Shown here in pieces: positions 1-64,000 of a stretch of DNA of 64,000 nucleotides. Source of the stretch: a virus. The position numbers were made by a program, and so were the translations under genes. Below the pieces are notes generated by a model that saw only the letters and a program-made list of their open reading frames with translations, did no database searches and had not been told where the DNA came from. The number at the start of each line of letters is the position of its first letter. The stretch's first letter is position 1. The DNA lies in the IMG/VR virus record IMGVR_UViG_3300035698_007246, positions 1 to 64,000 of that record; one strand, 5' to 3'.

Positions 1-85
1 AGTGCTTTTTAAAAGTGCTCAGGATTTTTGTAATTTATATAAATACTTAAATAACAGTAATAATAATAAATTAAGGAGAGGTGAT

Positions 86-1195
86 ATGTCAATATTAGAT
101 AATATGAAAGAATTGTTGGAGAATAAACATTGTTTAAGTGAAAATTATATTATTGAATTGAGTTCAGGTGCTATTAAAAAAGCAATCGCCAAATTTGTTC
201 AACAAGATAATGATGAACAGGAAGTTACTAGTGTGGTAACCAAATTTAATGATTTAGCAAATAGAAAACAAATAAAAGGTGTTGATATATTTCAGATAAA
301 AACATTTGATGAGTTGAAACATATAGTTCAGAAATCTGGGGCGTCAAAATCACGTGGTGAAAAAGAAAAAATAATCAAGGATAAGGAAACAGAGATTGTT
401 TTTAAAAATAATGATGTATTAATTGTTTCTCCAAAAACGAGTGAATCATCAAGAAAATATGGATGTAATACAAAATGGTGTACAGCATCAACAAACCCAA
501 AAATGTGGGATGAATATAGATTAAATGGTGATAAATTATATTATATTATACCAAAAGATGGTGGTGAAAAAACTGCTGTTAAAGTTGAAAGAAATGATGA
601 TATGGAAATTTATGATGAAAAAGATAATGTGAAGGATTACAATTATCTTAAGGGTATTGCAAACCAATATGGTTTTAATGTGGATTTATTTAAACCTCTT
701 GATGACGCAACATATGATAAAATTATAGGTGATATTGAATTAACAGATGAATATTTTAGAAATTTTGTAGTTGATATGCTTCCAACCATAATTCCACCAA
801 CTCACAAAGGATTTGATAATATTGCTAATAAGATGGTTGTTATGATGCAACAAAAATATTATGATATTTTAGATAAACCCAGCAATGAAGAGTTTACTAC
901 GGTTGTAAGGGGTGTGATAGAACAGATTAAAAAAGATACTTCGGGCTTTGAAAATCATATGGATGACGCATTAACTGAATTAAAACGTATGTATGGAATT
1001 GATAATACAAGTGTTAATAATAAAATACATTTAATAGGTGATGTGATAAAAGAAGGTAGTGAGTTATCACATTCAATAAGATATGAACTTGACCCGTGGG
1101 GTATGGAAGATGTTAAAAAACAAATTAAAGATGGTGTGTGGGAAATGATAAGTAATTTAGAATCATTTACAAAACAGTATTATGGAGGTGTTTGA
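86..1195 (+). CDS. hypothetical protein
   Basis: Long ORF. ATG at 86 follows AGGAGAGG RBS. No motif recognised. Confidence 0.5.
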   Translation: MSILDNMKELLENKHCLSENYIIELSSGAIKKAIAKFVQQDNDEQEVTSVVTKFNDLANRKQIKGVDIFQIKTFDELKHIVQKSGASKSRGEKEKIIKDKETEIVFKNNDVLIVSPKTSESSRKYGCNTKWCTASTNPKMWDEYRLNGDKLYYIIPKDGGEKTAVKVERNDDMEIYDEKDNVKDYNYLKGIANQYGFNVDLFKPLDDATYDKIIGDIELTDEYFRNFVVDMLPTIIPPTHKGFDNIANKMVVMMQQKYYDILDKPSNEEFTTVVRGVIEQIKKDTSGFENHMDDALTELKRMYGIDNTSVNNKIHLIGDVIKEGSELSHSIRYELDPWGMEDVKKQIKDGVWEMISNLESFTKQYYGGV

Positions 1196-1320
1196 TAAGT
1201 GATGATGAAGCTAATTCTATAATGGAGTTCTACAAACAATTTGGGGTTGTAGAAAACAAAGATAAAAATCAAGACTTTGAAATAAGTGATAGTATGTATA
1301 GATTACCTAGGAGATAATTA

Positions 1321-1911
1321 ATGAATAAGAATAAGAGTAGAACAATAGCCGATAGAGCGAATCAGTTCTTTTACGAACACATAGTTCATGAGGACTTTAT
1401 AAGTGCCCCACAACCTAAAACGGATTTTGATCCATTCGCACCAAACTATGGCAACACACAACAATCAGTAAAACTACATGTGGGTGATGAAAAGAAACCA
1501 ATGGAAACTGACGTAACAAAGGATGTTGATAATGATATCCCAGACACAGCGGATAAGGATGATTCATCTGAAAAGGGTAATAGAAGTCTTGTTTTAAAAA
1601 TGTATAAAGAAATGGGTACTCTTGTAAAAGAAGTTAATTCTAAATTACGAGTTATTGAAAATAAATTTGTCAAAATAAATAGTGGACTTGATACCGCTCC
1701 GGGTGAAAAAGTTACAGAACTTGATGGAATATCAACTCAACTATATGGTGACATTGAAAAATTTAATGATATTGTTAAAGATGTTGTGGACGCTTTGAAT
1801 TCCGTTGACCTTGGTGGTAAGACTGAAGAACTTCCTACAGAAGTTGTTGACAAAGAAGGTGACCACGAGGAAGAGCAAGAAGAGGACACAGTAGAAGTTG
1901 GAGAAGAATAA
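1321..1911 (+). CDS. hypothetical acidic protein
   Basis: ORF preceded by TAGGAGA RBS. D/E-rich C-terminus. Stop overlaps next start (ATGA junction at 1911). Confidence 0.5.
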   Translation: MNKNKSRTIADRANQFFYEHIVHEDFISAPQPKTDFDPFAPNYGNTQQSVKLHVGDEKKPMETDVTKDVDNDIPDTADKDDSSEKGNRSLVLKMYKEMGTLVKEVNSKLRVIENKFVKINSGLDTAPGEKVTELDGISTQLYGDIEKFNDIVKDVVDALNSVDLGGKTEELPTEVVDKEGDHEEEQEEDTVEVGEE

Positions 1912-3137
1912 TGAGTTTTTATAAACACTATTTTGTTGAAAGAAATCCGAACATTGCGTCATATGAGACGACAGAGGAAATGGTTAAGAAATATAAAGGT
2001 GATGATTATAGTCTTCGTTTTGTTAAGGATTTTGATGATGAATATGGTGATAAAGTTAACAAAGTAGGAGTAAATACTCAGGGGGGGTGGAATAATCCAC
2101 GTGGTATATATGGATATTGGGTTGATGATATTACTGATAACATTGCTGCTGATTATGGTAGAAACTTTTCCAAAGCATATATTTTAAAACGAATTCCTGT
2201 TGGTGAACAAATTATAGATATTGGTAGTTTAGGAAGAGCTGATTATAAAAGATTGAATGAAAAATTGAAAGAATATATAAATGGGTATATGGATGAACAT
2301 AAAATTAAAAATACAAAGGGTGGATTAATCAGTGATGAATTTGAAAAATTTTGGAATAAATTTTTAAAGGACGCTGAATATGCTGCTGATAATAAATCAG
2401 ATGGTGGTATTTTATTTTATAGTATTATATTATTATCTCAAGTGATTGCAAATACAATTGGTAGAAAACCTGATACCATTCAAACTGAGATATGGAGAAA
2501 AGGATTAGGTGTGACTTTTATTGGTGATAAAGGAGCTGGTATAATACATCCTAATGAAAAGGGACAAGTGTTATTTTTATCCCCAAAGGCATATAAAGTT
2601 GTTGATTCCACTGACAATAAGAAAAAATATGATGTATTGAAAGGAACCAATATTAGAGGAGCTATAAGGGCTGCGATATTTAAAGATAATGTTGAATTTT
2701 TTAAAAATATATTTAAAAACTATGGTGAATCAATGGATAATTTTGCACCATCAATAGGAGATATGTATAATAGACATATGAATGGAGTTCTTGACCCAGC
2801 CGAACATCTTATTGATTATTTTATTAAAAATGTAGACAGTAAAGTAGCTAAAAAACAAATATTGCGAAGTGCGATACATTATGGTCGTTTTGAAGATGTT
2901 GAAAAAATTGAAGACCGTATTGGTAAAGTTCGGTGGGGTGGTTCTGAATTAATGTCTGCAATTGATAGTGGTAGCCAAAGCATGATTAATTATGTTATAG
3001 ACAAAGGTGTTCCTATTGATGATGATGTTTTAGATTATGCCATAAATAAAAATACACCACAATTTTTATTAAATTTATTAACTAAAGAAAAAATTAAACA
3101 AGATTTAAAACTGCATAGAAATAAAAAGGATATCTAA
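1911..3137 (+). CDS. hypothetical protein
   Basis: 408-aa ORF translationally coupled to both neighbours. Confidence 0.5.
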   Translation: MSFYKHYFVERNPNIASYETTEEMVKKYKGDDYSLRFVKDFDDEYGDKVNKVGVNTQGGWNNPRGIYGYWVDDITDNIAADYGRNFSKAYILKRIPVGEQIIDIGSLGRADYKRLNEKLKEYINGYMDEHKIKNTKGGLISDEFEKFWNKFLKDAEYAADNKSDGGILFYSIILLSQVIANTIGRKPDTIQTEIWRKGLGVTFIGDKGAGIIHPNEKGQVLFLSPKAYKVVDSTDNKKKYDVLKGTNIRGAIRAAIFKDNVEFFKNIFKNYGESMDNFAPSIGDMYNRHMNGVLDPAEHLIDYFIKNVDSKVAKKQILRSAIHYGRFEDVEKIEDRIGKVRWGGSELMSAIDSGSQSMINYVIDKGVPIDDDVLDYAINKNTPQFLLNLLTKEKIKQDLKLHRNKKDI

Positions 3138-4105
3138 TGAGCAAAGATTTTTATGACCACTATCATGTTGAGGGTGAATGTTGTGAAGATGAAATAGTTT
3201 ATGAAATTGATTTAAATGATTTGACTGGTGAGCAGATGGAATCATTAATTGAAGTTCATAAACGATTCCTCATGACAAAAACAGACCGTGGTAGAATTAA
3301 AAGGGCACGACAAGATATCAGAACTCATCGTAGACAAATACGTTCGAGTGAAGATAGTGAAGGTAATGAAATCATTGAATATGATTTTCGTGCAAATCCA
3401 TCTACTGAATTCCGTAATCATTGGGGATATGTTATTCATGACGGTGATGATATAAAGGAAGTCTTTTGCGATTGTAAAGATTTCTTTTATCGTTTATATG
3501 CTCCAATGGTAAAGAATGGTTTAGCAACGTGGGATATACCTAAAAAATATAAAAAGAGAATGGAAAAATTCATTAAACCACATAATCATGAGTGGACCGA
3601 CAAAACAAACCCGTCAGGAAAGCTTTACATATGCAAGCATTTATATGCTTTGATTCAAGAATTTGTTGGTGAAGGAATTGTAGCTAAACCACTTGCAGGT
3701 GTTAAGATTTCTCCTGAAGTTAAGAAACGTCTTGCTAAAGATAAAGCCACACAAAGAGCTGATGCTGCTAAATCTGACGTAAGTGTTGCAGGTGATGAAC
3801 GTGATGGTGATAAGCATATTGGTACTGATGATGTATTGGATAAGGACGCTATTGCTGCTGATATGGACGTTCACAAAGCCAAAGAAGATGATAAAGCTAA
3901 AGGTGACGAAGAAAACGATAAGGAAGTTGACGCTAAAGCTAATGCTGAAGAGGAAAAGGCTAAAGAAAAAGAAGCCAAGATTAAGGCCAAGGAAAAAGAG
4001 TTAGAAGATAAAGTTAAAGAGAAAGACGCTGAGGAAAAGGAAAAGAAGAAACCGGGTCATGTTAGACGTGCTTGGGATTACATTAAATCCAAATTTAAAA
4101 AATAA
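3137..4105 (+). CDS. SWIM zinc-finger protein with K/E-rich low-complexity tail
   Basis: CxC...CxH pattern (FCDCKDFFYR ... ICKHLYALI) typical of SWIM fingers. C-terminal KAKEKEAKIKAKEKE low-complexity segment. Confidence 0.45.
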   Translation: MSKDFYDHYHVEGECCEDEIVYEIDLNDLTGEQMESLIEVHKRFLMTKTDRGRIKRARQDIRTHRRQIRSSEDSEGNEIIEYDFRANPSTEFRNHWGYVIHDGDDIKEVFCDCKDFFYRLYAPMVKNGLATWDIPKKYKKRMEKFIKPHNHEWTDKTNPSGKLYICKHLYALIQEFVGEGIVAKPLAGVKISPEVKKRLAKDKATQRADAAKSDVSVAGDERDGDKHIGTDDVLDKDAIAADMDVHKAKEDDKAKGDEENDKEVDAKANAEEEKAKEKEAKIKAKEKELEDKVKEKDAEEKEKKKPGHVRRAWDYIKSKFKK

Positions 4106-4147
4106 TGATACTGGATTCTGAATTCATATTAAAAATAATGAAAGATA

Positions 4148-4192
4148 GAGACATCATTTAATGTGATGTCTCTTCTTTTATTGGTATCAAAT
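4148..4192 (+). terminator. rho-independent terminator
   Basis: Inverted repeat AGAGACATCA / TGATGTCTCT followed by TCTTTTATT. Confidence 0.6.
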
Positions 4193-4354
4193 TACCAGAA
4201 CTTCAAAAACTATTTGATGGTGAAATTATTCGTGGGTGGCAAATGATTAAATTGATGAGATTTTTCAAATGCAAGTCTACAATCATATTTAAAATGGAAC
4301 CATCTCCAATAATCCACACCACACCAACCTCAAGAAAATATTTATAAAAAACTG

Positions 4355-4383
4355 TTGACATTGCTTTCCCCATGAACTATATT
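4355..4383 (+). promoter_or_regulatory. sigma70-like promoter (TTGACA-N17-TATATT)
   Basis: TTGACA at 4355-4360, 17-nt spacer, TATATT at 4378-4383. One member of the promoter family repeated through this window. Confidence 0.55.
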
Positions 4384-4409
4384 GTTCTTTTAAAATGATG
4401 GAGAAAATT

Positions 4410-6302
4410 ATGTCTGAAACGTTTAAAGTGTTTAAAGAAGAGTTTGAACTTATTGAATCTATTGACGATAAGATTAAAATTTTAGTAGTTTTTATTGTTG
4501 GGTGTTCCAATGAATATTATGATGATAATTCCAGTCCAGTATCAGATTTTGAATTTGATACAATATGTGAATGGTTAGAAAATATTGACCCCGAAAATGA
4601 AATATTGACCAAGACTGGCTTTGGGTATGAAGTTGGTAAAGATGGAATAAAACATCCATATCATGAAATTGTAGGAATCAGTAATAAAATCAATATCACT
4701 GAGGGGGATATTGTAAATAATGGTGACGCAACAATTAGTTCAAAATATGATGGATGTTCTTTAGAACACTATTATAAGAATAATTATTATTATATGTCAA
4801 TAACCCGTGGTAAAGAAGGTATTGGTAAGGATGTGACCGTTGCTTCACGTAAAAAAGTTCCTCATGAAATTGAAAGATTTCGTGGATATATTCGAGTTGA
4901 AGGAGTTGTCTCTTATACAAATTTCAAGAAATTTCCTGATGGTATGAGAATTCGTAATGCAGTATCTGGTGTTATTGGTGCTAAAACATTGAAACATGAT
5001 TTATTGGAACTCATTGATTTTATTCCTGTTTCTGTTTATAATGCTGATGATGACATTATTTATCATCCAGATACTCAAAAATTTCATGAATATACTAAAG
5101 GGTTTAAGATATGTCCTATTCTACGAGTTGTTGATGGTGATATTAAATTAGATAATGAATTACTTGATAGTATTCGGGAAGATTATGCAGTTGATGGTTT
5201 TGTGTGTTATAAAGACAATGATATTCTTTGTGCTTACAAATACCCAAATGAATATGCTTATCCAAAAGTATTATCAGTTGAATCTAAAACTCAACCAACT
5301 GGTAAAATATTTCCATCTTCTATTCATATTGAACCTACAGAGATATCTGATTGCGTTACTAGTAAGGTGACTGGCAAATCCGGTGAAACTGTTATCAATG
5401 GGAAAATTGGACCTGGTGCTGTGATTGAAATTGTTCGGTCTGGTGAGGTTGTTCCTAATTGGACTAAAAATGTAATTAAAGAATCTGATGATGTGTGGGA
5501 ACCTCATTGTTCTTATGGGTGTGATGATAAATATATCAAGTGGGTTAAAGCAAATTGTTATTGTACGAACCCGGAATGTCCATCTGTTTTTGAAGCGATT
5601 GTTGATAAAACATTACGTCAATTTGCCCCAAAGGGGTTTTCTGATGATATGAGTGATATGGTTATAGAGCATATGAAGAATTGGGTTACAGGTACTGAGT
5701 TGAATGTATTAGAAATGTTTTTAGAATATATGTGTATTCATTATCGTGGATGGGATGGTGGAACTGTTTATCAGAAAAAATTGATTGATGAAACATTTAA
5801 GGTTCTAATTAAAAAAGAAATGACTCTTTATGACCTTGTGACTGTTTGTTCTATTGAAGCATTTGGTAAATCCCTTTCAAGAGATTTGGAACCTAAGTTA
5901 CATGAGTGGACTAAAGGAGCTGGATGTGTTGATAGGGTTAGTTATATATTGATGAATAGAAAGGAATTTACTTCTGACGAAGTGAACAATTCAAAGGCTC
6001 GTGAATCATGGAAGAAAAGACATCACATATTATATAAGATGATGGAAGTTTTTGATATTATTCTTCCCGAAATTAAAGCAGTTGGTAAGAATGGAACTGT
6101 ATGTATTAGTGGAAATCTTCCATCGGGAACGAAGAAGAAAGCGTTTGTCCCTGAAATCGAACAGAGAGGGTACTCTTGGGTCGAATCTCTTAAGAAGGAT
6201 ACCACAATACTTATTTGTGCTAATCTGGCTTCAAATAAGGCTAATAAAGCCAGAAAGAATAAAATAGCTACTATGAGTGAAGAGGAGTTTTTAGCGTTAT
6301 GA
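4410..6302 (+). CDS. ligA: NAD-dependent DNA ligase (LigA-like)
   Basis: KYDGCSL adenylation motif (KxDG). LigA-type zinc finger CYCTNPECP (compare C-TNP-x-CP). C-terminal BRCT-like segment (VCISGNLPSGTKKKAF...ATMSEEEFLAL). Start chosen at ATG after GGAGAAAA RBS, downstream of the promoter. Confidence 0.6.
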   Translation: MSETFKVFKEEFELIESIDDKIKILVVFIVGCSNEYYDDNSSPVSDFEFDTICEWLENIDPENEILTKTGFGYEVGKDGIKHPYHEIVGISNKINITEGDIVNNGDATISSKYDGCSLEHYYKNNYYYMSITRGKEGIGKDVTVASRKKVPHEIERFRGYIRVEGVVSYTNFKKFPDGMRIRNAVSGVIGAKTLKHDLLELIDFIPVSVYNADDDIIYHPDTQKFHEYTKGFKICPILRVVDGDIKLDNELLDSIREDYAVDGFVCYKDNDILCAYKYPNEYAYPKVLSVESKTQPTGKIFPSSIHIEPTEISDCVTSKVTGKSGETVINGKIGPGAVIEIVRSGEVVPNWTKNVIKESDDVWEPHCSYGCDDKYIKWVKANCYCTNPECPSVFEAIVDKTLRQFAPKGFSDDMSDMVIEHMKNWVTGTELNVLEMFLEYMCIHYRGWDGGTVYQKKLIDETFKVLIKKEMTLYDLVTVCSIEAFGKSLSRDLEPKLHEWTKGAGCVDRVSYILMNRKEFTSDEVNNSKARESWKKRHHILYKMMEVFDIILPEIKAVGKNGTVCISGNLPSGTKKKAFVPEIEQRGYSWVESLKKDTTILICANLASNKANKARKNKIATMSEEEFLAL

Positions 6303-6712
6303 AAATGACTAAAAAATATTTAATAGGTATTGTAGTGTGGATTGTTATATCTGCTATTATAATTATTTCAAGTGTTTCAAAACAGGAACCAATTAAAACT
6401 GTTGTGGTGTATGATACAATTAAAGTTGTGTTTGATGATTTGAAATTTGTAGATTTTAAACAAACAGTTGATAGGTTATATTGTCGTTCTGGTAAATTTG
6501 AGATTTTTTCATCCGTGAAGAGTAGGGAATATGACCCATTTAATAATGATTCTATATACCAAATCTATACAATTGTTGTTTTTGAGAAAGGTTCTTGGGT
6601 GAATTATCGTAGTGGTCAATGTAAGAATGGAGAAAAATCAATAATTATTCGAAGACAATTTGATGGTGCAAAGAATTGGTTGAAAACTAAATTGGGGGAC
6701 TATAAAAATTGA
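6299..6712 (+). CDS. membrane-anchored hypothetical protein
   Basis: N-terminal hydrophobic helix (YLIGIVVWIVISAIIIISS). Start overlaps upstream stop. Confidence 0.45.
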   Translation: MKMTKKYLIGIVVWIVISAIIIISSVSKQEPIKTVVVYDTIKVVFDDLKFVDFKQTVDRLYCRSGKFEIFSSVKSREYDPFNNDSIYQIYTIVVFEKGSWVNYRSGQCKNGEKSIIIRRQFDGAKNWLKTKLGDYKN

Positions 6713-7032
6713 AATTAGGTGAGCTGTGCAGACAAGTAGAAGATTTAGAATTGACCGGGGTAGTTTTAATTCCATATAAAAAGACAACTATGTATGTTGA
6801 ACGTATCAGTCAATTCGGTATAATTCCTGTGGTAACAATTAGATTTTCAGAATCTGGTATTGCAACAGGAATTTCTGTCGAAAATTTCCAGGAGGTTATT
6901 CGTGAATTGGTTTCTAATGCTCCGGGTTGGACAAATTATGTTGATATTGAACTTTGGTATGGAGAGGAAAAATGTTATTCGTTAAATGAAACATATCAAG
7001 ACCATGAAAATTTATATTTGTGTATTGGATGA
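6709..7032 (+). CDS. hypothetical protein
   Basis: TTG start overlapping upstream TGA. Translational coupling. Confidence 0.4.
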   Translation: MKLGELCRQVEDLELTGVVLIPYKKTTMYVERISQFGIIPVVTIRFSESGIATGISVENFQEVIRELVSNAPGWTNYVDIELWYGEEKCYSLNETYQDHENLYLCIG

Positions 7033-7047
7033 TGTATAAATATTAGC

Positions 7048-7644
7048 ATGAAAACACAAATATTAAAATTAGACAAACTGAGCAATGTGCTCAAAAAAAG
7101 ACTCGATGATGCAGAGAAAGATATTGAAGCTGGTAACTACAAATCATTTTCTACTGTTGATGAGTTTATGGTAGAAATTACGAGACCGAGACCGTGGCAG
7201 ACACGTCTTAAATGGCGTATGGAACGATACTATGAAGATTGGGTTTCACCAAGCACATGGTATTACAGGTGCCGTAGATTTTATCTATGGTTTTTTAAAT
7301 GGGGATTTGACCCATATGATATCTGGTCATTGGACTATTCAACTGCGAAGTGGATATTACCTCGACTTAAAAAATTAAAAGAAATTAAGTCTGGGGTTCC
7401 TGTGGTTATGTTTGATAATAGAGAATTGTTTAAGGCATATGTGGCAGAACATGGACTCATATATTATAGTGAGGAAGACCGAGCTGAAGTTTTATGGGAG
7501 TTTGTTTTAGATAAAATGATTGAAGGCTTTGAACTCACGATTGAAGATGACTGGGGAAAGTCTGGTGGGTATATCCAACATTGTGAAAAGATTCAGGAAT
7601 GTATGGGTTATTTTGTAAAATATTTTTATTGTTTATGGGATTAA
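7048..7644 (+). CDS. hypothetical protein
   Basis: 198-aa ORF, W/Y-rich, no motif recognised. Confidence 0.45.
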   Translation: MKTQILKLDKLSNVLKKRLDDAEKDIEAGNYKSFSTVDEFMVEITRPRPWQTRLKWRMERYYEDWVSPSTWYYRCRRFYLWFFKWGFDPYDIWSLDYSTAKWILPRLKKLKEIKSGVPVVMFDNRELFKAYVAEHGLIYYSEEDRAEVLWEFVLDKMIEGFELTIEDDWGKSGGYIQHCEKIQECMGYFVKYFYCLWD

Positions 7645-7645
7645 C

Positions 7646-7963
7646 ATGAATTTAAAAGAAGCTAAAATTTTAAATATAAAATCAATGATATTGGAACTTG
7701 GTAAAATCTATCAAAGAATGGGAGATTCTGATTTGAGGAAAGATTTTAAACGGTTCCTTTTCTTCATTCAATCCAACAAAGCCGATTTCAAGTTGGTGTT
7801 GGAGTTTGTAATTAAACGAATAGAAATGTATGGGAAATCTAAAAATACAATTGATGGTCTTGATAATAAAGGGATTATTAATTTTTGGAAAAAGATTAAG
7901 GAATTAATTTTGGGTACATATTTGAAAAATAAAGACATTGATAGGAGTATTGATGGAAGATAA
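7646..7963 (+). CDS. hypothetical protein
   Basis: ORF immediately following previous stop. Confidence 0.4.
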   Translation: MNLKEAKILNIKSMILELGKIYQRMGDSDLRKDFKRFLFFIQSNKADFKLVLEFVIKRIEMYGKSKNTIDGLDNKGIINFWKKIKELILGTYLKNKDIDRSIDGR

Positions 7964-8086
7964 GAAAAAGATTGAAAAGGAAAAAGATGTTAAGTATGAC
8001 ATCAATGGTAAAGAATGTAAAACTCCTAAAAATATTATTTGGGGTAGACGACATAAAAAGTTTGTTAAAAAATAAATTGAGGAGAA

Positions 8087-8689
8087 TTGATGATTACTGT
8101 GTTAATACTGTTGGTTATATTGTTTATTATAATTGGAACTGTTGTTTCTAATTGGAAATATATTGAAGAAAAATATGAATCACACAAAAAGAATTTTGCA
8201 ATAAAGACACATATAAAGAAAAGTCACCAATCTGTTAGAAATAATATTACCAATAGTTTTATTGGTGGTGATGTGGTTGGTGGAAATTCTATAAGCACCA
8301 CACAATCATTTGGCAAGACTACGGTAACTATAAACGGTAAAAAATATACTGGTATGGGTTCTTCTGTTATCAAGAATGGTAACGTTTACATTGGTGGAGA
8401 ACTAATGAATGATGATGATGATGTTGATTTATCAAATCATACCATTTCTGTTGAAGGTGATGTTGCAAGTTTAAGTACTGATTTGTCTGTTGTCGTTAAA
8501 GGTAGAGTTACTGGAGGAATTATTGCAGGTGGTTCTATCACATGTGGTGATGTTGAGGGTGATGTTAATGCACGTGGCGGTTCTGTGAATTGTGATAATG
8601 TCCGTGGGAATGTTGAAGCTCATGGCTCTGTGAATTGTGATAATGTTGGTGGAAATATTGACGCAATGGGGAGTGTGAATCATGGATAA
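8087..8689 (+). CDS. membrane-anchored bactofilin-like (beta-helical G-V/N repeat) protein
   Basis: N-terminal TM helix, then tandem short repeats (GDVEGDVNARGGSVNCDNVRGNVEAHGSVNCDNVGGNID) resembling bactofilin/DUF583-type beta-helix repeats. Confidence 0.4.
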   Translation: MMITVLILLVILFIIIGTVVSNWKYIEEKYESHKKNFAIKTHIKKSHQSVRNNITNSFIGGDVVGGNSISTTQSFGKTTVTINGKKYTGMGSSVIKNGNVYIGGELMNDDDDVDLSNHTISVEGDVASLSTDLSVVVKGRVTGGIIAGGSITCGDVEGDVNARGGSVNCDNVRGNVEAHGSVNCDNVGGNIDAMGSVNHG

Positions 8690-8847
8690 GAGATGTCATA
8701 AATGTACACATAAAAGTGTGTGTTATATACAAATAGAATTTAAAAAGTTTACTATGAAAGTAAGTGATTATTCGATAGCTCGTGGTAATATGAGACGAGC
8801 ATTTGCTGAATTTGCAAAAAATTGTGATAATTATAAGGAGAAAACTG

Positions 8848-9093
8848 ATGAATAATTTTAAGTATTGTTCAAAGTGTGAAGATGAGACTCTTCATGATGG
8901 AGAACAATGTCGTAGATGTATTAATGAACATAAAGTATTTGTGAATATACCAATGGTGGTTCTTGATACTATGGTGCATACATATAAAATGTCAGTGGAT
9001 GAAGCTATTGATGGCATTGTCAAAACTGTTCGTGCGGAAATCAAAAAGAATTATGAACTGTGGTTAGCTGGTAAAGCTAAAGATGATGTGTAA
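8848..9093 (+). CDS. small zinc-ribbon protein
   Basis: CSKCEDE...CRRC four-cysteine ribbon. ATG after AAGGAGAAAA RBS. Confidence 0.45.
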   Translation: MNNFKYCSKCEDETLHDGEQCRRCINEHKVFVNIPMVVLDTMVHTYKMSVDEAIDGIVKTVRAEIKKNYELWLAGKAKDDV

Positions 9094-9096
9094 TGC

Positions 9097-9130
9097 TGAA
9101 GTAAATTGCTTCAGACAATTTTGAAGTAAA
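9097..9130 (+). repeat. intergenic hairpin repeat copy 1 (TGCTTCAG..CAATTTGAAG family)
   Basis: GCTGAAGtaaattGCTTCAGACAATTTTGAAG immediately after a stop codon. Shares its core with three further copies downstream. Confidence 0.5.
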
Positions 9131-9239
9131 TGTTAATAGCAAGAAAGTAAAATAAAGGTTGCCTGGAATAAAGTAGACTTCAGAGCAACCTAAAAATAAC
9201 ACTTAATTTGCAAACTTCAGTTTTGTAGAAAGGATTGTT

Positions 9240-9419
9240 ATGAAAGAAATTTTTAAAAACATATTACAAACAATAGCATGGATGTTGATATTTGATTATT
9301 TCATTTATTTCCAGGCAAAAAGAAAATGTATGAAAAAAGTTGAGAATGTGTTTGATTGGCTTGGTGGTATATTAATGTTACTGTTTATAATATGTGGATT
9401 AATTTGGATTTGGATGTAA
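9240..9419 (+). CDS. small membrane protein (59 aa)
   Basis: Below the ORF-track cutoff. Two hydrophobic segments. Followed by hairpin repeat copy 2. Confidence 0.3.
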   Translation: MKEIFKNILQTIAWMLIFDYFIYFQAKRKCMKKVENVFDWLGGILMLLFIICGLIWIWM

Positions 9420-9423
9420 GATA

Positions 9424-9460
9424 ATGCTGAATTAATTTTCTTCAGAAAAATTGAATGAAA
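9424..9460 (+). repeat. intergenic hairpin repeat copy 2
   Basis: GCTGAATTAATTTTCTTCAGAAAAATTGAATG. Same CTGAA/TTCAG stem and downstream AATTTGAA core. Confidence 0.45.
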
Positions 9461-9468
9461 GGTTATAA

Positions 9469-9620
9469 TGGACCAAGGAACTGTAATAATTAAAAATATT
9501 GAATTACCAGAGAATACAGAAATTTGTATTGATGATATTCATTTTACAGAGGAAACTCTGGCAGAAATTTTGGGACTACAAAGAGATGAAGTTAAAATTG
9601 AATATGATGAAATTGTATAA
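9469..9620 (+). CDS. small hypothetical protein (50 aa)
   Basis: Micro-ORF between repeat copies 2 and 3. RBS AAGGAA upstream. Confidence 0.3.
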
Positions 9621-9656
9621 CCCATGGTTAAACTGCTTCAGTCAGTTTGGAGCGTT
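9621..9656 (+). repeat. intergenic hairpin repeat copy 3
   Basis: CCCATGGTTAAACTGCTTCAGTCAGTTTGGAGCG. Near-identical to copy 4 (CCCATGGTTAAAATGCTTCAGCCAATTTGAAGCA). Confidence 0.55.
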
Positions 9657-9689
9657 TGTTATAAATTTGAAATTAAAGGAAGAGATAAA

Positions 9690-9848
9690 ATGACTTTTGA
9701 AAAATGGTTTAATGAATTGGGCAGCAAAAAGCCGCTAAATAATAGTGAAGATATTAAAGAGATGGCAAAATCAGCTTTTGCAGCTGGGATGATAACAGCA
9801 AAAATACAAGAGATTAATTATCTTTTAGAAAACAAGGGTGATGTATAA
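9690..9848 (+). CDS. small hypothetical protein (52 aa)
   Basis: ATG after AAGGAAGAG RBS. Stop TAA followed directly by repeat copy 4. Confidence 0.35.
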   Translation: MTFEKWFNELGSKKPLNNSEDIKEMAKSAFAAGMITAKIQEINYLLENKGDV

Positions 9849-9883
9849 CCCATGGTTAAAATGCTTCAGCCAATTTGAAGCAA
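9848..9883 (+). repeat. intergenic hairpin repeat copy 4
   Basis: CCCATGGTTAAAATGCTTCAGCCAATTTGAAGCAATGG. Stem TGCTTCA/TGAAGCA. Confidence 0.55.
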
Positions 9884-9918
9884 TGGTTATAATTTAAATT
9901 TAAAAGAAAGTAGGAGAC

Positions 9919-10221
9919 ATGTTTAATTTTTTTGAAATGGGCAATAATTACGAAGAAAGAAAAGTTGCAAATGACAAAGTAAATGGTGCTGTAATAGATA
10001 CTGTCAGTGTTACAGATAGCGATCAGCCTTACGAGACAGGGGTATCACATAAGAAGTATGATAACGGTAGTTGGGTTATTGTTGAAATGCACAATGACCT
10101 AGAAAGTGCTAAAATTGGGCATAAACAATGGTTAGAGATTTTTTCAAAAAAAGAGTTACCAAAAGAACTGCTTGATGTCGGAACCAGTGAAATTGCTAAA
10201 CTTATGAACGTTTTTTGTTAA
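9919..10221 (+). CDS. hypothetical protein
   Basis: ORF after GTAGGAGA RBS. Confidence 0.45.
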   Translation: MFNFFEMGNNYEERKVANDKVNGAVIDTVSVTDSDQPYETGVSHKKYDNGSWVIVEMHNDLESAKIGHKQWLEIFSKKELPKELLDVGTSEIAKLMNVFC

Positions 10222-10278
10222 TTCCTGTATAAGTACAGGTTATGAATATAACAAGTAATTATGTGGAAGGAAATATAA

Positions 10279-11223
10279 ATGAGTTATACAGATGAGTTTG
10301 TAAAGAAAAATAAATTTAAACCCGATGAGTTATTCATCCGGGATAATTTGATTATGGAGTGTGTCATGGGTTCTCAAGCCTATGGTGTTGCTAATAAAGA
10401 TTCTGATATTGACATCATTGGAATCACAATGAATCCACATAAACAATTATTCCCACAGAAATATGGGTATGTTCGTGGGTTTCATGAACCAAAGATGTTT
10501 ACTAATTTAGAAATTAAAGGACCACAGAAACGTATTATTCTTGAGAATGGTATTGATTGTGAAGGTGAATGGCATTCTCTTGTGGATTTTTTTAACCTTG
10601 GGGGGTTGAAAGCCTCTCCGAATGTATTGGAAATTCTTTTTGTTCGAAGACCTTTGGTGACACATGGGTCAAATGTTGCATGGATTCTTAGGGATAATAG
10701 GCGATTGTTTCTTTCAATGAAATGTTTTGATTCATTGAAGAATTATGCACATGCCCAACTTATGCGTATTAAACGTGGGGTTGCTAGATGGGGAAAAGAA
10801 CATACATGTGAAAATTCTAAACGAAAAGAATATTTTGAAAATTTTGGATATGATGTAAAACAGGCTTATCATCCATTGAGATTGCTTGATAATCTTCATC
10901 AGATTCTTACCACTGATGACATTGACCTTATGAAAAACAATAAGGAATGTCAGCGTATGCGTAAGGGTGAACTTTACACATTCACAGAATTCGAACAGTA
11001 TGTTAATGAGAAAATTAACAGTTTGGAAAAAATTGCTGATATGAATAATAGTTTGTCAATCAAGCCACAGAGACAGGCTTTACAACAATTGCTTATTGAT
11101 TGTATCGAAGAGCATTATGGTTCTGAAGAGAATTTTCAGGACAATCAAACTGAATATGTTTCTGTTAAAGAATTGAAAGAACATCTTGATAGAATTGAAA
11201 CTAAAATTGATAAGTTGGGATAG
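10279..11223 (+). CDS. Pol-beta-superfamily nucleotidyltransferase domain protein
   Basis: GSQAYGVANKDSDIDIIG fits the GS-x9-DxD minimal nucleotidyltransferase signature. Long C-terminal extension of unknown function. Confidence 0.45.
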   Translation: MSYTDEFVKKNKFKPDELFIRDNLIMECVMGSQAYGVANKDSDIDIIGITMNPHKQLFPQKYGYVRGFHEPKMFTNLEIKGPQKRIILENGIDCEGEWHSLVDFFNLGGLKASPNVLEILFVRRPLVTHGSNVAWILRDNRRLFLSMKCFDSLKNYAHAQLMRIKRGVARWGKEHTCENSKRKEYFENFGYDVKQAYHPLRLLDNLHQILTTDDIDLMKNNKECQRMRKGELYTFTEFEQYVNEKINSLEKIADMNNSLSIKPQRQALQQLLIDCIEEHYGSEENFQDNQTEYVSVKELKEHLDRIETKIDKLG

Positions 11224-11309
11224 ATATTTATGTTTAACTTTTTATAAATAATAGAGAAGTTTGTAGTAATCGTGAAATTGAGTAGTGTTTGGAAACTTAA
11301 TTTTAGGGG

Positions 11310-11555
11310 GTGCAAATGGATAAACGATTTCAAGAGTTTATTAATGCCGAAATTCAAAAAATTAAAGACGATAAATGGATTGAGGGTGAAAAAATACACC
11401 GTGACCCCGGAGTTGAATATGAAATTGACTGGGTAGATAGATATGCTGAGAATTTTCGCAAAGCATGGAATAAATCAAAGTGTCGGGATTGTATTAAGTG
11501 TGATGAATGTGGTAAGAATACACTGAGTGCATGTGACAATTATGTCGAAAAATAG
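11310..11555 (+). CDS. small Cys-rich protein
   Basis: CRDCIKCDECGKNTLSACDNY cysteine cluster. GGGGG RBS upstream. Confidence 0.4.
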   Translation: MQMDKRFQEFINAEIQKIKDDKWIEGEKIHRDPGVEYEIDWVDRYAENFRKAWNKSKCRDCIKCDECGKNTLSACDNYVEK

Positions 11556-11692
11556 AAAATTGTGGTTTGAAAATATATAAATACTTATATATTTCAATTT
11601 TATAATGAGGAGGACATGGCGTTGCTTCCTTTTTGTGCTACTTCACAAATTACTTCTCATTATCTTTCTTTAACCTAAGTAGGGGTATCAAA

Positions 11693-12613
11693 ATGTCCAA
11701 AAGACGAACTACAAAAGAATTTATTCTCGAAGCGATTATTGTGCATGGTAATAACTATGATTATTCATTAGTCAATTATAAGAATTCTCAATCTAAAGTA
11801 AAAATAATATGTCCTATACATGGTGTTTTTGAACAAAATTCAAATTCACATTTACAGGGTTCTACATGTAAAAAATGTTCAGATTTGATAAAAGGTAAAA
11901 AATGTAGATTGACAACAGAACAGTTTATTGAAAAGGCAAAAAAGATTCATGGTGATAGATATGATTATAGTTTGGTTAAATATGATAATGTTCAGATTAA
12001 GGTGAAGATTATTTGTAAAAAACATGGTGTGTTTGAACAAAAACCAAGAAAGCATCTTTGTGAAAAACAAGGATGTCTTAAATGTAGGATTGATAATACA
12101 AGATGTCCAAATTTTATTGAACAATCAATTAAATTATTTGGTGATAAATTTAATTATGATGATGTTGATTATATTAACACTGATACAAAAGTAAAAATTT
12201 GGTGTAATGAACATAATCAATATTTTTTAAAATCTCCATATAAACATTTAAAAGGCTCAGGTTGCCATAAATGTAGAATGTCTAAAGGGGAACTTAAAAT
12301 TGAAAACTATCTTAAAGAAAATAATATCCAATTCGAAACAGAAAAGAAATTTCTTGATTGTAAAAATATTAAGCCATTACCTTTTGATTTTTATTTACCA
12401 GAAAAAAATGTTTTAATTGAATATGATGGTAATTTACATTTTAAGATAAATGAATATTTTGGTGGTGTTGATGGATTTATTAAAAGAGTTAAAAATGATT
12501 TAATCAAAACTACTTATTGTTTAGATAATGATATTATATTATTAAGAATCCCATATTGGGATTTTAATAAAATTGATGATTTATTATGTGGTATAAATAA
12601 TTTTGTTAAATAA
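11693..12613 (+). CDS. homing-endonuclease-like protein: 3x ~47-aa His/Cys repeat + C-terminal Vsr/DUF559-like PD-(D/E)xK nuclease domain
   Basis: Three tandem repeats (HGxxYDYSLVxYxNxxxKVKIICxxHGVFEQ...C.KC). C-terminal PLPFDFYLP...LIEYDG...H...ILLRIPYWDF resembles Vsr/DUF559-type restriction-endonuclease-fold domains. ATG at 11693 after GGGGTATCAAA. Confidence 0.45.
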   Translation: MSKRRTTKEFILEAIIVHGNNYDYSLVNYKNSQSKVKIICPIHGVFEQNSNSHLQGSTCKKCSDLIKGKKCRLTTEQFIEKAKKIHGDRYDYSLVKYDNVQIKVKIICKKHGVFEQKPRKHLCEKQGCLKCRIDNTRCPNFIEQSIKLFGDKFNYDDVDYINTDTKVKIWCNEHNQYFLKSPYKHLKGSGCHKCRMSKGELKIENYLKENNIQFETEKKFLDCKNIKPLPFDFYLPEKNVLIEYDGNLHFKINEYFGGVDGFIKRVKNDLIKTTYCLDNDIILLRIPYWDFNKIDDLLCGINNFVK

Positions 12614-12644
12614 ATTATTAATTTAATATTATGGAGTGAGTAGT

Positions 12645-13568
12645 ATGAAAACACGAAGAGTGTTATGTCTTAGCGGAGGTGGGTGTCGTGGAATTTCACA
12701 ATTGATTGTTTTAAAAAAATTAGAAGAAGAGTTTGGTAAACCTCTATGTGAAGTTTATGATTTAATTGCAGGAACATCTGTTGGTGCAATAAACGCTGCA
12801 TTGATTGCAAGTGGTAAAATATCGATGGCTGATTTATTAGGTATATATCCTGAAGTTCTTAAGAAAGTTTTCACGAAAAAATGGTATAGACTTAAGAAAC
12901 CTAAGTACCAAAGAAAGTATTTCCGAGAAGAGTGGGATAAGATAGTTGGTAAGGATTTCATGATGTCTGATTCTAAAACTCGATTGATGTTAACATCAGT
13001 TGACCTCGTGAAAGATGAAAATCATTTCTTTAAATCTTGGTATGATGATATGAAAAATGAAAGAATGGTAGATATGGTCTGTCGTTCTTTTGCTGCTCCT
13101 ATGTATTTTGGACATATTGTCGATAATAAAAACAAAAAATGTTGGTCGGATGGTGGCGTTGGTAATGCTAATCTCCCATTAAATGAAGTTAAAACTCAGG
13201 TTGAGTCATTCCAGTGGTATGATAAATGTAGTATATTTGGTGGTAATGATGTGCATATTGACGCTATTGGATGTTTGTATTATGACCCACACCACACATT
13301 CGAAAAAATAAAGAAAAATCGTTGGATAAAACAAATATTTGATTATCTTAATTTAGGTAATGGTGGCTTGGCACGAGCACAAAGTCGTAATGACCAAATC
13401 CGTATGATGAGCTACCTCACCAAAGATAATCACAATATACAGTTTAGATATTGGGATAGAGAAATTCCTAAGAAAATTGATAAGCTCGATGGTGTTAAGT
13501 ATTTGAATGAGTATAAAAAGTATGGAATTGAGATGGCTAAAAAGCCTATGCTTGATTTGACACGATAA
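12645..13568 (+). CDS. patatin-like phospholipase
   Basis: Oxyanion GGGCRG, nucleophile elbow GTSVG, and catalytic DGG (WSDGGVGNANLP). Confidence 0.65.
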   Translation: MKTRRVLCLSGGGCRGISQLIVLKKLEEEFGKPLCEVYDLIAGTSVGAINAALIASGKISMADLLGIYPEVLKKVFTKKWYRLKKPKYQRKYFREEWDKIVGKDFMMSDSKTRLMLTSVDLVKDENHFFKSWYDDMKNERMVDMVCRSFAAPMYFGHIVDNKNKKCWSDGGVGNANLPLNEVKTQVESFQWYDKCSIFGGNDVHIDAIGCLYYDPHHTFEKIKKNRWIKQIFDYLNLGNGGLARAQSRNDQIRMMSYLTKDNHNIQFRYWDREIPKKIDKLDGVKYLNEYKKYGIEMAKKPMLDLTR

Positions 13569-13969
13569 TGAAGGAGAAAGTATTAGTGAATTTGTCTAAA
13601 GAGAGCAACACCCGAAGTAAAGACCAGACTATGAAAACGAGACCGTGCCATTTTCCAGGGTGTAAAGTTGAGTTTTTGGGTCGTGGTAAAACGAAATATT
13701 GTGAAGAACACAGGAAACAAAAATATAAAAAAATATTATATAAAAAAAATGTTAGTGACGGCATTGGGGATTCTAATGTACAAATCAAACATAAAAATTT
13801 AGTCACTACCAAAATAATCAAAGAGTGTGGTTTGGATGGATGTTCTAATGTGTATGGTGTAATATTAATACCTAATCAGTATATTTACTCAAATTATTGT
13901 CACGAACATCGAAATGAATTTAAACGAAAATTATTTCTTAAAAAGAAAGAACATGATGATGAAATATAA
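13568..13969 (+). CDS. Cys/His-rich putative zinc-binding protein
   Basis: CHFPGC...CEEH and CGLDGC...CHEH clusters. Confidence 0.4.
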   Translation: MKEKVLVNLSKESNTRSKDQTMKTRPCHFPGCKVEFLGRGKTKYCEEHRKQKYKKILYKKNVSDGIGDSNVQIKHKNLVTTKIIKECGLDGCSNVYGVILIPNQYIYSNYCHEHRNEFKRKLFLKKKEHDDEI

Positions 13970-14603
13970 AGATTGCATAATTGATTTAGCAAATGCACCG
14001 GGTGATATTGTTACAGCTAATTCGTTAATTAAGCGATTTAAAAAGAAAAATTGCGTTGAGTTTGATTTGAAAATAAATATTGATTATGCTATGAAAGATT
14101 ATGGGATTTATGAAGATGGTGTGCCGGGTGAGATTTCCGTGAATCCTGCTTTAGCGATAGTGGATAATAAGGATTCAAAAGATTTAAATAGTTATCGGGG
14201 TTATACTATTGATTGGACATTATTAGGAGTGACAATGCATGAGTTCGGACATTACTTGTGTTGTGAACTATATGAAGGCATTATCGAAGAGTATACAAAA
14301 GAATTTCCTAAAAATCGACTGTTCTTAGGAGAATATTCTAATGAAAATGTTGATGAAGAGTTAGCTGAGATTATCCGTTTATACATGTTGAATCCTTTAT
14401 TACTTAAATTAGTAGGTGGTGATGTATACAAATATATTAAATCATGGTTTGATTCTCCAAATCCATCATCACAAAAATTTACTGTGTATTTAGTTGAGAA
14501 ATTCCCAGTTTTTATAAAAGAAGATTTGAAACAAACTTGGAATTTGGTTCATGATATTCATTTAAATAAAATTGTAAAGGTGGTAAGTAATGGGAGAAAA
14601 TAA
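13953..14603 (+). CDS. putative HExxH zinc metallopeptidase
   Basis: GVTMHEFGHYLCCELYEG contains HEFGH followed by E. Start uncertain (runs of ATG at 13953-13961). Confidence 0.4.
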   Translation: MMMKYKDCIIDLANAPGDIVTANSLIKRFKKKNCVEFDLKINIDYAMKDYGIYEDGVPGEISVNPALAIVDNKDSKDLNSYRGYTIDWTLLGVTMHEFGHYLCCELYEGIIEEYTKEFPKNRLFLGEYSNENVDEELAEIIRLYMLNPLLLKLVGGDVYKYIKSWFDSPNPSSQKFTVYLVEKFPVFIKEDLKQTWNLVHDIHLNKIVKVVSNGRK

Positions 14604-14859
14604 AGACCTCAACATTTTTAATATATTTATTAAAGATGGAATTCAATTATTTGTTAAACATGATTTGAGGTTGTTTAAAAATGTTAAATCATTAGAACCA
14701 CTATATATGATGGTTGGTATGGTAGAAAAATTTAAACAACAAATATTGGATAGGGTCGAATATATTGAAACCGGTGAAGAAATGGGTGAAGACCTTGATT
14801 TTGATGAGGATATCACTGGATTGTTTGGTGATGGAAACGATAATTGGAATTTAGATTAA
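14590..14859 (+). CDS. hypothetical acidic protein
   Basis: Overlapping start. D/E-rich C-terminus. Confidence 0.4.
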   Translation: MGENKDLNIFNIFIKDGIQLFVKHDLRLFKNVKSLEPLYMMVGMVEKFKQQILDRVEYIETGEEMGEDLDFDEDITGLFGDGNDNWNLD

Positions 14860-14865
14860 AAACTA

Positions 14866-14894
14866 TTGACAAAACCTTTCCCATGTATTATATT
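14866..14894 (+). promoter_or_regulatory. sigma70-like promoter (TTGACA-N17-TATATT)
   Basis: AACTATTGACAAAACCTTTCCCATGTATTATATT. Conserved family member. Confidence 0.55.
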
Positions 14895-14937
14895 ATTTGC
14901 GTATTAATTAAGAGAATGGTTTTTTAAAGGGATGTGA

Positions 14938-15162
14938 ATGCAAGAAGAGCAATTAAGAAAAATAGATATTATCCCCGGGCATATTAATTGGTGTGTTATA
15001 TCTGACGCTATTAAAAAACCAGAAATGCAATTTGAAAATAAAACTGGTGAGACAGCACGTATTGCTGCTATTGTAAGAAGACCAATAGTTGCTAATTATT
15101 TAATAGTTGTGACATTTATTGATGAAAACTGGTCTACAGTTGATGTATTTGAAAAAAAATAA
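14938..15162 (+). CDS. hypothetical protein
   Basis: 74-aa ORF downstream of promoter. Confidence 0.4.
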   Translation: MQEEQLRKIDIIPGHINWCVISDAIKKPEMQFENKTGETARIAAIVRRPIVANYLIVVTFIDENWSTVDVFEKK

Positions 15163-15169
15163 AAAAAGT

Positions 15170-15198
15170 CTTGACAACGAATGTGTCAGGAATTATAT
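15170..15198 (+). promoter_or_regulatory. sigma70-like promoter (TTGACA-N17-TATATT)
   Basis: GTCTTGACAACGAATGTGTCAGGAATTATATT. Confidence 0.5.
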
Positions 15199-15247
15199 TA
15201 AATGGGTCGAAATTAAGGATGTTTAAAAATTTTCAAAGGAGGTGTGC

Positions 15248-15541
15248 ATGATTATTGTTAAATTATTGATGTTTGCTCTTTTCATTTTTCTTGTTATCAA
15301 AGCGATTAAGTTTGGTATTAAAAAAAACAAACAGATTGACCGAGATTTTGATGTTAAAGAACGAATGGAAACTATTCAGGAAGTTGACAAATCAGCAAAA
15401 GAAGTTGATGACTATAAAGTCAAAAATGCTGATACAATTAAAAACCAAAAAGATAACGAAAAAACCATTAATGATTTCAAAAATGGTGTTGTTGATGAAC
15501 CTAAATTGGAACCTGAAGTTGTAAAAGATAAAGTAAGTTAA
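15248..15541 (+). CDS. small membrane-anchored charged protein
   Basis: AAGGAGG RBS then ATG. N-terminal TM helix then K/E/D-rich tail. Confidence 0.45.
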   Translation: MIIVKLLMFALFIFLVIKAIKFGIKKNKQIDRDFDVKERMETIQEVDKSAKEVDDYKVKNADTIKNQKDNEKTINDFKNGVVDEPKLEPEVVKDKVS

Positions 15542-15616
15542 AACACATAGATTTATTGTTAGAGAAGTATTGAACGAAGTATATTAATTGAAGTTAAATT
15601 TATCAAAGGAGTTTTT

Positions 15617-16813
15617 ATGAACTTTAAACAAATTTTGAAAATTGGTGTGTGGGTGGTTATCGGTATAGTGGTAATTGTATTACTCGTTGGCGGGACTTCT
15701 ATGTGGGAGAAAGTCAAAAATACCGAGTATGTAATGCATGAGTCTGCCTTTTCGGGAGAATTGACATCATGGAACACCCCCGGGTGGAAGAAACAGATGT
15801 TTGGTGGTCTTACAAAATACAATAAGACTTATCCAATTTACTTATCTTCAGATAAACTTGATGGTGGTGAAGGTGCCAACGTTCAGGCTGTAAAAGTATT
15901 GTTTCCTGATGGTAATGCCGGTGTAGATATTGCTGGTAGATTCAGATTACCCACAAGCAAAAAATTACAAAAGAAATTACATATTGATTATTCAGGTGAC
16001 CCTGGTGCTGTTGTTTCTATGGTTCGTCAACAATTATTGGAAGCTGCTAAAGCTGCCGGTCCATTGATGTCTTCAGCAGAGGCATACTCTGATAGAAGAG
16101 CTGATTTTATTAAATTCATTCTGGCACAAGCTCATGATGGGATTTACAAAGCGAACAAAACTATCACAACATCTAAGGATAATAATGGTAATGACATTGA
16201 AACTATTACTTATGACGTTGAACGTGATTCTCAACATAACCCAATTATAACTAAACCATCAATTTTGAAGACTTATGGTATTGTGATTTATGAATTTAAT
16301 GTTAAAGACATGGATTTCGACGATAAGACTGAAGCATTGATTAACGCTCGTAAAGAAGCTCAAAAAGCAAAACAGGACGCTATAACGGCAAAGCAGAAGG
16401 GAGAAGCTCTTATCGCAACAGAAAAAGCTACATATGAAGTTGAGAAAATGAGAGAAATTACAATTGCACAAAAAGAAAAAGAAGTTGCGGTATTGAATGC
16501 TCAAAGAGAACGTGATGTTGCTAAATTGAATGCTGATAAAGCAAAACAAGAAGCACTTGGTACGGTAAGAGCTGCTACTGCAAAGAAACAAGAATTGGCT
16601 CTTGCTGATGGTCTGTCAGAACGAGCGAAGTATGAAATTGATAAAAGAACTGAAGCAACTATCGAATCTGCAAAATATTACTCAAAATGGGTAGGACCTC
16701 AAATTGTGGTAAACGGTACAGGTGGTAAAGGTGGAAGTGGACTTGGTGATGTGTTAATGCTTGAAAGATACCAATCTATGTTGGCAAATGGTATTAACGG
16801 GCAAACAAAATAG
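15617..16813 (+). CDS. SPFH/band-7 (flotillin/HflK-like) membrane protein
   Basis: N-terminal TM helix. Long A/E/K-rich coiled region (EAQKAKQDAITAKQKGEALIATEKATYEVEKMREI...) typical of flotillin/HflK C-terminal segments. Confidence 0.5.
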   Translation: MNFKQILKIGVWVVIGIVVIVLLVGGTSMWEKVKNTEYVMHESAFSGELTSWNTPGWKKQMFGGLTKYNKTYPIYLSSDKLDGGEGANVQAVKVLFPDGNAGVDIAGRFRLPTSKKLQKKLHIDYSGDPGAVVSMVRQQLLEAAKAAGPLMSSAEAYSDRRADFIKFILAQAHDGIYKANKTITTSKDNNGNDIETITYDVERDSQHNPIITKPSILKTYGIVIYEFNVKDMDFDDKTEALINARKEAQKAKQDAITAKQKGEALIATEKATYEVEKMREITIAQKEKEVAVLNAQRERDVAKLNADKAKQEALGTVRAATAKKQELALADGLSERAKYEIDKRTEATIESAKYYSKWVGPQIVVNGTGGKGGSGLGDVLMLERYQSMLANGINGQTK

Positions 16814-16838
16814 TGAAATTTCTTAAGAGATAAATATA

Positions 16839-16875
16839 AGAAAAAAGACATAGCTTAGAGCTATGTCTTTTTTGT
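16839..16875 (+). terminator. rho-independent terminator
   Basis: AAGACATAGCT/AGCTATGTCTT palindrome followed by TTTTTTG. Confidence 0.65.
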
Positions 16876-16899
16876 ATTTTAATTTAACAGGAGAATCTG

Positions 16900-17391
16900 T
16901 TGGAAAAGTTTAAATTGTTTTGGGGTGGAGTTTATTCTCAGTGGAATAAGATGAGAATATACGACCCGAAGTTGAAAATGGAATTTAATTGCAATGAGCA
17001 GTGCATGATGTACTTTAAAGCAACATTGTTTGATGATACTGAAATAGCTGATAAGATTATGGGAAGTAGTGATGCCAGACAGCAAAAGAAATACGGAAGA
17101 GAAGTTAAAGATTTTGATGTTGATGTTTGGGAAAAATATGCATTTCTGATTGTTGAAAGAGCAAATTATTTAAAGTTCATGCAGAACAGACTTGCATTAC
17201 AAGAAATGATGGCTGATGTTGACGCAGGATATACTACATTTGTTGAAGCCTCCCCTTTTGATAAGATATGGGGAATTGGATTAGCAGAAGATGACCCGGA
17301 TTGTCTCGATAGAGAAAAATGGCTGGGAAAAAATTGGTTAGGATTGGCAATCACAAGTGTTAAAGATAGAATCATAAAGGAGTTGATGTAA
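16900..17391 (+). CDS. NADAR (YbiA/DUF1768-like) domain protein
   Basis: FWGGVYSQW...FNCNEQCMMYFKATLFDD...SPFDKIWGIGL matches NADAR family landmarks. TTG start after AGGAGA RBS. Confidence 0.55.
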   Translation: MEKFKLFWGGVYSQWNKMRIYDPKLKMEFNCNEQCMMYFKATLFDDTEIADKIMGSSDARQQKKYGREVKDFDVDVWEKYAFLIVERANYLKFMQNRLALQEMMADVDAGYTTFVEASPFDKIWGIGLAEDDPDCLDREKWLGKNWLGLAITSVKDRIIKELM

Positions 17392-18008
17392 TGAAAAAGA
17401 AGGATAAACGTAAAGTCCCCCAAACATCAGATGTGAATTTTGATGATTTGAAAATTGAAGTTACTGATGAAACAAAAAAAGGATTAAAAGGATTACGCAC
17501 ATTTATTGAATATTGGGATAAGGAATTGAAACCATTTCTTATTGAATCTATTCAAGGAGCATTACCGTATTATCTTCACTTATCACAAATATCAGAAAGC
17601 ACTGATAGGTTTGTGGAGCACAATAACATAAATGTCGAATATATAGAAAACGTTCGGCATTATGACACTTACGAAAGTGGAAAACCACTCAAAGATTCTG
17701 ATAAGAAAGTGCTCAATGCTTTCAGAAAACAATCAGATAAAATCTACGATGAAGTAATTGAAAAGAAAATATGTATTGACTTTGGAGGAATCCACGCAAT
17801 AAATACAATGATGTTCGAAGTTGATACTGACATCTCTAATTTCAAAAATCCTGCTTTAAAAATGATTCATGTATTTGGTAATTTCAGTGATGACGAATAT
17901 TACGCTACAGTATTTAAAGGGATTGAAGATTGTAGTGAAGCAAAAACTTATAAAGAAATTGCTAAGAAACTTGAACATGCATTTGGAATACTGAAAGAAG
18001 TTAAATAA
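17391..18008 (+). CDS. hypothetical protein
   Basis: ATGA overlap with upstream stop. Confidence 0.45.
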   Translation: MKKKDKRKVPQTSDVNFDDLKIEVTDETKKGLKGLRTFIEYWDKELKPFLIESIQGALPYYLHLSQISESTDRFVEHNNINVEYIENVRHYDTYESGKPLKDSDKKVLNAFRKQSDKIYDEVIEKKICIDFGGIHAINTMMFEVDTDISNFKNPALKMIHVFGNFSDDEYYATVFKGIEDCSEAKTYKEIAKKLEHAFGILKEVK

Positions 18009-18046
18009 TTTATAATATATTATTTATACAAATTTTGAATTAGGTA

Positions 18047-18075
18047 TTGACTTTTTATAAACAATTAATTATATT
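18047..18075 (+). promoter_or_regulatory. sigma70-like promoter (TTGACT-N17-TATATT)
   Basis: GTATTGACTTTTTATAAACAATTAATTATATT. Confidence 0.5.
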
Positions 18076-18106
18076 TTAAGTTTAATTATTTTGAAAGGTA
18101 ATTTGA

Positions 18107-18607
18107 TTGACTAAAGTAATAAAAATAATCAGTGGGGGGCAATGTGGGTCCGATTCCGGTGGGTTGGCAGCGGCTTATGATTTGGGTATAGAAACAGGTG
18201 GAACTGCTCCTAAAAATTTTAGAACTAAATATGGTTCGAATCCTAAATTGAAAGCTCTGGGGTTGGTTGAACATAAATCATGGGAATACAAACCCAGAAC
18301 TTGGGATAATGTGCAAAATTCTGATGGAACCATTCGTTTTGCGTATGACTTTGAGTCTCCGGGTGAACGGGACACATTGGCAGCAATAATGAAATATACA
18401 AAGCCACATCTTGATATTGATTTAAAAGAACTTGAGATGGGGCATTATCTCCCATTCGACTTCACTGAATTCATAGACGAATATCAAATTTCAGTTCTAA
18501 ACGTTGCTGGTAATGGTGGAAAGGGTAGAGAAGAGTCTTCAAAGATTTTTAGTCTTGTGAGGAGGTATATGAAAATTTGGTTAGGATTTTGTAATAAGGA
18601 TGGATGA
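18107..18607 (+). CDS. SLOG-superfamily (YpsA / putative MoCo-carrier-like) protein
   Basis: IISGGQCGSDSGGLAAAYDLGIETGGTAPKNFRT resembles the GGQTGxD...GGxCPKGR signature of YpsA-like SLOG Rossmann domains. TTG start. Confidence 0.4.
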   Translation: MTKVIKIISGGQCGSDSGGLAAAYDLGIETGGTAPKNFRTKYGSNPKLKALGLVEHKSWEYKPRTWDNVQNSDGTIRFAYDFESPGERDTLAAIMKYTKPHLDIDLKELEMGHYLPFDFTEFIDEYQISVLNVAGNGGKGREESSKIFSLVRRYMKIWLGFCNKDG

Positions 18608-19650
18608 ATATGAAAGTTAGTAGATTTACGGATATAGGGCAATTCCGAAATGTTATTAGAACTATTTGTGATAGAGCAAAATTTGTTGGTTTGGGTGAGG
18701 ATGGTAATCCAATATTGGATGAATCTGCTACAATGCCAATATTAACATTTAAAGGAACTGTAAAACTTCATGGAACAAACGCAAGTGTTGGTTTTAATGA
18801 TGTTGGTATGTATTGTCAAAGCCGAACAGAAATAATAACTATAGACAAAGATAATGCAGGATTTGCATTTTTTGCTGAGTCTAAAAGGGAAATATTTAAA
18901 AATTGGAATAGTACAATTAGACATCACAACAATATAAAAGATTCCACTGTTATGATTTATGGTGAATGGTGTGGTGGTAATATTCAAAAGGGTGTGGCTA
19001 TAAATGGGTTGCCGAAGATGTTTGTAGTGATTGCTATTAAAATAATTCCTGATGATGAAGATGGTGTATCATATTATTTACAACCAAGATATTGGAATGA
19101 TTTAAATTGTCATGAAAAATTAATTTATAACATTTATGATTTTCAGTTGTATCAAATAGATATTGATTTTAATAATCCAAAATTATCACAAAATGAAATT
19201 GTTAAATTGGTTAAATTGGTTGAAGATGAATGTCCTGTTGGAAAATATTTTGGAGTATCTGGTGTTGGTGAGGGGATTGTTTGGGAAGGTTGGTGGAATT
19301 ATGAAAGGTATGTTTTTAAAACTAAAGGTGAAAAACATTCCGTGAGCAAAGTAAAAACAATTGCTGAAGTTGATGTTGAAAAATTAGATTCTATAAATGA
19401 TTTTGTGAAATATTCTGTTACTGATAATCGTCTTAATCAAGCAATTGAGCAGGTGTTTACATGTAAATCATTGAAACCTGATATTAAATACACTGGCGAC
19501 TTTTTACGGTGGTTAGTTAGTGATGTAATAAAAGAAGAGTTTGATACTTTGGTAGAAAATAATTTAGAACCAAAAGATGTTAAAAAAAGTATTAGTGTGT
19601 ATGGTAGAAAATGGTATTTTAAATATTTAAATGATTTGGATATATTATAA
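18604..19650 (+). CDS. RNA ligase, Rnl2-like
   Basis: Nucleotidyltransferase motif I KLHGTN (T4 Rnl2 has KIHGTN). Motif IV-like GEGIVWE. Motif V K-x-K (VFKTKGEKH). Size 348 aa is close to Rnl2. Confidence 0.55.
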   Translation: MNMKVSRFTDIGQFRNVIRTICDRAKFVGLGEDGNPILDESATMPILTFKGTVKLHGTNASVGFNDVGMYCQSRTEIITIDKDNAGFAFFAESKREIFKNWNSTIRHHNNIKDSTVMIYGEWCGGNIQKGVAINGLPKMFVVIAIKIIPDDEDGVSYYLQPRYWNDLNCHEKLIYNIYDFQLYQIDIDFNNPKLSQNEIVKLVKLVEDECPVGKYFGVSGVGEGIVWEGWWNYERYVFKTKGEKHSVSKVKTIAEVDVEKLDSINDFVKYSVTDNRLNQAIEQVFTCKSLKPDIKYTGDFLRWLVSDVIKEEFDTLVENNLEPKDVKKSISVYGRKWYFKYLNDLDIL

Positions 19651-19714
19651 TGGGTAACGAATATGTGTTTAAAGATATTCAAGATGGTGTTTTTGTGGTC
19701 AAGTTTAAAAAGGA

Positions 19715-20197
19715 GTGATGATGGGTGATGGTGACGAAAGAATAGAAGAAGCCTTTGGTTTGAGAGAGTTTTTTAATGAAGTCGCAAAATTAACTAAAAT
19801 ACAACTTGACAGCGGTGATGACCATAATATAATTTACTTTCATATGATGTCTGAGGCAGGTGAAGTTGCCGAGGCTCTTGCTAAGGAAAATGGTAGTTTG
19901 ACTAAGGCTCATAAGGATTTAAGTGAAACTGCTAAAGAAGAGGCTGTTGATGTGATTCAATGTGCTCTTTCTTTATATGTTTCTCTTGGTGGAGATATAA
20001 CACATCTCACCGAGTATGGTAAAAAGAAAAATGCTAAGTGGGAAAAGGCTCAAAAGAAATGTAGAAACATGGAAATGGTCAGTCTTCCGAAACAAGGTAA
20101 AAGTATTGAAGTAACCGAGGAATGGGAAGGCATTGACCCGGAGGAACAATTGCGTCCGATGGATAGTGCTGACCTTAAAGATTATATTATTGAATAG
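19715..20197 (+). CDS. MazG-like nucleotide pyrophosphohydrolase (putative)
   Basis: FHMMSEAGEVAEALAKE resembles the MazG EExxE/EL-EA helix motif. Confidence 0.35.
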   Translation: MMMGDGDERIEEAFGLREFFNEVAKLTKIQLDSGDDHNIIYFHMMSEAGEVAEALAKENGSLTKAHKDLSETAKEEAVDVIQCALSLYVSLGGDITHLTEYGKKKNAKWEKAQKKCRNMEMVSLPKQGKSIEVTEEWEGIDPEEQLRPMDSADLKDYIIE

Positions 20198-20206
20198 GAG
20201 TTTGAT

Positions 20207-20515
20207 ATGTATAGAGGAAACTTAAATATATCATTATTTGTTAATGGTATGGAATTGGATTCTAATAAAAATGTTGAATTGAAAAAAGCTATTTTTGAAA
20301 CTGCTAAAGAAGGTGATGTTATTTCATGGTTTCCTTTTAATCATTTTGGTGATGAAAATTCAGATTTTAAATCTGAATTAGAAGATTATCATGTTAAACC
20401 ACTAAAAATTAAAAAAATAGACCGCAATTATATTGATAGTTGGAATGGTGGTGTTAAAGTTGTGATAAACATTCATTTGGAAATAATTAGAAAGAAAAAA
20501 TGTTCAGTTTGTTAA
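20207..20515 (+). CDS. hypothetical protein
   Basis: ORF with GGAG RBS. Confidence 0.4.
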   Translation: MYRGNLNISLFVNGMELDSNKNVELKKAIFETAKEGDVISWFPFNHFGDENSDFKSELEDYHVKPLKIKKIDRNYIDSWNGGVKVVINIHLEIIRKKKCSVC

Positions 20516-20536
20516 ATTAAAATTTAGGAGTTTATA

Positions 20537-20881
20537 ATGACTTATGTGAGTAAGATGAAAAAATTTAAAGAAAGTCCATTGTTTAATAATTGTTATGACA
20601 AGTTTGTTCGGTTTTTAAAGATGTCTGGACAAACATTTAAATCGAAAGATTTAGAAGTTGTGTTGGGAATACGTGGCACAGAACTTAGACAGCTCGCACA
20701 ACATGCCCGTAGAAGCGGTGTGCTCATTTGTAGTGGTTCATACGGTTATAAGTATGCCAAATCTAAAAATGACGCTGAGAGTACCGTAAAACACCTTAAA
20801 GAGCGTATGAAAAGTCTTCAATCAACAATTAGAGTTATGACACTATCTGACCATTATCAAACTCTAACGAAAGGGAGATAA
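20537..20881 (+). CDS. hypothetical protein
   Basis: ORF after TAGGAG RBS. Confidence 0.45.
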   Translation: MTYVSKMKKFKESPLFNNCYDKFVRFLKMSGQTFKSKDLEVVLGIRGTELRQLAQHARRSGVLICSGSYGYKYAKSKNDAESTVKHLKERMKSLQSTIRVMTLSDHYQTLTKGR

Positions 20882-21309
20882 TGTACACACTTGATGTTAT
20901 TGATAATCGTGATGAAAAAACAATCCAGGGGCAAATTACAAAGTTCAAGGAGGAGCTACTTCAAGAAATTGAATTTTGTCATGATGATAGCAAACTTGAA
21001 ACTAATTTAATTGATTGGATTGTTGCTAATCGTGTTAACCAATCTATTTTGATTGGTGAGCATAAACGTGAAATGGGTTTTGAATCTAATTTAAAAGCGG
21101 ATGATATTTATGATGTCCCGGAATCTGTTATTACTGAATTAGTTTCTCATAGTGAGAAACACAAACATGTTGTTTTTAAATTAACTTATAAACCTCTTGA
21201 TCCTTATGAAGCATGGGTTCGTTATTATAAGAACGGAAAAATGCAACAGTGTGGTGTGGAGATGGTTGTCCCTGATTTTGATGAAAAGAAATTAAAGGTG
21301 ATAGAGTAA
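20881..21309 (+). CDS. hypothetical protein
   Basis: ATGT overlap coupling. Confidence 0.45.
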   Translation: MYTLDVIDNRDEKTIQGQITKFKEELLQEIEFCHDDSKLETNLIDWIVANRVNQSILIGEHKREMGFESNLKADDIYDVPESVITELVSHSEKHKHVVFKLTYKPLDPYEAWVRYYKNGKMQQCGVEMVVPDFDEKKLKVIE

Positions 21310-21322
21310 GATTTAATAGAAG

Positions 21323-21715
21323 ATGAGTTTATTGACTATGTTAAAAATAGGTCTTGATATACATGGTGTTATAGACATCAAACCTAAGATATATTCAAAA
21401 TTATCACGAAGATTGATAGAATTGGGACATCAGGTTCATGTGATTACAGGGCCTCATGTTACAATTGAATTGGTTAAAGAGTTATTTGGATATGGGATTT
21501 CCTATACCCATGTATTTTCTATCTCAGATTACCATAAAATGTGTGATACACCAATGAGATATGATGAAAAAGGCAATCCTTGGATTGATAAAACACTTTG
21601 GAACAAAACCAAAGCCGAATATTGCCATCGGGAAAAAATTGACCTACACATTGATGATAGTGCATACTATGGTCAATACTTCAAATCTACAATTTATTTA
21701 GAAATTAAAAAATAA
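21323..21715 (+). CDS. hypothetical protein (possible HAD-like phosphatase, weak)
   Basis: GLDIHGVIDIKP...IDDSAYY loosely resembles HAD motif I/IV. Not convincing. Confidence 0.3.
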   Translation: MSLLTMLKIGLDIHGVIDIKPKIYSKLSRRLIELGHQVHVITGPHVTIELVKELFGYGISYTHVFSISDYHKMCDTPMRYDEKGNPWIDKTLWNKTKAEYCHREKIDLHIDDSAYYGQYFKSTIYLEIKK

Positions 21716-21718
21716 CTC

Positions 21719-21747
21719 TTGACATCGTTTTCCCCATTAATTATATT
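21719..21747 (+). promoter_or_regulatory. sigma70-like promoter (TTGACA-N17-TATATT)
   Basis: CTCTTGACATCGTTTTCCCCATTAATTATATT. Confidence 0.55.
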
Positions 21748-21790
21748 ATTATAAAATTGAAAGGGTGAAATTTAATTCTGGAGGTTATGT

Positions 21791-22090
21791 GTGAATTTAC
21801 CATTACAACAAAAATTTATAAAAAAAGTTATTGATGAATCTGATTCTTTTATTAAAAGATTACATGTTTATTTTAATAATGGGTATATGATGAGTATAAT
21901 ATATGGGGTAGGAGCATATTCTGATAAGGACAATAACAAATATGAAATTGCGTGTTATGTTAACAACTATATGACTTCTAAATTTTGGTCTGATAAAAGT
22001 GAAGATGTTCTTGAATTTGTAAGTGAAGGTGATGTGATGGGATATATTATGGCTATTGGAAATTCTGAACCTCTACCTGTGGAGATGTAA
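21791..22090 (+). CDS. hypothetical protein
   Basis: GTG start after TGGAGG RBS. Confidence 0.4.
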   Translation: MNLPLQQKFIKKVIDESDSFIKRLHVYFNNGYMMSIIYGVGAYSDKDNNKYEIACYVNNYMTSKFWSDKSEDVLEFVSEGDVMGYIMAIGNSEPLPVEM

Positions 22091-22537
22091 ATGAAAATAA
22101 TAAAAGGTGATTTAATTAAAATGACATTAGATGGTAAATTTGATGTCATCATACATGGCTGCAACTGTTTTGTTGTGATGGGTGGCGGGATAGCCAAGCA
22201 AATTAAAGAAGCATTCCCCGAAGCGTATGCAGCAGACTGTGAAACGGTTAAAGGTGATAAAACGAAATTGGGTATGAATACTTATGCTAAAGTTGGTGAT
22301 GTTATAATTGTTAATGGTTATACTCAATTTACATATCAAAGAAAAGTTAGTGTTGATTATGACGCTATTCGTAGTGTATTCGAGCAGATATATTTTCATT
22401 TTAAAGGAACCACTGCCAGGATTGGGTATCCTCTCATTGGTTGTGGACTTGCTGGTGGTGATTGGGATATTGTTTCTAAAATTATTGATGAGGAATTAAA
22501 AGAACTCGACCATACATTAGTTGAGTGGGATGGTTAA
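22091..22537 (+). CDS. macro domain protein (TARG1/DarG-macro-like ADP-ribose hydrolase)
   Basis: IIHGCNCFVVMGGGIAKQIKEAFPEAY matches the macrodomain Gly-rich ADP-ribose-binding loop. The H-C-x-x-C context resembles the TARG1/OARD1 subfamily. Confidence 0.55.
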   Translation: MKIIKGDLIKMTLDGKFDVIIHGCNCFVVMGGGIAKQIKEAFPEAYAADCETVKGDKTKLGMNTYAKVGDVIIVNGYTQFTYQRKVSVDYDAIRSVFEQIYFHFKGTTARIGYPLIGCGLAGGDWDIVSKIIDEELKELDHTLVEWDG

Positions 22538-22734
22538 ATATGGATATAGTATTTTCTATTCTTTGGTTTGTGTGACTTTTGTTTTCTATAGTTTTGGTGT
22601 TTGAATTTGTTGGATTTTCTGGACTTGTACGTATGTTTCCTGAAGGAAAACGTGTGTGGCATTTTCCAGTTCAATTATTATCATTAGCACATTTTGCATT
22701 GGTAATTTTACTTCATCCATAGGGAGGAAAATAA

Positions 22735-22917
22735 ATGAAAATATTGAAATTCATATTAATGGTTCTTGAAATTTGGGTAGTGTGTACAATATTTATGTGT
22801 TTCAAGTATATTCCAGATTGGGATTTAGCTCAATTTTGTGGTGGGGCGGGGTATGGTGCATATGGAGTAATAAGAATTATCATGTGGAGTAAATATTATA
22901 CGGAGAACAGTAAATGA
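22735..22917 (+). CDS. small membrane protein
   Basis: 60-aa hydrophobic ORF after GGGAGGAAAA RBS. Confidence 0.35.
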   Translation: MKILKFILMVLEIWVVCTIFMCFKYIPDWDLAQFCGGAGYGAYGVIRIIMWSKYYTENSK

Positions 22918-23756
22918 TTTTATTGACTGGGGATACACATAGAAGTGAAGACATACATAAATTGGGAACAAGTTGTTTTCCAGTGGACTGTGATAGACTT
23001 ACAAAAGAAGATTATCTTATTGTGTTGGGTGACTTTGGATTAGTCTGGAGTAGACCGGAATCTAAGTTTTACAAAGAAGAATTATATTGGCAGGGATGGT
23101 TAGCCGATAAGCCGTGGACAACATTGTTTGTTGATGGTAACCATGAGAATCATCCGATGTTGTATGAACTACCTGAAGTGGAAAAGTTTGGTAGCAAGGT
23201 TGGAAAAGTTAATGATTCCATATACCATCTTAAGAGAGGTGAAGTCTATGAAATTGAAGGGCAAACGTTCTTCACAATGGGTGGAGCATTCTCTATTGAT
23301 AGGAATACGAAAGTAAAAGGAGTTAGCTGGTGGGAAGAGGAGATTCCTTCTACTGCTGAGTTCGAATATGGATTGAAAAATCTTGAAGCTCATGGTTGGA
23401 AAGTTGATTACATTTTGGGACATACTTGCCCATATAACATTGGGAGATTATATCTGAAATGTATAACTGACGCAGGTAATAATATACTTCAAAAAATAAA
23501 TATGGATGATGTTGGTGTGTCATTGACAGGTGAACAACTTGCATATTTATCATTTGATGAAGAATATTTTTCTGGAAAATTGGATGGTATTTCAAAATAT
23601 TTTGATACTGTTGTCGAATATACACAGTTTAAAAAGTTTTATTTCGGACATTTTCATGATTCATGGTGTACCAAAGGAGAACGATATATTATGTTGTATG
23701 AAGATATCGTTTTCTTGGATGAAATAAAACCAGAATGGAAATCGGTTTGGGAATAA
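22914..23756 (+). CDS. calcineurin-like metallophosphoesterase
   Basis: GDTHRS (GDxH), LGDFG (GDxxD), DGNHENH (GNHE) motifs in canonical order. Confidence 0.55.
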   Translation: MILLTGDTHRSEDIHKLGTSCFPVDCDRLTKEDYLIVLGDFGLVWSRPESKFYKEELYWQGWLADKPWTTLFVDGNHENHPMLYELPEVEKFGSKVGKVNDSIYHLKRGEVYEIEGQTFFTMGGAFSIDRNTKVKGVSWWEEEIPSTAEFEYGLKNLEAHGWKVDYILGHTCPYNIGRLYLKCITDAGNNILQKINMDDVGVSLTGEQLAYLSFDEEYFSGKLDGISKYFDTVVEYTQFKKFYFGHFHDSWCTKGERYIMLYEDIVFLDEIKPEWKSVWE

Positions 23757-23792
23757 ATAGTAATTTAATTTTTAATTGAAAGGAGATTTGCT

Positions 23793-24617
23793 ATGCAAAA
23801 AAAGGCAATCTTATTAGTAATCGACCCACAGAATGATTTTTGTGACAAGGATAAAGGTTCACTCTATGTAAATGGTGCAGACAAAGATATGGAACGTCTC
23901 GCCACAATGGTAAAAACACATGGTAATGAATTAAAACGTATTGATGTCACTCTCGACTCTCACCATACTGTGCATATTGCACATCCTATTTGGTGGGTGA
24001 ATTCTAAAAATGAACCACCTCCTCCATTTACAGTTATTAGTGTTGAAGATGTGGAAAAGGGTACATGGAGAGCATTGAATCCGGGATTCCAACAATGGAG
24101 TTTGGATTATGTAAAATCTCTTCGTGACAACAAACGTTATGTTCTTTGTATCTGGCCCTATCATTGTAGAATCGGTACTCCTGGTGCAAATGTGTATCCT
24201 GAATTTGAAGCTGCATTGAATGAGTGGGAAATGAAATTTAGAATGGTAAACTATGTTCCAAAAGGAAGTTCAATCTTTACAGAACACTATTCTGCACTTC
24301 GTGCCGATGTTGAGTTTACGGGCTTTCAAGGAATTCCTTCCGACCCAACAACTCAATTGAATACTCCATTTGTTGCGACATTCAAAACAGGTCTTGATAT
24401 TCTTATTGGTGGTGAAGCGATTGATTTTTGCGTTGCTAATACAGCAAGAGATATTGCTAATGAATTTTCAGTTGACCAAATCAAACAAATGGTACTTCTT
24501 GAAGACGCTTCAAGTGCAGTAAATGCACCTGGACTCGAACATCTAAAAGACGATTTCGTTAATGAGATGGTCGGTAAAGGTATGAGAATTTCAAAAACAA
24601 CTGAATATTTTAAATAG
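23793..24617 (+). CDS. pncA: nicotinamidase / isochorismatase-family cysteine hydrolase (PncA-like)
   Basis: LLVIDPQNDFC (catalytic Asp region, DFC as in PncA). GEAIDFCVANTARDIA (nucleophile Cys region). Confidence 0.6.
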   Translation: MQKKAILLVIDPQNDFCDKDKGSLYVNGADKDMERLATMVKTHGNELKRIDVTLDSHHTVHIAHPIWWVNSKNEPPPPFTVISVEDVEKGTWRALNPGFQQWSLDYVKSLRDNKRYVLCIWPYHCRIGTPGANVYPEFEAALNEWEMKFRMVNYVPKGSSIFTEHYSALRADVEFTGFQGIPSDPTTQLNTPFVATFKTGLDILIGGEAIDFCVANTARDIANEFSVDQIKQMVLLEDASSAVNAPGLEHLKDDFVNEMVGKGMRISKTTEYFK

Positions 24618-24621
24618 ACAG

Positions 24622-24662
24622 ATGATTTTAGCAGAGGTGTAATCACAATCCCTCTGCTTGTT
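24622..24662 (+). terminator. rho-independent terminator
   Basis: GCAGAGG...CCTCTGC stem followed by TTGTT. Confidence 0.5.
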
Positions 24663-24698
24663 AATAAAAGTTATAAACAATAATTGAAGGAGAATATA

Positions 24699-25439
24699 AT
24701 GGAAGATAATAATTTCGATATGTCAATGTTCACAACACCAAATAATTTCAAATACTCAGCTATTGAGACTGATAGTCTGAAAGCTGATGGTTATACAATC
24801 GTTAATATCCTTGTTGACACCACAGGAAGTGTGTGGGGAATGGAAAAAGATATTGAAGGATGTATTAAAAAAATAGTTGACTCTTGTAGAAAACATCCAA
24901 GAGCTGAACAATTACTTATCAGGGTTGCATACTTTGATGGTGATAATGGTATTCGTGAAGCTCATGGTTTTACATTAATTTCATCTACACCAGTTGATTA
25001 TAAGATTATTATTGGTGGGATGACACCTTTAATTGATGCTACACTTGATTGTGTAGAAACAATTGAAGGACATTCAAAAACACTTGAAGCTCAAGAGTTC
25101 TCTTCAAATGGTGTATACTTTGTAATTACAGATGGTGGGGAAAATGATTCCAGAATAAAAGACCCTACAAAAATCTTAGACACATTGAAAAGAATCCGCA
25201 AGGAAGAAATTTGTGCAACTATCAAAGGATTTTTGATTGGGCTTAATGATTCTGGTGGTACTGATGTTGAATTACAAGATTTCAAAGAAAAAGCTGGATT
25301 TGAAGAGTACATTTCAATTAATAATGTGACTCCAGGTGCATTAGCAAAGCTCGCACAATGGGTAAGTCAGTCAATCAGTTCGACTTCACAAGCTCTTAAT
25401 TCTGGAGGACCAAGTCAATCAATCGATTTTAATTTGTAA
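24699..25439 (+). CDS. vWA-like domain protein (TerY-like, tentative)
   Basis: VDTTGSV possible MIDAS DxSxS-like motif. Alpha/beta pattern. Sits immediately upstream of the PP2C-like and kinase-like genes. Confidence 0.35.
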   Translation: MEDNNFDMSMFTTPNNFKYSAIETDSLKADGYTIVNILVDTTGSVWGMEKDIEGCIKKIVDSCRKHPRAEQLLIRVAYFDGDNGIREAHGFTLISSTPVDYKIIIGGMTPLIDATLDCVETIEGHSKTLEAQEFSSNGVYFVITDGGENDSRIKDPTKILDTLKRIRKEEICATIKGFLIGLNDSGGTDVELQDFKEKAGFEEYISINNVTPGALAKLAQWVSQSISSTSQALNSGGPSQSIDFNL

Positions 25440-25474
25440 TATTCAGTTTAGATTAATTTTTCAAAGGAGAAAGA

Positions 25475-26359
25475 ATGATAATTAATACTGATTCAATATA
25501 TATTAAAGGGCATAACCATAAGGTATGTGAAGATTATAGTATTGATGGTTCAGTACCAACACTCAATGATAGTTTAGGTGATGTTCATTATGCAATTGTG
25601 TGTGATGGATGTTCGGGTTCTGATGGGTATGTTGATGTTGGTGCACGACTTATTGCACATGGGTTAATTAAATTTCTCAGAAATATGGGAAATTCTGTTC
25701 ATTATTATTACAGAGAACCCACTGGGTTTTATGAAAATTTACAATTTCACATGCAACGAGTAATATATAATTCAGCAGAGAATTTTGGGTTATCAAAACT
25801 TTCATTCGTTGCTACAATACAGGCAATAATTGTTATTAAAGATAAATTATTTCATTTCCATTATGGTGATGGTTCAATAATACATTATTGTGATGGTGAT
25901 ATACATAGGCCATATTATACAGACTTCCCTTCAGGTGCACCATACTATTTTGTAGATAGTTTTGAAGGTCGTGATATGGAAAGATATTGTAAACGATTTG
26001 AAATGAATAAAGTAATTCAGGATGGTGTGGAATTTGATGTTCATGATTATGTTTACGAATGGTCAAATTTCTGGAATGTGATTGATTTGAATACAATGGC
26101 TGATGGAAACAATGTGTTTGCTGTTACCAGTGATGGTATAGAAACGTGTTATTACAATGATGATAACGATAATGGTAAACAAGTTGCTGTTGATTTTGAT
26201 GATACTCTTAATGCAGCATTCTGCTTTAAAAACTTCCAAGGTGAATTTGTTAAACGTAGATTCAATAAGTTTTTCAAGGTAATGGAAGATTCAAAAATTA
26301 AACATTATGATGACATCTCAGTTGCTGCAATCAGTATAAAAAAGGAAGGTGATTTATGA
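25475..26359 (+). CDS. PP2C-family Ser/Thr phosphatase-like protein
   Basis: AIVCDGCSGSDGYVDVGARL (PPM motif 1/2-like DG.GG). HYGDGSIIHY and VTSDGIE (later metal-binding Asp motifs). Confidence 0.45.
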   Translation: MIINTDSIYIKGHNHKVCEDYSIDGSVPTLNDSLGDVHYAIVCDGCSGSDGYVDVGARLIAHGLIKFLRNMGNSVHYYYREPTGFYENLQFHMQRVIYNSAENFGLSKLSFVATIQAIIVIKDKLFHFHYGDGSIIHYCDGDIHRPYYTDFPSGAPYYFVDSFEGRDMERYCKRFEMNKVIQDGVEFDVHDYVYEWSNFWNVIDLNTMADGNNVFAVTSDGIETCYYNDDNDNGKQVAVDFDDTLNAAFCFKNFQGEFVKRRFNKFFKVMEDSKIKHYDDISVAAISIKKEGDL

Positions 26360-26385
26360 TTTTAATAATATTGAATTAACTATTG

Positions 26386-26414
26386 ACATTTATTTGGTCA
26401 TAATTTATATTGGT
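26386..26414 (+). promoter_or_regulatory. sigma70-like promoter (TTGACA-N17-TATATT)
   Basis: ACTATTGACATTTATTTGGTCATAATTTATATT. Confidence 0.5.
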
Positions 26415-26436
26415 TTGAAAATGAAAGGATATAAAA

Positions 26437-28134
26437 ATGAAACCGTTTGATGTTATTCTTGATGGTCGAAATATTAGATTAGATTCTAAGTGTTATTTAA
26501 GTCAAGGTGGACAGGGTGTGATATATTTAAAGAATAATTGTATTTTTAAAATATATCATGACCCAAAGTTATTAATTCCAGAGATGAAAATTGATGAGCT
26601 TCAGGTGTTAAGTGATATGAATAATATAATTATTCCGACAAAATCACTTTACAAAGGACATACCCGAGTTGGATTTGTAATGGAATATGTTCATGATACT
26701 GAGTTTTTGTGTAAAATATTTTCTGGTAATTTTAAAACTAATAATAATATCACACCTCAAATGGTTGTTGATATAATAAAATTTCAACAGGATACTGTTC
26801 AGGGTGTTCATGACCGTGGTGTTATCTTCGGTGATTATAACGAAATGAATCAGCTATTGAGTGCTGATTTCAAAATACCTTATCATATTGATATGGATTC
26901 TGTACAAACCAAGAGTTTTAAATGTAATGCAATTATGGAAAGTGTGCGGGATCGTCAGTTACCGTTTGGTGAATTCAATGAAGGTTCTGATTGGTTCAGT
27001 TGGGCCGTGGTGACATTTCAAATGTATTGTGGAATAAATCCGTACAAAGGCACTCATCCAAAATTCAAAAAATCTGAATGGTCAAAACGGATGGATGCAA
27101 ACATCTCTGTGTTTGATAAAGATGTGAATGTTCCTAAGTTTGTTGATTTCAGTGTGATACCAACCAATCATTTGGAATGGTACAAACAGGTATTTATCAA
27201 TGGTGACCGTTCTATTCCCCCGGCACCAACTGGAGTTTCGAATATTAAAGTTATCAAGAAGATTTATGTTGACGATAAGTCAAGTGTTACTGCTAACCTT
27301 CTTTTCAAATATGATGGGAATATACTGGATGTGGTGTATCGTAATGGCACTTACTTTGTTCTTACATCAGATGGTGTGTATTATGATGATAGAAAAAGAA
27401 TAACTTTTGATAATGAAATTGACAATGGTCATCTCTTGTTCACACCGAATAACGATGTTGTGATTGCAACAAAGGTCGGTGATGAATTTAAAATCTTTGA
27501 TGGTCATAAAACTCAAATTTCAAAATTAACAAGTGGAAAATATTATATATTTAATAACTGTATCTATCTTATTGACAAGAGTGGACTTATTCAATACAGC
27601 TTCGAACGTATAGGAAAGATTAAATGTCTTCCAAGAGTTATCTCTAACGTGAGTTATAACTCAGCAAAAATATATGAAGGTGTTGTATTGCAAGACATCT
27701 TCGGAAAGTATTCAGCACTGATTCCATATGAAATTAATATGTGTAAACGTATTGATATCCTTGAGTTGAGTGGATGTAGAATACTTGACGCAAAGAGACT
27801 TGGGCGTTGGATGTTTGTTGTGTATGAAAAGGCAGGGAAATTCTGTTGTCTTAGTTTGTACTTTGATAAAGAATTTAAATCTTATAAAGCGAATGTTGAA
27901 GAGCATGTTGATTTCAAAAACATCAATGCGATGATAAAAGAAAATAACATGGTTGTCTTTAACAAGGATGATAATACTTTGGAACTGTGTTATGATATGA
28001 GTCAAAGTAAAGTCATGGAGAATACACCAGTGTATAATGACTTGGAACTTGTTTCTGGTAAGGCAACTTGTTTTATGAATGGAAAAGAACTGTATTCATT
28101 GGAGGCGAAAAAAAGTAATGGGAACCAGTATTAG
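26437..28134 (+). CDS. protein-kinase-like domain protein (N-terminal ~220 aa) with large C-terminal domain
   Basis: Gly-rich SQGGQGVIY, then K in KIY, hinge VMEYV. Catalytic-loop-like HDRGVIFGDYNEMNQLL and DMD (DFG-like). Confidence 0.4.
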   Translation: MKPFDVILDGRNIRLDSKCYLSQGGQGVIYLKNNCIFKIYHDPKLLIPEMKIDELQVLSDMNNIIIPTKSLYKGHTRVGFVMEYVHDTEFLCKIFSGNFKTNNNITPQMVVDIIKFQQDTVQGVHDRGVIFGDYNEMNQLLSADFKIPYHIDMDSVQTKSFKCNAIMESVRDRQLPFGEFNEGSDWFSWAVVTFQMYCGINPYKGTHPKFKKSEWSKRMDANISVFDKDVNVPKFVDFSVIPTNHLEWYKQVFINGDRSIPPAPTGVSNIKVIKKIYVDDKSSVTANLLFKYDGNILDVVYRNGTYFVLTSDGVYYDDRKRITFDNEIDNGHLLFTPNNDVVIATKVGDEFKIFDGHKTQISKLTSGKYYIFNNCIYLIDKSGLIQYSFERIGKIKCLPRVISNVSYNSAKIYEGVVLQDIFGKYSALIPYEINMCKRIDILELSGCRILDAKRLGRWMFVVYEKAGKFCCLSLYFDKEFKSYKANVEEHVDFKNINAMIKENNMVVFNKDDNTLELCYDMSQSKVMENTPVYNDLELVSGKATCFMNGKELYSLEAKKSNGNQY

Positions 28135-28192
28135 TGAATGTGTATGTGTGATAACACGAGAAGAGTTGTTGAAGAAACTAATAAAGGGAGTG

Positions 28193-28692
28193 ATGAAATG
28201 ATAAAAGTAATACTGATGATTGGATTACCCGGTAGTGGTAAATCAACAGTGGCTGAGAAAATGTTACTTAGTTCAAAGAAGACAGTGATAGTTAGTCGTG
28301 ACTCTATAAGAGAAATGGTTTGTGGTAAATATAAGAACTACAAATTTACTGACATCAAAGAAGATATGGTAAAGTCAATGGCAACTGCTTGTATTGAAGT
28401 CGCTATTGAACGTGGCTTGAGTGTGATAGTGGATGAAACAAACTTTACAAAGAAGTCCAGAACATACTGGATGAATATGATATCATGCATTTGCGAACGC
28501 AAGGGTGTCAATGTGAAGTACTGTGGTGTGTGGGTTGATACACCAAAGGGTGAGTGTATCAAAAGACGCAAAGCCGACCCTAAAGGAACCAATGATAATT
28601 GGGCTGCCATCATAGGGAATATGTTGAAGTATTGGGATGAACCTGAAGCTGATGAATTTGACAAATTGGAAATTATAACAGACGAGGTATAA
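28193..28692 (+). CDS. polynucleotide 5'-kinase (T4 Pnk kinase-domain-like), no phosphatase domain
   Basis: P-loop ILMIGLPGSGKST, then SRDSIRE and VDETNFTKKSRTYW. Collinear with T4 Pnk kinase domain (ILTIGCPGSGKST...NRDDYRQ...ISDTNLNPERR). Confidence 0.55.
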
Positions 28693-28695
28693 GAG

Positions 28696-29139
28696 ATGTC
28701 TGAACATTTAGAAAAAACTGTAGAAGACGCAATTGTGTTGGCGACACATGCTCTTACTGGACAAAAGGATAAGGTAGGGTTACCAGTAATCCTTCATTCT
28801 ATGAGAGTCATGCTTGCATGTAACACACCAAAACAAATGATGGTTGCTGCTTTACATGATGTGGTAGAAGATTCAACGATTAGTGTTGAAGACCTTCGTA
28901 AAGATGGATATCCAAAAGATGTTTGTGACGCTGTAGACGCAATGAGCAGACGTAATGATGAAACATGGGAAGTATTTATTGAACGTTGTTCTAAGAATTC
29001 ATTGGGAGCTACTGTGAAGCGAATTGACATCTCTGATAACAATAGTCCAATCAGACAGATTGGGTTACCATTGGAGAAACGTGAAAAACTCAGAGCTAAG
29101 TATCAGAAAGCAATCAAATTTTTGGATGGTGTTGAATGA
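28696..29139 (+). CDS. HD-domain phosphohydrolase
   Basis: H...(ILHSMRV)...ALHDVVED...D pattern of HD superfamily. Coupled to the Pnk-like gene. Confidence 0.45.
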   Translation: MSEHLEKTVEDAIVLATHALTGQKDKVGLPVILHSMRVMLACNTPKQMMVAALHDVVEDSTISVEDLRKDGYPKDVCDAVDAMSRRNDETWEVFIERCSKNSLGATVKRIDISDNNSPIRQIGLPLEKREKLRAKYQKAIKFLDGVE

Positions 29140-29486
29140 AAATATTAATACTTGATGATAGTGTATCAAGACAACGCCAATTCAAAAGAAAATATATTGG
29201 GCATGAAGTGACACAGGTTTATACTGCACTTGCATGTGTTCATGCATTACAAACAGATATGTATGACGCAATATTTCTTGACCATGACTTAGGTGGACAA
29301 CAAATGGTTTCATCAGGTCCTGGAACTGGATTTGAAGTTGCTGAGTACTTAAGTAAGAATACAAATCGAGCACCGGAGATTATATTTTTACATTCATTGA
29401 ATACTCCGGGTACTGAAAATATGAAAAAAATACTGGCTACGGCTGGTTTAAATGGAGTTAAAGAACCTTTTTTATGGAAAGAGTGA
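29136..29486 (+). CDS. stand-alone response-regulator receiver (CheY-like) domain protein
   Basis: MKILILDDS (acidic pocket). AIFLDHDLGG (phospho-acceptor Asp position). About 116 aa. Confidence 0.4.
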   Translation: MKILILDDSVSRQRQFKRKYIGHEVTQVYTALACVHALQTDMYDAIFLDHDLGGQQMVSSGPGTGFEVAEYLSKNTNRAPEIIFLHSLNTPGTENMKKILATAGLNGVKEPFLWKE

Positions 29487-29493
29487 GGGAAAT

Positions 29494-29895
29494 ATGTTAA
29501 GTGGAATTTTAATTGTTTGTGGTTTGTGGTTTTTATTTTGGTTTAGTAATTATCTTCATACAAAATTACCTTCAAAATATATGGACGTTTGTTTTCTTGT
29601 GATGTGGGTATTGTTTATAGCTGGTTTGATGTTTACATTTGCAGTACCTTTGAATTATTATACTGCAATTGATAGAAAAATTGAAATGGAAACAACTCAG
29701 AAAGTGTTTGATGAATCAAGAGAACGATTTAAGAATAATGAAAGTCCTGCTGTGTGTTTAGAAGCTGTTGGTATCACTGAGAAGATTGCTGAATTGAATT
29801 CGAAATTAGCAAAATCTCAGTACTATGCAACTGAATCATTCTGGAGATTTTTCATGAATGTTGATGTGGTGATGTCAACAAAACCTATTAATTGA
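29494..29895 (+). CDS. membrane protein
   Basis: Two N-terminal TM helices. Start chosen after GAGGGAAAT RBS. Confidence 0.4.
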   Translation: MLSGILIVCGLWFLFWFSNYLHTKLPSKYMDVCFLVMWVLFIAGLMFTFAVPLNYYTAIDRKIEMETTQKVFDESRERFKNNESPAVCLEAVGITEKIAELNSKLAKSQYYATESFWRFFMNVDVVMSTKPIN

Positions 29896-30012
29896 GGATA
29901 TGATGATTTTTGAATTTGGTTTGACGTTGTGTCAGGTGTGGGTATTTTATATAGCATTACCTGTATTGGTTATATTTGGAACATTATATGTTCTTAGGAA
30001 AAGGAAAACAAA

Positions 30013-30828
30013 ATGAAAATTAATTTTTTAGGTGCTGGTTCTGCATTTACTATGAAGGGATTCCAAACGAATTTCCTCATACAAGAAAACGGAAAGAATT
30101 TATTGATTGACGCTGGTGGAGATATACGATTCTCCTTGGCTAAACAGGGATTATCATATAAAGATATTGATGCTCTGTATTTAAGTCATGAACACGGTGA
30201 CCATTGTGGTGGGGTAGAAACTCTTGCGTCCTGTACATACTTTGACCCAACTGTCAAGGATACTATTCAACTGTTTGGAAATACCAAACTGTTGAGAAAT
30301 ATGTGGAAGAGTACACTATCTGGTGGTTTGAAATCAATTCAAGGTAAGGTAATGGGGTTGGATGATTACTTTGATGTTAATATGATTCCACCTAACAAAC
30401 AGTTTATTTGGGAAGATATAAAATTTGAAATTGTACAATCCGTTCATGTTATGAATGGTCGTGAGATTGTACCATCATATGGGTTAATGATGACTACACC
30501 GGAAAAGGTGAAGGTATATTTCACAGGTGATACCCAATTCAATCCTAATCAGATTATAGATTTCTATGAGGAAGCTGATTTTATTATTCAGGATTGTGAA
30601 ACATATCCTTTTAAGTCTGGTGTTCATGCTCATGTTGAAGAGTTAAAGACATTACCAAAACACATAAAAGAAAAGATGTTGCTTGTTCATATCAATGATA
30701 ATGTCCTTGATGATAATGGTGTTGTAAGTGCTGATTTTATGAACAAGGTCAGTGACTTTTATAGCGTTGCTTGTACAGGATTTGAAGTTGAAATGGCTAT
30801 TATAAAAAAAATAAAAGATAAGTCTTGA
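30013..30828 (+). CDS. metallo-beta-lactamase-fold hydrolase (possible phosphodiesterase)
   Basis: SHEHGDHCGG (HxHxDH). Later H and D residues in MBL order. Confidence 0.5.
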   Translation: MKINFLGAGSAFTMKGFQTNFLIQENGKNLLIDAGGDIRFSLAKQGLSYKDIDALYLSHEHGDHCGGVETLASCTYFDPTVKDTIQLFGNTKLLRNMWKSTLSGGLKSIQGKVMGLDDYFDVNMIPPNKQFIWEDIKFEIVQSVHVMNGREIVPSYGLMMTTPEKVKVYFTGDTQFNPNQIIDFYEEADFIIQDCETYPFKSGVHAHVEELKTLPKHIKEKMLLVHINDNVLDDNGVVSADFMNKVSDFYSVACTGFEVEMAIIKKIKDKS

Positions 30829-30853
30829 CATCACATTTCCCATTAGCTATATT
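30825..30853 (+). promoter_or_regulatory. sigma70-like promoter (TTGACA-N17-TATATT)
   Basis: GTCTTGACATCACATTTCCCATTAGCTATATT. The -35 box overlaps the upstream stop codon. Confidence 0.55.
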
Positions 30854-30918
30854 GGGTTCGTAATAAAAAAGTTACAATTAAGTGACAAATTTTTAAAATT
30901 TTTTGATGGAGGTCGTTT

Positions 30919-31338
30919 ATGACAAATAAAACAATAGTAAGTAATGTATTTCTCGGTGGAACATGTGCAACCAGTCATTGGAGAGAGGACCTAATTCCAA
31001 TGCTTACTAAATCATATTTCAATCCTGTTGTTGATGATTGGACATCGGAATGTCAAGCTGAAGAAATCCGGCAACGTGAAACAGCAAACTTTTGTTTGTT
31101 TGTAATCACTCCTAATCTTGAAGGTTTCTTTTCAATTGCAGAAGTAATTGATGATAGCAACAAACATCCAGAGAAAACAATCTTCTGTGTTCTTCAATCT
31201 GATAGTAAACATGGTGAAGCAACTGAATTCAATGTAAAACAATTAAAATCATTACAAGCTGTTGGAGAGATGGTTCTACGTAATGGTGGTATATGGTGTA
31301 AGAATTTAGAAGAAGTTGCAGCTTGTTTAAATACATAA
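30919..31338 (+). CDS. hypothetical protein
   Basis: 139-aa ORF after GGAGG RBS. No clear motif. Confidence 0.4.
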   Translation: MTNKTIVSNVFLGGTCATSHWREDLIPMLTKSYFNPVVDDWTSECQAEEIRQRETANFCLFVITPNLEGFFSIAEVIDDSNKHPEKTIFCVLQSDSKHGEATEFNVKQLKSLQAVGEMVLRNGGIWCKNLEEVAACLNT

Positions 31339-31400
31339 AATTTTAGGGGAGAAATCCCCAACACCGGAAGGTAAGATGGAAAAAAAGAAAGAGGATTATT

Positions 31401-31715
31401 GTGCGAGAACTACTTGATGAATTGAATTTGCTTGAAGCTGAAGCAAATGAAGACAAGTTGATATGTGATGGGTGTAATGATGTACATCCAGAACTATTTA
31501 CATTGACGGTTAAAGAGAAAACTATTCTTATATGTGAACAGTGTAAAGAAAGTTTATCAGGAATAATAGATAATGAAAACAAAGAAACTGTTCATCAAAT
31601 AGCTTCTGATATGTTTAATGATATTTTTAATTCAAGAATACAAAATAACAGTTCTGGTGATGGTGGTTCTGGATATGATACTGCCCGGTACACTGAAGAC
31701 CATATGGATTGTTAG
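31401..31715 (+). CDS. zinc-ribbon protein
   Basis: CDGCNDVHP...CEQCKE cysteine pairs. GTG start after AAGAGGA RBS. Confidence 0.35.
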   Translation: MRELLDELNLLEAEANEDKLICDGCNDVHPELFTLTVKEKTILICEQCKESLSGIIDNENKETVHQIASDMFNDIFNSRIQNNSSGDGGSGYDTARYTEDHMDC

Positions 31716-31799
31716 GAGAATAAATGATTGAAGATTTAACAACAGATGATTTAGTTGTAATTAGAGATACACCTGTAAAAATAAAAAGAAAACGGAATA

Positions 31800-32426
31800 A
31801 TGGTAACTAAAAAGAATATATGGTATATTGCGGATTTACACTGGGACCACAGACGAATCATTGATTTAAGTGATAGACCATTTCATGATTTAAACCATAT
31901 GCAACATACCATTATTGATAACTGGAATAAAGTCGTTAATGATAGAGATGATGTATATGTGTTGGGTGATACGTGTTTTAGGGTTGATATGTTATTGAAA
32001 TTATTAGGAAAGTTAAATGGACATATTCATTTACTTAGAGGGAATCATGATTATGATGCGGTATCTAAACTTGATAAAGAGTATAAATTTGATAATATAA
32101 TAATTCATCAACAAGATATTGTTATTATAAAAGATGGTAATCGTGGAGTTGTCTTATGTCATTATCCAATTTTTGAATGGATTAAGTGGTATAATGGATA
32201 TTATCATATATTTGCCCACATTCATGGTAATATTAATGGTAATGAAAATAAATCACGAAGTTTTAGACTAAGAGCATATGATGCTGGTGTTGATGTTAAT
32301 AATTATACACCAACAACATTAGATGAATTTATAAATAGAAAATTAACATGTAGTGAATGTATGCATTTTTCTGTTTGTAAATATTCAGATGAAATCAATA
32401 GACATCAGTGTACGTATTTGAAATAG
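31800..32426 (+). CDS. metallophosphoesterase (calcineurin-like)
   Basis: ADLHWDH, LGDTCF (GDxx), RGNHD (GNHD/E). Confidence 0.5.
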   Translation: MVTKKNIWYIADLHWDHRRIIDLSDRPFHDLNHMQHTIIDNWNKVVNDRDDVYVLGDTCFRVDMLLKLLGKLNGHIHLLRGNHDYDAVSKLDKEYKFDNIIIHQQDIVIIKDGNRGVVLCHYPIFEWIKWYNGYYHIFAHIHGNINGNENKSRSFRLRAYDAGVDVNNYTPTTLDEFINRKLTCSECMHFSVCKYSDEINRHQCTYLK

Positions 32427-32486
32427 AAAGGTATTTTGGTGGTTGGAATTGGTATAATTGTAAGAATGTAATTAAGGAGAAAAGAA

Positions 32487-32822
32487 ATGATTTTAGAAAT
32501 TGACCCGGATAGACCGGAAATGTTTGATGAGAAGGTATTAACTGTGGAGTTTGCTATTGTAGATTTCCACGCTTCTTGGTGTGCCCCATGTAAGATATTT
32601 AAAAAGATATTTATTAGGTTTGCAGAAAAATTAAAAGCATATCCACAGATTAAGTTATTCACTATCAACAGTGATAAACACCCGGAGATTTGCTACAAGT
32701 ATAATGTTGCTTCCGTACCAACGCTTATATATTTTAAAAATGGTCGTGTGTTTAAATCCGTTTCAGGGATACAAACTGAAGAGCAGATGGTTGTTGCTAT
32801 TAATGAAATGAAAAAGTCTTAG
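32487..32822 (+). CDS. trx: thioredoxin
   Basis: WCAPCK active-site motif (WCxPC). Size 111 aa. AAGGAGAAAAG RBS. Confidence 0.7.
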   Translation: MILEIDPDRPEMFDEKVLTVEFAIVDFHASWCAPCKIFKKIFIRFAEKLKAYPQIKLFTINSDKHPEICYKYNVASVPTLIYFKNGRVFKSVSGIQTEEQMVVAINEMKKS

Positions 32823-32837
32823 AAAGAGTGGATTGAT

Positions 32838-33470
32838 ATGAAAGCTGCATTGATTCCTTGGAGTGGTGGATTGGACTCAACATATTCAGTGTTGACATAT
32901 CTTAAAAAAGGATACCGAGTTGACGCCCCATATTTCACCATTCAAAACAATGACAGAAAAGTTAAATGTGAAATAGAAACCATTAAAAGATTCAGAGATA
33001 TGGAACCATTCAAAACATATATCGACAATGGTAAATTGTGTGTGTATGAAAGTTCATCAGTTGAAATTTTAACAGACAGTGATTGTGTTGTTGAATTAAC
33101 TCAACCTCCTATATGGTTACTTGCTTCATTTTTTTGTGTTGGGTGGAGAAAACCTGTTGATGAATTGGTGATATCATATGTTTTGAATGATTGTGCCGTT
33201 TCATATGTTGATGATTTGAGACGTGTGTGGGAATCGTTGAGAGGGTTTGTTGGAATTGAAAATAGAAAACATTACCCGGAATTAAAATTTCCATTATTGA
33301 AAACGAATAAATTGAATATCATAGATGGTTATATAAATCAATTTGATAATGGGCATGATATATTGAATAATGTTTGGTGGTGTGAAAATCCAGAGGATGG
33401 AAAACTTTGTGGTTCTTGCACTCCTTGTAAAAGATATAAGGAAATATCTTACTTTGATGATAAATTTTAG
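32838..33470 (+). CDS. PP-loop ATP pyrophosphatase, QueC-like (7-cyano-7-deazaguanine synthase family, tentative)
   Basis: SGGLDST PP-loop near N-terminus. C-terminal Cys cluster CGSCTPC as in QueC zinc site. Confidence 0.4.
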   Translation: MKAALIPWSGGLDSTYSVLTYLKKGYRVDAPYFTIQNNDRKVKCEIETIKRFRDMEPFKTYIDNGKLCVYESSSVEILTDSDCVVELTQPPIWLLASFFCVGWRKPVDELVISYVLNDCAVSYVDDLRRVWESLRGFVGIENRKHYPELKFPLLKTNKLNIIDGYINQFDNGHDILNNVWWCENPEDGKLCGSCTPCKRYKEISYFDDKF

Positions 33471-33510
33471 TTTTCTTTAAAAAGAATTTAAATTTTAATT
33501 AAAAAAACTC

Positions 33511-33539
33511 TTGACTTCGATATGAACATAACATATCTT
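33511..33539 (+). promoter_or_regulatory. sigma70-like promoter (TTGACT, weaker -10)
   Basis: CTCTTGACTTCGATATGAACATAACATATCTT. Confidence 0.4.
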
Positions 33540-33581
33540 TAAAGCGTAATTAAAATTTAAATTCTTTCAAGGGAGATTCAA

Positions 33582-34451
33582 ATGAATAACAACACAAAAG
33601 TAAAATTCGAAGACCGTATAGACACTGCACAAGAAGCACTTGAAGCTGCTGGTTTGAATTATACTGTTGCACAAGCTGAAATTATGAACACTACTACTGG
33701 TACTGTTTCTGATAAATGTAAGTCTTTGTATCGCACTGATACAAATCAAGAGCTTGGTATTGTTGGTAAAAAATATGAACCGGTTCAAAACCACAAAGCA
33801 TTCTCCTACTTCGACACTATTTGTGAAATGCATGGTGCTCGATATTCTGAAGCAATCTCTTTCAATGGTGGAGAGAAAGTAATCCTCAAAGCTGAATTCC
33901 CCCGTCCAGAAGTTGTTGGTCGCAATGATGAGATTAAGAAACAATTCTGTCTTATCAATGGTTTCAATGGTGGTGTTGGAGTCATGGCTACATTTATGGT
34001 CAATAGGCTTATATGTTCTAACGGTCTTCGTGGTACGGTTCGTGACGCAAAGAATTCATTTCGATTCAAACATACTACTAATGTAAATTTTCGTATGGAA
34101 GAGGCTCTCAAGGTACTTGCTGCTGGAACTGATTATTTTAATCAATTCATACGTATGGCAAATGAATTGACACAGAAACAAATTGATTCTGCAATGGTTG
34201 ATAAGTTTTTGGTAAGTGTATTTGGTGACCCTCAATCAACACGTGGTGCAAATAAACAGGAAGAGATTAAAGGGTACATTGAAAGTGGTATTGGTAACTC
34301 TGGAAGCACTGCATGGGATTTATATAATGGTGTAACTGAGTATGTGAGTCATCATCATGGCAAAGATGAAATGAAACGTCTTGAGTATGCTAACTTTGGT
34401 GCTGGTGTTCAACTTTCTGAAACTGCATTTAAAGTTGCGTATAATCTTTAA
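33582..34451 (+). CDS. hypothetical protein
   Basis: 289-aa ORF with strong GGGAGA RBS. Own promoter and terminator, which suggests high expression. Confidence 0.5.
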   Translation: MNNNTKVKFEDRIDTAQEALEAAGLNYTVAQAEIMNTTTGTVSDKCKSLYRTDTNQELGIVGKKYEPVQNHKAFSYFDTICEMHGARYSEAISFNGGEKVILKAEFPRPEVVGRNDEIKKQFCLINGFNGGVGVMATFMVNRLICSNGLRGTVRDAKNSFRFKHTTNVNFRMEEALKVLAAGTDYFNQFIRMANELTQKQIDSAMVDKFLVSVFGDPQSTRGANKQEEIKGYIESGIGNSGSTAWDLYNGVTEYVSHHHGKDEMKRLEYANFGAGVQLSETAFKVAYNL

Positions 34452-34455
34452 TTCA

Positions 34456-34480
34456 AAGGGGAGCAATCCCCTATTTTAAT
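34456..34480 (+). terminator. rho-independent terminator
   Basis: AGGGGAGCAATCCCCT followed by ATTTT. Confidence 0.5.
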
Positions 34481-34528
34481 TGGGAGGTGCAATATGTCAA
34501 ATTTTTTAAAAACATTGGAACCATTATT

Positions 34529-34714
34529 ATGAAAAGAAAAAAATTATTAAATACAAAAATTAAATGCAATTCCTGTAAAAAGGAATTCGCGTATACTGGT
34601 AAGACTGGTGATATTCAATTTAGACCGTATCCATATATGGTAGAAATAGAAGGTGATAACACCAAATTTTGGTTATGTGATGATTGTTGTAATAGAAATG
34701 CTGAGGAAATATGA
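34529..34714 (+). CDS. small zinc-ribbon protein
   Basis: CNSCKKE...CDDCC cysteine pairs. Confidence 0.35.
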   Translation: MKRKKLLNTKIKCNSCKKEFAYTGKTGDIQFRPYPYMVEIEGDNTKFWLCDDCCNRNAEEI

Positions 34715-34995
34715 AAAAACACACAATAGAATGTACTCGAATTATAGTTATGTTAATATCATTGATATTTTATTTGGTTGTGATTGCGTGGAGAATGGAT
34801 GGTGTTGACTTATCAATGATGAATTTGGCATGTGGGGCACCAACGATGTTCTACTTGATGTTTGTGGTAACAAAGAATCGGGAACCGTATCATATATTTT
34901 CTTGTCTGTTAGGGATTCCGTTGTTTATGTTTATGGTAATTGATGTTTTAATTTTAACAATAACAGGTAGTTGGAAAACTACATTGGGGGTGTAA
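34711..34995 (+). CDS. membrane protein
   Basis: Three hydrophobic helices. ATGA coupling. Confidence 0.4.
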   Translation: MKKHTIECTRIIVMLISLIFYLVVIAWRMDGVDLSMMNLACGAPTMFYLMFVVTKNREPYHIFSCLLGIPLFMFMVIDVLILTITGSWKTTLGV

Positions 34996-34999
34996 AGAT

Positions 35000-35209
35000 A
35001 TGAGTAAATTAAATGAAAATGAATTTAAAGAAGTAACTAAAACATTTATAAACAGATTGAGTAATGAAATGTCAACCGCAGGGTGTAATGATTTGGATGA
35101 TGATGAATTTCCTACAACTGTTTGTGAGAAGTTTGATTCTGATTTTGAGTTATTATACGAGTGGAGTAGTATGATAGTTAAACAAAAGGAATTAAAAGAT
35201 GAAAAATGA
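35000..35209 (+). CDS. small acidic protein
   Basis: 69-aa ORF. Confidence 0.35.
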   Translation: MSKLNENEFKEVTKTFINRLSNEMSTAGCNDLDDDEFPTTVCEKFDSDFELLYEWSSMIVKQKELKDEK

Positions 35210-35942
35210 TAGTTTAGGTGATAGAATGAAGGGATATGAACACATATCCAGAATATTATTAACTCGTAGAATGCCACTCATCATCCGTGTGGATGGAAAA
35301 GCGTTCCACTCATTGACAAAGAAAATGGATAAACCATATGATATCACGTTTAGTCACTGCATGATGAGGACTGCACGTTTTCTTCTTGAGAACATTATGG
35401 GTGCAAAGCTCGCTTATGTTCAATCAGATGAGATTTCTGTATTGTTGACAGACTACGATTCATTGTCAACAGAGCCTTGGTTTCAAAAGAATATACAGAA
35501 AATCGTTAGTGTGTCTGCAAGTATGGCGACCATGAAATTTAATGAGTTGTATCGTACACATGTTCATTCATCAAAGAAAGTCAAAGATTATGGATTGTTT
35601 GATTCCAGAGTATTTGTTATTCCGAAGGAAGAGGTGTGTAATTATTTTATTTTTCGACAGCAAGACGCTGTTCGTAATTCCATTCAGGGATTAGGGCAAG
35701 CTCATTTCTCTCACAAAGAACTTCAAGGAAAGTCTTGTAATGCGATTCAGGATATGCTGATGGTTGATAAGAAAATCAATTGGAATGATATAAGCCCATA
35801 TTTTAAACGTGGTGGGTGTTTCTATCGCAACTTAAGCATTGATACTGATGAAAATACAAACAATGTTGTTACTGATGTTGCACCTCCGACATTCACACAA
35901 GACCGTGATTATATTGAGAAGTATTTGTTTCTCGAAAAATAA
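35199..35942 (+). CDS. Thg1-like protein (tRNA-His guanylyltransferase family, 3'-5' nucleotidyltransferase)
   Basis: N-terminal GYEHISRILLTRRMPLIIRVDGKAFHSLTKKMDKPYD ... AYVQSDEISVLL matches the Thg1/TLP palm-domain landmarks (RIDG+FH, carboxylate-bearing SDE). Confidence 0.55.
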   Translation: MKNDSLGDRMKGYEHISRILLTRRMPLIIRVDGKAFHSLTKKMDKPYDITFSHCMMRTARFLLENIMGAKLAYVQSDEISVLLTDYDSLSTEPWFQKNIQKIVSVSASMATMKFNELYRTHVHSSKKVKDYGLFDSRVFVIPKEEVCNYFIFRQQDAVRNSIQGLGQAHFSHKELQGKSCNAIQDMLMVDKKINWNDISPYFKRGGCFYRNLSIDTDENTNNVVTDVAPPTFTQDRDYIEKYLFLEK

Positions 35943-35945
35943 CAC

Positions 35946-35974
35946 TTGACAAGACTTGTACCATTAATTATATT
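35946..35974 (+). promoter_or_regulatory. sigma70-like promoter (TTGACA-N17-TATATT)
   Basis: CACTTGACAAGACTTGTACCATTAATTATATT. Confidence 0.55.
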
Positions 35975-36005
35975 GGTAGGGTAAATTAAATTGAAAGGAA
36001 TTATT

Positions 36006-36338
36006 ATGAATAAAAAGTTATTAGGGTTTTACATTTTTTTGGCGTTGGTTATTTTGAATGCTTCATATAAATCATTCATGGCTCCATCTTTAAATGAAAT
36101 ATCAATCACAAATTTAACAAAAGAATTGAAAGAATTGAAAGAAACAGTTGTTACTATTAAAAAAGAAGCACATGTTATTAAAGAGATGTCTTACTTTGAA
36201 GGTCAACGTGACGCTATTACTGGAGATATTCGTATTGAGGAAATTGAAAAAGGAACCGGGAAATATAAATGGGGTAAATCACCGTGGGATAGCGGTGAAA
36301 GTCCAGTATATAAAATAGATGAGAAATTAACTAATTAA
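36006..36338 (+). CDS. membrane-anchored protein
   Basis: AAAGGA RBS. N-terminal TM helix. Confidence 0.4.
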   Translation: MNKKLLGFYIFLALVILNASYKSFMAPSLNEISITNLTKELKELKETVVTIKKEAHVIKEMSYFEGQRDAITGDIRIEEIEKGTGKYKWGKSPWDSGESPVYKIDEKLTN

Positions 36339-36362
36339 ATAAATTAACAACGGAGGTTCTTT

Positions 36363-36989
36363 ATGAGACCAATTGTTTGGGTAGTTGATACTCAAAAAGA
36401 TTTTATTGATGAAGACGGAAAATTATCTGTGCCTGGTGCAGTTGATATAAGACAAAATATTCTTTCTACACTTTTGACAGCAGAAAAGTTTGATGTTTCT
36501 ATTTATGGAAGCGTGGACGCACATGAAAAAAATGATGTGGAATTTTTAGATTATCCAGTTCATTGTGTGATTGATACAGATGGTCAAAAGAATATACCTG
36601 AAAGTATTATCAGTCACCCGGATAACGTATACTATGTCCCAAACAATGGGCAGGGAGTTGACATGTCTTCGTTTGAAGGGGCACGTCAAGTGTACTTTGA
36701 GAAGCAGTGTGTCAATATATGGGATAAGTGTAAAGGACAGCCCGACAATATTCAAACGCTTCTCCGTATGACTGACATCACTGATGTGTATGTTGTTGGT
36801 GTGGCTACAGAACTATGTGTTCTTGAAGCTGTATTGGGTTTTCTTGCTCGTGACTATAACGTATTCGTTGTTGAAGACGCAACAAAAGGATTAAGTGTTG
36901 ACGGTGAAGTACAAGCTAAAGATAAAATGGCGTCTTTTGGAGCTGAGTTTATCACAACAAAACAATTAGAATGTATGTTTGACAAATAG
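36363..36989 (+). CDS. isochorismatase-family cysteine hydrolase (second copy)
   Basis: VWVVDTQKDFIDEDG (DxQxDF). VVGVATELCVLEA (nucleophile Cys). Confidence 0.5.
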   Translation: MRPIVWVVDTQKDFIDEDGKLSVPGAVDIRQNILSTLLTAEKFDVSIYGSVDAHEKNDVEFLDYPVHCVIDTDGQKNIPESIISHPDNVYYVPNNGQGVDMSSFEGARQVYFEKQCVNIWDKCKGQPDNIQTLLRMTDITDVYVVGVATELCVLEAVLGFLARDYNVFVVEDATKGLSVDGEVQAKDKMASFGAEFITTKQLECMFDK

Positions 36990-37015
36990 TGATAACTTTT
37001 TCAAAGGAGTATTAA

Positions 37016-37864
37016 ATGGATTATAAAAAAGTATATGAAAATATTCAAAATAATTTTAGACAGTATCTATTTAAGTCTGGATTGAAAGCCGTAGTCATTG
37101 GTGAGAGTGGTGGTCTTGATAGTGGTGCGATTAGTGCACTTGCTCGTCCGGTATGCGATGAGCTTGGTGTGAAACTTATTGGTAGATACATTGGAATTGA
37201 AACCAATGGTGATGACGAGTTAGAACGTGCTAATGCTATTGGTAAAGCCTTTTGTCATGATTATAAAGTAATTGATATGTCCCACATCTCTGTAGATTTG
37301 CGTACTTTCGTAGAAGAGATGGAAGGAATGGAAACTGATTTTAAAGCAATACCAAGAAAAATACGTAATGGTAATACTAAAGCCAGACTTCGTATGATTT
37401 ATCTTTACAATCTTGCTCAGTTACATGGTGGAATGGTTCTCAGTACAGATAATTTGACAGAGTTTATGTTAGGGTTTTGGACATTACATGGTGATGTTGG
37501 GGATTATGGGATGATTCAATATCTTAAGAAGACTGATGTGTTTGGTCTTGTTAAGTGGATTGCATTAAATGTCTGTGGTGGCACAGGTAGTGTTTGTCGC
37601 AATGTTTTACTTGCATGTTATGACGCAATACCAAAAGATGGTCTTGGTATTAGTAAATCTGATGTGGAGCAATTAGGTGCAGAAGATTATTATGAAGTTG
37701 ATGACGTTCTATATGGTTTTATTGACGCTGTGATTGATGATGACCTTGGTACGGCAGAGAAGTTGAAACCACATCCTGTTGTCCAAAGACATTTTGCGTC
37801 TCAATTCAAAAGGAGTAATCCATATAATATTCCAGAGGGTGAGCTTACACGGGGGGCAACATAA
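37016..37864 (+). CDS. nadE: NH3-dependent NAD+ synthetase (NadE-like)
   Basis: AVVIGESGGLDSGAISALA PP-loop in the NadE position. Length 282 aa. Confidence 0.55.
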   Translation: MDYKKVYENIQNNFRQYLFKSGLKAVVIGESGGLDSGAISALARPVCDELGVKLIGRYIGIETNGDDELERANAIGKAFCHDYKVIDMSHISVDLRTFVEEMEGMETDFKAIPRKIRNGNTKARLRMIYLYNLAQLHGGMVLSTDNLTEFMLGFWTLHGDVGDYGMIQYLKKTDVFGLVKWIALNVCGGTGSVCRNVLLACYDAIPKDGLGISKSDVEQLGAEDYYEVDDVLYGFIDAVIDDDLGTAEKLKPHPVVQRHFASQFKRSNPYNIPEGELTRGAT

Positions 37865-38034
37865 TGGGGAGAATTGGATTATACGGTGGGTCTTCAACAA
37901 TGATTCGTGAAGCAGTCTGGAACATGGAAACGAAGGGACTCCCACCAAAATTCTTTGATTGGTGTGATGTTAATGTGTTTACTCAAATTTATAACGAAAA
38001 ATTATATACACCTTGTAGTTAGGAAGTGGAAGAG

Positions 38035-39537
38035 ATGTCTGATTTGAAACAAGAAAAAAATGATGTGAGTGCAGTTGAAGCTGAAGCGGTTACAATGACT
38101 GAAGAAAAGATTGTAGTACCGAAGAAGATGTTTAAAAGAGACAGTCTTTTTAAACATCTCTATGACTCATATGGAAACATTTCAAATGTGTTGGGTCTTA
38201 TCGACATGTTATTTAAAAATGGTGAGAATGAAAATGGAGTTTATAAAGCGGTAAAACGATACACACCGTTTGCGTTATTCGGATATGACCTCGGTGGTCG
38301 TATAAAAGATTTTTACAAAAACCAAAACAGAGATGTTTCCGATGATAGGAGCGACAGAATTAGAGCCATTTTGGAAATTGAGCAAACTAATAATTACTGG
38401 ACGCATGATGATGATGGATGTAAATTAAATTCAGAAATTCTTGAATGGTTACTTAAGTCTCCTTTAGTACACAAATTTAAAATATTAAAATATGTTGAGC
38501 TTAATGAAAACAAAGTGATGAGCTATGTTGGTTCTGTAGAGAACTTTTCTGAGATATCAATGGTGATTGAATACAAAGAAGTTAAGATTTTAATAAATTG
38601 CAATGTGTCAGGCGGCAATGATAGTATCAAAAGAAAATTTTGTTCGTTTAATGGTTTATGTGTCGAACGTTCAGTAAAGTTTAATAGATTTGAATTTTTG
38701 AAATCAATCTATCTTGAATACCTTGAGACTCTCAATTTTAGAGAGAACGTATTATCATATGACCATGATATTAAAAAACGTTCTCGTATTAAAGATTGTG
38801 ATTTTGATTTTCAAACATTGAATTTCAAGAAATTGAAGAGTGAAATAATCACCACTCTTGATAATGGGGAACGTAGAGGTTATATTCTTGCTGGGAATCC
38901 CGGAACAGGTAAGACTTCTGTTCTGTTGAGATTGGAAAAGGAATTAACAAAATACCCAATTCTGTATGTGGCTCCTCATAATTTACAGAGTGACAACACA
39001 ATTAGTATTCTTTTCTCGTTTCTAAAAACAATCAGTCCTTGTCTCGTGGTTTTGGAAGACATGGATAGTTATGCACTGAATGATAAGAATGAACGTACTG
39101 GTGCGTTGTTATCTTATATTGATAACAGTAAGGACCCTATCGAGGTAGTGTTCATTGCAACTATTAATGACAGTTGTAAGTTGAATTATTCTATTGTACG
39201 TCCGGGACGTTTTGATGAAATAATTGATGTACAAGAGCCGAAGTTCAATGGAGAAATTTATAATGTGATGAAGACACATTACAATAAACAGAAATTGAAA
39301 AATAAACATTATGCTGATAAAGAGTTTATAAAACAAAGTAAAATTTCTTGGATGACATTCTGGAGACTAAAGAAATATAAATTCACTCAAGCTGAGTATT
39401 GTGAAATAGCTCAGAAAATAATGTTACAAAAATGGAATTTCAATAATAAAACTTTTATTAACAGTCGTGATAAGTTATTGGATTCTCGTAAATCAATTAA
39501 GAAATATAAAAGAGAAAATAACAAAGGTAGAGGTTAA
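38035..39537 (+). CDS. AAA+ ATPase (classic AAA clade)
   Basis: Walker A GNPGTGKT, Walker B VVLEDMD, second-region-of-homology RPGRFDE. Confidence 0.55.
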   Translation: MSDLKQEKNDVSAVEAEAVTMTEEKIVVPKKMFKRDSLFKHLYDSYGNISNVLGLIDMLFKNGENENGVYKAVKRYTPFALFGYDLGGRIKDFYKNQNRDVSDDRSDRIRAILEIEQTNNYWTHDDDGCKLNSEILEWLLKSPLVHKFKILKYVELNENKVMSYVGSVENFSEISMVIEYKEVKILINCNVSGGNDSIKRKFCSFNGLCVERSVKFNRFEFLKSIYLEYLETLNFRENVLSYDHDIKKRSRIKDCDFDFQTLNFKKLKSEIITTLDNGERRGYILAGNPGTGKTSVLLRLEKELTKYPILYVAPHNLQSDNTISILFSFLKTISPCLVVLEDMDSYALNDKNERTGALLSYIDNSKDPIEVVFIATINDSCKLNYSIVRPGRFDEIIDVQEPKFNGEIYNVMKTHYNKQKLKNKHYADKEFIKQSKISWMTFWRLKKYKFTQAEYCEIAQKIMLQKWNFNNKTFINSRDKLLDSRKSIKKYKRENNKGRG

Positions 39538-39832
39538 TGGATGTTAAACAAGTAATTGTTAGGTGACTTGTGATAATATTGATGTTATGTTAGAAAAATC
39601 AGTGTATGGTATTCTAATTAAGTTAATATTATTTTTTAAACAGAATTCATTTTTTATTTTATCATTATGTTGATGTAATTATTTTCAAAGTTTGGGAGGT
39701 TGTGATGTATAAAGGAATTGCTGGTGCTATTAAAATATTGTTTATTATTTGTTGTATAAGGAAATTAGTTGAGATAGCAATATGGTTATTTAACCATGTA
39801 AGTATAAATTGGAAATAAAGGAGTAACAAACA

Positions 39833-40312
39833 ATGATTCAAGAAGCTGTGAACACAATTGTTGAAAAGATTGCAGATGCAGAAGTAAAAGCTGCTGTTAA
39901 AGAAAAAGTTGATAACAGAATTGACTCTTTGGTAACAACTCAAATCAATAAGGTTTTGGAAAAAGGTATTGCAGGTGCAATTGAAAAGACCCTCACTAAA
40001 AAGTTCAACCCAATCTTGAAACAGATTGAGAAAATAGATGTTACGTCTATTGTTGCTAATATTGCTAAAATTAGTCTTGGTGATGAAATTGATGGGATGA
40101 TTACAGAGTTGAGTGGCATTATCAAATTAAAAATCAAAACTGGTATTGAACAAGCAAAACTCATTGAAGTTGACGTATCCTCTGTGAACGTGAAAGCCAA
40201 TGAAATAATTGCGGAAGAGATTGAAGACATCCTTGATGATGATGACGATGTTAAAGATGTGATTCAAAGGGGTGTGGTGAATCATCTTAAAGAAAAATTG
40301 AAGGTGGAATAG
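39833..40312 (+). CDS. hypothetical protein (amphipathic/coiled)
   Basis: GGAG RBS. I/K/E-rich. Confidence 0.45.
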   Translation: MIQEAVNTIVEKIADAEVKAAVKEKVDNRIDSLVTTQINKVLEKGIAGAIEKTLTKKFNPILKQIEKIDVTSIVANIAKISLGDEIDGMITELSGIIKLKIKTGIEQAKLIEVDVSSVNVKANEIIAEEIEDILDDDDDVKDVIQRGVVNHLKEKLKVE

Positions 40313-40314
40313 TT

Positions 40315-40737
40315 ATGGGTTATAAAACATCCTTTAGTGGGTCATTTAAATTAAATAAACAACTTTCAGTAGAACATCTCAAGAAGTACAGAGACTTTTG
40401 TAACACCCGACATGAGAATGAATGGACTGCAAAGGTAGGTTCTATGTATTGTCAGTGGATAGCAAACGAAGATGGTACTGAGATTGAAGCTGAAGGTCAA
40501 ATATTTTATGAGTTTCAGAAATGGATTAAGTTTTTGATTGCTAATTTCTTTACCACTCATGGATATTCTTTAACAGGGATTGTTAAGTGGCAAGGTGAAG
40601 AGATTGGTGATATTGGAATAATTGCAATAAAAGATAATGAAGTAAAGATACTATTCTTTGATTTGTTTGAAAAGTCGGATGATAAAATCTTTGCTTCGAT
40701 GTTTCCCGACCCTGTTACTATTGAAAATAAAAAATAA
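40315..40737 (+). CDS. hypothetical protein
   Basis: Starts 3 nt after previous stop. Confidence 0.45.
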   Translation: MGYKTSFSGSFKLNKQLSVEHLKKYRDFCNTRHENEWTAKVGSMYCQWIANEDGTEIEAEGQIFYEFQKWIKFLIANFFTTHGYSLTGIVKWQGEEIGDIGIIAIKDNEVKILFFDLFEKSDDKIFASMFPDPVTIENKK

Positions 40738-40749
40738 ACATTGACATTG

Positions 40750-40788
40750 AAATCCCCCTGAATTAATTTTAGGGGGATTTCTTTTTAT
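40750..40788 (+). terminator. rho-independent terminator
   Basis: AAATCCCCCT...AGGGGGATTT followed by CTTTTT. Confidence 0.7.
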
Positions 40789-40815
40789 GGTGGTCAAATA
40801 AAAATAAAATAAGTC

Positions 40816-40844
40816 TTGACATTGATTTGACCAAATATTATATT
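40816..40844 (+). promoter_or_regulatory. sigma70-like promoter (TTGACA-N17-TATATT)
   Basis: GTCTTGACATTGATTTGACCAAATATTATATT. Confidence 0.55.
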
Positions 40845-40883
40845 AAGTTTGAAATTTTAAAGTACTTGAAAGTTGGTGGAATA

Positions 40884-41936
40884 ATGAGTCTTTGGTATGA
40901 TGATGTAGTTGAAATTGAAAAACGTTTTAATGATGGTCGTAATAAGCTACAGTTCTTAAATGACCTATTTGATGAAAGAAATATTGCTGGTTATGACCGT
41001 GAAGAAAGACTATCTGAGTTTTATATATTGTATCAATGGAGTTTAGATACATGTGGTAATGCGTTGAAAATTACTAATTATGATAGAATGATTTTGGGTA
41101 AGCCGGATTTTGGATTACCTGATATTTTAATTCAAACAAGAGAGCAGATATTTGAAGAGTTAAAAGCTCATGGGATTGATAGTGTTTGTGCTGAAAGTAG
41201 TTCAGATTTACCTGCACATGATATCCAGTGTTCAGTGTGTGGTGATATGTGGAACATCGACAACTGCACAGACGTTCATGTTGGTAGTGATTATGAGATG
41301 TTTGATTTGAAAGACTATGTTGGGAAACCAATTAGCTTTGTTCAGGAAGAATTAAAAAAGAAACGAAACGCGGAATATAGATTGTTCTGGGGTGACAGCA
41401 ATACCAGTATTAAAAATACAAAATATATTGATTTGACTCCTGAATATAAAAACCCGAAAAGTGATTATCAAAAACGATGTGTCTTGAATAAAAATGGATG
41501 GATTGGTAAAAAATACGCTGATGAACATTTCGAAGGTGAATATATTATTCAGGGGGGTGATGAAGCCAATATCATTATTTATAAGTACAGACACAAAAAA
41601 TGCAAACGTAATAGTATGGTGGAAAACAATTTAGAATTCTTTAAAGAAATTTTCAAAGAAGCAGGAATAGAAATTGTTAAAATAGCAAACATTCGGAATC
41701 AATATTGTGATTGTATTGAATGCTCACCGTGGTTAACTGTTACAACTAAAAAGGGTGATATCACTCTTGGGTGGAGAAAACGAGTAATCAATATAGATTT
41801 TGGTGCTATGAATGATACAGTTGATATACCGACTGTGTTTGCAAAGGAAGACGTGACAACAAGTTCTAATTCTATTCATGCATGGGGTAAAGACAAATGC
41901 GTTGAATATTTGAAGACATTTTATAATTTAATATAA
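40884..41936 (+). CDS. hypothetical Cys-rich protein
   Basis: ATG after GGTGGA RBS, downstream of the promoter. The ATG at 40827 lies inside the promoter. Confidence 0.45.
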   Translation: MSLWYDDVVEIEKRFNDGRNKLQFLNDLFDERNIAGYDREERLSEFYILYQWSLDTCGNALKITNYDRMILGKPDFGLPDILIQTREQIFEELKAHGIDSVCAESSSDLPAHDIQCSVCGDMWNIDNCTDVHVGSDYEMFDLKDYVGKPISFVQEELKKKRNAEYRLFWGDSNTSIKNTKYIDLTPEYKNPKSDYQKRCVLNKNGWIGKKYADEHFEGEYIIQGGDEANIIIYKYRHKKCKRNSMVENNLEFFKEIFKEAGIEIVKIANIRNQYCDCIECSPWLTVTTKKGDITLGWRKRVINIDFGAMNDTVDIPTVFAKEDVTTSSNSIHAWGKDKCVEYLKTFYNLI

Positions 41937-41964
41937 TTCAAAAATCTTTTTCAAAGGGGGATGT

Positions 41965-42477
41965 ATGAATAATAGTTGGTTAATGTATTGGATATTAATA
42001 CTGGTTATAATGTTTGGTGCATTTGATTCTGATGGTGCAACATTTTCAGGAAACAATTATCCAGACTCACTTAAATTGTATGAACCAATTAAAAGTGATT
42101 ATCAAAATAAGCATAGACCGTTCATTGATGTGGACTTCTATCTTAAGGGTAAAGTAATTGAGTCAAAAGAGACAACAATTTCTGATGATTATGTGCCTGT
42201 GACATACTATTGGTTGTTTGTTAATACAAAAAAGGGAATTGCTAATTGTAAAGTTGTTGATAGTATTTATAACAAATATGATGTTGGTAATAAAATTGGT
42301 GTGGATACAGCAAAACCTAAAGCCGAAATAAATCAGGGAAATTCTGACAATACACAACCACCACAAGATGATGATGTCCGTGGTTATGGTATCATAGTAA
42401 CTATATTTATTGCGTTTATAAGTGCTGTGTTATTATTTGGAATAATTACATTTTTTATATCAATGTTGGAGGCGTAA
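41965..42477 (+). CDS. membrane protein (N- and C-terminal TM helices)
   Basis: GGGGGA RBS. Hydrophobic termini. Confidence 0.4.
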   Translation: MNNSWLMYWILILVIMFGAFDSDGATFSGNNYPDSLKLYEPIKSDYQNKHRPFIDVDFYLKGKVIESKETTISDDYVPVTYYWLFVNTKKGIANCKVVDSIYNKYDVGNKIGVDTAKPKAEINQGNSDNTQPPQDDDVRGYGIIVTIFIAFISAVLLFGIITFFISMLEA

Positions 42478-42478
42478 T

Positions 42479-43699
42479 ATGAAATTATTTAGGAAACATT
42501 GTATTGAATCATTAGCGGATACAGATTTATATAAATTAACTATGTTGTATGTATTCTGGAAAAAATATAGAGACCATAAAGGTACATATAAATACACTTG
42601 TCGTAGTGACCATAATTTGATACCTTATAAATCAGAAATATTTAAAGAAATTCATCACCTATCTACATTAAAATTTCAAAAAACAGAATTGGAATACATT
42701 AAAAATCTTGGTTTATTTAATAATGATTTTATGGAATATTTAAAGACATTTCAATTGAATATTAAAGATTTAAATATATTTGAACATAATGGTAAATTAC
42801 AAATAGAAGTAACAGGAAATGTTATAAATTCTATGATGTATGAAGTATACATTTTAGCAATCGTATCTGAAGTATATAATAGAAATGTGTATGACGGTAT
42901 AGATATAACTGAAGGTGAGAAAAGATTAAAGACTAAAGTTGAAACTATACATAGTTCTAATATTGTTGGAATATATGCAAAATATGTTGATATGGGAACT
43001 CGTAGACGATTTTCTCATTTGTGGCAAGAATATACTATTAAATATCAATTAGATTACATTAAAAATCTTGGTTTATTTAATAATGATTTTATTGGCACAA
43101 GTAATGTATATTTTGCTATGAAATTTGGGTGTAAATGTTACGGAAGTCAGGCTCATGAAATTCAAAGTTTTTATCAATCCATGTGTCATGTTAAAGATTC
43201 ATTAAAAAAATGTTTTGATGATTGGATTGATGTGTATGGAGCTACGTTAGGAACTGTATTGTCTGATACATTAACAGTTGATGTGTTTTTAAAAAATTTT
43301 GATAAAAAATATGCAATATTATTTAATTCTGTCAGAGAAGATTCTGCTAATAATTTGGAAGAGTTTGTGGACAAAATAATAAATCATTATAAAAAATTGG
43401 ATATTGTCCCAACAACAAAATCTATAATATTTAGTAATAGTTTAAATTTTAATAAAGCAATACATATTGCAACCTATTGTAATGGTAAAATAGGATGTTC
43501 GTTTGGAATAGGGACAAATCTTACTAATGATATGGGTGATGATGTTACTCCAGTACAAAGTGTAATGAAACTTATTTTTGCAGGTAAAGAATTTAATGAT
43601 ATGAGACCTGTTTGTAAACTTTCGGATATATCAGAAAAAAGTTGTGGTGGCTCTCAACAACAAATTGATTATGTTAAGCATGAACTTGGATTAATTTAG
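42479..43699 (+). CDS. pncB: type II phosphoribosyltransferase, nicotinate/nicotinamide PRTase family (PncB-like)
   Basis: N-terminal LADTDLYKLTM (compare PncB LDTDAYKLHM), GTRRRFS, GTSNVYFA...GSQAHE in PncB order. 406 aa. Contains a 37-nt perfect internal direct repeat. Confidence 0.55.
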   Translation: MKLFRKHCIESLADTDLYKLTMLYVFWKKYRDHKGTYKYTCRSDHNLIPYKSEIFKEIHHLSTLKFQKTELEYIKNLGLFNNDFMEYLKTFQLNIKDLNIFEHNGKLQIEVTGNVINSMMYEVYILAIVSEVYNRNVYDGIDITEGEKRLKTKVETIHSSNIVGIYAKYVDMGTRRRFSHLWQEYTIKYQLDYIKNLGLFNNDFIGTSNVYFAMKFGCKCYGSQAHEIQSFYQSMCHVKDSLKKCFDDWIDVYGATLGTVLSDTLTVDVFLKNFDKKYAILFNSVREDSANNLEEFVDKIINHYKKLDIVPTTKSIIFSNSLNFNKAIHIATYCNGKIGCSFGIGTNLTNDMGDDVTPVQSVMKLIFAGKEFNDMRPVCKLSDISEKSCGGSQQQIDYVKHELGLI

Positions 43700-43744
43700 T
43701 AATATGTTTTTTAAAATATCATTTATGTTATTAAAATTTCAATA

Positions 43745-43753
43745 TGGTATAAT
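43745..43753 (+). promoter_or_regulatory. extended -10 promoter (TGGTATAAT)
   Basis: TGnTATAAT 36 nt upstream of the next ATG. No -35 needed. Confidence 0.4.
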
Positions 43754-43788
43754 ATATATTTGTTTAAAAATGAATAGGAGATATAATT

Positions 43789-44043
43789 ATGATAACTGTA
43801 TTAACAAAGGAAGAATGCATACAATTTAATTGTGAGAGTTATGCTAAAGAAAAGAAGTTTCTTGAGGTATTAGATTATCATAAAACTAATAACACTGGGA
43901 AAACATTAAAAGTTTCATCAGAGCAATTCGATTTGGGTGAAAAGAAAATAGACCCAATGGATGTGGACTTTATTGAACAAGAAAATCGAAAGTATTATTC
44001 TGAAGTGGGTACTGCTATCAAAAATTTGATTGGAGATTTGTAA
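43789..44043 (+). CDS. hypothetical protein
   Basis: TAGGAGA RBS. Confidence 0.4.
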   Translation: MITVLTKEECIQFNCESYAKEKKFLEVLDYHKTNNTGKTLKVSSEQFDLGEKKIDPMDVDFIEQENRKYYSEVGTAIKNLIGDL

Positions 44044-44627
44044 TGGTTAAGAATTTACATACAGCAAATGTCAGGAACAAATTGTCTCCGTTACAATTGG
44101 TTATTGATTTGCTTACAAATAAAGATTCTAAAGTGACTCTTGAATTTATACAAGAAGTTGCTAAGCAGGGGAAGACATCAATCCTTGGGATTTTAAAAGA
44201 GCTTGATGGAATAGAAGCTCATGGTAATGAGGTTATCGAGAATCCCCTTATTGAAAAGGCTACTGATAGAATATTGCCTACCAATCTCGAAGATGTGCTT
44301 ATTGATATAATGAGAACTGCTACTCCAGAATCTTGTACGAAATTTAAAAATGTCCCTGAAGACATGTGTGGTGATGGTGGGTATGTTTTCAATGGTCGTG
44401 CTATGAGAAATAATTATGACCTGTGGATTAAATCTGATATTACAAAATGGTTTGCCGAACGCAATGTATTTTATGCTGATGACTCATGTGTTATTATTTT
44501 CAGGGCATTGTGGTATAAGTTAAATGGGAAAGAATATGATATGGAACCTGATGTTAAAAGATTTCAAGCACATTGGGATTCACTTAATCATGATATTAAA
44601 AAAGAATATAACGAAAGGAATATATAA
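44043..44627 (+). CDS. hypothetical protein
   Basis: ATGG overlap coupling. Confidence 0.4.
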   Translation: MVKNLHTANVRNKLSPLQLVIDLLTNKDSKVTLEFIQEVAKQGKTSILGILKELDGIEAHGNEVIENPLIEKATDRILPTNLEDVLIDIMRTATPESCTKFKNVPEDMCGDGGYVFNGRAMRNNYDLWIKSDITKWFAERNVFYADDSCVIIFRALWYKLNGKEYDMEPDVKRFQAHWDSLNHDIKKEYNERNI

Positions 44628-44663
44628 TTATGAGTCATTTTTGCAGTATTAGTAGTTGGAGAT

Positions 44664-45335
44664 ATGATGTTTAAATATTTGGGAATTACAGGGGCACCTG
44701 CCTGTGGTAAAAGTTATTTCAGCAAAATGGTTGTTGAAGTATGTAAAGAATATTTCATAGAAGTTCATCACATTGATTTTGATAAACTCGCTCATGATAT
44801 ATACGTTGATGATTATATGGGAGTGTGTTATAAAATTAAAGAACAATGGAATGGTGTTGTTAAAGTTAATAATCTCAACACATGGATTCAATCAGCTACT
44901 GTTGACAGAAAGAAACTCGGTGAGATTGTTTTTAATAATCCTGGTTGTCTTAGTACGTTAGATGATATTATGAAGGAACCAATGAAATGTAAAATAAAAG
45001 AAACTCTTAAAGATAAGACTGGTCTTATTCTTATGGATTGTGCTTTAATGGCGGAACATAAGTTGTTTGATTATTGTGGTGGTAAATGTGTTGTGATTGA
45101 TGTTCCAAAAGAAATTCAACACAAACGATTAAAAGAGCGTGGGCTTTCTGATGATTTCATTGAAAATATGTTGGGTAGCCAATTGCTTAGTAAAGGTAAA
45201 ATGAAAAGGTTGGTAGATAATGATGTTAATGTTTGGTATGAAGATTTATATCATAAAAGGAAACCAACGGTTCAGAAATTAGTTATAAGAAATATATTAA
45301 GAAATTTGGTTTTTAATGAAGGGGACTTGTTGTAA
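44664..45335 (+). CDS. P-loop nucleotide/nucleoside kinase-like protein
   Basis: LGITGAPACGKSYFSK Walker A at extreme N-terminus (dephospho-CoA kinase / nucleoside kinase-like architecture). Confidence 0.35.
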   Translation: MMFKYLGITGAPACGKSYFSKMVVEVCKEYFIEVHHIDFDKLAHDIYVDDYMGVCYKIKEQWNGVVKVNNLNTWIQSATVDRKKLGEIVFNNPGCLSTLDDIMKEPMKCKIKETLKDKTGLILMDCALMAEHKLFDYCGGKCVVIDVPKEIQHKRLKERGLSDDFIENMLGSQLLSKGKMKRLVDNDVNVWYEDLYHKRKPTVQKLVIRNILRNLVFNEGDLL

Positions 45336-46820
45336 ATGGAACAAATCATATGGACTGATGAACAGGAAGCAATCATCGGAAGCGAAGGAGACATCAAAGT
45401 GAATGCGATAGCTGGGTCAGGTAAGACATCAGTGTTGGTTGAATACTGTAGAAGACGACCGGATGTAAAGTTTTTATATCTGGTATTCAATGCTTCAGCC
45501 AAAGCAGACGCTATTATTAAATTTAAAAATGCAGGTGTTAGTAATGTGGAAGTGTACACTGCACATTCATTAGCATATCGAAAAATTGTATTCCTACATG
45601 GATACAAGGTTAAGAACACTTATAATGCTTACGAAATTAAAAATATTTTAGGACTTGAAGGTATTGGATATTTTGGTTTCATTTTAGCGACTCATGTAAG
45701 CCGTTTGATGGAGCTTTACTTTAATTCAACATATGAGTCCCCTGATGAATTAAAAGACCGTTATAAACATGCTCTGTCGTCTGAGGAGGCAGTGGTATTC
45801 TATACAGCTAATAAAGATATTATTATGAGTGGTGTTAAGGAATTAATAAATCGAATGGATGATGGTGACATGCCTGTGACCCATTCATTTTATCTTAAGA
45901 AATATCAATTGGGTAATCCTAAATTACCGTATGATTGTGTACTCTATGATGAAATGCAAGATAGTTCAGGTGTTATGATTGATATTTTCATGAAACAAAA
46001 ATGTCAAAAAATCTGTGTTGGGGATGATAATCAGGCAATATATGGATGGAGAGGTGCTGTAAATGCTTTAAAGGGTATACATTTTAAAGAATTACCATTA
46101 ACATATAGTTTCAGATTCAATCAGAACATTGCTGATAAAGCAATGAGGTGTCTTGATTTGAAAAAGATTGTTAATCCTAAGTTTGAAAGGTCTGATATTG
46201 TTGGGACTAATACTAATCCTTCAAAAGAAAATTCAGCAACGGCTGTGCTTGCCAGAACAAATCTTTTATTATTTGAGGAAGCTATGTGTGTTGTGGTTAA
46301 TGATGATACTAAAAAGATTTATTTTGAAGGTGATTTAAAAAGTTATACATTCATGAATGGAATATCTATTTATGATGTGTATAATTTACATTATGGTAAC
46401 AAGTCTTACATTAGAAATCCTCTTATAAAAATGATGAAGAAACCGTCTGACTTGGATGATTATATTAAAAAAACTGAGGATAAAAACTTAGAGATGTTGG
46501 TGAAGATTGTAAACAAATATGGTAAAAGTTTACCATCGAAGTTCAAAAGATTGGGTGAAATCAATCTTCCAAAAGATAAACGACATGAAGCAGATATAGT
46601 GTTTACTACAATTCATAAGGCCAAGGGCTTAGAATACCACACTGTCAAGCTAATGGATGATTTCATCACAAAGGCAAGTATTTATGAGAAAAAGAAAAAG
46701 AAAACAGATAAAATTAATATTGCTGGGATTATAGAAGAATGTAATATACTTTACGTTGCAATTACCCGTGTTAAAAATGAATTAATTTTACCTGAATCTT
46801 TAGAATTTTTAAATGAATAG
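45336..46820 (+). CDS. SF1 UvrD/PcrA-like DNA helicase
   Basis: Walker A AIAGSGKTS after EQEAII (motif I). Motif VI TIHKAKGLEYHTVKL. Confidence 0.5.
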   Translation: MEQIIWTDEQEAIIGSEGDIKVNAIAGSGKTSVLVEYCRRRPDVKFLYLVFNASAKADAIIKFKNAGVSNVEVYTAHSLAYRKIVFLHGYKVKNTYNAYEIKNILGLEGIGYFGFILATHVSRLMELYFNSTYESPDELKDRYKHALSSEEAVVFYTANKDIIMSGVKELINRMDDGDMPVTHSFYLKKYQLGNPKLPYDCVLYDEMQDSSGVMIDIFMKQKCQKICVGDDNQAIYGWRGAVNALKGIHFKELPLTYSFRFNQNIADKAMRCLDLKKIVNPKFERSDIVGTNTNPSKENSATAVLARTNLLLFEEAMCVVVNDDTKKIYFEGDLKSYTFMNGISIYDVYNLHYGNKSYIRNPLIKMMKKPSDLDDYIKKTEDKNLEMLVKIVNKYGKSLPSKFKRLGEINLPKDKRHEADIVFTTIHKAKGLEYHTVKLMDDFITKASIYEKKKKKTDKINIAGIIEECNILYVAITRVKNELILPESLEFLNE

Positions 46821-46869
46821 ATAATTATCTATATGTGACACATTATCATTTCTTGAATTATGAATTAAT

Positions 46870-46990
46870 TTAATGATTAGATTTAATTAAATTTTCTTCT
46901 GCGGTTAAAATTTGTAAATTAGAATAATGAAAACAATGTTGTTGCTCTTCAGGCTTTGATAAATTAAAAGAAGTACATGGTTTAACGTGG
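46870..46990 (-). pseudogene. C-terminal fragment of HNH homing endonuclease
   Basis: Encodes only IDHVKPCTSFNLSKPEEQQHCFHYSNLQILTAEENLIKSNH. About 80% nt identity to the 3' end of the HNH pseudogene at 59966-60544. Confidence 0.45.
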
Positions 46991-47240
46991 TCAATATAAT
47001 ACAAAAGGAGAAGTTGATAAATGGAAACGGAAACAGAAAAATTAAAAGAAAATGATTGCAAGTTAACCGACGCTAAAGGAGTAGTTGTGAAAACATTTAG
47101 ATTGCAGAAAATATTGGGAATATTTGGAAATGCTTTAATGATTTATTTGTTGCTTGGGTTTGTGGAACCAAATCGAATGTTTCAAGTTGCATTAATGTTG
47201 GGATGTTTTGGATATGTTAATGCAACGATTTGGAGAAATT

Positions 47241-48230
47241 ATGGATAAATCAATTTTAATTACAGGTGGATGTGGATTCATTGGAAGTAATCTCGTAAGG
47301 ATGGTTGCTAACCGATTTCCTACATCAAGTTTAATTGTTGTAGATAGTTTGACATATGCCGGAGATAGAAAAAATATTGAAGGTGTTGATGTTATATTTC
47401 ATCAGTTTGATATTACAAATTCTGTTGAAATGGAATTCTTGTTTGCTAATTATGACATTAGGATGGTGTTTCATTTGGCAGCGGAAAGTTTTGTAGATAA
47501 TTCAATTGATTCATCTAATGTGTTTGCGAAAACAAATGTTCTTGGTACTCATACATTGATTGATGTTTCTAATAGATATTGGAAAAAGATTGATTATGGT
47601 GAATGTAAATTTATTCATGTGTCTACAGATGAAGTATATGGTGCATTAGGTAAATATGATGAGTCATGGACGGAAGAGTCTCCATATTTACCAAACAATC
47701 CATATTCAGCGTCAAAAGCTGCGTCTGATATGTTTGTTAGAGCATATGTTAATACATATGGGTTTCCAGCTATCATTACACATTGTAGTAATAATTATGG
47801 CATTTATCAACATACCGAAAAATTAATACCAACAGTTATTGAACGTATATATAATGATGAACCTATTCCAGTGTATGGACAAGGATTACAAATACGAGAT
47901 TGGATTCCGGTTGATAAACACTGTGATGCATTAATATTCATTGCTAATAAAGGACGTGATGGGGAAGTTTATAATATTGGTGCAGATAATGAAGTGACTA
48001 ATATTGATTTGGTTAAAAAGATATGTGAGATTATGGGAAGAGAACCTGAAACTCTAATATCATATGTCAAAGACCGCCTTGGGCATGATTTTAGATACTC
48101 TATAAATAGTTCGAAGTTACAGGGGCTTGGGTGGAAACCTTGTGTTGAATTTAAATTAGGATTGGAAGAAACTGTTAAATGGTATGTTGATAAATTAAAT
48201 AAGGAGTGTAGTGATGGGACCAACGTATAA
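47241..48230 (+). CDS. NAD-dependent sugar-nucleotide epimerase/dehydratase (RmlB-like dTDP-glucose 4,6-dehydratase family)
   Basis: ILITGGCGFIGSNL Rossmann motif and YSASKAASD (YxxxK) catalytic motif. Start at ATG after GGAGAAA. Confidence 0.6.
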   Translation: MDKSILITGGCGFIGSNLVRMVANRFPTSSLIVVDSLTYAGDRKNIEGVDVIFHQFDITNSVEMEFLFANYDIRMVFHLAAESFVDNSIDSSNVFAKTNVLGTHTLIDVSNRYWKKIDYGECKFIHVSTDEVYGALGKYDESWTEESPYLPNNPYSASKAASDMFVRAYVNTYGFPAIITHCSNNYGIYQHTEKLIPTVIERIYNDEPIPVYGQGLQIRDWIPVDKHCDALIFIANKGRDGEVYNIGADNEVTNIDLVKKICEIMGREPETLISYVKDRLGHDFRYSINSSKLQGLGWKPCVEFKLGLEETVKWYVDKLNKECSDGTNV

Positions 48231-48630
48231 AGAAGCTGATGTACAATGGAAGTTGCTAACTGATAGGATTGCAACTATTAAGAGAAGTGTGGGATATCTA
48301 ATTAAAGAACATATCTTGTATAGTGTGGTTCAAGAAAGTGTTGACCACATTGATGAGATATTAAATGATTTGATTACGTTCACTGAAAAACAAATCGGTG
48401 AAGATTTCAATGTTGTGTTGACTGATGTTGGTATTAAAACGATTCAAGTAATAAAATTAGTGAGAGAGCTTACTGGTAAAGGATTACGTGATTCTAAAGA
48501 GATTGTTGATAACGTTAATTTTGGTGATAGCCCAATGTGTATTGGTACTTTTAAATTGTGTGTGGCTTCTGATATTAGAGATAGATTTATCAAAGTTGGT
48601 GCAACTGTTTCAATTGAGGGGGTTAAGTGA
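48211..48630 (+). CDS. protein with ribosomal bL12 (L7/L12) C-terminal-domain-like fold
   Basis: VIKLVRELTGKGLRDSKEIVD closely parallels the bL12 CTD helix VIKAVRxxTGLGLKEAKDLVE. The C-terminal beta-alpha segment (KVGATVSIEG) also fits. Confidence 0.45.
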   Translation: MMGPTYKEADVQWKLLTDRIATIKRSVGYLIKEHILYSVVQESVDHIDEILNDLITFTEKQIGEDFNVVLTDVGIKTIQVIKLVRELTGKGLRDSKEIVDNVNFGDSPMCIGTFKLCVASDIRDRFIKVGATVSIEGVK

Positions 48631-48884
48631 TTATGAACATAATTGGAATTATATTAATAATAATGTTTTTGGTGACATGTATCACTATGTGGGTTTTCAT
48701 TGCAAAGATTTGTGCAGTACTAAGAACATTGAAAGCTATCCAGTCTGGTGTTGCAGTGTCAGTACGAGGTGTTGGAACAATAGTTGATGGTAAACTTAAG
48801 GACTATAAGTTATCAGGGTTTGATGTTGTAAAGGGTATTGTAAAAGGAAAAGATTTTTTGAAAGGGAAGATGAAAAATGATTGA
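48627..48884 (+). CDS. small membrane protein
   Basis: N-terminal TM helix. Confidence 0.4.
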   Translation: MIMNIIGIILIIMFLVTCITMWVFIAKICAVLRTLKAIQSGVAVSVRGVGTIVDGKLKDYKLSGFDVVKGIVKGKDFLKGKMKND

Positions 48885-49371
48885 AATATTAAAGAGTGAG
48901 ATTAAAGACGCAATGCGAAGCAGTCAATCTATCAGATTAAAATTGTTGAGAATGGTGATGTCCGAAATACAAAAGGTTGCCATCTCAGAGAAGCGTAAAG
49001 ACATCACTGAGGATGATTTAATCAAAGCGGTGACTTCTGGTATCTCTGAAAGAAAGAATGCTATTCTTAAATTCGATAAAGGTATTGCTGACATCATTAC
49101 AAAGAATGGTAGTATTGATAAAGAAACTGAAGATAAATCTAATCAAGGTATTGCAAAAATCAATGCTGAGATTGAGGTGTACAAAGAATTCCTTCCATTA
49201 CAATTGACTGATGATGAAGTTGAAGTATTGGTTGACAAGGCTATAGCTGGCACAGGTGCGACTTTAAGGAAAGAAATGGGACGTATAATATGTCGGGTTA
49301 AAACTGAAATACAATCTGGTGCTTATGAAATGAAGAGGTTATCGAAGATGGTGATGTCAAAACTTAATTAG
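48877..49371 (+). CDS. GatB/YqeY-domain protein
   Basis: LKSEIKDAMRSSQSIRLKLLRMVMSEIQK resembles the YqeY/GatB-C helical domain signature (LKxAMKAKDKxRLxVLRMLLSAIQ). Confidence 0.45.
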   Translation: MIEILKSEIKDAMRSSQSIRLKLLRMVMSEIQKVAISEKRKDITEDDLIKAVTSGISERKNAILKFDKGIADIITKNGSIDKETEDKSNQGIAKINAEIEVYKEFLPLQLTDDEVEVLVDKAIAGTGATLRKEMGRIICRVKTEIQSGAYEMKRLSKMVMSKLN

Positions 49372-49379
49372 GAGCAAGT

Positions 49380-49964
49380 ATGAAAGAAGAATTACGTTAT
49401 GATGAAAACACTAAGAAAGTGGTTACTCAAGATGAGTATGTCAAACAATATTTAAACAAGGAAGAAGACTCTGTTGAGAAGTTTAAAGGGTTGCCAATTG
49501 CAATTATTGGGTTTGATAGTGAAGCTGAAACCCTTAAGCATATCAAACGGGTTAATGATTTATTGTTAATGATGTCAAAGAAGTTAATTGACAGAGCAAG
49601 TGCTCATGATGCTTCAAAACTTAAGACTCAGGAGAAGGAACTCTTTGATATGTATACTCCTCGGTTAAAGGATGTGAAGTTTAATGATGATAATGAAGAG
49701 TATAATGAGCAGAAGAAAGATTTGGAACCTGCATTAAAACATCACTATCAAAATAATAGACATCACCCAGAGTATCATAAAGATGGTGTCAATGATATGA
49801 CATTGATTGATTTGGTTGAAATGCTTGTTGATTGGAAGGCAACAAATGAACGTCAACCCGATGGTAATGTGTTGAATTCAATTGATACATTAAAAGAGAC
49901 ATTTAAATTAACTAAACAGTTGGCTGACATTCTTAAGAATACAGTCAAGGATTATTTACAATAA
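49380..49964 (+). CDS. hypothetical protein
   Basis: 194 aa. His-rich patch HHYQNNRHHPEYH. Confidence 0.4.
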   Translation: MKEELRYDENTKKVVTQDEYVKQYLNKEEDSVEKFKGLPIAIIGFDSEAETLKHIKRVNDLLLMMSKKLIDRASAHDASKLKTQEKELFDMYTPRLKDVKFNDDNEEYNEQKKDLEPALKHHYQNNRHHPEYHKDGVNDMTLIDLVEMLVDWKATNERQPDGNVLNSIDTLKETFKLTKQLADILKNTVKDYLQ

Positions 49965-49974
49965 GGTTGAATAA

Positions 49975-50172
49975 ATGTTAGAAATTATTGGAGTAATTGC
50001 AATTATCATCTTGTTCTGTGTTATAGCTGTTGCTGCATGTGCGGTTTTAATGTTGGGTGGGTTTACAGATGACCGGGGGGTTATCTTGATTGGTCTTGGA
50101 TTAGCAGTGATTGATATATTAATGCTGTGGTTTGCAGTGGGTGATAGAATTGTTTTATTTTTTACAGGTTAA
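49975..50172 (+). CDS. small membrane protein
   Basis: Two TM helices. Confidence 0.4.
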   Translation: MLEIIGVIAIIILFCVIAVAACAVLMLGGFTDDRGVILIGLGLAVIDILMLWFAVGDRIVLFFTG

Positions 50173-50206
50173 GGGGAAAACGTTGAAAGAGTGAAAGAGG
50201 GATAAC

Positions 50207-50611
50207 ATGAAGAAGTCTACAGGACTTGAAGTAAGAAAGTTAGAGAATCAAATTGCCAGCATTGATTCAAAGATTGGTATTCTTCAAAACGATGTGGTAG
50301 TAAAAATAACTGAGCTTAAAATTCTACGGAGTAGACGACAGGCTTATCAAGATAGATTAAATCAAATCAACAATGTTGAGTTGACAGTATCAGACCATGC
50401 GTTGATTAGATATATGGAAAGGGTTCTGGGGTATGATGTTGAATCACTTCGACAGGAAATACAGAGAAGTGCCAATCCATTGTTTAGTCAGTTGAAGGTT
50501 GACTGTCAAATCCCAACAAGAAATGAGCATGGAAAATTCAAAGTTATAATAAAACATAATAATATAGTCTCGGTTATTCCGGGGATAGGAAGTAAACATG
50601 AAAAAAAGTAA
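50207..50611 (+). CDS. hypothetical coiled-coil protein
   Basis: GAGGGA RBS. Heptad-like N-terminus. Confidence 0.4.
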   Translation: MKKSTGLEVRKLENQIASIDSKIGILQNDVVVKITELKILRSRRQAYQDRLNQINNVELTVSDHALIRYMERVLGYDVESLRQEIQRSANPLFSQLKVDCQIPTRNEHGKFKVIIKHNNIVSVIPGIGSKHEKK

Positions 50612-50769
50612 GTTATATTTTTTAAGCGTAATGCCTTTTGGGTTGGTTATAATGCCATTTATGTTATTAATTGGTGGAACACTTGGGTGGATACTGTTAG
50701 GTATTCAGCTTACACTGTTGGCTGTGCAGTTATGTGCAGCAATTCTTTATGCGAAATCTTAAAAAATCC

Positions 50770-50798
50770 TTGACTTGGATTTAAGAAAATATTAAATT
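50770..50798 (+). promoter_or_regulatory. sigma70-like promoter (TTGACT, -10 TAAATT)
   Basis: TCCTTGACTTGGATTTAAGAAAATATTAAATT. Confidence 0.4.
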
Positions 50799-50813
50799 AT
50801 AATTATTTAAAAA

Positions 50814-52991
50814 ATGGAGATTGATGTGAAATATATCAAATTTGGTAATGGTTATCTTGTTCAGCAAGAAGTACAAAGCCAAGCAACAACAACTAAGAAG
50901 GTTAAAGAAAAAACGAACCATATTTGGATTTATGATAGAAGTTATTCAATGTCATATGAATTACCCAATATGATTAATCAGTTGGTTACATTGTCGGAGA
51001 ACCTTCCAAAAGGTGATACTATTACTCTTGGCTACTTTTCCAGTGAAGGTGAGTACAAGTTTATCATCAAGGGTTTTAAAATCACTAACAAGGCTGATTA
51101 TGCTTTTCTTGAAGCAACAATCAGAAAGAACTCTCGTCCTATTGGGTGCACATGTTTTAGTGAGATTATTAATGAAACTGATGAAGTCATCGAAGACTTG
51201 TCCTTGTTCTCAAAGACATTCAGTTTTGCTTTCTTTACAGATGGGTATCCTGTGGTTCACAATTACCAAAAAGAGATTGACAATATCAGAATTGGTATTG
51301 ACAAAATCAAAGGTAAGCTCACCACAGCAATGTTTATTGGGTGTGGTCATTTTTACAACAAACCGTTGATGACAAAGATGGCAGAACGTATTGGTGGAAT
51401 GCTCATCCATAATGATTCCATTAAAGAGTTCACTCCTACCATCACTCGTCTTGTTCAACTGTCTGAATCGTCAGAACCTAAGATTGAAGTGAAGTCACCG
51501 TTTGAAAAACCTGTTGCGGTTTACACAGTGACAGACCAAGGTGTCGTACTTAATGATATCGAAGATGGTAAGCTATCAGTTTCACCTGAAACTGGTAAGT
51601 CAGTGAAGTTATACTACATCGTTGATGATGTGAGTGGTCTCGCTGCAAAAAAGGTTACTCCAGTGGAACTTGGAGTTGAAGCTGTTTATGGTGGAACGTT
51701 GGTGTTATGTCAACAGATGAAGACTGATAAGGCAATGGAACTTGTTGGTATTGTTGGTGATAAGTATTTCATTGACAAACTTACAAATGCATTCGTGATT
51801 GACGAATACGGTAAAGTTGAAAATGAATTGAATGATGCTATTCATAACGAAGACGAACGTTTTAAGAATGGTGCTGATAAGAATTATCTCCCTAAGTCTG
51901 ATGCTTTTAATGTTTTTGAGTTACTTAATATATTAAAAGATGATGATAATTCAGTTTTTTATCCTTATGACAAGCGTTTTAAGTATGAAAAGATTTCTAA
52001 GGGAACTGTGCTTGAAGATGGCTATTCAAAATTTAAACCATCTTCTGATAACGAATGTTCTTTTAATGAATTGGTGTGGCATAAGTCAAGACTGAATTTA
52101 TCAGTCAGAATTACATCAAAGGGAACTATTGAGTTACAAGAACGTGATGGTAAGAATGCAGGGGATTATGGTTTTACCCAGATTTTTCCAACATGGGTAT
52201 ATCGAAATTATAGTTTTGTGAAAGATGGTAGACCTAATATTAAAAAGTTTTATGTTGGTACTTCTAAAGAAACGTATGAAACATTGAAGAGTCATGGTAT
52301 TGTAGTTGATGATACATTTAAAAAGAATGGTATTTATGGATTAGATATTTCAAACTTACCTTCTATGAATCGTGGTATGGCAAATGGTAATACAAATGGT
52401 ACTGAACTTTGTAGAAATGTTTATTCTGAATTAGATTTGATGGCTCAATTAAAAGTGTATAAATGGTTTCTTAAAGAAGAATTTCCAGATGATGATAAAG
52501 ACCCAACATCATTTTCAGAAGAGCAGAAAGGATTTCTTGAAGCTAATGGAATTTTGGTTGACAAAGGAGGAGTATATGCACCACCTGTGAAATCTGGAAT
52601 AGAAAGTTTTGATTATTATATGGTTAAGCGTTTCGAAATTAAAGTTAAAAGTTTAACCAGTTTACCATCTTTGAATGCAGTGTACAAGAAATTGAACTCT
52701 GGTAAGAAGTTGACATTATCTGAATCATTATTAAATGAGTCTATTGAAAAGTATGATTCATATAAAGATGACAATGATAGTTTACTTGAAAGGAAAAAGT
52801 ATCTTGAGGATACGATTACTCAATTGAAAATTAAATTGAAACCGATTAGGAATGATATTCAAAAATGTAAATTTGCTATCATACTTGGGAGACAGTGGTT
52901 TCAAGAATTTTCAAGTCGAGAACAAACTCAACTTGAAGTTGATGGTAATACATTTAATTTTCTTTTAAGTGACGAAAAGGTTAAGATATAG
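50814..52991 (+). CDS. large vWA-domain protein
   Basis: N-terminal IWIYDRSYSMS (MIDAS DxSxS) followed by about 500 aa without recognised motif. Confidence 0.4.
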   Translation: MEIDVKYIKFGNGYLVQQEVQSQATTTKKVKEKTNHIWIYDRSYSMSYELPNMINQLVTLSENLPKGDTITLGYFSSEGEYKFIIKGFKITNKADYAFLEATIRKNSRPIGCTCFSEIINETDEVIEDLSLFSKTFSFAFFTDGYPVVHNYQKEIDNIRIGIDKIKGKLTTAMFIGCGHFYNKPLMTKMAERIGGMLIHNDSIKEFTPTITRLVQLSESSEPKIEVKSPFEKPVAVYTVTDQGVVLNDIEDGKLSVSPETGKSVKLYYIVDDVSGLAAKKVTPVELGVEAVYGGTLVLCQQMKTDKAMELVGIVGDKYFIDKLTNAFVIDEYGKVENELNDAIHNEDERFKNGADKNYLPKSDAFNVFELLNILKDDDNSVFYPYDKRFKYEKISKGTVLEDGYSKFKPSSDNECSFNELVWHKSRLNLSVRITSKGTIELQERDGKNAGDYGFTQIFPTWVYRNYSFVKDGRPNIKKFYVGTSKETYETLKSHGIVVDDTFKKNGIYGLDISNLPSMNRGMANGNTNGTELCRNVYSELDLMAQLKVYKWFLKEEFPDDDKDPTSFSEEQKGFLEANGILVDKGGVYAPPVKSGIESFDYYMVKRFEIKVKSLTSLPSLNAVYKKLNSGKKLTLSESLLNESIEKYDSYKDDNDSLLERKKYLEDTITQLKIKLKPIRNDIQKCKFAIILGRQWFQEFSSREQTQLEVDGNTFNFLLSDEKVKI

Positions 52992-53235
52992 ATTCGTTTA
53001 AAATTGATTCAATGTTTTTGAATTTATGATATGGAATTCTGATAAGCTGGATATTGTTTTGTTTACAATATTCAGTTTTGATTTTATCATTATGTTGTGT
53101 TTCTCCACCAAATTGGATAATTGATTTATAATGTTGCACACCGTCATATTCAATGAGTGTACCGTGTTGTAGTAAATAGAAATCAAATGGGAGAGTGGAT
53201 TTATTTTTTACAACCTCTAAATTAACTATTGACAT
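52981..53235 (-). pseudogene. truncated PD-(D/E)xK (Vsr/DUF559-like) homing-endonuclease remnant
   Basis: LPFDFYL...LIEYDGVQH...LIRIPY is homologous to the C-terminal domain of the 11693-12613 product. Lone minus-strand ORF. Its 5' end runs into the + strand promoter. Confidence 0.4.
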
Positions 53236-53257
53236 CACCTATACCATTAATTATATT
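53229..53257 (+). promoter_or_regulatory. sigma70-like promoter (TTGACA-N17-TATATT)
   Basis: ACTATTGACATCACCTATACCATTAATTATATT. Confidence 0.55.
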
Positions 53258-53280
53258 CTTTTGGATAGGAGGAATATATT

Positions 53281-53793
53281 ATGAAATATTGTGACTGTGG
53301 TGCAGAGTTACCAACAAATAGACATCGTGTTTGTGATGATTGTAAGAAAAAAAAGAGACGAGAATATGTGGTTGATTATCGTAAAAAGAATATTGATAAA
53401 ATTCGAGAACGAACCAAAGAATATAGTGTTGTGTATTATAAGAAAAATAAAGATAAAATATCAGAATGTGCTAAAAAATATTATGAGAAAAATAAAGATA
53501 AATTTAAAGAATATAGTGATGATTATTATGAGAAAAATAAAGATAAAATATTAGAACGTGATAAAAAATATTATGAGAAAAATAAAGATAAAAAATTAGA
53601 ACGTGTTAAAAAATATTATAAAGACAATAAAGATAAAAAAATAGATTATGATAAAGAATATTATAATAACAATAAAGATAAAATAATAGAACATCATAAA
53701 GAATATCGTAGATTAAAATCAGTCCCATCAAAAGAATATTGGGATTTGAAGGATGAAATAGATTTAACAAAGGAGATGATTAAAAATGGCTAA
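53281..53793 (+). CDS. zinc-ribbon protein with tandem 15-aa KEYYxxNKDKIxERxK repeats (copy 1)
   Basis: N-terminal CDCG...CDDC ribbon, then about 8 tandem 45-nt repeats. C-terminal RRLKSVPSKEYWDL. Paralog of 54005-54595. Confidence 0.5.
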   Translation: MKYCDCGAELPTNRHRVCDDCKKKKRREYVVDYRKKNIDKIRERTKEYSVVYYKKNKDKISECAKKYYEKNKDKFKEYSDDYYEKNKDKILERDKKYYEKNKDKKLERVKKYYKDNKDKKIDYDKEYYNNNKDKIIEHHKEYRRLKSVPSKEYWDLKDEIDLTKEMIKNG

Positions 53794-53795
53794 GA

Positions 53796-53969
53796 AGTTT
53801 TCATTATATAATGAAGCTACAGAATCAATAGAAGCATTGTCCGAAGCAAGAGAATAATTTCGTAAATGTGATATTTCTGTTAACGAAATCAAACAGCATG
53901 TGAATGTTACTAATACTATGAGTAAAGCGATTAAAGCTAAAATTGATGTTGAAAAATTACAACAGGGAT
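53796..53969 (+). pseudogene. disrupted paralog of small gene 54588-54773
   Basis: MAKKFSLYNEATESIEALSEARE then a premature TAA. The downstream homolog segment (ISVNEIKQHVNVTNTMSKAIKAKIDVEKLQQG) is in another frame. Confidence 0.4.
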
Positions 53970-54004
53970 AATTTAAGATAGAGATTGATGTCGGGGAATA
54001 TATT

Positions 54005-54595
54005 ATGAAATATTGTGACTGTGGTGCAGAGTTACCATCAATAAGACATCACATTTGTAGTGATTGTAAGAAAAAAAAGAGGCAACAATATATAGTTGAT
54101 TATCGTAAAAAGAATATTGATAAAATATCAGAATGTGGTAAAGAATATTATAAAAACAATAAAGATAAAATAACAGAACGTCATAAAGGATATTGTGAAA
54201 ACAATAAAGATAAAATATCAAAATGTCATAAAGAATATCGTAATAACAATAAAGATAAAATATCAGAATGTGGTAAAGAATATTATAAAAACAATAAGGG
54301 CGAAATAGTAGAACGAAGTAAAGAATATTATAATAACAATAAAGATAAAATAACAGAACGTAATAAAGGATATCGTGAAAACAATAAAGATAAAATAGCA
54401 GAACGTAATAAAGGATATCGTGAAAACAATAAAGATAAAATAGCAGAACGTAGTAAAGAATATTATAATAACAATAAAGATAAAATAACAGAACGTCATA
54501 AAGGACGTCGTAGATTAAAATCAGTTCCAGTAAAAGAATATTGGGATTTAATAGATGAAATAAATTTAACAAAGGAGTTAATTAAAAATGGCTAA
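54005..54595 (+). CDS. zinc-ribbon protein with tandem 15-aa NKDKI repeats (copy 2)
   Basis: Same architecture as 53281-53793 with about 9 repeats. Confidence 0.5.
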   Translation: MKYCDCGAELPSIRHHICSDCKKKKRQQYIVDYRKKNIDKISECGKEYYKNNKDKITERHKGYCENNKDKISKCHKEYRNNNKDKISECGKEYYKNNKGEIVERSKEYYNNNKDKITERNKGYRENNKDKIAERNKGYRENNKDKIAERSKEYYNNNKDKITERHKGRRRLKSVPVKEYWDLIDEINLTKELIKNG

Positions 54596-54773
54596 GAAAT
54601 TTTCAATAAGTAAAGAATCTGAATTATCAATCCAAGCACTGTCTGAAGCAAGAGAAATGTTTCGTAATGATGAGCTTGATGTTAATCAAGTTAAGCAACA
54701 TATAAATCTTGCGAATGCTATGAGTAAAGCACTAAAGGCAAATGTTGAAATTGAAAAATTGAAACAAGTTTAA
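54588..54773 (+). CDS. small hypothetical protein (intact copy)
   Basis: MAKKFSISKESELSIQALSEAREMF... Overlaps previous stop (ATGGCTAAG within ...AATGGCTAAG). Confidence 0.4.
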   Translation: MAKKFSISKESELSIQALSEAREMFRNDELDVNQVKQHINLANAMSKALKANVEIEKLKQV

Positions 54774-54789
54774 ATTGTTGACTTGCTCG

Positions 54790-54816
54790 GTGACTTGCCC
54801 GGGCAAGTCAGTTTAA
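54790..54816 (+). terminator. rho-independent terminator
   Basis: GACTTGCCCGGGCAAGTC perfect palindrome then AGTTT. Confidence 0.55.
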
Positions 54817-54833
54817 AATAAAAAGGATTTAAT

Positions 54834-55079
54834 ATGGAAATTAGAGATACCGATGGACACCAACATACAGTACATGATTTGAAGTTAATGTATAACAGCA
54901 ATGAAATAGGTAGAAGAAATATGATATCATATTTAAATGATTATCATAATGGTATTAATGAAATACTTGACGATGTGTGCTCTTCTGATGAACAGTTATT
55001 GAAAATAAAGGTATTGAATGATACATTGCATGGCTTTTACAAACATAGATGTGAAGAGCAAACGGAGATGAAAGTATGA
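54834..55079 (+). CDS. hypothetical protein
   Basis: AAAGGA RBS. Confidence 0.4.
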   Translation: MEIRDTDGHQHTVHDLKLMYNSNEIGRRNMISYLNDYHNGINEILDDVCSSDEQLLKIKVLNDTLHGFYKHRCEEQTEMKV

Positions 55080-55242
55080 AAAAAGGCTTGATGCATGTAC
55101 ATGGAATTATTAGAAATATCCCTGTAACTATTGTTAATGAAACTGATGAGTACTGGGAATATACTTCAGACCATGATAAGAATACAAAAAGGGTTTATAA
55201 AAAAGATAACCCATATAGTTCTATTGATATACAGGAGTAATT

Positions 55243-55494
55243 ATGAACAAAGAACAAGAACATGTGTTTAATGATATTCTTCAGTTGGCACATACTGTTG
55301 TGAGATTAGGTTCATGGTTTCAAAATGATTTTCAAACCATGCTTAATAACGGAGATGCAAATATAAATGATTTGAAACTCACTAGAACTAAAATGGAACA
55401 TCACTTTGATAGTGTGGTTGGTGAGATAAACAAATTAAAAGAACGTGGTGTTGATGTAATGGATGGTATTATTGTGGTGGAGGAAAAAAGATGA
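55243..55494 (+). CDS. hypothetical protein
   Basis: CAGGAG RBS. Confidence 0.4.
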   Translation: MNKEQEHVFNDILQLAHTVVRLGSWFQNDFQTMLNNGDANINDLKLTRTKMEHHFDSVVGEINKLKERGVDVMDGIIVVEEKR

Positions 55495-56255
55495 GCTGGA
55501 TTTTAACAGATGGATATATCAGAGATACAATAGGACTTGGTGAGTCTGCTGTATGTCAATTTAGAAATACACCAGAACTTCATGGGGAAGACTTTGATAA
55601 AAAGGTTTACAAAATTGTAACTGATAATGACGAGGTGTTTAACTTCTTTAATTGTTTGTTTATGAAAAATAAAAAACATAGAATAGAAACATTAATCCTT
55701 GATAATAAAACATGGTTTAAAGAAAAAACATATATTAATGGACTTGCTAAAGAAAAAGTCACGAATATAAAAGGTCCTGATTTAGAATCAAAGTATCTAT
55801 ACATCTATAATTCTCAAACAAAATTGGCAACCATCATGCGGAATGGTCATCTTGATAAACATTATATGTATTATGATGATGGTAAACTGTTTAAATTGAT
55901 AGATTCGGATGTGGTTATTGGTTATGAGTATGATGACAAAGGGAATTTAATAATAAAGAGATTCGAATACAAACAGGGAAAAAATATATTATATTATCAT
56001 GTGTATGATGATGATAACAATTTAGTTGCAATGACAACCACCAATGGTGGGTGGGCACACTATACATATAATAATAAGGGGAGTGTGTTGACACATACTA
56101 ATTCTACACAACGTTTTGAATATACATATGCTGCTGATGGTGTGACAAAGATTGGAATGGTCAAAGGATATGATAGATGGGATTACATTAAAGGTACAAA
56201 GAATGGAAAGCTATTAAAATTTGATGTATCAAAGACAATAATACATAGGAGATAG
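55491..56255 (+). CDS. hypothetical protein
   Basis: ATGA coupling. Y/D-rich. Confidence 0.45.
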   Translation: MSWILTDGYIRDTIGLGESAVCQFRNTPELHGEDFDKKVYKIVTDNDEVFNFFNCLFMKNKKHRIETLILDNKTWFKEKTYINGLAKEKVTNIKGPDLESKYLYIYNSQTKLATIMRNGHLDKHYMYYDDGKLFKLIDSDVVIGYEYDDKGNLIIKRFEYKQGKNILYYHVYDDDNNLVAMTTTNGGWAHYTYNNKGSVLTHTNSTQRFEYTYAADGVTKIGMVKGYDRWDYIKGTKNGKLLKFDVSKTIIHRR

Positions 56256-56455
56256 TGGTGGAACATATACCAGACCCGTTAGAAATGATGGAAGAGTTAA
56301 TGGAAAGACACATGGCTATGGTTGATGAGAATAATACATATCCATGTTATCATTGTGGTAAACGTTTTGATATTGATGATATGCTTACGATTAATGAACG
56401 ACCGGATTCACCATTAACATGTGTAAACTGTTGTGAACACAAAAGAATTAAGTGA
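56255..56455 (+). CDS. small zinc-ribbon protein
   Basis: CYHCGKRF...CVNCCEH. GTG start. Confidence 0.35.
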   Translation: MVEHIPDPLEMMEELMERHMAMVDENNTYPCYHCGKRFDIDDMLTINERPDSPLTCVNCCEHKRIK

Positions 56456-57087
56456 TGGATATAAGAAAGACTCGGAACTATTCTTTTTATGTTCGAGACA
56501 ATGTAGAAGTTAGATGTTATCCTGTTAAAATTGCATTGACATTAAATACGTATGAGTTTAAATATAATACAGACGCATTGATTTGTTTTGCGTCAAATCA
56601 AGATATACTTCCTAAGCTCTATGATGTTTATCATTTGGATACATTTTTGCAGAATGGGTTTCAAGCAGTGGCAGGAATGAAACGTGGGTATGTTGGTATT
56701 GATAAATCGGATGGCCTTACCAATGATACAATTGGTAAATTATATGATAATAGTATTAATTCATTTAAACATAATTATGATGGTGCGAATCTTATCTGGG
56801 GAACTAAAATACTACACGATGGGTGTATAGAGATGATACCGGGATATGCTAAAGGTGTTGATATGATACATAATTACTTTGTGTTCAGATACCTCTACCA
56901 TAATCTGTATAGTGAAGGGTGTGGTCGTAGACGGGAGATATCTATCATCCTTGAAAAACGATTTCAACATTTAGAAAGCTGTGGTGTTTTACGATATGAA
57001 ATATCACGTCATGATTTCCATACTAAATTTGATTTTAAATTTATAAATGAAATCACAACCTATATAATAAACATAGGAGATGAATAA
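56452..57087 (+). CDS. hypothetical protein
   Basis: Coupled ORF. Confidence 0.4.
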   Translation: MMDIRKTRNYSFYVRDNVEVRCYPVKIALTLNTYEFKYNTDALICFASNQDILPKLYDVYHLDTFLQNGFQAVAGMKRGYVGIDKSDGLTNDTIGKLYDNSINSFKHNYDGANLIWGTKILHDGCIEMIPGYAKGVDMIHNYFVFRYLYHNLYSEGCGRRREISIILEKRFQHLESCGVLRYEISRHDFHTKFDFKFINEITTYIINIGDE

Positions 57088-57090
57088 AAT

Positions 57091-57735
57091 ATGCCAATAA
57101 AAATGCAGTGCTTTCAATGTGAGATTGAACACAAGTGTAAAAACAAACCACAGTCTGAATGTGTGGATTATAATTTGTTTTCTTCTGGTGGTGTGAAGGA
57201 ACTTCCAAATGCTGAACAAAAGAAGGCTCTTGCTGCACGTGGAGTTGAAGTTGATGAATATGGAATCGTAAAACTGAATGACAACTTTTCAATGGGGGAA
57301 TGTCATTTCTGTCATCGTGTTGACCACACGTTGATGTATCAGTATCTTGGTGAGAACATTTATTGTTGTAATGAATGTAAAGAAAAGATGGTTGCTAACA
57401 ATGATGACGCAACAATGAAACTCATTGATATGATATTTGCTGCTGAAAAGTTTGCGAAATATGAAAGGGTCGAACGTGGGATAGAAAGTATTGTGTGCGT
57501 GTTTGCAGGTGCGATACGTAAGTTCATGATGGGTGATACTAAACCACTACTTGATATGTGTAACATCACACAGGCAGTTGGTACAAAAGCAGGTGTGGTA
57601 GAATTAATTGATAGCGGTCTACTGAATAAGAAAGAATTAGATTATCTTAAAGCAGACATTGAAGCTCAAGGTGACCGTATTGAATACGAGCAGTCTCTTA
57701 AGTTAACAGATGAGAGTGGGGATGATGATGACTAA
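57091..57735 (+). CDS. Cys-rich protein (paralog A)
   Basis: CFQCEIEHKC and CHFCHRV...CCNECKEK clusters. C-terminal region similar to the next ORF (LLDMCNITQAVG versus LVDMANMSQALI). Confidence 0.4.
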   Translation: MPIKMQCFQCEIEHKCKNKPQSECVDYNLFSSGGVKELPNAEQKKALAARGVEVDEYGIVKLNDNFSMGECHFCHRVDHTLMYQYLGENIYCCNECKEKMVANNDDATMKLIDMIFAAEKFAKYERVERGIESIVCVFAGAIRKFMMGDTKPLLDMCNITQAVGTKAGVVELIDSGLLNKKELDYLKADIEAQGDRIEYEQSLKLTDESGDDDD

Positions 57736-58105
57736 AGAAGGTGTGTGTGATTTCTGTGGTGAATTTAAAGATGTTAATAGATTAAATACAGGACAGGTTA
57801 TTTGTGCCGACTGTATTAAAACTGAAGTTGGGTATAGTGTACAGAACACAACAAAGGTATCCGATGATATAATGCAATTGGCGGTGTTTAGTATTGAGGG
57901 AGATATAAACCCCACACTTAAAGTTATCATGGCTACATTGGGAGAAGCTCTTCGTTTGATGATATTAAAGAATAATATAGAACCATTGGTTGACATGGCA
58001 AATATGTCACAGGCTTTGATAGATAGACATTTCCCGTATGTGACCGACCCTAACTTGAAATCTGATGATAAGGATAGTAATGACAAATTACAAGACAAGA
58101 ATTAA
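57710..58105 (+). CDS. Cys-rich protein (paralog B)
   Basis: CDFCGEF...CADCIK. Overlaps upstream gene end. Confidence 0.4.
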   Translation: MRVGMMMTKEGVCDFCGEFKDVNRLNTGQVICADCIKTEVGYSVQNTTKVSDDIMQLAVFSIEGDINPTLKVIMATLGEALRLMILKNNIEPLVDMANMSQALIDRHFPYVTDPNLKSDDKDSNDKLQDKN

Positions 58106-58856
58106 GATTAAACATGATGGGGTAAAGAAGTACAATTTCTATACAAAGTCTGGTGAACAGGTTGCGATTGGTTATAACCGAATAGTATTTGGTGGTAGGG
58201 GTCCTTATATGGAGTTTACAAGAGAACAAATGATAAACTCTGCTATACATATTCCTAAAAGTAAAAAATGGAAGATGGAAGCTAAACATAAGGATACCGT
58301 CTTTTACTTTGAATTGAGAACCAACAAGGATGATGTGAAGGTTTACTATCAGAGAAGGTGTGTTGACTATGCTGATTACAAAGTAAACTATTTCTACATC
58401 TCCTCTTTTGATTTGTATGATAGTCATGAGAATGTTTTAATAGAACCATTACAACCAAAAACAATTCTTAACCCAAAGCCTAAGCGTGACCGTATCACTA
58501 AAGCACAACGTGATGGTTGTTATGATACAATCCATGAAGCGTTGACTGAACGGTTTGCAAAGCAGGATAAAATAAATAAAGACATGGTTAAGTTTTACTC
58601 CGGGAAGAAAAGTATCTTAGGTCACAAGTTAAAAGAAAAGGACAAGGTACTCAGTGTTTGTGTAATCCATACTGATAATATTATGTGTGAAGATTCTTAT
58701 GTGTCAGTTAGTTTTAAAAGTGTATTGTTGAGTGAGATTGATAGTATCAGTAAGAAATATTATCTTGTGACTAATGATAGAGATGATGTGGTGATTGTTG
58801 AATTTGAATATATGTTTATGGAAATATCTAAGAAGAAAATATTACAGGAGTATTAA
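58065..58856 (+). CDS. hypothetical protein
   Basis: 263-aa ORF overlapping the upstream gene. Confidence 0.4.
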   Translation: MIRIVMTNYKTRIKIKHDGVKKYNFYTKSGEQVAIGYNRIVFGGRGPYMEFTREQMINSAIHIPKSKKWKMEAKHKDTVFYFELRTNKDDVKVYYQRRCVDYADYKVNYFYISSFDLYDSHENVLIEPLQPKTILNPKPKRDRITKAQRDGCYDTIHEALTERFAKQDKINKDMVKFYSGKKSILGHKLKEKDKVLSVCVIHTDNIMCEDSYVSVSFKSVLLSEIDSISKKYYLVTNDRDDVVIVEFEYMFMEISKKKILQEY

Positions 58857-58857
58857 G

Positions 58858-59514
58858 ATGGAACAGTTAAAGAAAAGTGAAATGTATATCACACAAGAAG
58901 TCAGAGTTGTGCGGGTGGGTGATGGTAAAAATTTTTATGGAAAACTACGTGCACTAAGTGTAAAGAAAATTAAGATTATAAATAATGGATGTGTGCGTGA
59001 TTGGTTCTGGGGGGAGGTTGAAGTTTACAAAGCCGAACCTGATATATATATATATTATTGTGATGTTGATGGATGTAAAGCGAAAGCTGATTACTTTTAT
59101 GAGAAGGATGGTAAAGACTTTCATATTTGTGAACACCATAAAAATGAATCTGAAGATATAGATGAAGGCAAACTTTATATTCTTGAACAAACGGAATTAA
59201 AATTGGTGGAGAAGAAAACAGAACGTGGTTTTTCTACCATCGAATTCAAAGATAGATACAATGATAAGTGTAGTTTACAGAAGAGTAGTCTTGCAACAGA
59301 GAATGCTATCTGGTTTGGGATTGCTGACCCGAACCCACAGATAATGGCAAGTAAGACACCACAGGGTGGAACTGGATGGGTTTCATACAAAATACCAAGT
59401 GATGTGATGTTGTCAACTCGAATGCATTTATCACAGCTTCAGGTGAGACAATTGTTGCCAGTGCTTAAACATTTTGCAGAAACCGGAGAGGTTGATGGCA
59501 ATCCGAAAAGTTAA
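58858..59514 (+). CDS. hypothetical protein
   Basis: ATG one nt after upstream TAA. CDVDGC...CEHH cluster. Confidence 0.4.
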   Translation: MEQLKKSEMYITQEVRVVRVGDGKNFYGKLRALSVKKIKIINNGCVRDWFWGEVEVYKAEPDIYIYYCDVDGCKAKADYFYEKDGKDFHICEHHKNESEDIDEGKLYILEQTELKLVEKKTERGFSTIEFKDRYNDKCSLQKSSLATENAIWFGIADPNPQIMASKTPQGGTGWVSYKIPSDVMLSTRMHLSQLQVRQLLPVLKHFAETGEVDGNPKS

Positions 59515-59992
59515 AAAACAAAAGAAATTAAAAACAATAGATATTGAACTTGCGATAGTAAATTCTTTATTTAAAGTTAGGCGGTATTTAGTTACTCCTA
59601 ATGTATATTGGGGATTAAATTTTCACTATGAACTTGATATGGTTGTCGTTACGGGTGCTCGTTATGCATATGAGATAGAAATCAAAACAAGTAAAGCTGA
59701 TACTATAAGAGATAAAAAGAAGGCACATCAGCACATATCAAACAAAATCAAGTATCTTTACTTTGCTATACCCGACTATGGTGAAGATTGGATAGAACAT
59801 ATCCCGGAACGAGCTGGGATTATTTTAATTAAAAAGAAAAATAATGGTCATTTATTTGGTGAAATTGTTAGAAAACCTAAAATGAATAAAGGATGTCGAA
59901 AATTAACCGACCAAGAATATATGAAACTTGGTCAGCTAAATTCAATGAGATTATGGAATTTGAAGAAAAAATTAAAGAAGTTGAGTATCTGA
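59495..59992 (+). CDS. PD-(D/E)xK nuclease-fold protein (putative)
   Basis: ELDMVVV ... AYEIEIKTSKAD provides D...E-x-K in the usual spacing. Confidence 0.35.
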   Translation: MAIRKVKKQKKLKTIDIELAIVNSLFKVRRYLVTPNVYWGLNFHYELDMVVVTGARYAYEIEIKTSKADTIRDKKKAHQHISNKIKYLYFAIPDYGEDWIEHIPERAGIILIKKKNNGHLFGEIVRKPKMNKGCRKLTDQEYMKLGQLNSMRLWNLKKKLKKLSI

Positions 59993-60544
59993 TTTAATTA
60001 AGTTGTCTTGAGCTGATAATATCTGAAGATTGGAATAGTGGAAGCATTGTTCCTGCTCTTCAGGTTTAGATAAATCAAAAGAAATACATGGTTTGATATG
60101 GTCAACATGAAATTCTTGACCTGTATAGTTATTAATATCAAAGTCAGTGTATCCATTATCAATTGCGGTTTGTTGGAGATGTTCTTTGAGGTATTCAATT
60201 GAACAGCCTAACAGTTTAATTGTTGAATTTGATTTGTTTTTGCCTTCAAGGGCATACCATATTCTATTTCTTAAATTACATTTTAATTTGTAATTAATAT
60301 CTGACTTACGTTTTTTAATGTTTCTTTTTGATTGCTTTTGATTTAACTTTGTTTTATTTTTATTGTAGTATTGTTTATTGGTGTTTAAAATTTTATTTTT
60401 GTTTTCAACATAATTTTGTTTATGCCAATCTTTTCTACATATTTTGCAGTGGTTTCAATAACCATCTTTAGACGCTTTTCTTTTGTAAAATTCAGAAATG
60501 GGTTTAGTTTGATTGCACTTGGTGCATGTTTTTGTAGTAATCAT
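59966..60544 (-). pseudogene. HNH homing endonuclease with in-frame nonsense codon
   Basis: Minus-strand reading: MITTKTCTKCNQTKPISEFYKRKASKDGY-stop-NHCKICRK...FHVDHIKPCISFDLSKPEEQEQCFHYSNLQILSAQDNLIKSD. TGA where TGG is expected (DGYWNHC). Only non-+ gene of this size. Confidence 0.5.
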
Positions 60545-60665
60545 TGTAGATACTCCCTAATTAAGTTAAAAATAAATGAGAAGTAATCTTTTGAATTAGG
60601 CAAAAGAAATGGCTTGCAATCCACTGTCCTTCTCATATAATTATTTATACAAATTCAAATTAACT

Positions 60666-60695
60666 ATTGACATCATTTACACAATTAATTATATT
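60666..60695 (+). promoter_or_regulatory. sigma70-like promoter (TTGACA-N18-TATATT)
   Basis: ACTATTGACATCATTTACACAATTAATTATATT. Confidence 0.5.
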
Positions 60696-60722
60696 TTTTA
60701 TTTTAGAAAGGAGAGTTAGTTA

Positions 60723-61367
60723 GTGGTAGCAAAATGTTCGTATGTGATGCCATACAAAGAAATAACTAAAAAAAAAGAGCATGAATTAATATCAAATATA
60801 AAAACTGGATGTAAAGAATCTGAAAAGGAATTGTTTAATAATAAAATCAATCTTATTATAAAACTCATACAAAAATATTCTTTAAATAGTAATTGGATTG
60901 AAATGAATGACTTAATTCACGAGGCATATTTTGGGTTTAGGAAAGCTGTTGATAAATATAATGGGGAGTTTGCATTCAATACATATCTTCGTCAATGGGT
61001 TATCGCCAAAGCTCAAATGTTTTACCATAGAATCAAAGGTGGTATGAGCAATAAGACTCCGTATGTTAATAAACAGGTGTATATATTTGTTGGTGGGGAT
61101 ACTGGATATGATTTAATGTATTCTGATTACGATACAGAACCTGGATGGATGAGAGAACCTGACCCCATTGATTTTAATAGGTTCACTGAATTAACTAAAG
61201 GTGAACGGAGAGCTATTGATTTATATATTAATAAAAAGAAAACTGTGATTCAGATGGCAAAGGATAGGGGTGTGACGAAACAAGCTATATTTGGTGCGGT
61301 GTTGCGAGCCAAAACTAAATTAAAGAAACATTTTTTAAAAAATGTATTGACATACCCATCCCCATAA
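60723..61367 (+). CDS. sigma-70-family RNA polymerase sigma factor (regions 2 and 4)
   Basis: Region 2-like DLIHEAYFGFRKAVDKYNGEFAFNTYLRQWVIAKAQ. Region 4 HTH-like LTKGERRAIDLYINKKKTVIQMAKDRGVTKQAIFGAVLRAKTKLKK. AGGAGA RBS. Confidence 0.5.
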   Translation: MVAKCSYVMPYKEITKKKEHELISNIKTGCKESEKELFNNKINLIIKLIQKYSLNSNWIEMNDLIHEAYFGFRKAVDKYNGEFAFNTYLRQWVIAKAQMFYHRIKGGMSNKTPYVNKQVYIFVGGDTGYDLMYSDYDTEPGWMREPDPIDFNRFTELTKGERRAIDLYINKKKTVIQMAKDRGVTKQAIFGAVLRAKTKLKKHFLKNVLTYPSP

Positions 61368-61420
61368 CATATCTTTTAATGCGTATTGATTATTGTTGAA
61401 ATTTTAACAAAGGTGGTTCG

Positions 61421-61765
61421 ATGAGTTTTGTTGATAAAGATGGTAATGAAATTGAAACAGGTGATGTAGTTTATAGTATTTCATCTCCAAAGGTTCTTCG
61501 AGTTATTTCTAATGTTGAAGATGACCTTATTGGATTGTCTGATACTATGGATGTGAAAGGTATTCCATTTACCCAGAAAGCATTTCTTAATACAAAATGG
61601 CGTAAAAGGTTATCAACTTTCTTAGACGCTGACGGATATCCAGTATCGGTAAGCGACATCATTTATAATAAACAATTACCCAAATGTGAGAAAATAGTTA
61701 CTATATCATTTGATGATTCTATTATCATTGATGATAATACTACATTGTCTTCAGACCCACATTGA
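61421..61765 (+). CDS. hypothetical protein
   Basis: AAAGGTGG RBS. Confidence 0.4.
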   Translation: MSFVDKDGNEIETGDVVYSISSPKVLRVISNVEDDLIGLSDTMDVKGIPFTQKAFLNTKWRKRLSTFLDADGYPVSVSDIIYNKQLPKCEKIVTISFDDSIIIDDNTTLSSDPH

Positions 61766-61888
61766 TACAATCAAACAGAATTTAAAACATCTCAATGGAG
61801 AAAGAAGTTATATGAATAAATGTCCTGTATGTGGTGAACAATCCGAAGTAACATGTAAATGTCCTGCAAGTGAAAGTGACATGGTAAA

Positions 61889-62119
61889 ATGAAATTAAGA
61901 ACTCATAAAGGTAAATTCGTAACAATGTTCTTTGTGTGGGTGTATGCTATGGTGATGGTATTGCTTGCTCCAAACGGGTACTATGCTATGCGTAAAATAA
62001 TACATAATGATGGGTGGGTGTTAATTGGAGTTATTATTTCCGCGATTCATATAGTAACATTTGGAGTTTTAATTGTCTTCTTAATTATATGTGTTGTAAA
62101 ATGGTATACAAAATTATAA
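61889..62119 (+). CDS. small membrane protein
   Basis: Two TM helices. Confidence 0.4.
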   Translation: MKLRTHKGKFVTMFFVWVYAMVMVLLAPNGYYAMRKIIHNDGWVLIGVIISAIHIVTFGVLIVFLIICVVKWYTKL

Positions 62120-62127
62120 AATAACTA

Positions 62128-62156
62128 TTGACGTCACTTGTGTCATTAATTATATT
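62128..62156 (+). promoter_or_regulatory. sigma70-like promoter (TTGACG-N17-TATATT)
   Basis: ACTATTGACGTCACTTGTGTCATTAATTATATT. Confidence 0.5.
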
Positions 62157-62196
62157 GATGTATAAATTAATTAAACGTTTTCAAAGGAATTTAAAT

Positions 62197-62643
62197 ATGA
62201 AACAAAGAATTTATTTTATTAGTGGTCATCGAAAATTTAACGGTGACGATATTACAGGTGAAAAGTTTTTGGAACACTATCAAGAACAACTTGATAAGGC
62301 ATTAGAGAATCCTAATGCAAGGTTTGTTGTTGGAGACTGTAGCGGGATTGACTCATTTGCTCAATACTACTTAAAGTCTGCTGGTGCAGAGAATGTTGTT
62401 GTGTTCCACATGGGTGAAGACCCACGTAACAATGTTGGCTTTCCAACTATTAGTGGATTTAAAACTGATGAGAGCAGAGACAGTGCAATGACGGATGTTT
62501 CTGATGAAGACATCCTTTGGGTTGCTCCGAGTGCAGAAAATTCTGGTACAGACCAGAATCGTGTTCGTAGATTAAATCCTGCTAATACTTACATGCAGAA
62601 ATGTGTTAGACGCAATCATGAGATTGTTGTTGCAGGTCGATAG
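62197..62643 (+). CDS. hypothetical protein (possible SLOG/Rossmann-like, weak)
   Basis: IYFISGHRK ... FVVGDCSGIDSFAQ pattern. ATG after AAAGGAA RBS downstream of the promoter. Confidence 0.3.
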   Translation: MKQRIYFISGHRKFNGDDITGEKFLEHYQEQLDKALENPNARFVVGDCSGIDSFAQYYLKSAGAENVVVFHMGEDPRNNVGFPTISGFKTDESRDSAMTDVSDEDILWVAPSAENSGTDQNRVRRLNPANTYMQKCVRRNHEIVVAGR

Positions 62644-62992
62644 GTCGATAATGAATAAATCAAATATAATTAGATTGTTAATAGCGTTCGTGTTATTTAT
62701 TTTAATGATAACAATTGAGATTGATATCATTCAAGTTATATGTTTCTTCGGTGTGATATTTTTAAATGTCGAACCCTTATGGTATGGGTTAGTTCAAATA
62801 TTTAAAAGGAAGTAACATGGCAAGACGTAAGTGTGGTATTGAAAGTTGTGATGAGTTAGCAGAGTTCATAGATGATATGGATAACTATGTCTGTGAAGAC
62901 CACATGGAACAATCCATTGAGGAAGATGGAAAGGAAGCAGGGGATTTCGATTCGTTGTCTTCATTACCAGAGGAGTTTAGATATGAAATTTA

Positions 62993-63417
62993 AATCAAAT
63001 GTTGATTGGGGAGATTATGATTTGTGTAATGGGTATGCAAATCATAATATAACAACTGATGTTCATGGTAGTAAAGAAACTGCGTTCGCTATTTGTAAAA
63101 TGCTAAAGCGTGATGGTTTTGGTGGTCAGAAGGAACACTTCCCTAAGAAAGTATGGGTGAGTTGTATCTGTGATAAAGCAGAGGTGCGTGAGATTGTTGA
63201 GTATCAAAAACAATATGGTCTTGGGTATGCCGACGAATATAAACAAGTTAGTGATTGGTTAGAATCATTTGGTGATGAGTTTGAGTATGATTTTTTCTTA
63301 TGTAAAGTTGGTGAGATGAGGTCTTGTAAACTGGCATGTAGTGTTGGTAGATTCATTAATCCATTCTTACTTAGGATGAAGAAATATAGAAAAGGAAAAG
63401 ACTGGAAGGTCATTTAA
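62993..63417 (+). CDS. hypothetical Cys-rich protein
   Basis: ATG after AGGAG RBS. Preceded by a 58-aa Cys-containing micro-ORF (62817-62993). Confidence 0.35.
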
Positions 63418-63439
63418 ATTTAACAAAGGAGTAAAAGTT

Positions 63440-64000
63440 ATGGTCAACTTATTAGTTGGGGTTATTGTAGTAATCTTGTTGTATGTATTCAGAAAACAAA
63501 TACAAGCTATGTTCATTACAGGACAGAAGTTTGTGGATGCCCGCACTGATACATCAGTGAAAATTGAACAAGCAATCCGTATGCTTGCAAAGAAAAAAGA
63601 TAGTCTTATGACGACACATAAGTCAGTCAATGTTCAGATTGGGAAGTTAAAGATTCAGTGTTATAAGGAAATGGATACTGCAATGCAGACTGGTGGATTT
63701 AAAGTTGTTGCAATAGAAGACTGTACAAGTCCTCACCATGCAAATGAATTTATTGTTAAAGGTCGGGAATATGTTGTAGAGAAATTTTCTAAAGACGATA
63801 TGAAATATTATTCCTTTAAAGGATTTAAAACAAACTTTAGTATTAATATATTCGATATCGTAACTGAAAGCAAACATTTGAAACGCCAGAAGAGTTTGGT
63901 GAATCTTGTTAGTAAATACGAAAAACGATGTGGTGATGTTGTTTCAACAGTTAAAAAAATCAAAGGCCAGATTAGTTCACTTGAAGCTGATAAAGCATAC
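63440..64000 (+). CDS. membrane-anchored protein (3' partial, runs off window)
   Basis: AAGGAG RBS. N-terminal TM helix. No stop before the window end. Confidence 0.4.
   Translation, partial: MVNLLVGVIVVILLYVFRKQIQAMFITGQKFVDARTDTSVKIEQAIRMLAKKKDSLMTTHKSVNVQIGKLKIQCYKEMDTAMQTGGFKVVAIEDCTSPHHANEFIVKGREYVVEKFSKDDMKYYSFKGFKTNFSINIFDIVTESKHLKRQKSLVNLVSKYEKRCGDVVSTVKKIKGQISSLEADKAY

What the first reader, a model, noticed from the sequence alone, without database searches (positions are those of the whole stretch)
48211..49371. Ribosomal bL12 C-terminal-domain homolog next to a GatB/YqeY-domain protein
The bL12 CTD is the ribosome element that recruits and activates translational GTPases. A phage copy lacking the N-terminal dimerisation/stalk region (48211-48630) could act as a factor-binding decoy or be incorporated into the stalk. 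Two genes downstream, a GatB/YqeY-domain protein (48877-49371) also points at translation or aminoacyl-tRNA handling. Phage-encoded ribosomal protein fragments are known but rare and functionally unexplored.
Basis: partly seen in the sequence, partly recalled or inferred. Interest (0 to 1): 0.65.

Follow-up and report, generated by a model that had tools for sequence, protein, structure and literature searches.

The report
Phage bL12-head domain protein, lineage-specific cassette
A large uncultured phage carries a small gene whose C-terminal half is a genuine copy of the factor-binding head of ribosomal protein bL12 on an unrelated helical handle; this kind of phage gene is already known, it sits in a swap-prone slot, and its neighbour YqeY is not functionally tied to it.

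Summary

The bL12-like protein is not a bL12 orthologue. It fails the full-length TIGR00855 model (36 against 84 bits). It has no detectable N-terminal dimerisation/uL10-binding domain and no Ala/Gly/Pro hinge. Residues 1-62 are an orphan predicted two-helix hairpin.

Three related phage lineages share the flanks (RmlB 73%, membrane protein 83%, YqeY 67%, DUF5662 78% identity). Only this one has the bL12-like gene, as a precise 433-bp cassette (48200-32). The relatives carry unrelated genes there instead. The bL12-YqeY adjacency is therefore incidental.

Phage bL12-CTD proteins were described in 2019 as the second most common virus-encoded ribosomal protein. The domain is also widely reused in non-ribosomal proteins.

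Most likely it is an off-ribosome, trans-acting bL12 head that engages translational GTPases. That mechanism is inferred, not shown. Verdict: new member of a known kind, modest interest.

The parts
47208..48230 (+). dTDP-glucose 4,6-dehydratase (RmlB); conserved left flank of the variable slot. The true start is probably near 47241.
   Evidence: TIGR01181 equivalog 403.5 bits against cutoff 365.1; PF16363/PF01370; 73% aa identity to the related phage loci L008-L012.
48200..48632 (+). Window-specific 433-bp cassette: the bL12-like gene with its own Shine-Dalgarno. Homology to relatives stops at 48199 and resumes at 48633.
   Evidence: blastn breakpoints against L008 and L012; tblastn finds no bL12-like sequence anywhere in L008-L013.
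48201..48206 (+). Shine-Dalgarno AAGGAG, 7 nt upstream of ATG 48214.
   Evidence: Read directly from the sequence.
48214..48630 (+). 138-aa bL12-CTD-domain protein (ORF listed from GTG 48211; probable start ATG 48214; stop TGA 48628-48630).
   Evidence: Composition is typical of the phage (GC z=0.16, codon-usage z=0.11).
48214..48399 (+). aa 1-62: orphan N-terminal region, predicted as two long helices (6-34, 40-62). It is not a detectable bL12 NTD and has no A/G/P-rich hinge.
   Evidence: AF2 pLDDT 49-72. NTD-HMM score -0.4 bits, with 1115 of 3000 shuffles as good or better. hhalign adds no score when extended into this region. The exhaustive search finds no homologues for this region. A+G+P fraction 0.05 against 0.55 in the E. 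coli hinge.
48400..48621 (+). aa 63-136: bL12 C-terminal domain (beta-alpha-alpha-beta-alpha-beta), with the alpha4/alpha5 factor-contact signature retained.
48633..48884 (+). 83-aa protein with a hydrophobic N-terminal segment (probable single-pass membrane protein); conserved right flank.
   Evidence: 83% aa identity to the L008 81-aa ORF. No family hit. The membrane helix is inferred from the sequence.
48877..49371 (+). YqeY-family protein (164 aa), part of a conserved membrane-protein/YqeY/DUF5662 block.
   Evidence: PF09424 83.4 bits; PHROG 1460; 67% and 63% identical orthologues in related phages. Distant phage homologues are mostly in jumbo phages.
49380..49964 (+). DUF5662 protein (194 aa), a conserved neighbour of YqeY.
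   Evidence: PF18907 115 bits; 78% identity in L008-L010.

Best explanation
The gene encodes a free-standing, off-ribosome 'bL12 head'. It is a bona fide bL12 C-terminal domain fused directly, with no flexible hinge, to an unrelated two-helix N-terminal handle. A large uncultured phage carries it as a lineage-specific single-gene cassette in a swap-prone slot between rmlB and a conserved membrane-protein/YqeY/DUF5662 block. The most likely mode of action is that the conserved alpha4/alpha5 face binds the host's translational GTPases (EF-G G' domain, EF-Tu, IF2, RF3) in trans. That would compete with, or redirect, the factor recruitment normally done by the ribosomal stalk. The helical handle would provide self-association (raising avidity) or docking to a partner that is still unknown. 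Shown: domain identity, fold, retention of contact residues, absence of NTD and hinge, cassette status, phage context. Inferred: binding to GTPases, action in trans, and any effect on translation. The YqeY gene is a separate, vertically conserved gene of unknown function, and its adjacency to the bL12-like gene is incidental.
For: Domain and fold. Contact residues: E. coli V66/V68/I69/K70/R73/G79/L80/K84 map to I77/V79/I80/K81/R84/G90/L91/K95, and E82 maps to D93. The window shares the consensus residue in 17 of the 22 columns conserved at >=70% across 422 domain instances. Residue roles are from PMC5887453. Not a stalk subunit: no PF16320 hit; TIGR00855 36.1 bits against cutoff 84.4, matching model positions 57-124 only; NTD-HMM at shuffle level; hhalign aligns the CTD only; no hinge. 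Cassette. Real, expressed-looking gene: own SD, tight co-directional packing, native composition. Precedent: phage bL12 domains on unrelated polypeptides, acquired repeatedly, with only weak ribosome association when tested (PMC6375957). Context: the window is full of accessory, RNA-repair and NAD-salvage genes.
Against: There is no direct evidence of GTPase binding. To my knowledge, not checked here, isolated bL12 CTD binds factors only weakly and EF-Tu is very abundant, so simple titration seems inefficient unless the protein is abundant or oligomeric. The same signature residues are conserved in non-ribosomal PF00542 arrays and kinase fusions, so they may reflect fold stability or another shared partner. 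K65 is T and P91 is N, with a 3-4 residue loop insertion. The N-terminal model has low confidence (pLDDT 49-72). All six metagenome copies encode an identical protein and differ from the window by at most 2 nt, so selection could not be measured.
Confidence: 0.42

Rival explanations
1. Generic interaction module with a non-translational role. PF00542 is a widely reused domain, and here it mediates binding to something other than translation factors, with the orphan N-terminal hairpin carrying the real specificity.
For: The exhaustive search gives 671 hits, and the top ones are long proteins with 2-7 tandem PF00542 repeats. Fusions to Ser/Thr kinase, LRV and HEAT repeats exist. Phage bL12 domains are embedded at variable positions in large unrelated proteins (PMC6375957). 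The window CTD is no closer to true bL12s than to non-ribosomal domains.
Against: The only experimentally known partners of this fold's alpha4/alpha5 face are translational GTPases and uL11. The non-ribosomal copies conserve that face too, which could equally mean that they also bind GTPases.
Confidence: 0.25
2. Stalk incorporation. The N-terminal helical hairpin is a non-homologous (or unrecognisably diverged) analogue of the bL12 NTD. It dimerises and docks on uL10, installing hinge-less phage heads on host ribosomes.
For: The architecture (two N-terminal helices plus CTD) superficially parallels bL12, and Foldseek aligns 120-129 columns to full-length 1dd3_A and 1rqu_A. phmmer gives a colinear but non-significant alignment of aa 32-51 to bL12 5-24. 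One phage bL12-domain protein was detected by MS in 70S fractions (PMC6375957).
Against: The NTD profile score is at shuffle level. hhalign gains nothing and the global score drops from 77 to 70. There is no PF16320 hit and TIGR00855 fails. The full-length superpositions have rmsd 13-17 Å. The helices are about twice as long as those of the bL12 NTD. The tagged phage bL12 could not be co-purified with ribosomes.
Confidence: 0.12
3. Anti-defence decoy. [quoted passage not shown]
For: The Cami1-70S structure 8phj contains a bL12 CTD chain that matches the model. Cami1 is cited as an L12-mediated interaction (PMC12179292) and is a common cA4-activated effector (PMC11229360). The gene is a lineage-specific cassette in a variable slot, within a region rich in counter-defence-type functions: RNA repair, NADAR/Macro, NAD salvage.
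Against: Entirely circumstantial. The host and its defence repertoire are unknown, and the protein was not scanned against PADLOC or any anti-defence library.
Confidence: 0.08
4. ClpS-like adaptor. The domain is really a ClpS-type N-degron adaptor (same fold superfamily) that redirects host Clp proteolysis.
Against: The sequence profile is unambiguously PF00542, with no ClpS family hit at E<=1. Identity to ClpS is 8-17% against 27-35% to bL12, and rmsd is about 2.6 Å against 1.1-1.6 Å.
Confidence: 0.02
5. Decaying passenger. A captured gene fragment with no current function.
For: Absent from the relatives. Orphan N-terminus.
Against: The ORF is intact with a strong SD. Composition is fully native. 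The family's conserved residues are retained, including all six nearly invariant columns of alignment A1. The protein is identical across six contigs from separate samples.
Confidence: 0.06

Closest known systems
Virus-encoded bL12-domain proteins (Mizuno et al. 2019, Nat Commun 10:752; e.g. Ralstonia phage RSB3 98 aa, Dinoroseobacter phage DFL12phi1 106 aa, Salmonella phage FSL SP-076 418 aa)
   Same: A PF00542 CTD with conserved factor-contact residues, encoded by a phage and attached to non-ribosomal sequence. It sits in a non-conserved genomic context consistent with independent acquisition. Function is unknown.
   Different: The 62-aa N-terminal helical region has no homologue outside its own cluster among 1.84 billion representative proteins. 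The carrier looks like a large phage: 64 kb with no structural genes detected, and distant YqeY and vWA homologues in 140-735 kb phages. The cultivated cases were all under 80 kb. Here the single-gene cassette boundaries are resolved by comparison with two sister lineages.
Bacterial ribosomal protein bL12 (RplL; TIGR00855; PDB 1ctf, 1dd3, 1rqu, 8yeq)
   Same: C-terminal domain: same fold (rmsd 1.1-1.6 Å), 27-35% identity, and the alpha4/alpha5 signature retained.
   Different: No NTD (PF16320), no flexible hinge, fails the equivalog cutoff, has a 3-4 residue insertion in the alpha5-beta2 loop, K65 is T, and the surface is not acidic/Ala-rich.
Non-ribosomal PF00542 repeat proteins (tandem arrays of 2-7 copies; fusions to Ser/Thr kinases and LRV/HEAT repeats)
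   Same: Use of the bL12 CTD outside the ribosome with the same conserved residues. Similar single-domain similarity scores to the window CTD.
   Different: Those are cellular-looking, multi-copy or multidomain proteins. The window protein has a single copy on a short helical handle and is phage-encoded.
YqeY family (PF09424; B. subtilis yqeY, often in an operon with rpsU/bS21)
   Same: The 48877-49371 product matches the full model at 83 bits. Phage homologues are annotated 'glutamyl-tRNA amidotransferase' or YqeY in jumbo phages.
   Different: No GatB catalytic domain was found, so the 'amidotransferase' label is an over-annotation. There is no bS21 gene next to it. It has roughly 16 extra residues relative to the Pfam model.

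Membership tests
Ribosomal protein bL12 (orthologue, TIGR00855) | C-terminal domain matching PF00542 above the gathering score | tested here: met
   45.7 bits against 25.9, model 1-66 of 67; hhalign probability 98%.
Ribosomal protein bL12 (orthologue, TIGR00855) | CTD alpha/beta fold (beta-alpha-alpha-beta-alpha-beta) | tested here: met
Ribosomal protein bL12 (orthologue, TIGR00855) | N-terminal dimerisation / uL10-binding domain (PF16320) | tested here: not met
   No Pfam hit at E<=1. Custom NTD HMM scores -0.4 bits, and 1115 of 3000 shuffles are equal or better. hhalign extension adds no score.
Ribosomal protein bL12 (orthologue, TIGR00855) | Flexible Ala/Gly/Pro-rich hinge between NTD and CTD | tested here: not met
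   A+G+P is 0.05 in the 20 aa before the CTD against 0.55 in E. coli. The predicted helix 40-62 runs straight into beta1 at 64.
Ribosomal protein bL12 (orthologue, TIGR00855) | Full-length equivalog score above the curated cutoff | tested here: not met
   36.1 bits against cutoff 84.4; only model positions 57-124 matched.
Ribosomal protein bL12 (orthologue, TIGR00855) | Assembly on uL10 in the 50S stalk and stimulation of factor GTPase | not testable with these tools
   Needs biochemistry or complex prediction.
Virus-encoded bL12-domain proteins (Mizuno 2019) | PF00542 domain encoded in a phage genome, typically on a non-ribosomal polypeptide | tested here: met
   The phage nature of the window rests on PHROG/Pfam content and single-strand gene packing. 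Domain. Orphan N-terminus.
Virus-encoded bL12-domain proteins (Mizuno 2019) | Conserved residues for EF-G / EF-Tu / uL11 contact retained | tested here: met
   V66I, V68, I69, K70, R73, G79, L80, E82D and K84 retained or conservatively replaced (residue roles from PMC5887453). Not diagnostic, because non-ribosomal copies keep them too.
ClpS adaptor (PF02617) | ClpS sequence profile / N-degron pocket | tested here: not met
   No ClpS family hit at E<=1. Only fold-level similarity, at 8-17% identity.
YqeY family (PF09424) | Full-length match to the YqeY model above the cutoff | tested here: met
   83.4 bits against 27; protein 5-163 covers model 4-143 of 143.
GatB (Asp/Glu-tRNA amidotransferase B subunit) | GatB catalytic N-terminal domain in addition to the YqeY-like tail | tested here: not met
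   The 164-aa protein is covered end to end by the YqeY model alone, with no other family except a chance-level M11L hit. No GatA/B/C-like ORF turned up among the 48 window ORFs scanned.
Functional bL12-YqeY gene pair | Conserved co-occurrence or adjacency in related genomes | tested here: not met
   YqeY orthologues at 67% and 63% identity sit in the same synteny without any bL12-like gene.

The most novel reading that the evidence does not exclude
The orphan two-helix N-terminus is a functional analogue of the bL12 NTD that docks on host uL10. The phage would then replace flexible host bL12 dimers with rigid, hinge-less heads. To my knowledge (not checked here), E. coli hinge-deletion mutants bind the ribosome but lose factor-dependent activity. 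Such a replacement would therefore act as a dominant-negative or reprogramming stalk subunit, which would be a new mode of phage control over host translation. A second reading that is also not excluded is that the protein is a decoy for stalk-docking immune effectors such as Cami1.
Probability: 0.1. Interest if true: 0.72.

Novelty: new member of a known kind. Interest (0 to 1): 0.3.

Why it matters
Phage bL12-domain proteins have been catalogued since 2019, but no function is known for any of them. This example adds three things:
- a clean natural presence/absence comparison across three sister lineages, useful for designing a knock-in or knock-out test;
- a compact 138-aa architecture (helical handle plus head, no hinge) that is easy to express and assay;
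- a caution that the factor-contact signature is also conserved in hundreds of non-ribosomal PF00542 domains, so its presence cannot be read as evidence of ribosomal function.

It also removes the suggested bL12-YqeY functional link. If the protein does bind translational GTPases off the ribosome, it would be a simple tool and a new example of phage interference with factor recruitment. As it stands, it is an ordinary member of a known, unexplained class.

Tried and rejected
1. Hidden bL12 NTD. By eye, aa 30-62 (KEHILYSVVQESVDHIDEILNDLITFTEKQIGE) resembled the E. coli NTD, and phmmer gave a colinear sub-threshold alignment. Rejected: the NTD-HMM score is -0.4 bits with 1115 of 3000 shuffles as good or better, and hhalign gains no score when extended, with the global score lower.

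2. Single-sequence AlphaFold: useless (pLDDT 36).

3. Close relatives in deposited phages or IMG/VR: none by megablast, and none by pattern scans with the bL12-like, YqeY or vWA-like proteins.

4. Selection analysis: impossible, because all six metagenome copies are 99.9-100% identical in DNA.

5. Foreign-origin test: the gene's GC, GC3 and codon usage are typical of the phage, so there is no signal of recent capture.

6. Promoter and terminator scan: promoter-like sites are at the chance level, so it is uninformative.

7. Rfam: no RNA family in the window. No tRNAs.

8. Context of the closest single-domain relatives (P0150, P0002, P0003): short contigs, uninformative.

10. ClpS reading: rejected on profile and identity.
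Full report
**Observation**

The + strand of the window carries tightly packed co-directional ORFs at the stated coordinates.

- The 48211-48630 product matches Pfam PF00542 (Ribosomal_L12 C-terminal domain). E = 8.1e-12, 45.7 bits against a gathering cutoff of 25.9, and residues 66-135 cover model positions 1-66 of 67.
- The 48877-49371 product matches PF09424 (YqeY) at 83.4 bits against a cutoff of 27, over the whole model. It also matches PHROG 1460, labelled 'tRNA amidotransferase'.
- One ORF lies between them: 48633-48884, 83 aa, with a hydrophobic N-terminus.
- AAGGAG at 48201-48206 lies 7 nt before ATG 48214. The true product is therefore probably 138 aa, as metagenome gene callers also have it (P0001).

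**What genome this is**

- The window is 30-35% GC, and nearly all ORFs of 100 aa or more are on the + strand. There are no tRNAs and no Rfam families.
- Recognisable products are phage-type replication, repair and accessory functions:
  - DNA functions: NAD-dependent DNA ligase, HNH endonuclease, UvrD helicase.
  - RNA repair: RNA ligase, RlaP-type nucleotidyltransferase, PNK-like kinase, a Thg1-like enzyme.
  - ADP-ribose handling: NADAR and Macro domains.
  - NAD salvage: PncA-like, NAD synthetase, NAPRTase.
  - Other: CoaE, a sigma-70 region 2 protein.
- No structural genes were detected among the 48 ORFs scanned across the 64 kb.
- The 725-aa neighbour (phrog_2426) has 27% identical homologues in 140-252 kb phages such as PBS1/AR9, Ackermannviridae and Thanatos.
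- Distant YqeY homologues lie mostly in 230-735 kb phages.
- There is no near DNA match among deposited phages.

I infer a large, uncultured, tailed phage.

**The C-terminal half is a true bL12 CTD**

- Profile-profile comparison to genuine bL12s aligns aa 63-134 at probability 98%, E = 2.8e-13.
- With a 56-sequence alignment, AlphaFold2 models aa 63-136 at pLDDT 92-98, with beta-alpha-alpha-beta-alpha-beta order.
- Foldseek places solved bL12 CTDs on top: 1ctf at TM 0.87 / 1.4 Å, and 3j9y_7 at TM 0.91 / 1.1 Å.

**Factor-contact residues**

The residues reported to contact EF-G are E. coli V66-V68, K70, L80 and E82 (PMC5887453). They map to I77-Q78-V79, K81, L91 and D93. I69, R73, G79 and K84 are also identical.

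Across the 22 columns conserved at 70% or more in 422 PF00542 domain instances, the window protein has the consensus residue in 17. The non-conservative departures are K65 to T and P91 to N, next to a 3-4 residue loop insertion.

**It is not a bL12 orthologue**

- The NCBIfam equivalog model TIGR00855 scores 36.1 bits against a cutoff of 84.4, and only over model positions 57-124.
- There is no PF16320 (N-terminal domain) match.
- I suspected by eye that aa 30-62 were a diverged NTD, and phmmer gave a colinear sub-threshold alignment. The suspicion failed the controls: an NTD HMM scores the real sequence at -0.4 bits and 1115 of 3000 shuffles do as well, and hhalign gains no score when pushed into this region.
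- There is no Ala/Gly/Pro hinge. The A+G+P fraction is 0.05, against 0.55 for E. coli.
- Residues 1-62 are predicted as two long helices at modest confidence that abut beta1 directly.
- They have no homologue outside the protein's own cluster among 1.84 billion representatives.

**The domain is reused widely outside the ribosome**

The exhaustive search returned 671 hits, all to the CTD. The best are long proteins with 2-7 tandem PF00542 repeats. Some are fused to Ser/Thr kinases or LRV/HEAT repeats.

At single-domain level, the window CTD is about equally close to true bL12s and to such non-ribosomal copies. Those copies conserve the same 'factor-binding' residues. Retention of these residues therefore does not by itself show a ribosomal or factor-binding role.

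**Synteny decouples bL12 from YqeY**

YqeY orthologues at 67% (P0273) and 63% (P0274) identity were found, and their contigs were retrieved. The first lineage (L008-L011) shares the order NAPRTase, DUF6794, CoaE, UvrD, RmlB, [slot], membrane protein, YqeY, DUF5662. Amino-acid identities to the window are 73%, 83%, 67% and 78% for RmlB, the membrane protein, YqeY and DUF5662.

| Lineage | Content of the slot |
|---|---|
| Window | The bL12-like gene only |
| L008 | Four unrelated ORFs of 196, 46, 110 and 168 aa |
| L012 | A 63-aa ORF that by eye resembles the N-terminus of the L008 168-aa protein and also replaces the membrane-protein gene |

- None of these loci contains bL12-like sequence.
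- DNA homology to L008 stops at 48199 and resumes exactly at 48633. The window-specific segment is therefore a 433-bp cassette comprising the SD and the gene.
- The gene's GC, GC3 and codon usage are typical of the phage, so it is not a fresh capture from a compositionally different donor.
- Six metagenome contigs from several samples carry DNA that is 99.9-100% identical. This shows that the phage recurs, but it gives no variation for a selection test.

**Literature**

- Mizuno et al. 2019 (PMC6375957) reported bL12 as the second most common virus-encoded ribosomal protein. They describe it as a domain often embedded in unrelated polypeptides, in varied genomic contexts, acquired repeatedly, and with conserved factor-contact residues.
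- In that study one such protein was detected by MS in 70S fractions, but the tagged form could not be co-purified with ribosomes.
- BFVD contains many viral PF00542 proteins.
- YqeY has no established function. It often shares an operon with rpsU (bS21), and it is an unpublished candidate OLE-RNA binder (PMC12054373).

**Mechanism**

Shown:
- a correctly folded bL12 head with its conserved alpha4/alpha5 face;
- no stalk anchor and no hinge;
- a phage accessory cassette.

Inferred (confidence about 0.4): the protein acts off the ribosome by binding translational GTPases in trans. The helical handle would provide oligomerisation or targeting, and the effect would be to modulate host factor recruitment.

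Rivals:
- a non-translational interaction module, 0.25;
- non-canonical stalk incorporation, 0.12;
- an anti-defence decoy for stalk-docking effectors such as Cami1, 0.08;
- a decaying passenger, 0.06;
- a ClpS-like adaptor, 0.02.

**Verdict**

The domain calls are right and the 'no NTD' point is right. The link to YqeY is not supported, and the class is already known and not rare. This is a new member of a known kind with a novel orphan N-terminal handle, and it deserves modest interest (0.3).

Noticed in passing
window 48200-48632; L008 8005-9562; L012 665-838: The junction between rmlB and the YqeY block is a gene-cassette exchange hot-spot, with three different contents in three related phage lineages. 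By eye, the L008 168-aa Cys-rich ORF (MRYTKEEIIKALENIRKIRCCYAGDRCDCKFG...) and the L012 63-aa ORF (MHYTKEEIIGALNNVRRYVCCYASDNYCDCKFG...) look homologous at their N-termini.
   Followed up: partly
window 10279-11223, 18107-19650, 22914-23756, 28138-28692, 35199-35942: A scattered RNA/tRNA-repair toolkit: RlaP-type nucleotidyltransferase, cpYpsA SLOG protein, RNA ligase, metallophosphoesterase, AAA_33/KTI12 PNK-like kinase and a Thg1-like (tRNA-His guanylyltransferase family) protein. This suggests counter-measures against anticodon nucleases, yet the window has no tRNA genes.
   Followed up: no
window 36363-37864 and 42479-43699: An NAD+ salvage set (isochorismatase/PncA-like, NAD synthetase, NAPRTase), plausibly countering NAD-depleting defence systems. 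CoaE (dephospho-CoA kinase) lies at 44664-45335.
   Followed up: no
window 16900-17391 and 22091-22537: NADAR and Macro domain proteins (ADP-ribose removal), pointing to reversal of ADP-ribosylation during infection.
   Followed up: no
proteins P0005-P0013 (not in the window): PF00542 (bL12 CTD) occurs in non-ribosomal proteins as tandem arrays of 2-7 copies and fused to Ser/Thr kinases and LRV/HEAT repeats. The EF-G-contact residues are conserved across 422 such domain instances. The biology of these proteins appears unexplored and may be more interesting than the phage copy.
   Followed up: partly
window 47208-48230: The phage encodes a dTDP-glucose 4,6-dehydratase that passes the RmlB equivalog cutoff (403.5 against 365.1 bits), and it is conserved at 73% in relatives. 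Possible roles are DNA hypermodification or alteration of the host surface sugar.
   Followed up: no
window 48633-49964: The small membrane protein, YqeY and DUF5662 form a conserved, translationally overlapping trio in the window and the L008 lineage (83%, 67% and 78% identity). DUF5662 carries a His-rich motif (HHYQNNRHHPEYH). The trio, rather than bL12 plus YqeY, is the unit to study.
   Followed up: partly
window 50814-52991: The 725-aa phrog_2426 protein (annotated vWA-domain in AR9 and Internexus) is shared at about 27% identity across Ackermannviridae, PBS1/AR9 jumbo phages and Shewanella phages (504 records). It is a widely conserved large-phage protein of unknown function.
   Followed up: no
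window 60723-61367: A phage-encoded protein with sigma-70 region 2 (27 bits against cutoff 24), a possible phage sigma factor.
   Followed up: no
window 48877-49371: The PHROG 1460 and GenBank label 'glutamyl-tRNA amidotransferase' for phage YqeY proteins is an over-annotation. The protein is YqeY-only, with no GatB catalytic domain.
   Followed up: yes

Follow-up and report, generated by a model that had tools for sequence, protein, structure and literature searches.

Within the 64,000-nt stretch of DNA analyzed here (the window), the genome of an Antarctic lake phage contains the gene pair A-B in two tandem copies, in the order A1-B1-A2-B2. The A1 and A2 proteins are interpreted, with a probability of about 0.5, as nuclease-free derivatives of endonucleases that are maintained by selection, would bind without cutting and are encoded by duplicated, promoter-driven genes; DNA binding by their repeat array is suggested by the architecture of the proteins. 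The evidence carrying this interpretation comprises the homology of the array, the lack of a nuclease domain, the tandem duplication, the expression signals, the reproducibility of the assembly and two reading frames that are very unlikely to have stayed open without selection, all of which were established in the present analysis (Table 1).

Table 1. Features of the A-B cassette and related endonuclease genes, with their coordinates in the window
Feature	Positions	Strand	Description
42-aa HNH tail	46873-46998		Remnant
85-aa homing-endonuclease remnant	52981-53238	-	C-terminal Vsr/DUF559-like nuclease part only; abuts the cassette promoter
Predicted sigma-70-type phage promoter	53224-53257	+	TTGACA, 17 nt, TATATT; 11/12 consensus positions
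Gene A1	53281-53793	+	170 aa; CxC-x11-CxxC, 7 units of 15 residues, 30-aa tail
Gene B1	53786-53971	+	61 codons; in-frame TAA at codon 24 (53855-53857); overlaps A1 by 8 nt
Gene A2	54005-54595	+	196 aa; Cys motif as in A1, 9 units of 15 residues, tail as in A1
Gene B2	54588-54773	+	61 aa, intact; overlaps A2 by 8 nt
G+C-rich hairpin closing the cassette	54779-54810	+	MFE -21.5 kcal/mol, z-score -5.4
Zn-ribbon, ~2 repeat units and HNH/EndoVII-type gene	59972-60544	-	One in-frame TGA (60455-60457), otherwise intact

An earlier note on this DNA had described a tandemly duplicated two-gene module built from 45-nt units, and the A genes are indeed paralogous open reading frames (59% identity, E 7e-69) composed mostly of 45-nt, 15-residue units. 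The repeats span positions 53374-53700 in A1 and 54098-54502 in A2. Tandem Repeats Finder reports a period of 45 in both genes, at 53434-53706 (6.1 copies, 81% matches, score 301) and at 54106-54503 (8.8 copies, 84% matches, score 488), respectively. The previous count of about nine units is correct for A2, but the eight or so given for A1 are reduced to seven full units followed by a four-residue vestige, 'EYSV'. Over the 16 units of both proteins Y2 and N6 are invariant (16/16 each), K9 is present in 15/16 and I10 in 13/16. Residue variation, in A1 and A2 as in the units of the whole family, is scattered over positions 1, 3, 4, 5, 11, 13 and 14 and is not restricted to a single pair. The array is directly flanked by the CxC-x11-CxxC motif, located at residues 4-21 in both proteins. 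AlphaFold2 predicts A2 as one long kinked helix (pLDDT 86.8) whose only structural matches are weak ones to coiled coils; the Cys-motif region is modeled with low confidence (pLDDT 59-65) and the zinc knuckle is putative. A1 matches the profile phrog_17714 (E 1.8e-16). Searches of A1 and A2 for nuclease domains returned none in Pfam (E<=1), NCBIfam or PADLOC, with the PHROG matches confined to the array. No Pfam family of any kind was matched at E<=1, the NUMOD1/3/4 profiles included, and no match was obtained in NCBIfam or PADLOC. Since no nuclease family is matched and the 30-aa tail matches nothing, the A proteins are not endonucleases and are only homologous to part of them. A correspondence of the tail to the 'RRxxK...EW..L' segment found ahead of the HNH domain is not supported, the comparison of the 30-aa tail with 174 relatives using phmmer giving E >= 0.38.

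The array belongs to a very common, uncurated family without a solved structure. The A2 protein used as a phmmer query retrieves 9130 representative proteins at E<=1e-3, each representing a cluster at 50% identity, with E-values reaching 5e-43; the corresponding PHROG profiles are phrog_17714, 36724, 7091 and 1035. The logo of 1395 units yields the consensus x-Y-[YR]-x-x-N-K-[ED]-K-I-x-E-x-x-K, and the units of A1 and A2 conform to the looser form x-Y-[YR]-x-x-N-[KR]-[ED]-K-[ILV]-x-E-x-x-K. The spacing is exactly 15 residues in 921 of approximately 1150 neighboring anchor pairs. The array is associated, in either order, with HNH, Endonuclease VII, GIY-YIG or Vsr-like nuclease domains; among the best A2 matches, GIY-YIG (PF01541) is N-terminal of the array, and HNH (PF01844, PF13395, PF14279) or Endonuclease_7 is C-terminal. 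A domain of at least 70 aa is located beside the array on one side in 139 of the 170 relatives examined, and only 3 of the 170 consist of the array alone, as A1 and A2 do. The claim of the earlier note that these modules derive from homing endonucleases is well founded, because the array is common to such enzymes (HNH, GIY-YIG and Endonuclease_7 proteins) and no nuclease domain is present in A1 and A2. Neither Pfam nor NCBIfam contains a model of the repeat family. The comparison of the family alignment with the PDB matched only chains of the I-TevI catalytic domain, through the GIY-YIG members and not through the array, and no relevant description of the 15-residue repeat was found in the literature.

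The gene at 59972-60544, judged from its profile matches, is a nuclease-bearing relative of A1 and A2 in the same genome. It matches phrog_1035 over residues 3-186 (E 3.6e-17) and, weakly, phrog_17714 (E 7e-4), the latter profile being common to A1 and A2. It had been termed an HNH pseudogene, but a single in-frame TGA is its only interruption. It had also been said to share the zinc ribbon and repeats of the A proteins. A Cys cluster and about two repeat units are present, but the ribbon is not the same: the CxC-x11-CxxC motif of A1 and A2, modeled with low confidence, is shorter than the CxxC-x18-CxxC of the HNH gene.

The cassette is equipped with its own expression signals. The predicted promoter in front of it is the top promoter-like site within positions 52500-55500 and is one of four copies in the window of a 34-nt motif, AACTATTGACATCA-N8-ATTAATTATATT, all on the + strand, versus 0 expected. 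Another copy, at 60662, is located upstream of a sigma-factor-like gene. The ribosome-binding sites of the cassette, AGGAGG and AAGGAG, are strong, the AGGAGG being placed 8 nt upstream of the A1 ATG. None of 200 shuffled sequences folds as well as the closing hairpin, which is probably a terminator or an RNA-stabilizing element; it is followed by a weak T-run on its 3' side and is not counted by a strict terminator scan. The Rfam scan of the whole window gave no family at the gathering score.

Each A gene is followed, as previously noticed, by a MAKKFS... gene of 61 codons, and the two overlap by 8 nt (ATGGCTAA). The premature stop formerly proposed for B1 was retrieved as the TAA at codon 24, but the accompanying frameshift was discarded: translation in a single frame gives 61 codons with just one TAA, and the 37 codons past it remain open. 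To describe one copy of the module as decaying was an overstatement, as B1 contains a single nonsense codon and both A genes are intact. Fusion of A to B by programmed frameshifting was also considered and rejected, since B is read in the +1 frame relative to A and the -1 frame after 'T AAA AAT' stops within 7 codons. B2 is predicted by AlphaFold2 to be a helical hairpin (helices 9-26 and 32-59, pLDDT 86.8). Its sole match among 5.8 billion proteins is itself, and no structural relatives of the model were found. Codons 25-61 of B1 compared to B2 give an omega of 0.23 (Nei-Gojobori). The roles of B and of the 30-aa tail of the A proteins are guesses because neither has relatives, and PADLOC gave no defense or anti-defense match for A or B.

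The earlier note had raised the possibility that the repeats result from assembly collapse or expansion. Five contigs of independent assemblies (ENA ERZ27315525 and ERZ27316532; JGI 3300005935, 3300025736 and 3300031227) match the window at 100% identity over 48389-54239, which includes all of A1, and the exact A1 protein was found in four independent assemblies. The B1 TAA is covered at 100% identity by three contigs (L005, L006 and L007), two of which (L005 and L006) reach the A2 start, so that the order A1-B1-A2 is reproduced at 100% identity. In addition, the 3' portion of array 2 is present in three other contigs, together with B2 and the genes further downstream, and L002 reproduces the final 5.5 units of this array. 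The middle of array 2 is unbridged: no independent contig spans 54240-54250, and the short-read contigs all break inside array 2 or at sequences common to A1 and A2, their ends coinciding with internal exact repeats of 36-54 nt. A duplication or repeat numbers created by short-read mis-assembly would account for these breaks. This explanation is nevertheless very improbable given the exact agreement of the contigs over A1, B1 and the A1-B1-A2 junction, the reproduced end of array 2, a longest exact internal repeat of just 54 nt, and an identity of only 74-77% between the two modules when two end regions outside the arrays are aligned with their flanks. As regards the repeat number, the edge units are orthologous between the arrays and the inner units are homogenized within each array, up to 44/45 identical positions between units A2.7 and A2.8; this pattern clearly points to gain and loss of units over evolutionary time. 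Present-day variation was not seen, array 1 being identical in five assemblies from several samples. The proposal of a phase variation hotspot finds no support in this constancy, nor in the 45-nt unit, whose gain or loss keeps the reading frame. All of these assemblies are clonal and are thus uninformative on selection. Close relatives of the phage were found neither in INPHARED, IMG/VR and the JGI contigs nor in the protein collections, and megablast against phages gave no match. A scan of the JGI metagenomes returned relatives of the vWFA gene at 46-65% amino acid identity, with no other gene in common with the window, and the 254-aa downstream protein matches only itself.

Endonuclease decay is clearly active in this genome, with plentiful remnants and a broken B1, and A1 and A2 might accordingly be neutral debris, i.e. 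functionless leftovers of homing-endonuclease genes that were stripped of their nuclease and are heading for deletion. Such an outcome would be in keeping with the usual cycle of invasion, degeneration and loss of phage endonuclease genes (PMC2988022), with the other remnants of the window (the 85-aa nuclease piece next door, the 42-aa HNH tail and the HNH gene interrupted by TGA), with the nonsense codon in B1 and with the omega of 0.5-0.75 in the A flanks, calculated from few sites. An alternative genetic code behind the in-frame TGA and TAA was considered and is unlikely, since long open reading frames tile the window under table 11. The debris explanation is rather unlikely in view of the state of the A genes themselves. 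Each has approximately 130 single-step routes to a stop codon and both are open. In neutral-drift simulations, in which the divergence of the flanks was applied to the arrays and gene conversion between units was left out, the probability for one copy to remain open is ~0.025-0.03 at 0.07 substitutions per site per lineage, the lowest estimate, and at most 0.001 at 0.15. Both A reading frames therefore appear to be held open by selection; omega values of 0.34 for B and 0.5 for the A N-terminus point the same way. The conservation of Y2, N6, K9 and I10 over the units, the retention of the duplicate through a dS of ~0.14-1.2 and the expression signals of the cassette also argue against debris. 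The 85-aa remnant next door permits another reading, in which an A protein, as targeting arm, and the Vsr-like product together constitute a split homing endonuclease: the A1 gene and the 85-aa frame adjoin, and one relative (P0129) fuses the array to a Vsr-like domain of the same kind. The remnant originates from a homing endonuclease different from the A type. It matches positions 332-411 of the 607 of phrog_559 (E 8e-25) and is 49% identical (E 5e-19) to the C-terminus, residues 243-318, of the full-length endonuclease encoded at 11633-12613, of which it covers just the last third, with ~20 residues immediately N-terminal of the aligned block absent in comparison with this paralogue. It is on the strand opposite to A1, has no good ribosome-binding site and its start overlaps the -35 box of the cassette promoter, so that a two-part nuclease has hardly any likelihood.

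The role of the array itself is approached from its geometry and its partners. Arithmetic on the logo places the most conserved residues, I10, Y2' (i+7) and N6' (i+11), within 40 degrees on one helical face, as one narrow stripe that is basic (K/R) on one side and acidic (E/D) on the other. Such a pattern is equally typical of coiled-coil interfaces and of surfaces that contact DNA, and in combination with the long-helix model it would fit a coiled-coil rod just as well. The array could thus be a right-handed coiled-coil with a pentadecad period (15/4 = 3.75 residues per turn) or a single-helix spacer, which would oligomerize the endonucleases or set the distance between zinc finger and active site. 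On this view the effects of A1 and A2 would depend on contacts with other proteins, by which they might poison or regulate the array-bearing endonucleases of their own phage or of co-infecting phages, or form a scaffold with B. The annotation of relatives in Nahant Vibrio phages as 'coil containing protein' is consistent with a rod, as is the position of the array between the Cys cluster and the C-terminal domain in 49 of the 73 relatives having such a domain, reminiscent of the 'protein ruler' linker of I-TevI (PMC2988022). The A proteins, in contrast, have a net charge of +17 to +20 and the array unit displays about two hydrophobic positions per 15 residues, which would make a poor homomeric core. 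Many GIY-YIG relatives, moreover, possess no other candidate DNA-binding part: 51 of the 66 relatives having an N-terminal domain are devoid of a Cys/His cluster after the array, and P0001, a GIY-YIG protein encoded on a 279-kb contig, stops directly behind the array, which leaves the latter as its sole targeting candidate. Taken together, the variants of the rod are doubtful, to about the same degree as neutral debris. Still more speculative, and a long shot at present, is the proposal that the 15-residue unit forms a modular nucleic-acid-reading or distance-setting solenoid common to thousands of mobile nucleases of the HNH, EndoVII, GIY-YIG and Vsr types. The variable positions 3, 4, 5, 11, 13 and 14 would encode target preference, and A1 and A2, together with the hairpin partner B, would be kept as occupants of specific sites, for instance as a protection of the phage DNA against related endonucleases that competing phages carry.

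The preferred reading, that of selected and non-cutting endonuclease derivatives, can be formulated as the following sequence of events. A1 and A2 descend, intact, from the 'Cys4 knuckle + 15-residue helical repeat' arm of free-standing homing endonucleases. A unit consisting of ribosome-binding site, A and B was duplicated in tandem long ago, after which the number of units of each array was altered by internal duplication and loss, and B1 was probably knocked out recently by a nonsense codon. The four genes would form one transcription unit, driven by the phage-specific sigma-70-type promoter and closed by the strong hairpin, with B translationally coupled to A. The A proteins would hold nucleic acid, most likely DNA, by means of the zinc knuckle and the basic flank of the long kinked helix. 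Having no nuclease, they may bind without cutting, whether to regulate or to shield a target site against related endonucleases, with the small helical hairpin B as a possible partner.

At the local scale, the cassette represents one more homing-endonuclease gene breaking up in a phage genome, of which the non-catalytic arm has seemingly been kept, duplicated and provided with a promoter; retention of the arm under its own promoter would be a first step of domestication, as for CapR. At a more general scale, the array defines a very large and strictly periodic family, found joined to four or more kinds of nuclease domains in either order. Knowing whether it reads DNA, measures distance or oligomerizes would inform on site finding by many free-standing phage endonucleases. 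Consisting of the array alone, A1 and A2 offer naturally occurring constructs well suited to such work.

Among known systems, the phrog_1035 endonucleases share with A1 and A2 their phage origin and an N-terminal Cys cluster followed by 15-residue units (Y-x-x-x-N-K-E/D-K-I). Examples are the gene at 59972-60544, gp03 of Vibrio phage 1.246.O (between terminase and portal), VPH1220G2_0053 of Vibrio phage 1220 g2 and an unannotated 281-aa ORF of Pseudomonas phage JBD44. These enzymes, often encoded on the strand opposite to their neighbors and in several copies per genome, possess a C-terminal H-x-D-H...N nuclease domain of ~100 aa, whereas A1 and A2 have an unrelated 30-aa tail, followed by the orphan gene B. 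The proteins combining GIY-YIG (PF01541) and the array (P0001, P0002, P0005 and P0015 among others) display the same period and consensus as A1 and A2, and some of them end in a C-x-C-G...H...H finger reminiscent of the 'YCDCG' start of A1 and A2. Their catalytic domain is N-terminal, so that the order is reversed, and the GIY-YIG motif is lacking in A1 and A2. TALE, PUF, PPR and NUMOD1/3/4 are likewise built of helical repeats in tandem and are, or can be, combined with nucleases, and the array also has variable positions between conserved ones. Its unit, however, is a single helix of 15 residues that gives no Pfam match to TAL, PUF or NUMOD at E<=1, and the likeness to repeat-coded binders such as TALE, PUF and PPR is only an idea drawn by analogy. 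I-TevI resembles the array enzymes in its modular construction from a catalytic domain, a long connector with a zinc finger and a DNA-binding part, and acts as its own repressor by binding without cutting (PMC2988022); its linker, of 75 aa, is non-repetitive, unlike the 15-residue array. The best precedent is CapR of the Vibrio cholerae PLE satellite (Netter et al. 2021, PMC8096241), a small repressor that corresponds to the DNA-binding Cys4 N-terminus of homing endonucleases from phages and lacks their catalytic domain. It is a member of the T5orf172-associated family, does not contain the 15-residue array and is likened to A1 and A2 by description and not by sequence; its function was demonstrated by experiment, whereas that of A1 and A2 is deduced from sequence. 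The case of A1 and A2 is a modest variant of the known decay or domestication of endonucleases.

Four plus-strand genes occupy positions 53281-54816: two larger genes, A1 and A2, each followed by a small gene, B1 and B2. A1 and A2 are paralogues (59% identity, E 7e-69) sharing an N-terminus, MKYCDCGAELP...C..CKKKK, with a CxC-x11-CxxC motif, a tandem array of units of exactly 15 residues each and a 30-residue C-terminal tail (RRLKSVPxKEYWDLxDEIxLTKExIKNG). The corresponding 45-nt DNA period was detected using Tandem Repeats Finder in 6.1 copies with 81% matches (array 1) and 8.8 copies with 84% matches (array 2), together with an additional 135-nt super-period in A2. The start of B lies inside the end of A in both modules, with an 8-nt overlap (ATGGCTAA). 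Module-to-module homology runs from about 10 nt 5' of the A start codon up to the B stop codon, and the duplicated unit is therefore RBS-A-B; a spacer of 23 nt separates the two modules. The tandemly duplicated two-gene module built from 45-nt repeats described in an earlier note is thus confirmed, its count of about nine units for A2 being upheld and that of about eight for A1 revised. The frameshift which the same note placed in the first small gene is absent, since B1 keeps its frame through to the length of B2 and carries one TAA only. Antisense ORFs running through the arrays are not genes but arise because the reverse complement of the repeated codons lacks stops. Another 45-nt tandem repeat, of unrelated sequence, was observed elsewhere in the window.

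Features of the window and array proteins of annotated phages
Feature	Position	Strand	Description
A1	53281-53793	+	170 aa; 7 units and a 4-residue vestige following unit 1
B1	53786-53971	+	61 codons, MAKKFS start; in-frame TAA at codon 24 (53855-53857)
A2	54005-54595	+	196 aa; 9 units
B2	54588-54773	+	61 codons, MAKKFS start
Antisense ORF	54003-54572	-	189 aa
Antisense ORFs	53596-53770	-	33-54 aa
Other 45-nt repeat	8583-8669	+	2.0 copies, 83% matches, within ORF 8087-8689
34-nt motif, four copies	21714-21747, 53224-53257, 60662-60695, 62123-62156	+	
Sigma-factor-like gene	60723-61367		phrog_351
Full-length endonuclease	11633-12613	+	326 aa; phrog_559, E 1.7e-75
Endonuclease C-terminal piece	52981-53238	-	85 aa; phrog_559, E 8e-25
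HNH C-terminus remnant	46873-46998	-	42 residues, between helicase and epimerase genes
HNH gene	59972-60544	-	190 codons; in-frame TGA at codon 30 (60455-60457)
Array protein, Vibrio phage 1.246.O	terminase-portal interval		
Array protein, Vibrio phage 1220 g2	amid tail genes	opposite	
Zn-ribbon, repeat and HNH endonuclease, Pseudomonas phage JBD44	KU199710.1, 1914-2759		281 aa, TTG start

Neither A1 nor A2 displayed a match in Pfam (E<=1), NCBIfam or PADLOC, and their PHROG matches covered the array only, comprising families of unknown function and one annotated HNH endonuclease. The best relatives among 5.8 billion proteins carry GIY-YIG (PF01541) N-terminal of the array or HNH (PF01844, PF13395, PF14279) C-terminal of it. 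An exhaustive phmmer search of 1.84 billion cluster representatives returned 9130 proteins at E<=1e-3, of which 869 also passed E<=1e-10. The Pfam domains found among 149 of the top 150 matches were HNH (20), HNH_5 (15) and GIY-YIG (9) and, more rarely, Endonuclease_7 (4), Bro-N (2) and Helitron-like (1); many of the remaining top matches are of the H-x-D-H type, missed by Pfam and recognised by phrog_1035 ('endonuclease VII'). In a single relative, P0129, the array is fused to a Vsr/DUF559-like nuclease. Anchor spacing equals 15 residues in 921 cases over 1395 family units, whose logo reads x-Y(84%)-Y/R-x-x-N-K(73%)-E/D-K(53%)-I(59%)-x-E(46%)-x-x-K(61%), and arrays usually comprise 6-10 units. 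Domains of 70 aa or more adjoin the array C-terminally in 73 of 170 relatives, N-terminally in 66 and on both sides in 28; the array-only architecture of A1 and A2 is rare, being found in just 3/170. A Cys cluster lies directly N-terminal of the array in 49 of the 73 relatives with a C-terminal domain, and 51 of the 66 relatives carrying an N-terminal domain lack a Cys/His cluster C-terminal of the array. Array proteins of annotated phages occupy classic positions of free-standing endonucleases, the JBD44 ORF lying between gp39 and the tail-fibre gene gp37. This ORF is missing from the JBD44 record; the sole call within its span is a 50-aa 'gp38' in a different reading frame. Homology links A1 and A2 to the non-catalytic arm of homing endonucleases, namely the Cys knuckle and 15-residue array adjoining the catalytic domain. 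The repeat family itself is the more interesting by-product of the analysis: very large, strictly periodic, joined to nuclease domains of several types, uncurated and without a solved structure.

The 85-aa ORF directly upstream of the cassette, on the opposite strand, corresponds to the C-terminal part of another endonuclease, with 49% identity to the end of the 11633-12613 enzyme. This full-length paralogue combines three tandem ~70-aa domains (HG..YDYS...C..H...C.KC) with a C-terminal Vsr/DUF559-like nuclease and is apparently an intact homing endonuclease of the free-standing type. The HNH gene, which encodes a Zn ribbon, about two repeat units and a nuclease, is open in the window sequence except for its single TGA ('KDGY*NHCKIC'); it and B1 are two endonuclease-related genes each disabled by one nonsense codon. 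The HNH remnant (YIDHVKPC...NLIKSN) is 71% identical to this gene (E 4e-23) and has neither start codon nor N-terminal part. The rest of the window, plus-strand and devoted to replication and nucleotide metabolism, belongs to a large phage of low G+C (~31%) and encodes an NAD-dependent DNA ligase, an RNA ligase, a helicase and a vWFA protein with 27% identity to its PBS1 and AR9 counterparts. No close relative of the phage was found in any collection searched; the only relatives found, retrieved via the vWFA gene (46-65% identity), have no other gene in common with the window. In two such contigs from other metagenomes (JGI Ga0114918_10005857 and Ga0307377_10018877; distant relatives of the 725-aa vWFA protein, 46-47% identity), the vWFA gene is flanked by unrelated genes and an intergenic gap of 89 nt, with neither endonuclease remnant nor repeat cassette, but synteny with the window is wholly lost.

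Of the sigma-70-like sites in the region, the best (TTGACA, 17 nt, TATATT; 11/12 positions) is located at 53229-53257, within a 34-nt motif, AACTATTGACATCA-N8-ATTAATTATATT, present in four plus-strand copies in the window where shuffling predicts 0. One copy precedes the sigma-factor-like gene, and the motif probably represents a phage-specific class of host sigma-70 promoters. AGGAGG is found 8 nt 5' of the A1 start, and AAGGAG lies within the A tails for both B genes. B2 is followed by a hairpin rich in G+C (-21.5 kcal/mol, z-score -5.4) and no comparable one separates the modules, so that the four genes look like a single transcription unit.

Independent assemblies were searched by exact-protein look-up and the contigs compared with the window by BLAST. 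The exact A1 protein was retrieved from four contigs (ENA ERZ27315525, JGI 3300005935, 3300025736 and 3300031227, the last a metagenome of Ace Lake, Antarctica; PMC9324843), that of the 725-aa gene upstream of the cassette from ENA ERZ27316532, and B2 from three, one being Logan SRR8526178. Five contigs are 100% identical to the window across 48389-54239, array 1 included; the B1 stop codon lies within three of them, two of which extend to the A2 junction. Three further metagenome contigs (L002-L004) match the final units of array 2 together with B2 and the genes downstream, and positions 54240-54250 are crossed by none of the independent contigs. Where contigs stop, the sequence has exact internal repeats of 36-54 nt; this is normal behaviour of short-read assemblers and not evidence of heterogeneity. 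The phase-variation hotspot proposed earlier finds no support. The same sequence occurs in independent assemblies and the cassette is real, an assembly artefact being a minor alternative.

With the arrays excluded, identity between the modules is 74-77% over the two aligned end regions, flanking sequence included. An all-against-all comparison of the 45-nt units (16 x 16 matrix) revealed that edge units are orthologous between arrays (A1.1/A2.1, 37/45 positions alike; A1.7/A2.9, 43/45) and that inner units are closest to neighbours in their own array (A2.7/A2.8, 44/45; A2.2, A2.6 and A2.9, 43-44/45). The module was therefore duplicated first and the arrays changed later via internal duplication and loss. 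Nei-Gojobori estimates, based on few sites, gave omega values of 0.34 (B), 0.5 (N-terminus of A) and 0.75 (tail of A); past the B1 stop, omega is 0.23 with a dS of 1.16, and the stop is therefore recent relative to the duplication. Plain decay of A1 and A2 would leave them as mere endonuclease debris. Single-base changes could create a stop codon in about 130 ways in each A gene, and simulated neutral copies remain open with P ~0.03 when divergence is 0.07 substitutions per site and with P <= 0.001 when it is 0.15. The openness of both copies thus argues for selection on the A frames, in a simulation that ignores conversion between units, and we regard decay as unlikely.

An AlphaFold2 model of A2, built from a 26-sequence alignment, displays a mean pLDDT of 86.8, exceeding 90 across the array, but a pTM of 0.38. 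It consists of a chain of 14-residue helices in which each break is one residue, the invariant Asn, with a single 44-residue helix in places; the Cys knuckle is poorly modelled (pLDDT 59-65). Residues I10, Y2' (i+7) and N6' (i+11) fall within 40 degrees along the helix, flanked by K7, K15 and R3 on one side and by E1, E4, E8 and E12 on the other. This conserved stripe is no less suited to a coiled-coil protein-protein interface than to a DNA-contact face, and a rod or adaptor that does not bind DNA was therefore retained as a rival, albeit an improbable one. A split nuclease is a minor alternative. B2 alone is predicted to form a helical hairpin (pLDDT 86.8), for which neither structural nor sequence relatives were found; the A and B pairing and its tandem duplication likewise had no database counterpart.

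A1 and A2 are devoid of a nuclease, duplicated, reproducible, equipped with expression signals and open against the odds. Because the array is the sole other part of many GIY-YIG relatives, both proteins would still bind the target of the arm, most likely DNA, and would act as binders; we give this reading of nuclease-free binders a probability of about 0.5. Decay and domestication of endonucleases are both already known. CapR, a repressor derived from the Cys4 domain of phage endonucleases (PMC8096241), provides a precedent for an endonuclease-derived domain that binds without cutting, as proposed for A1 and A2. A further precedent is I-TevI, which represses where cutting is impossible and whose linker serves as a ruler (PMC2988022), its repression without cutting paralleling the binding suggested here.
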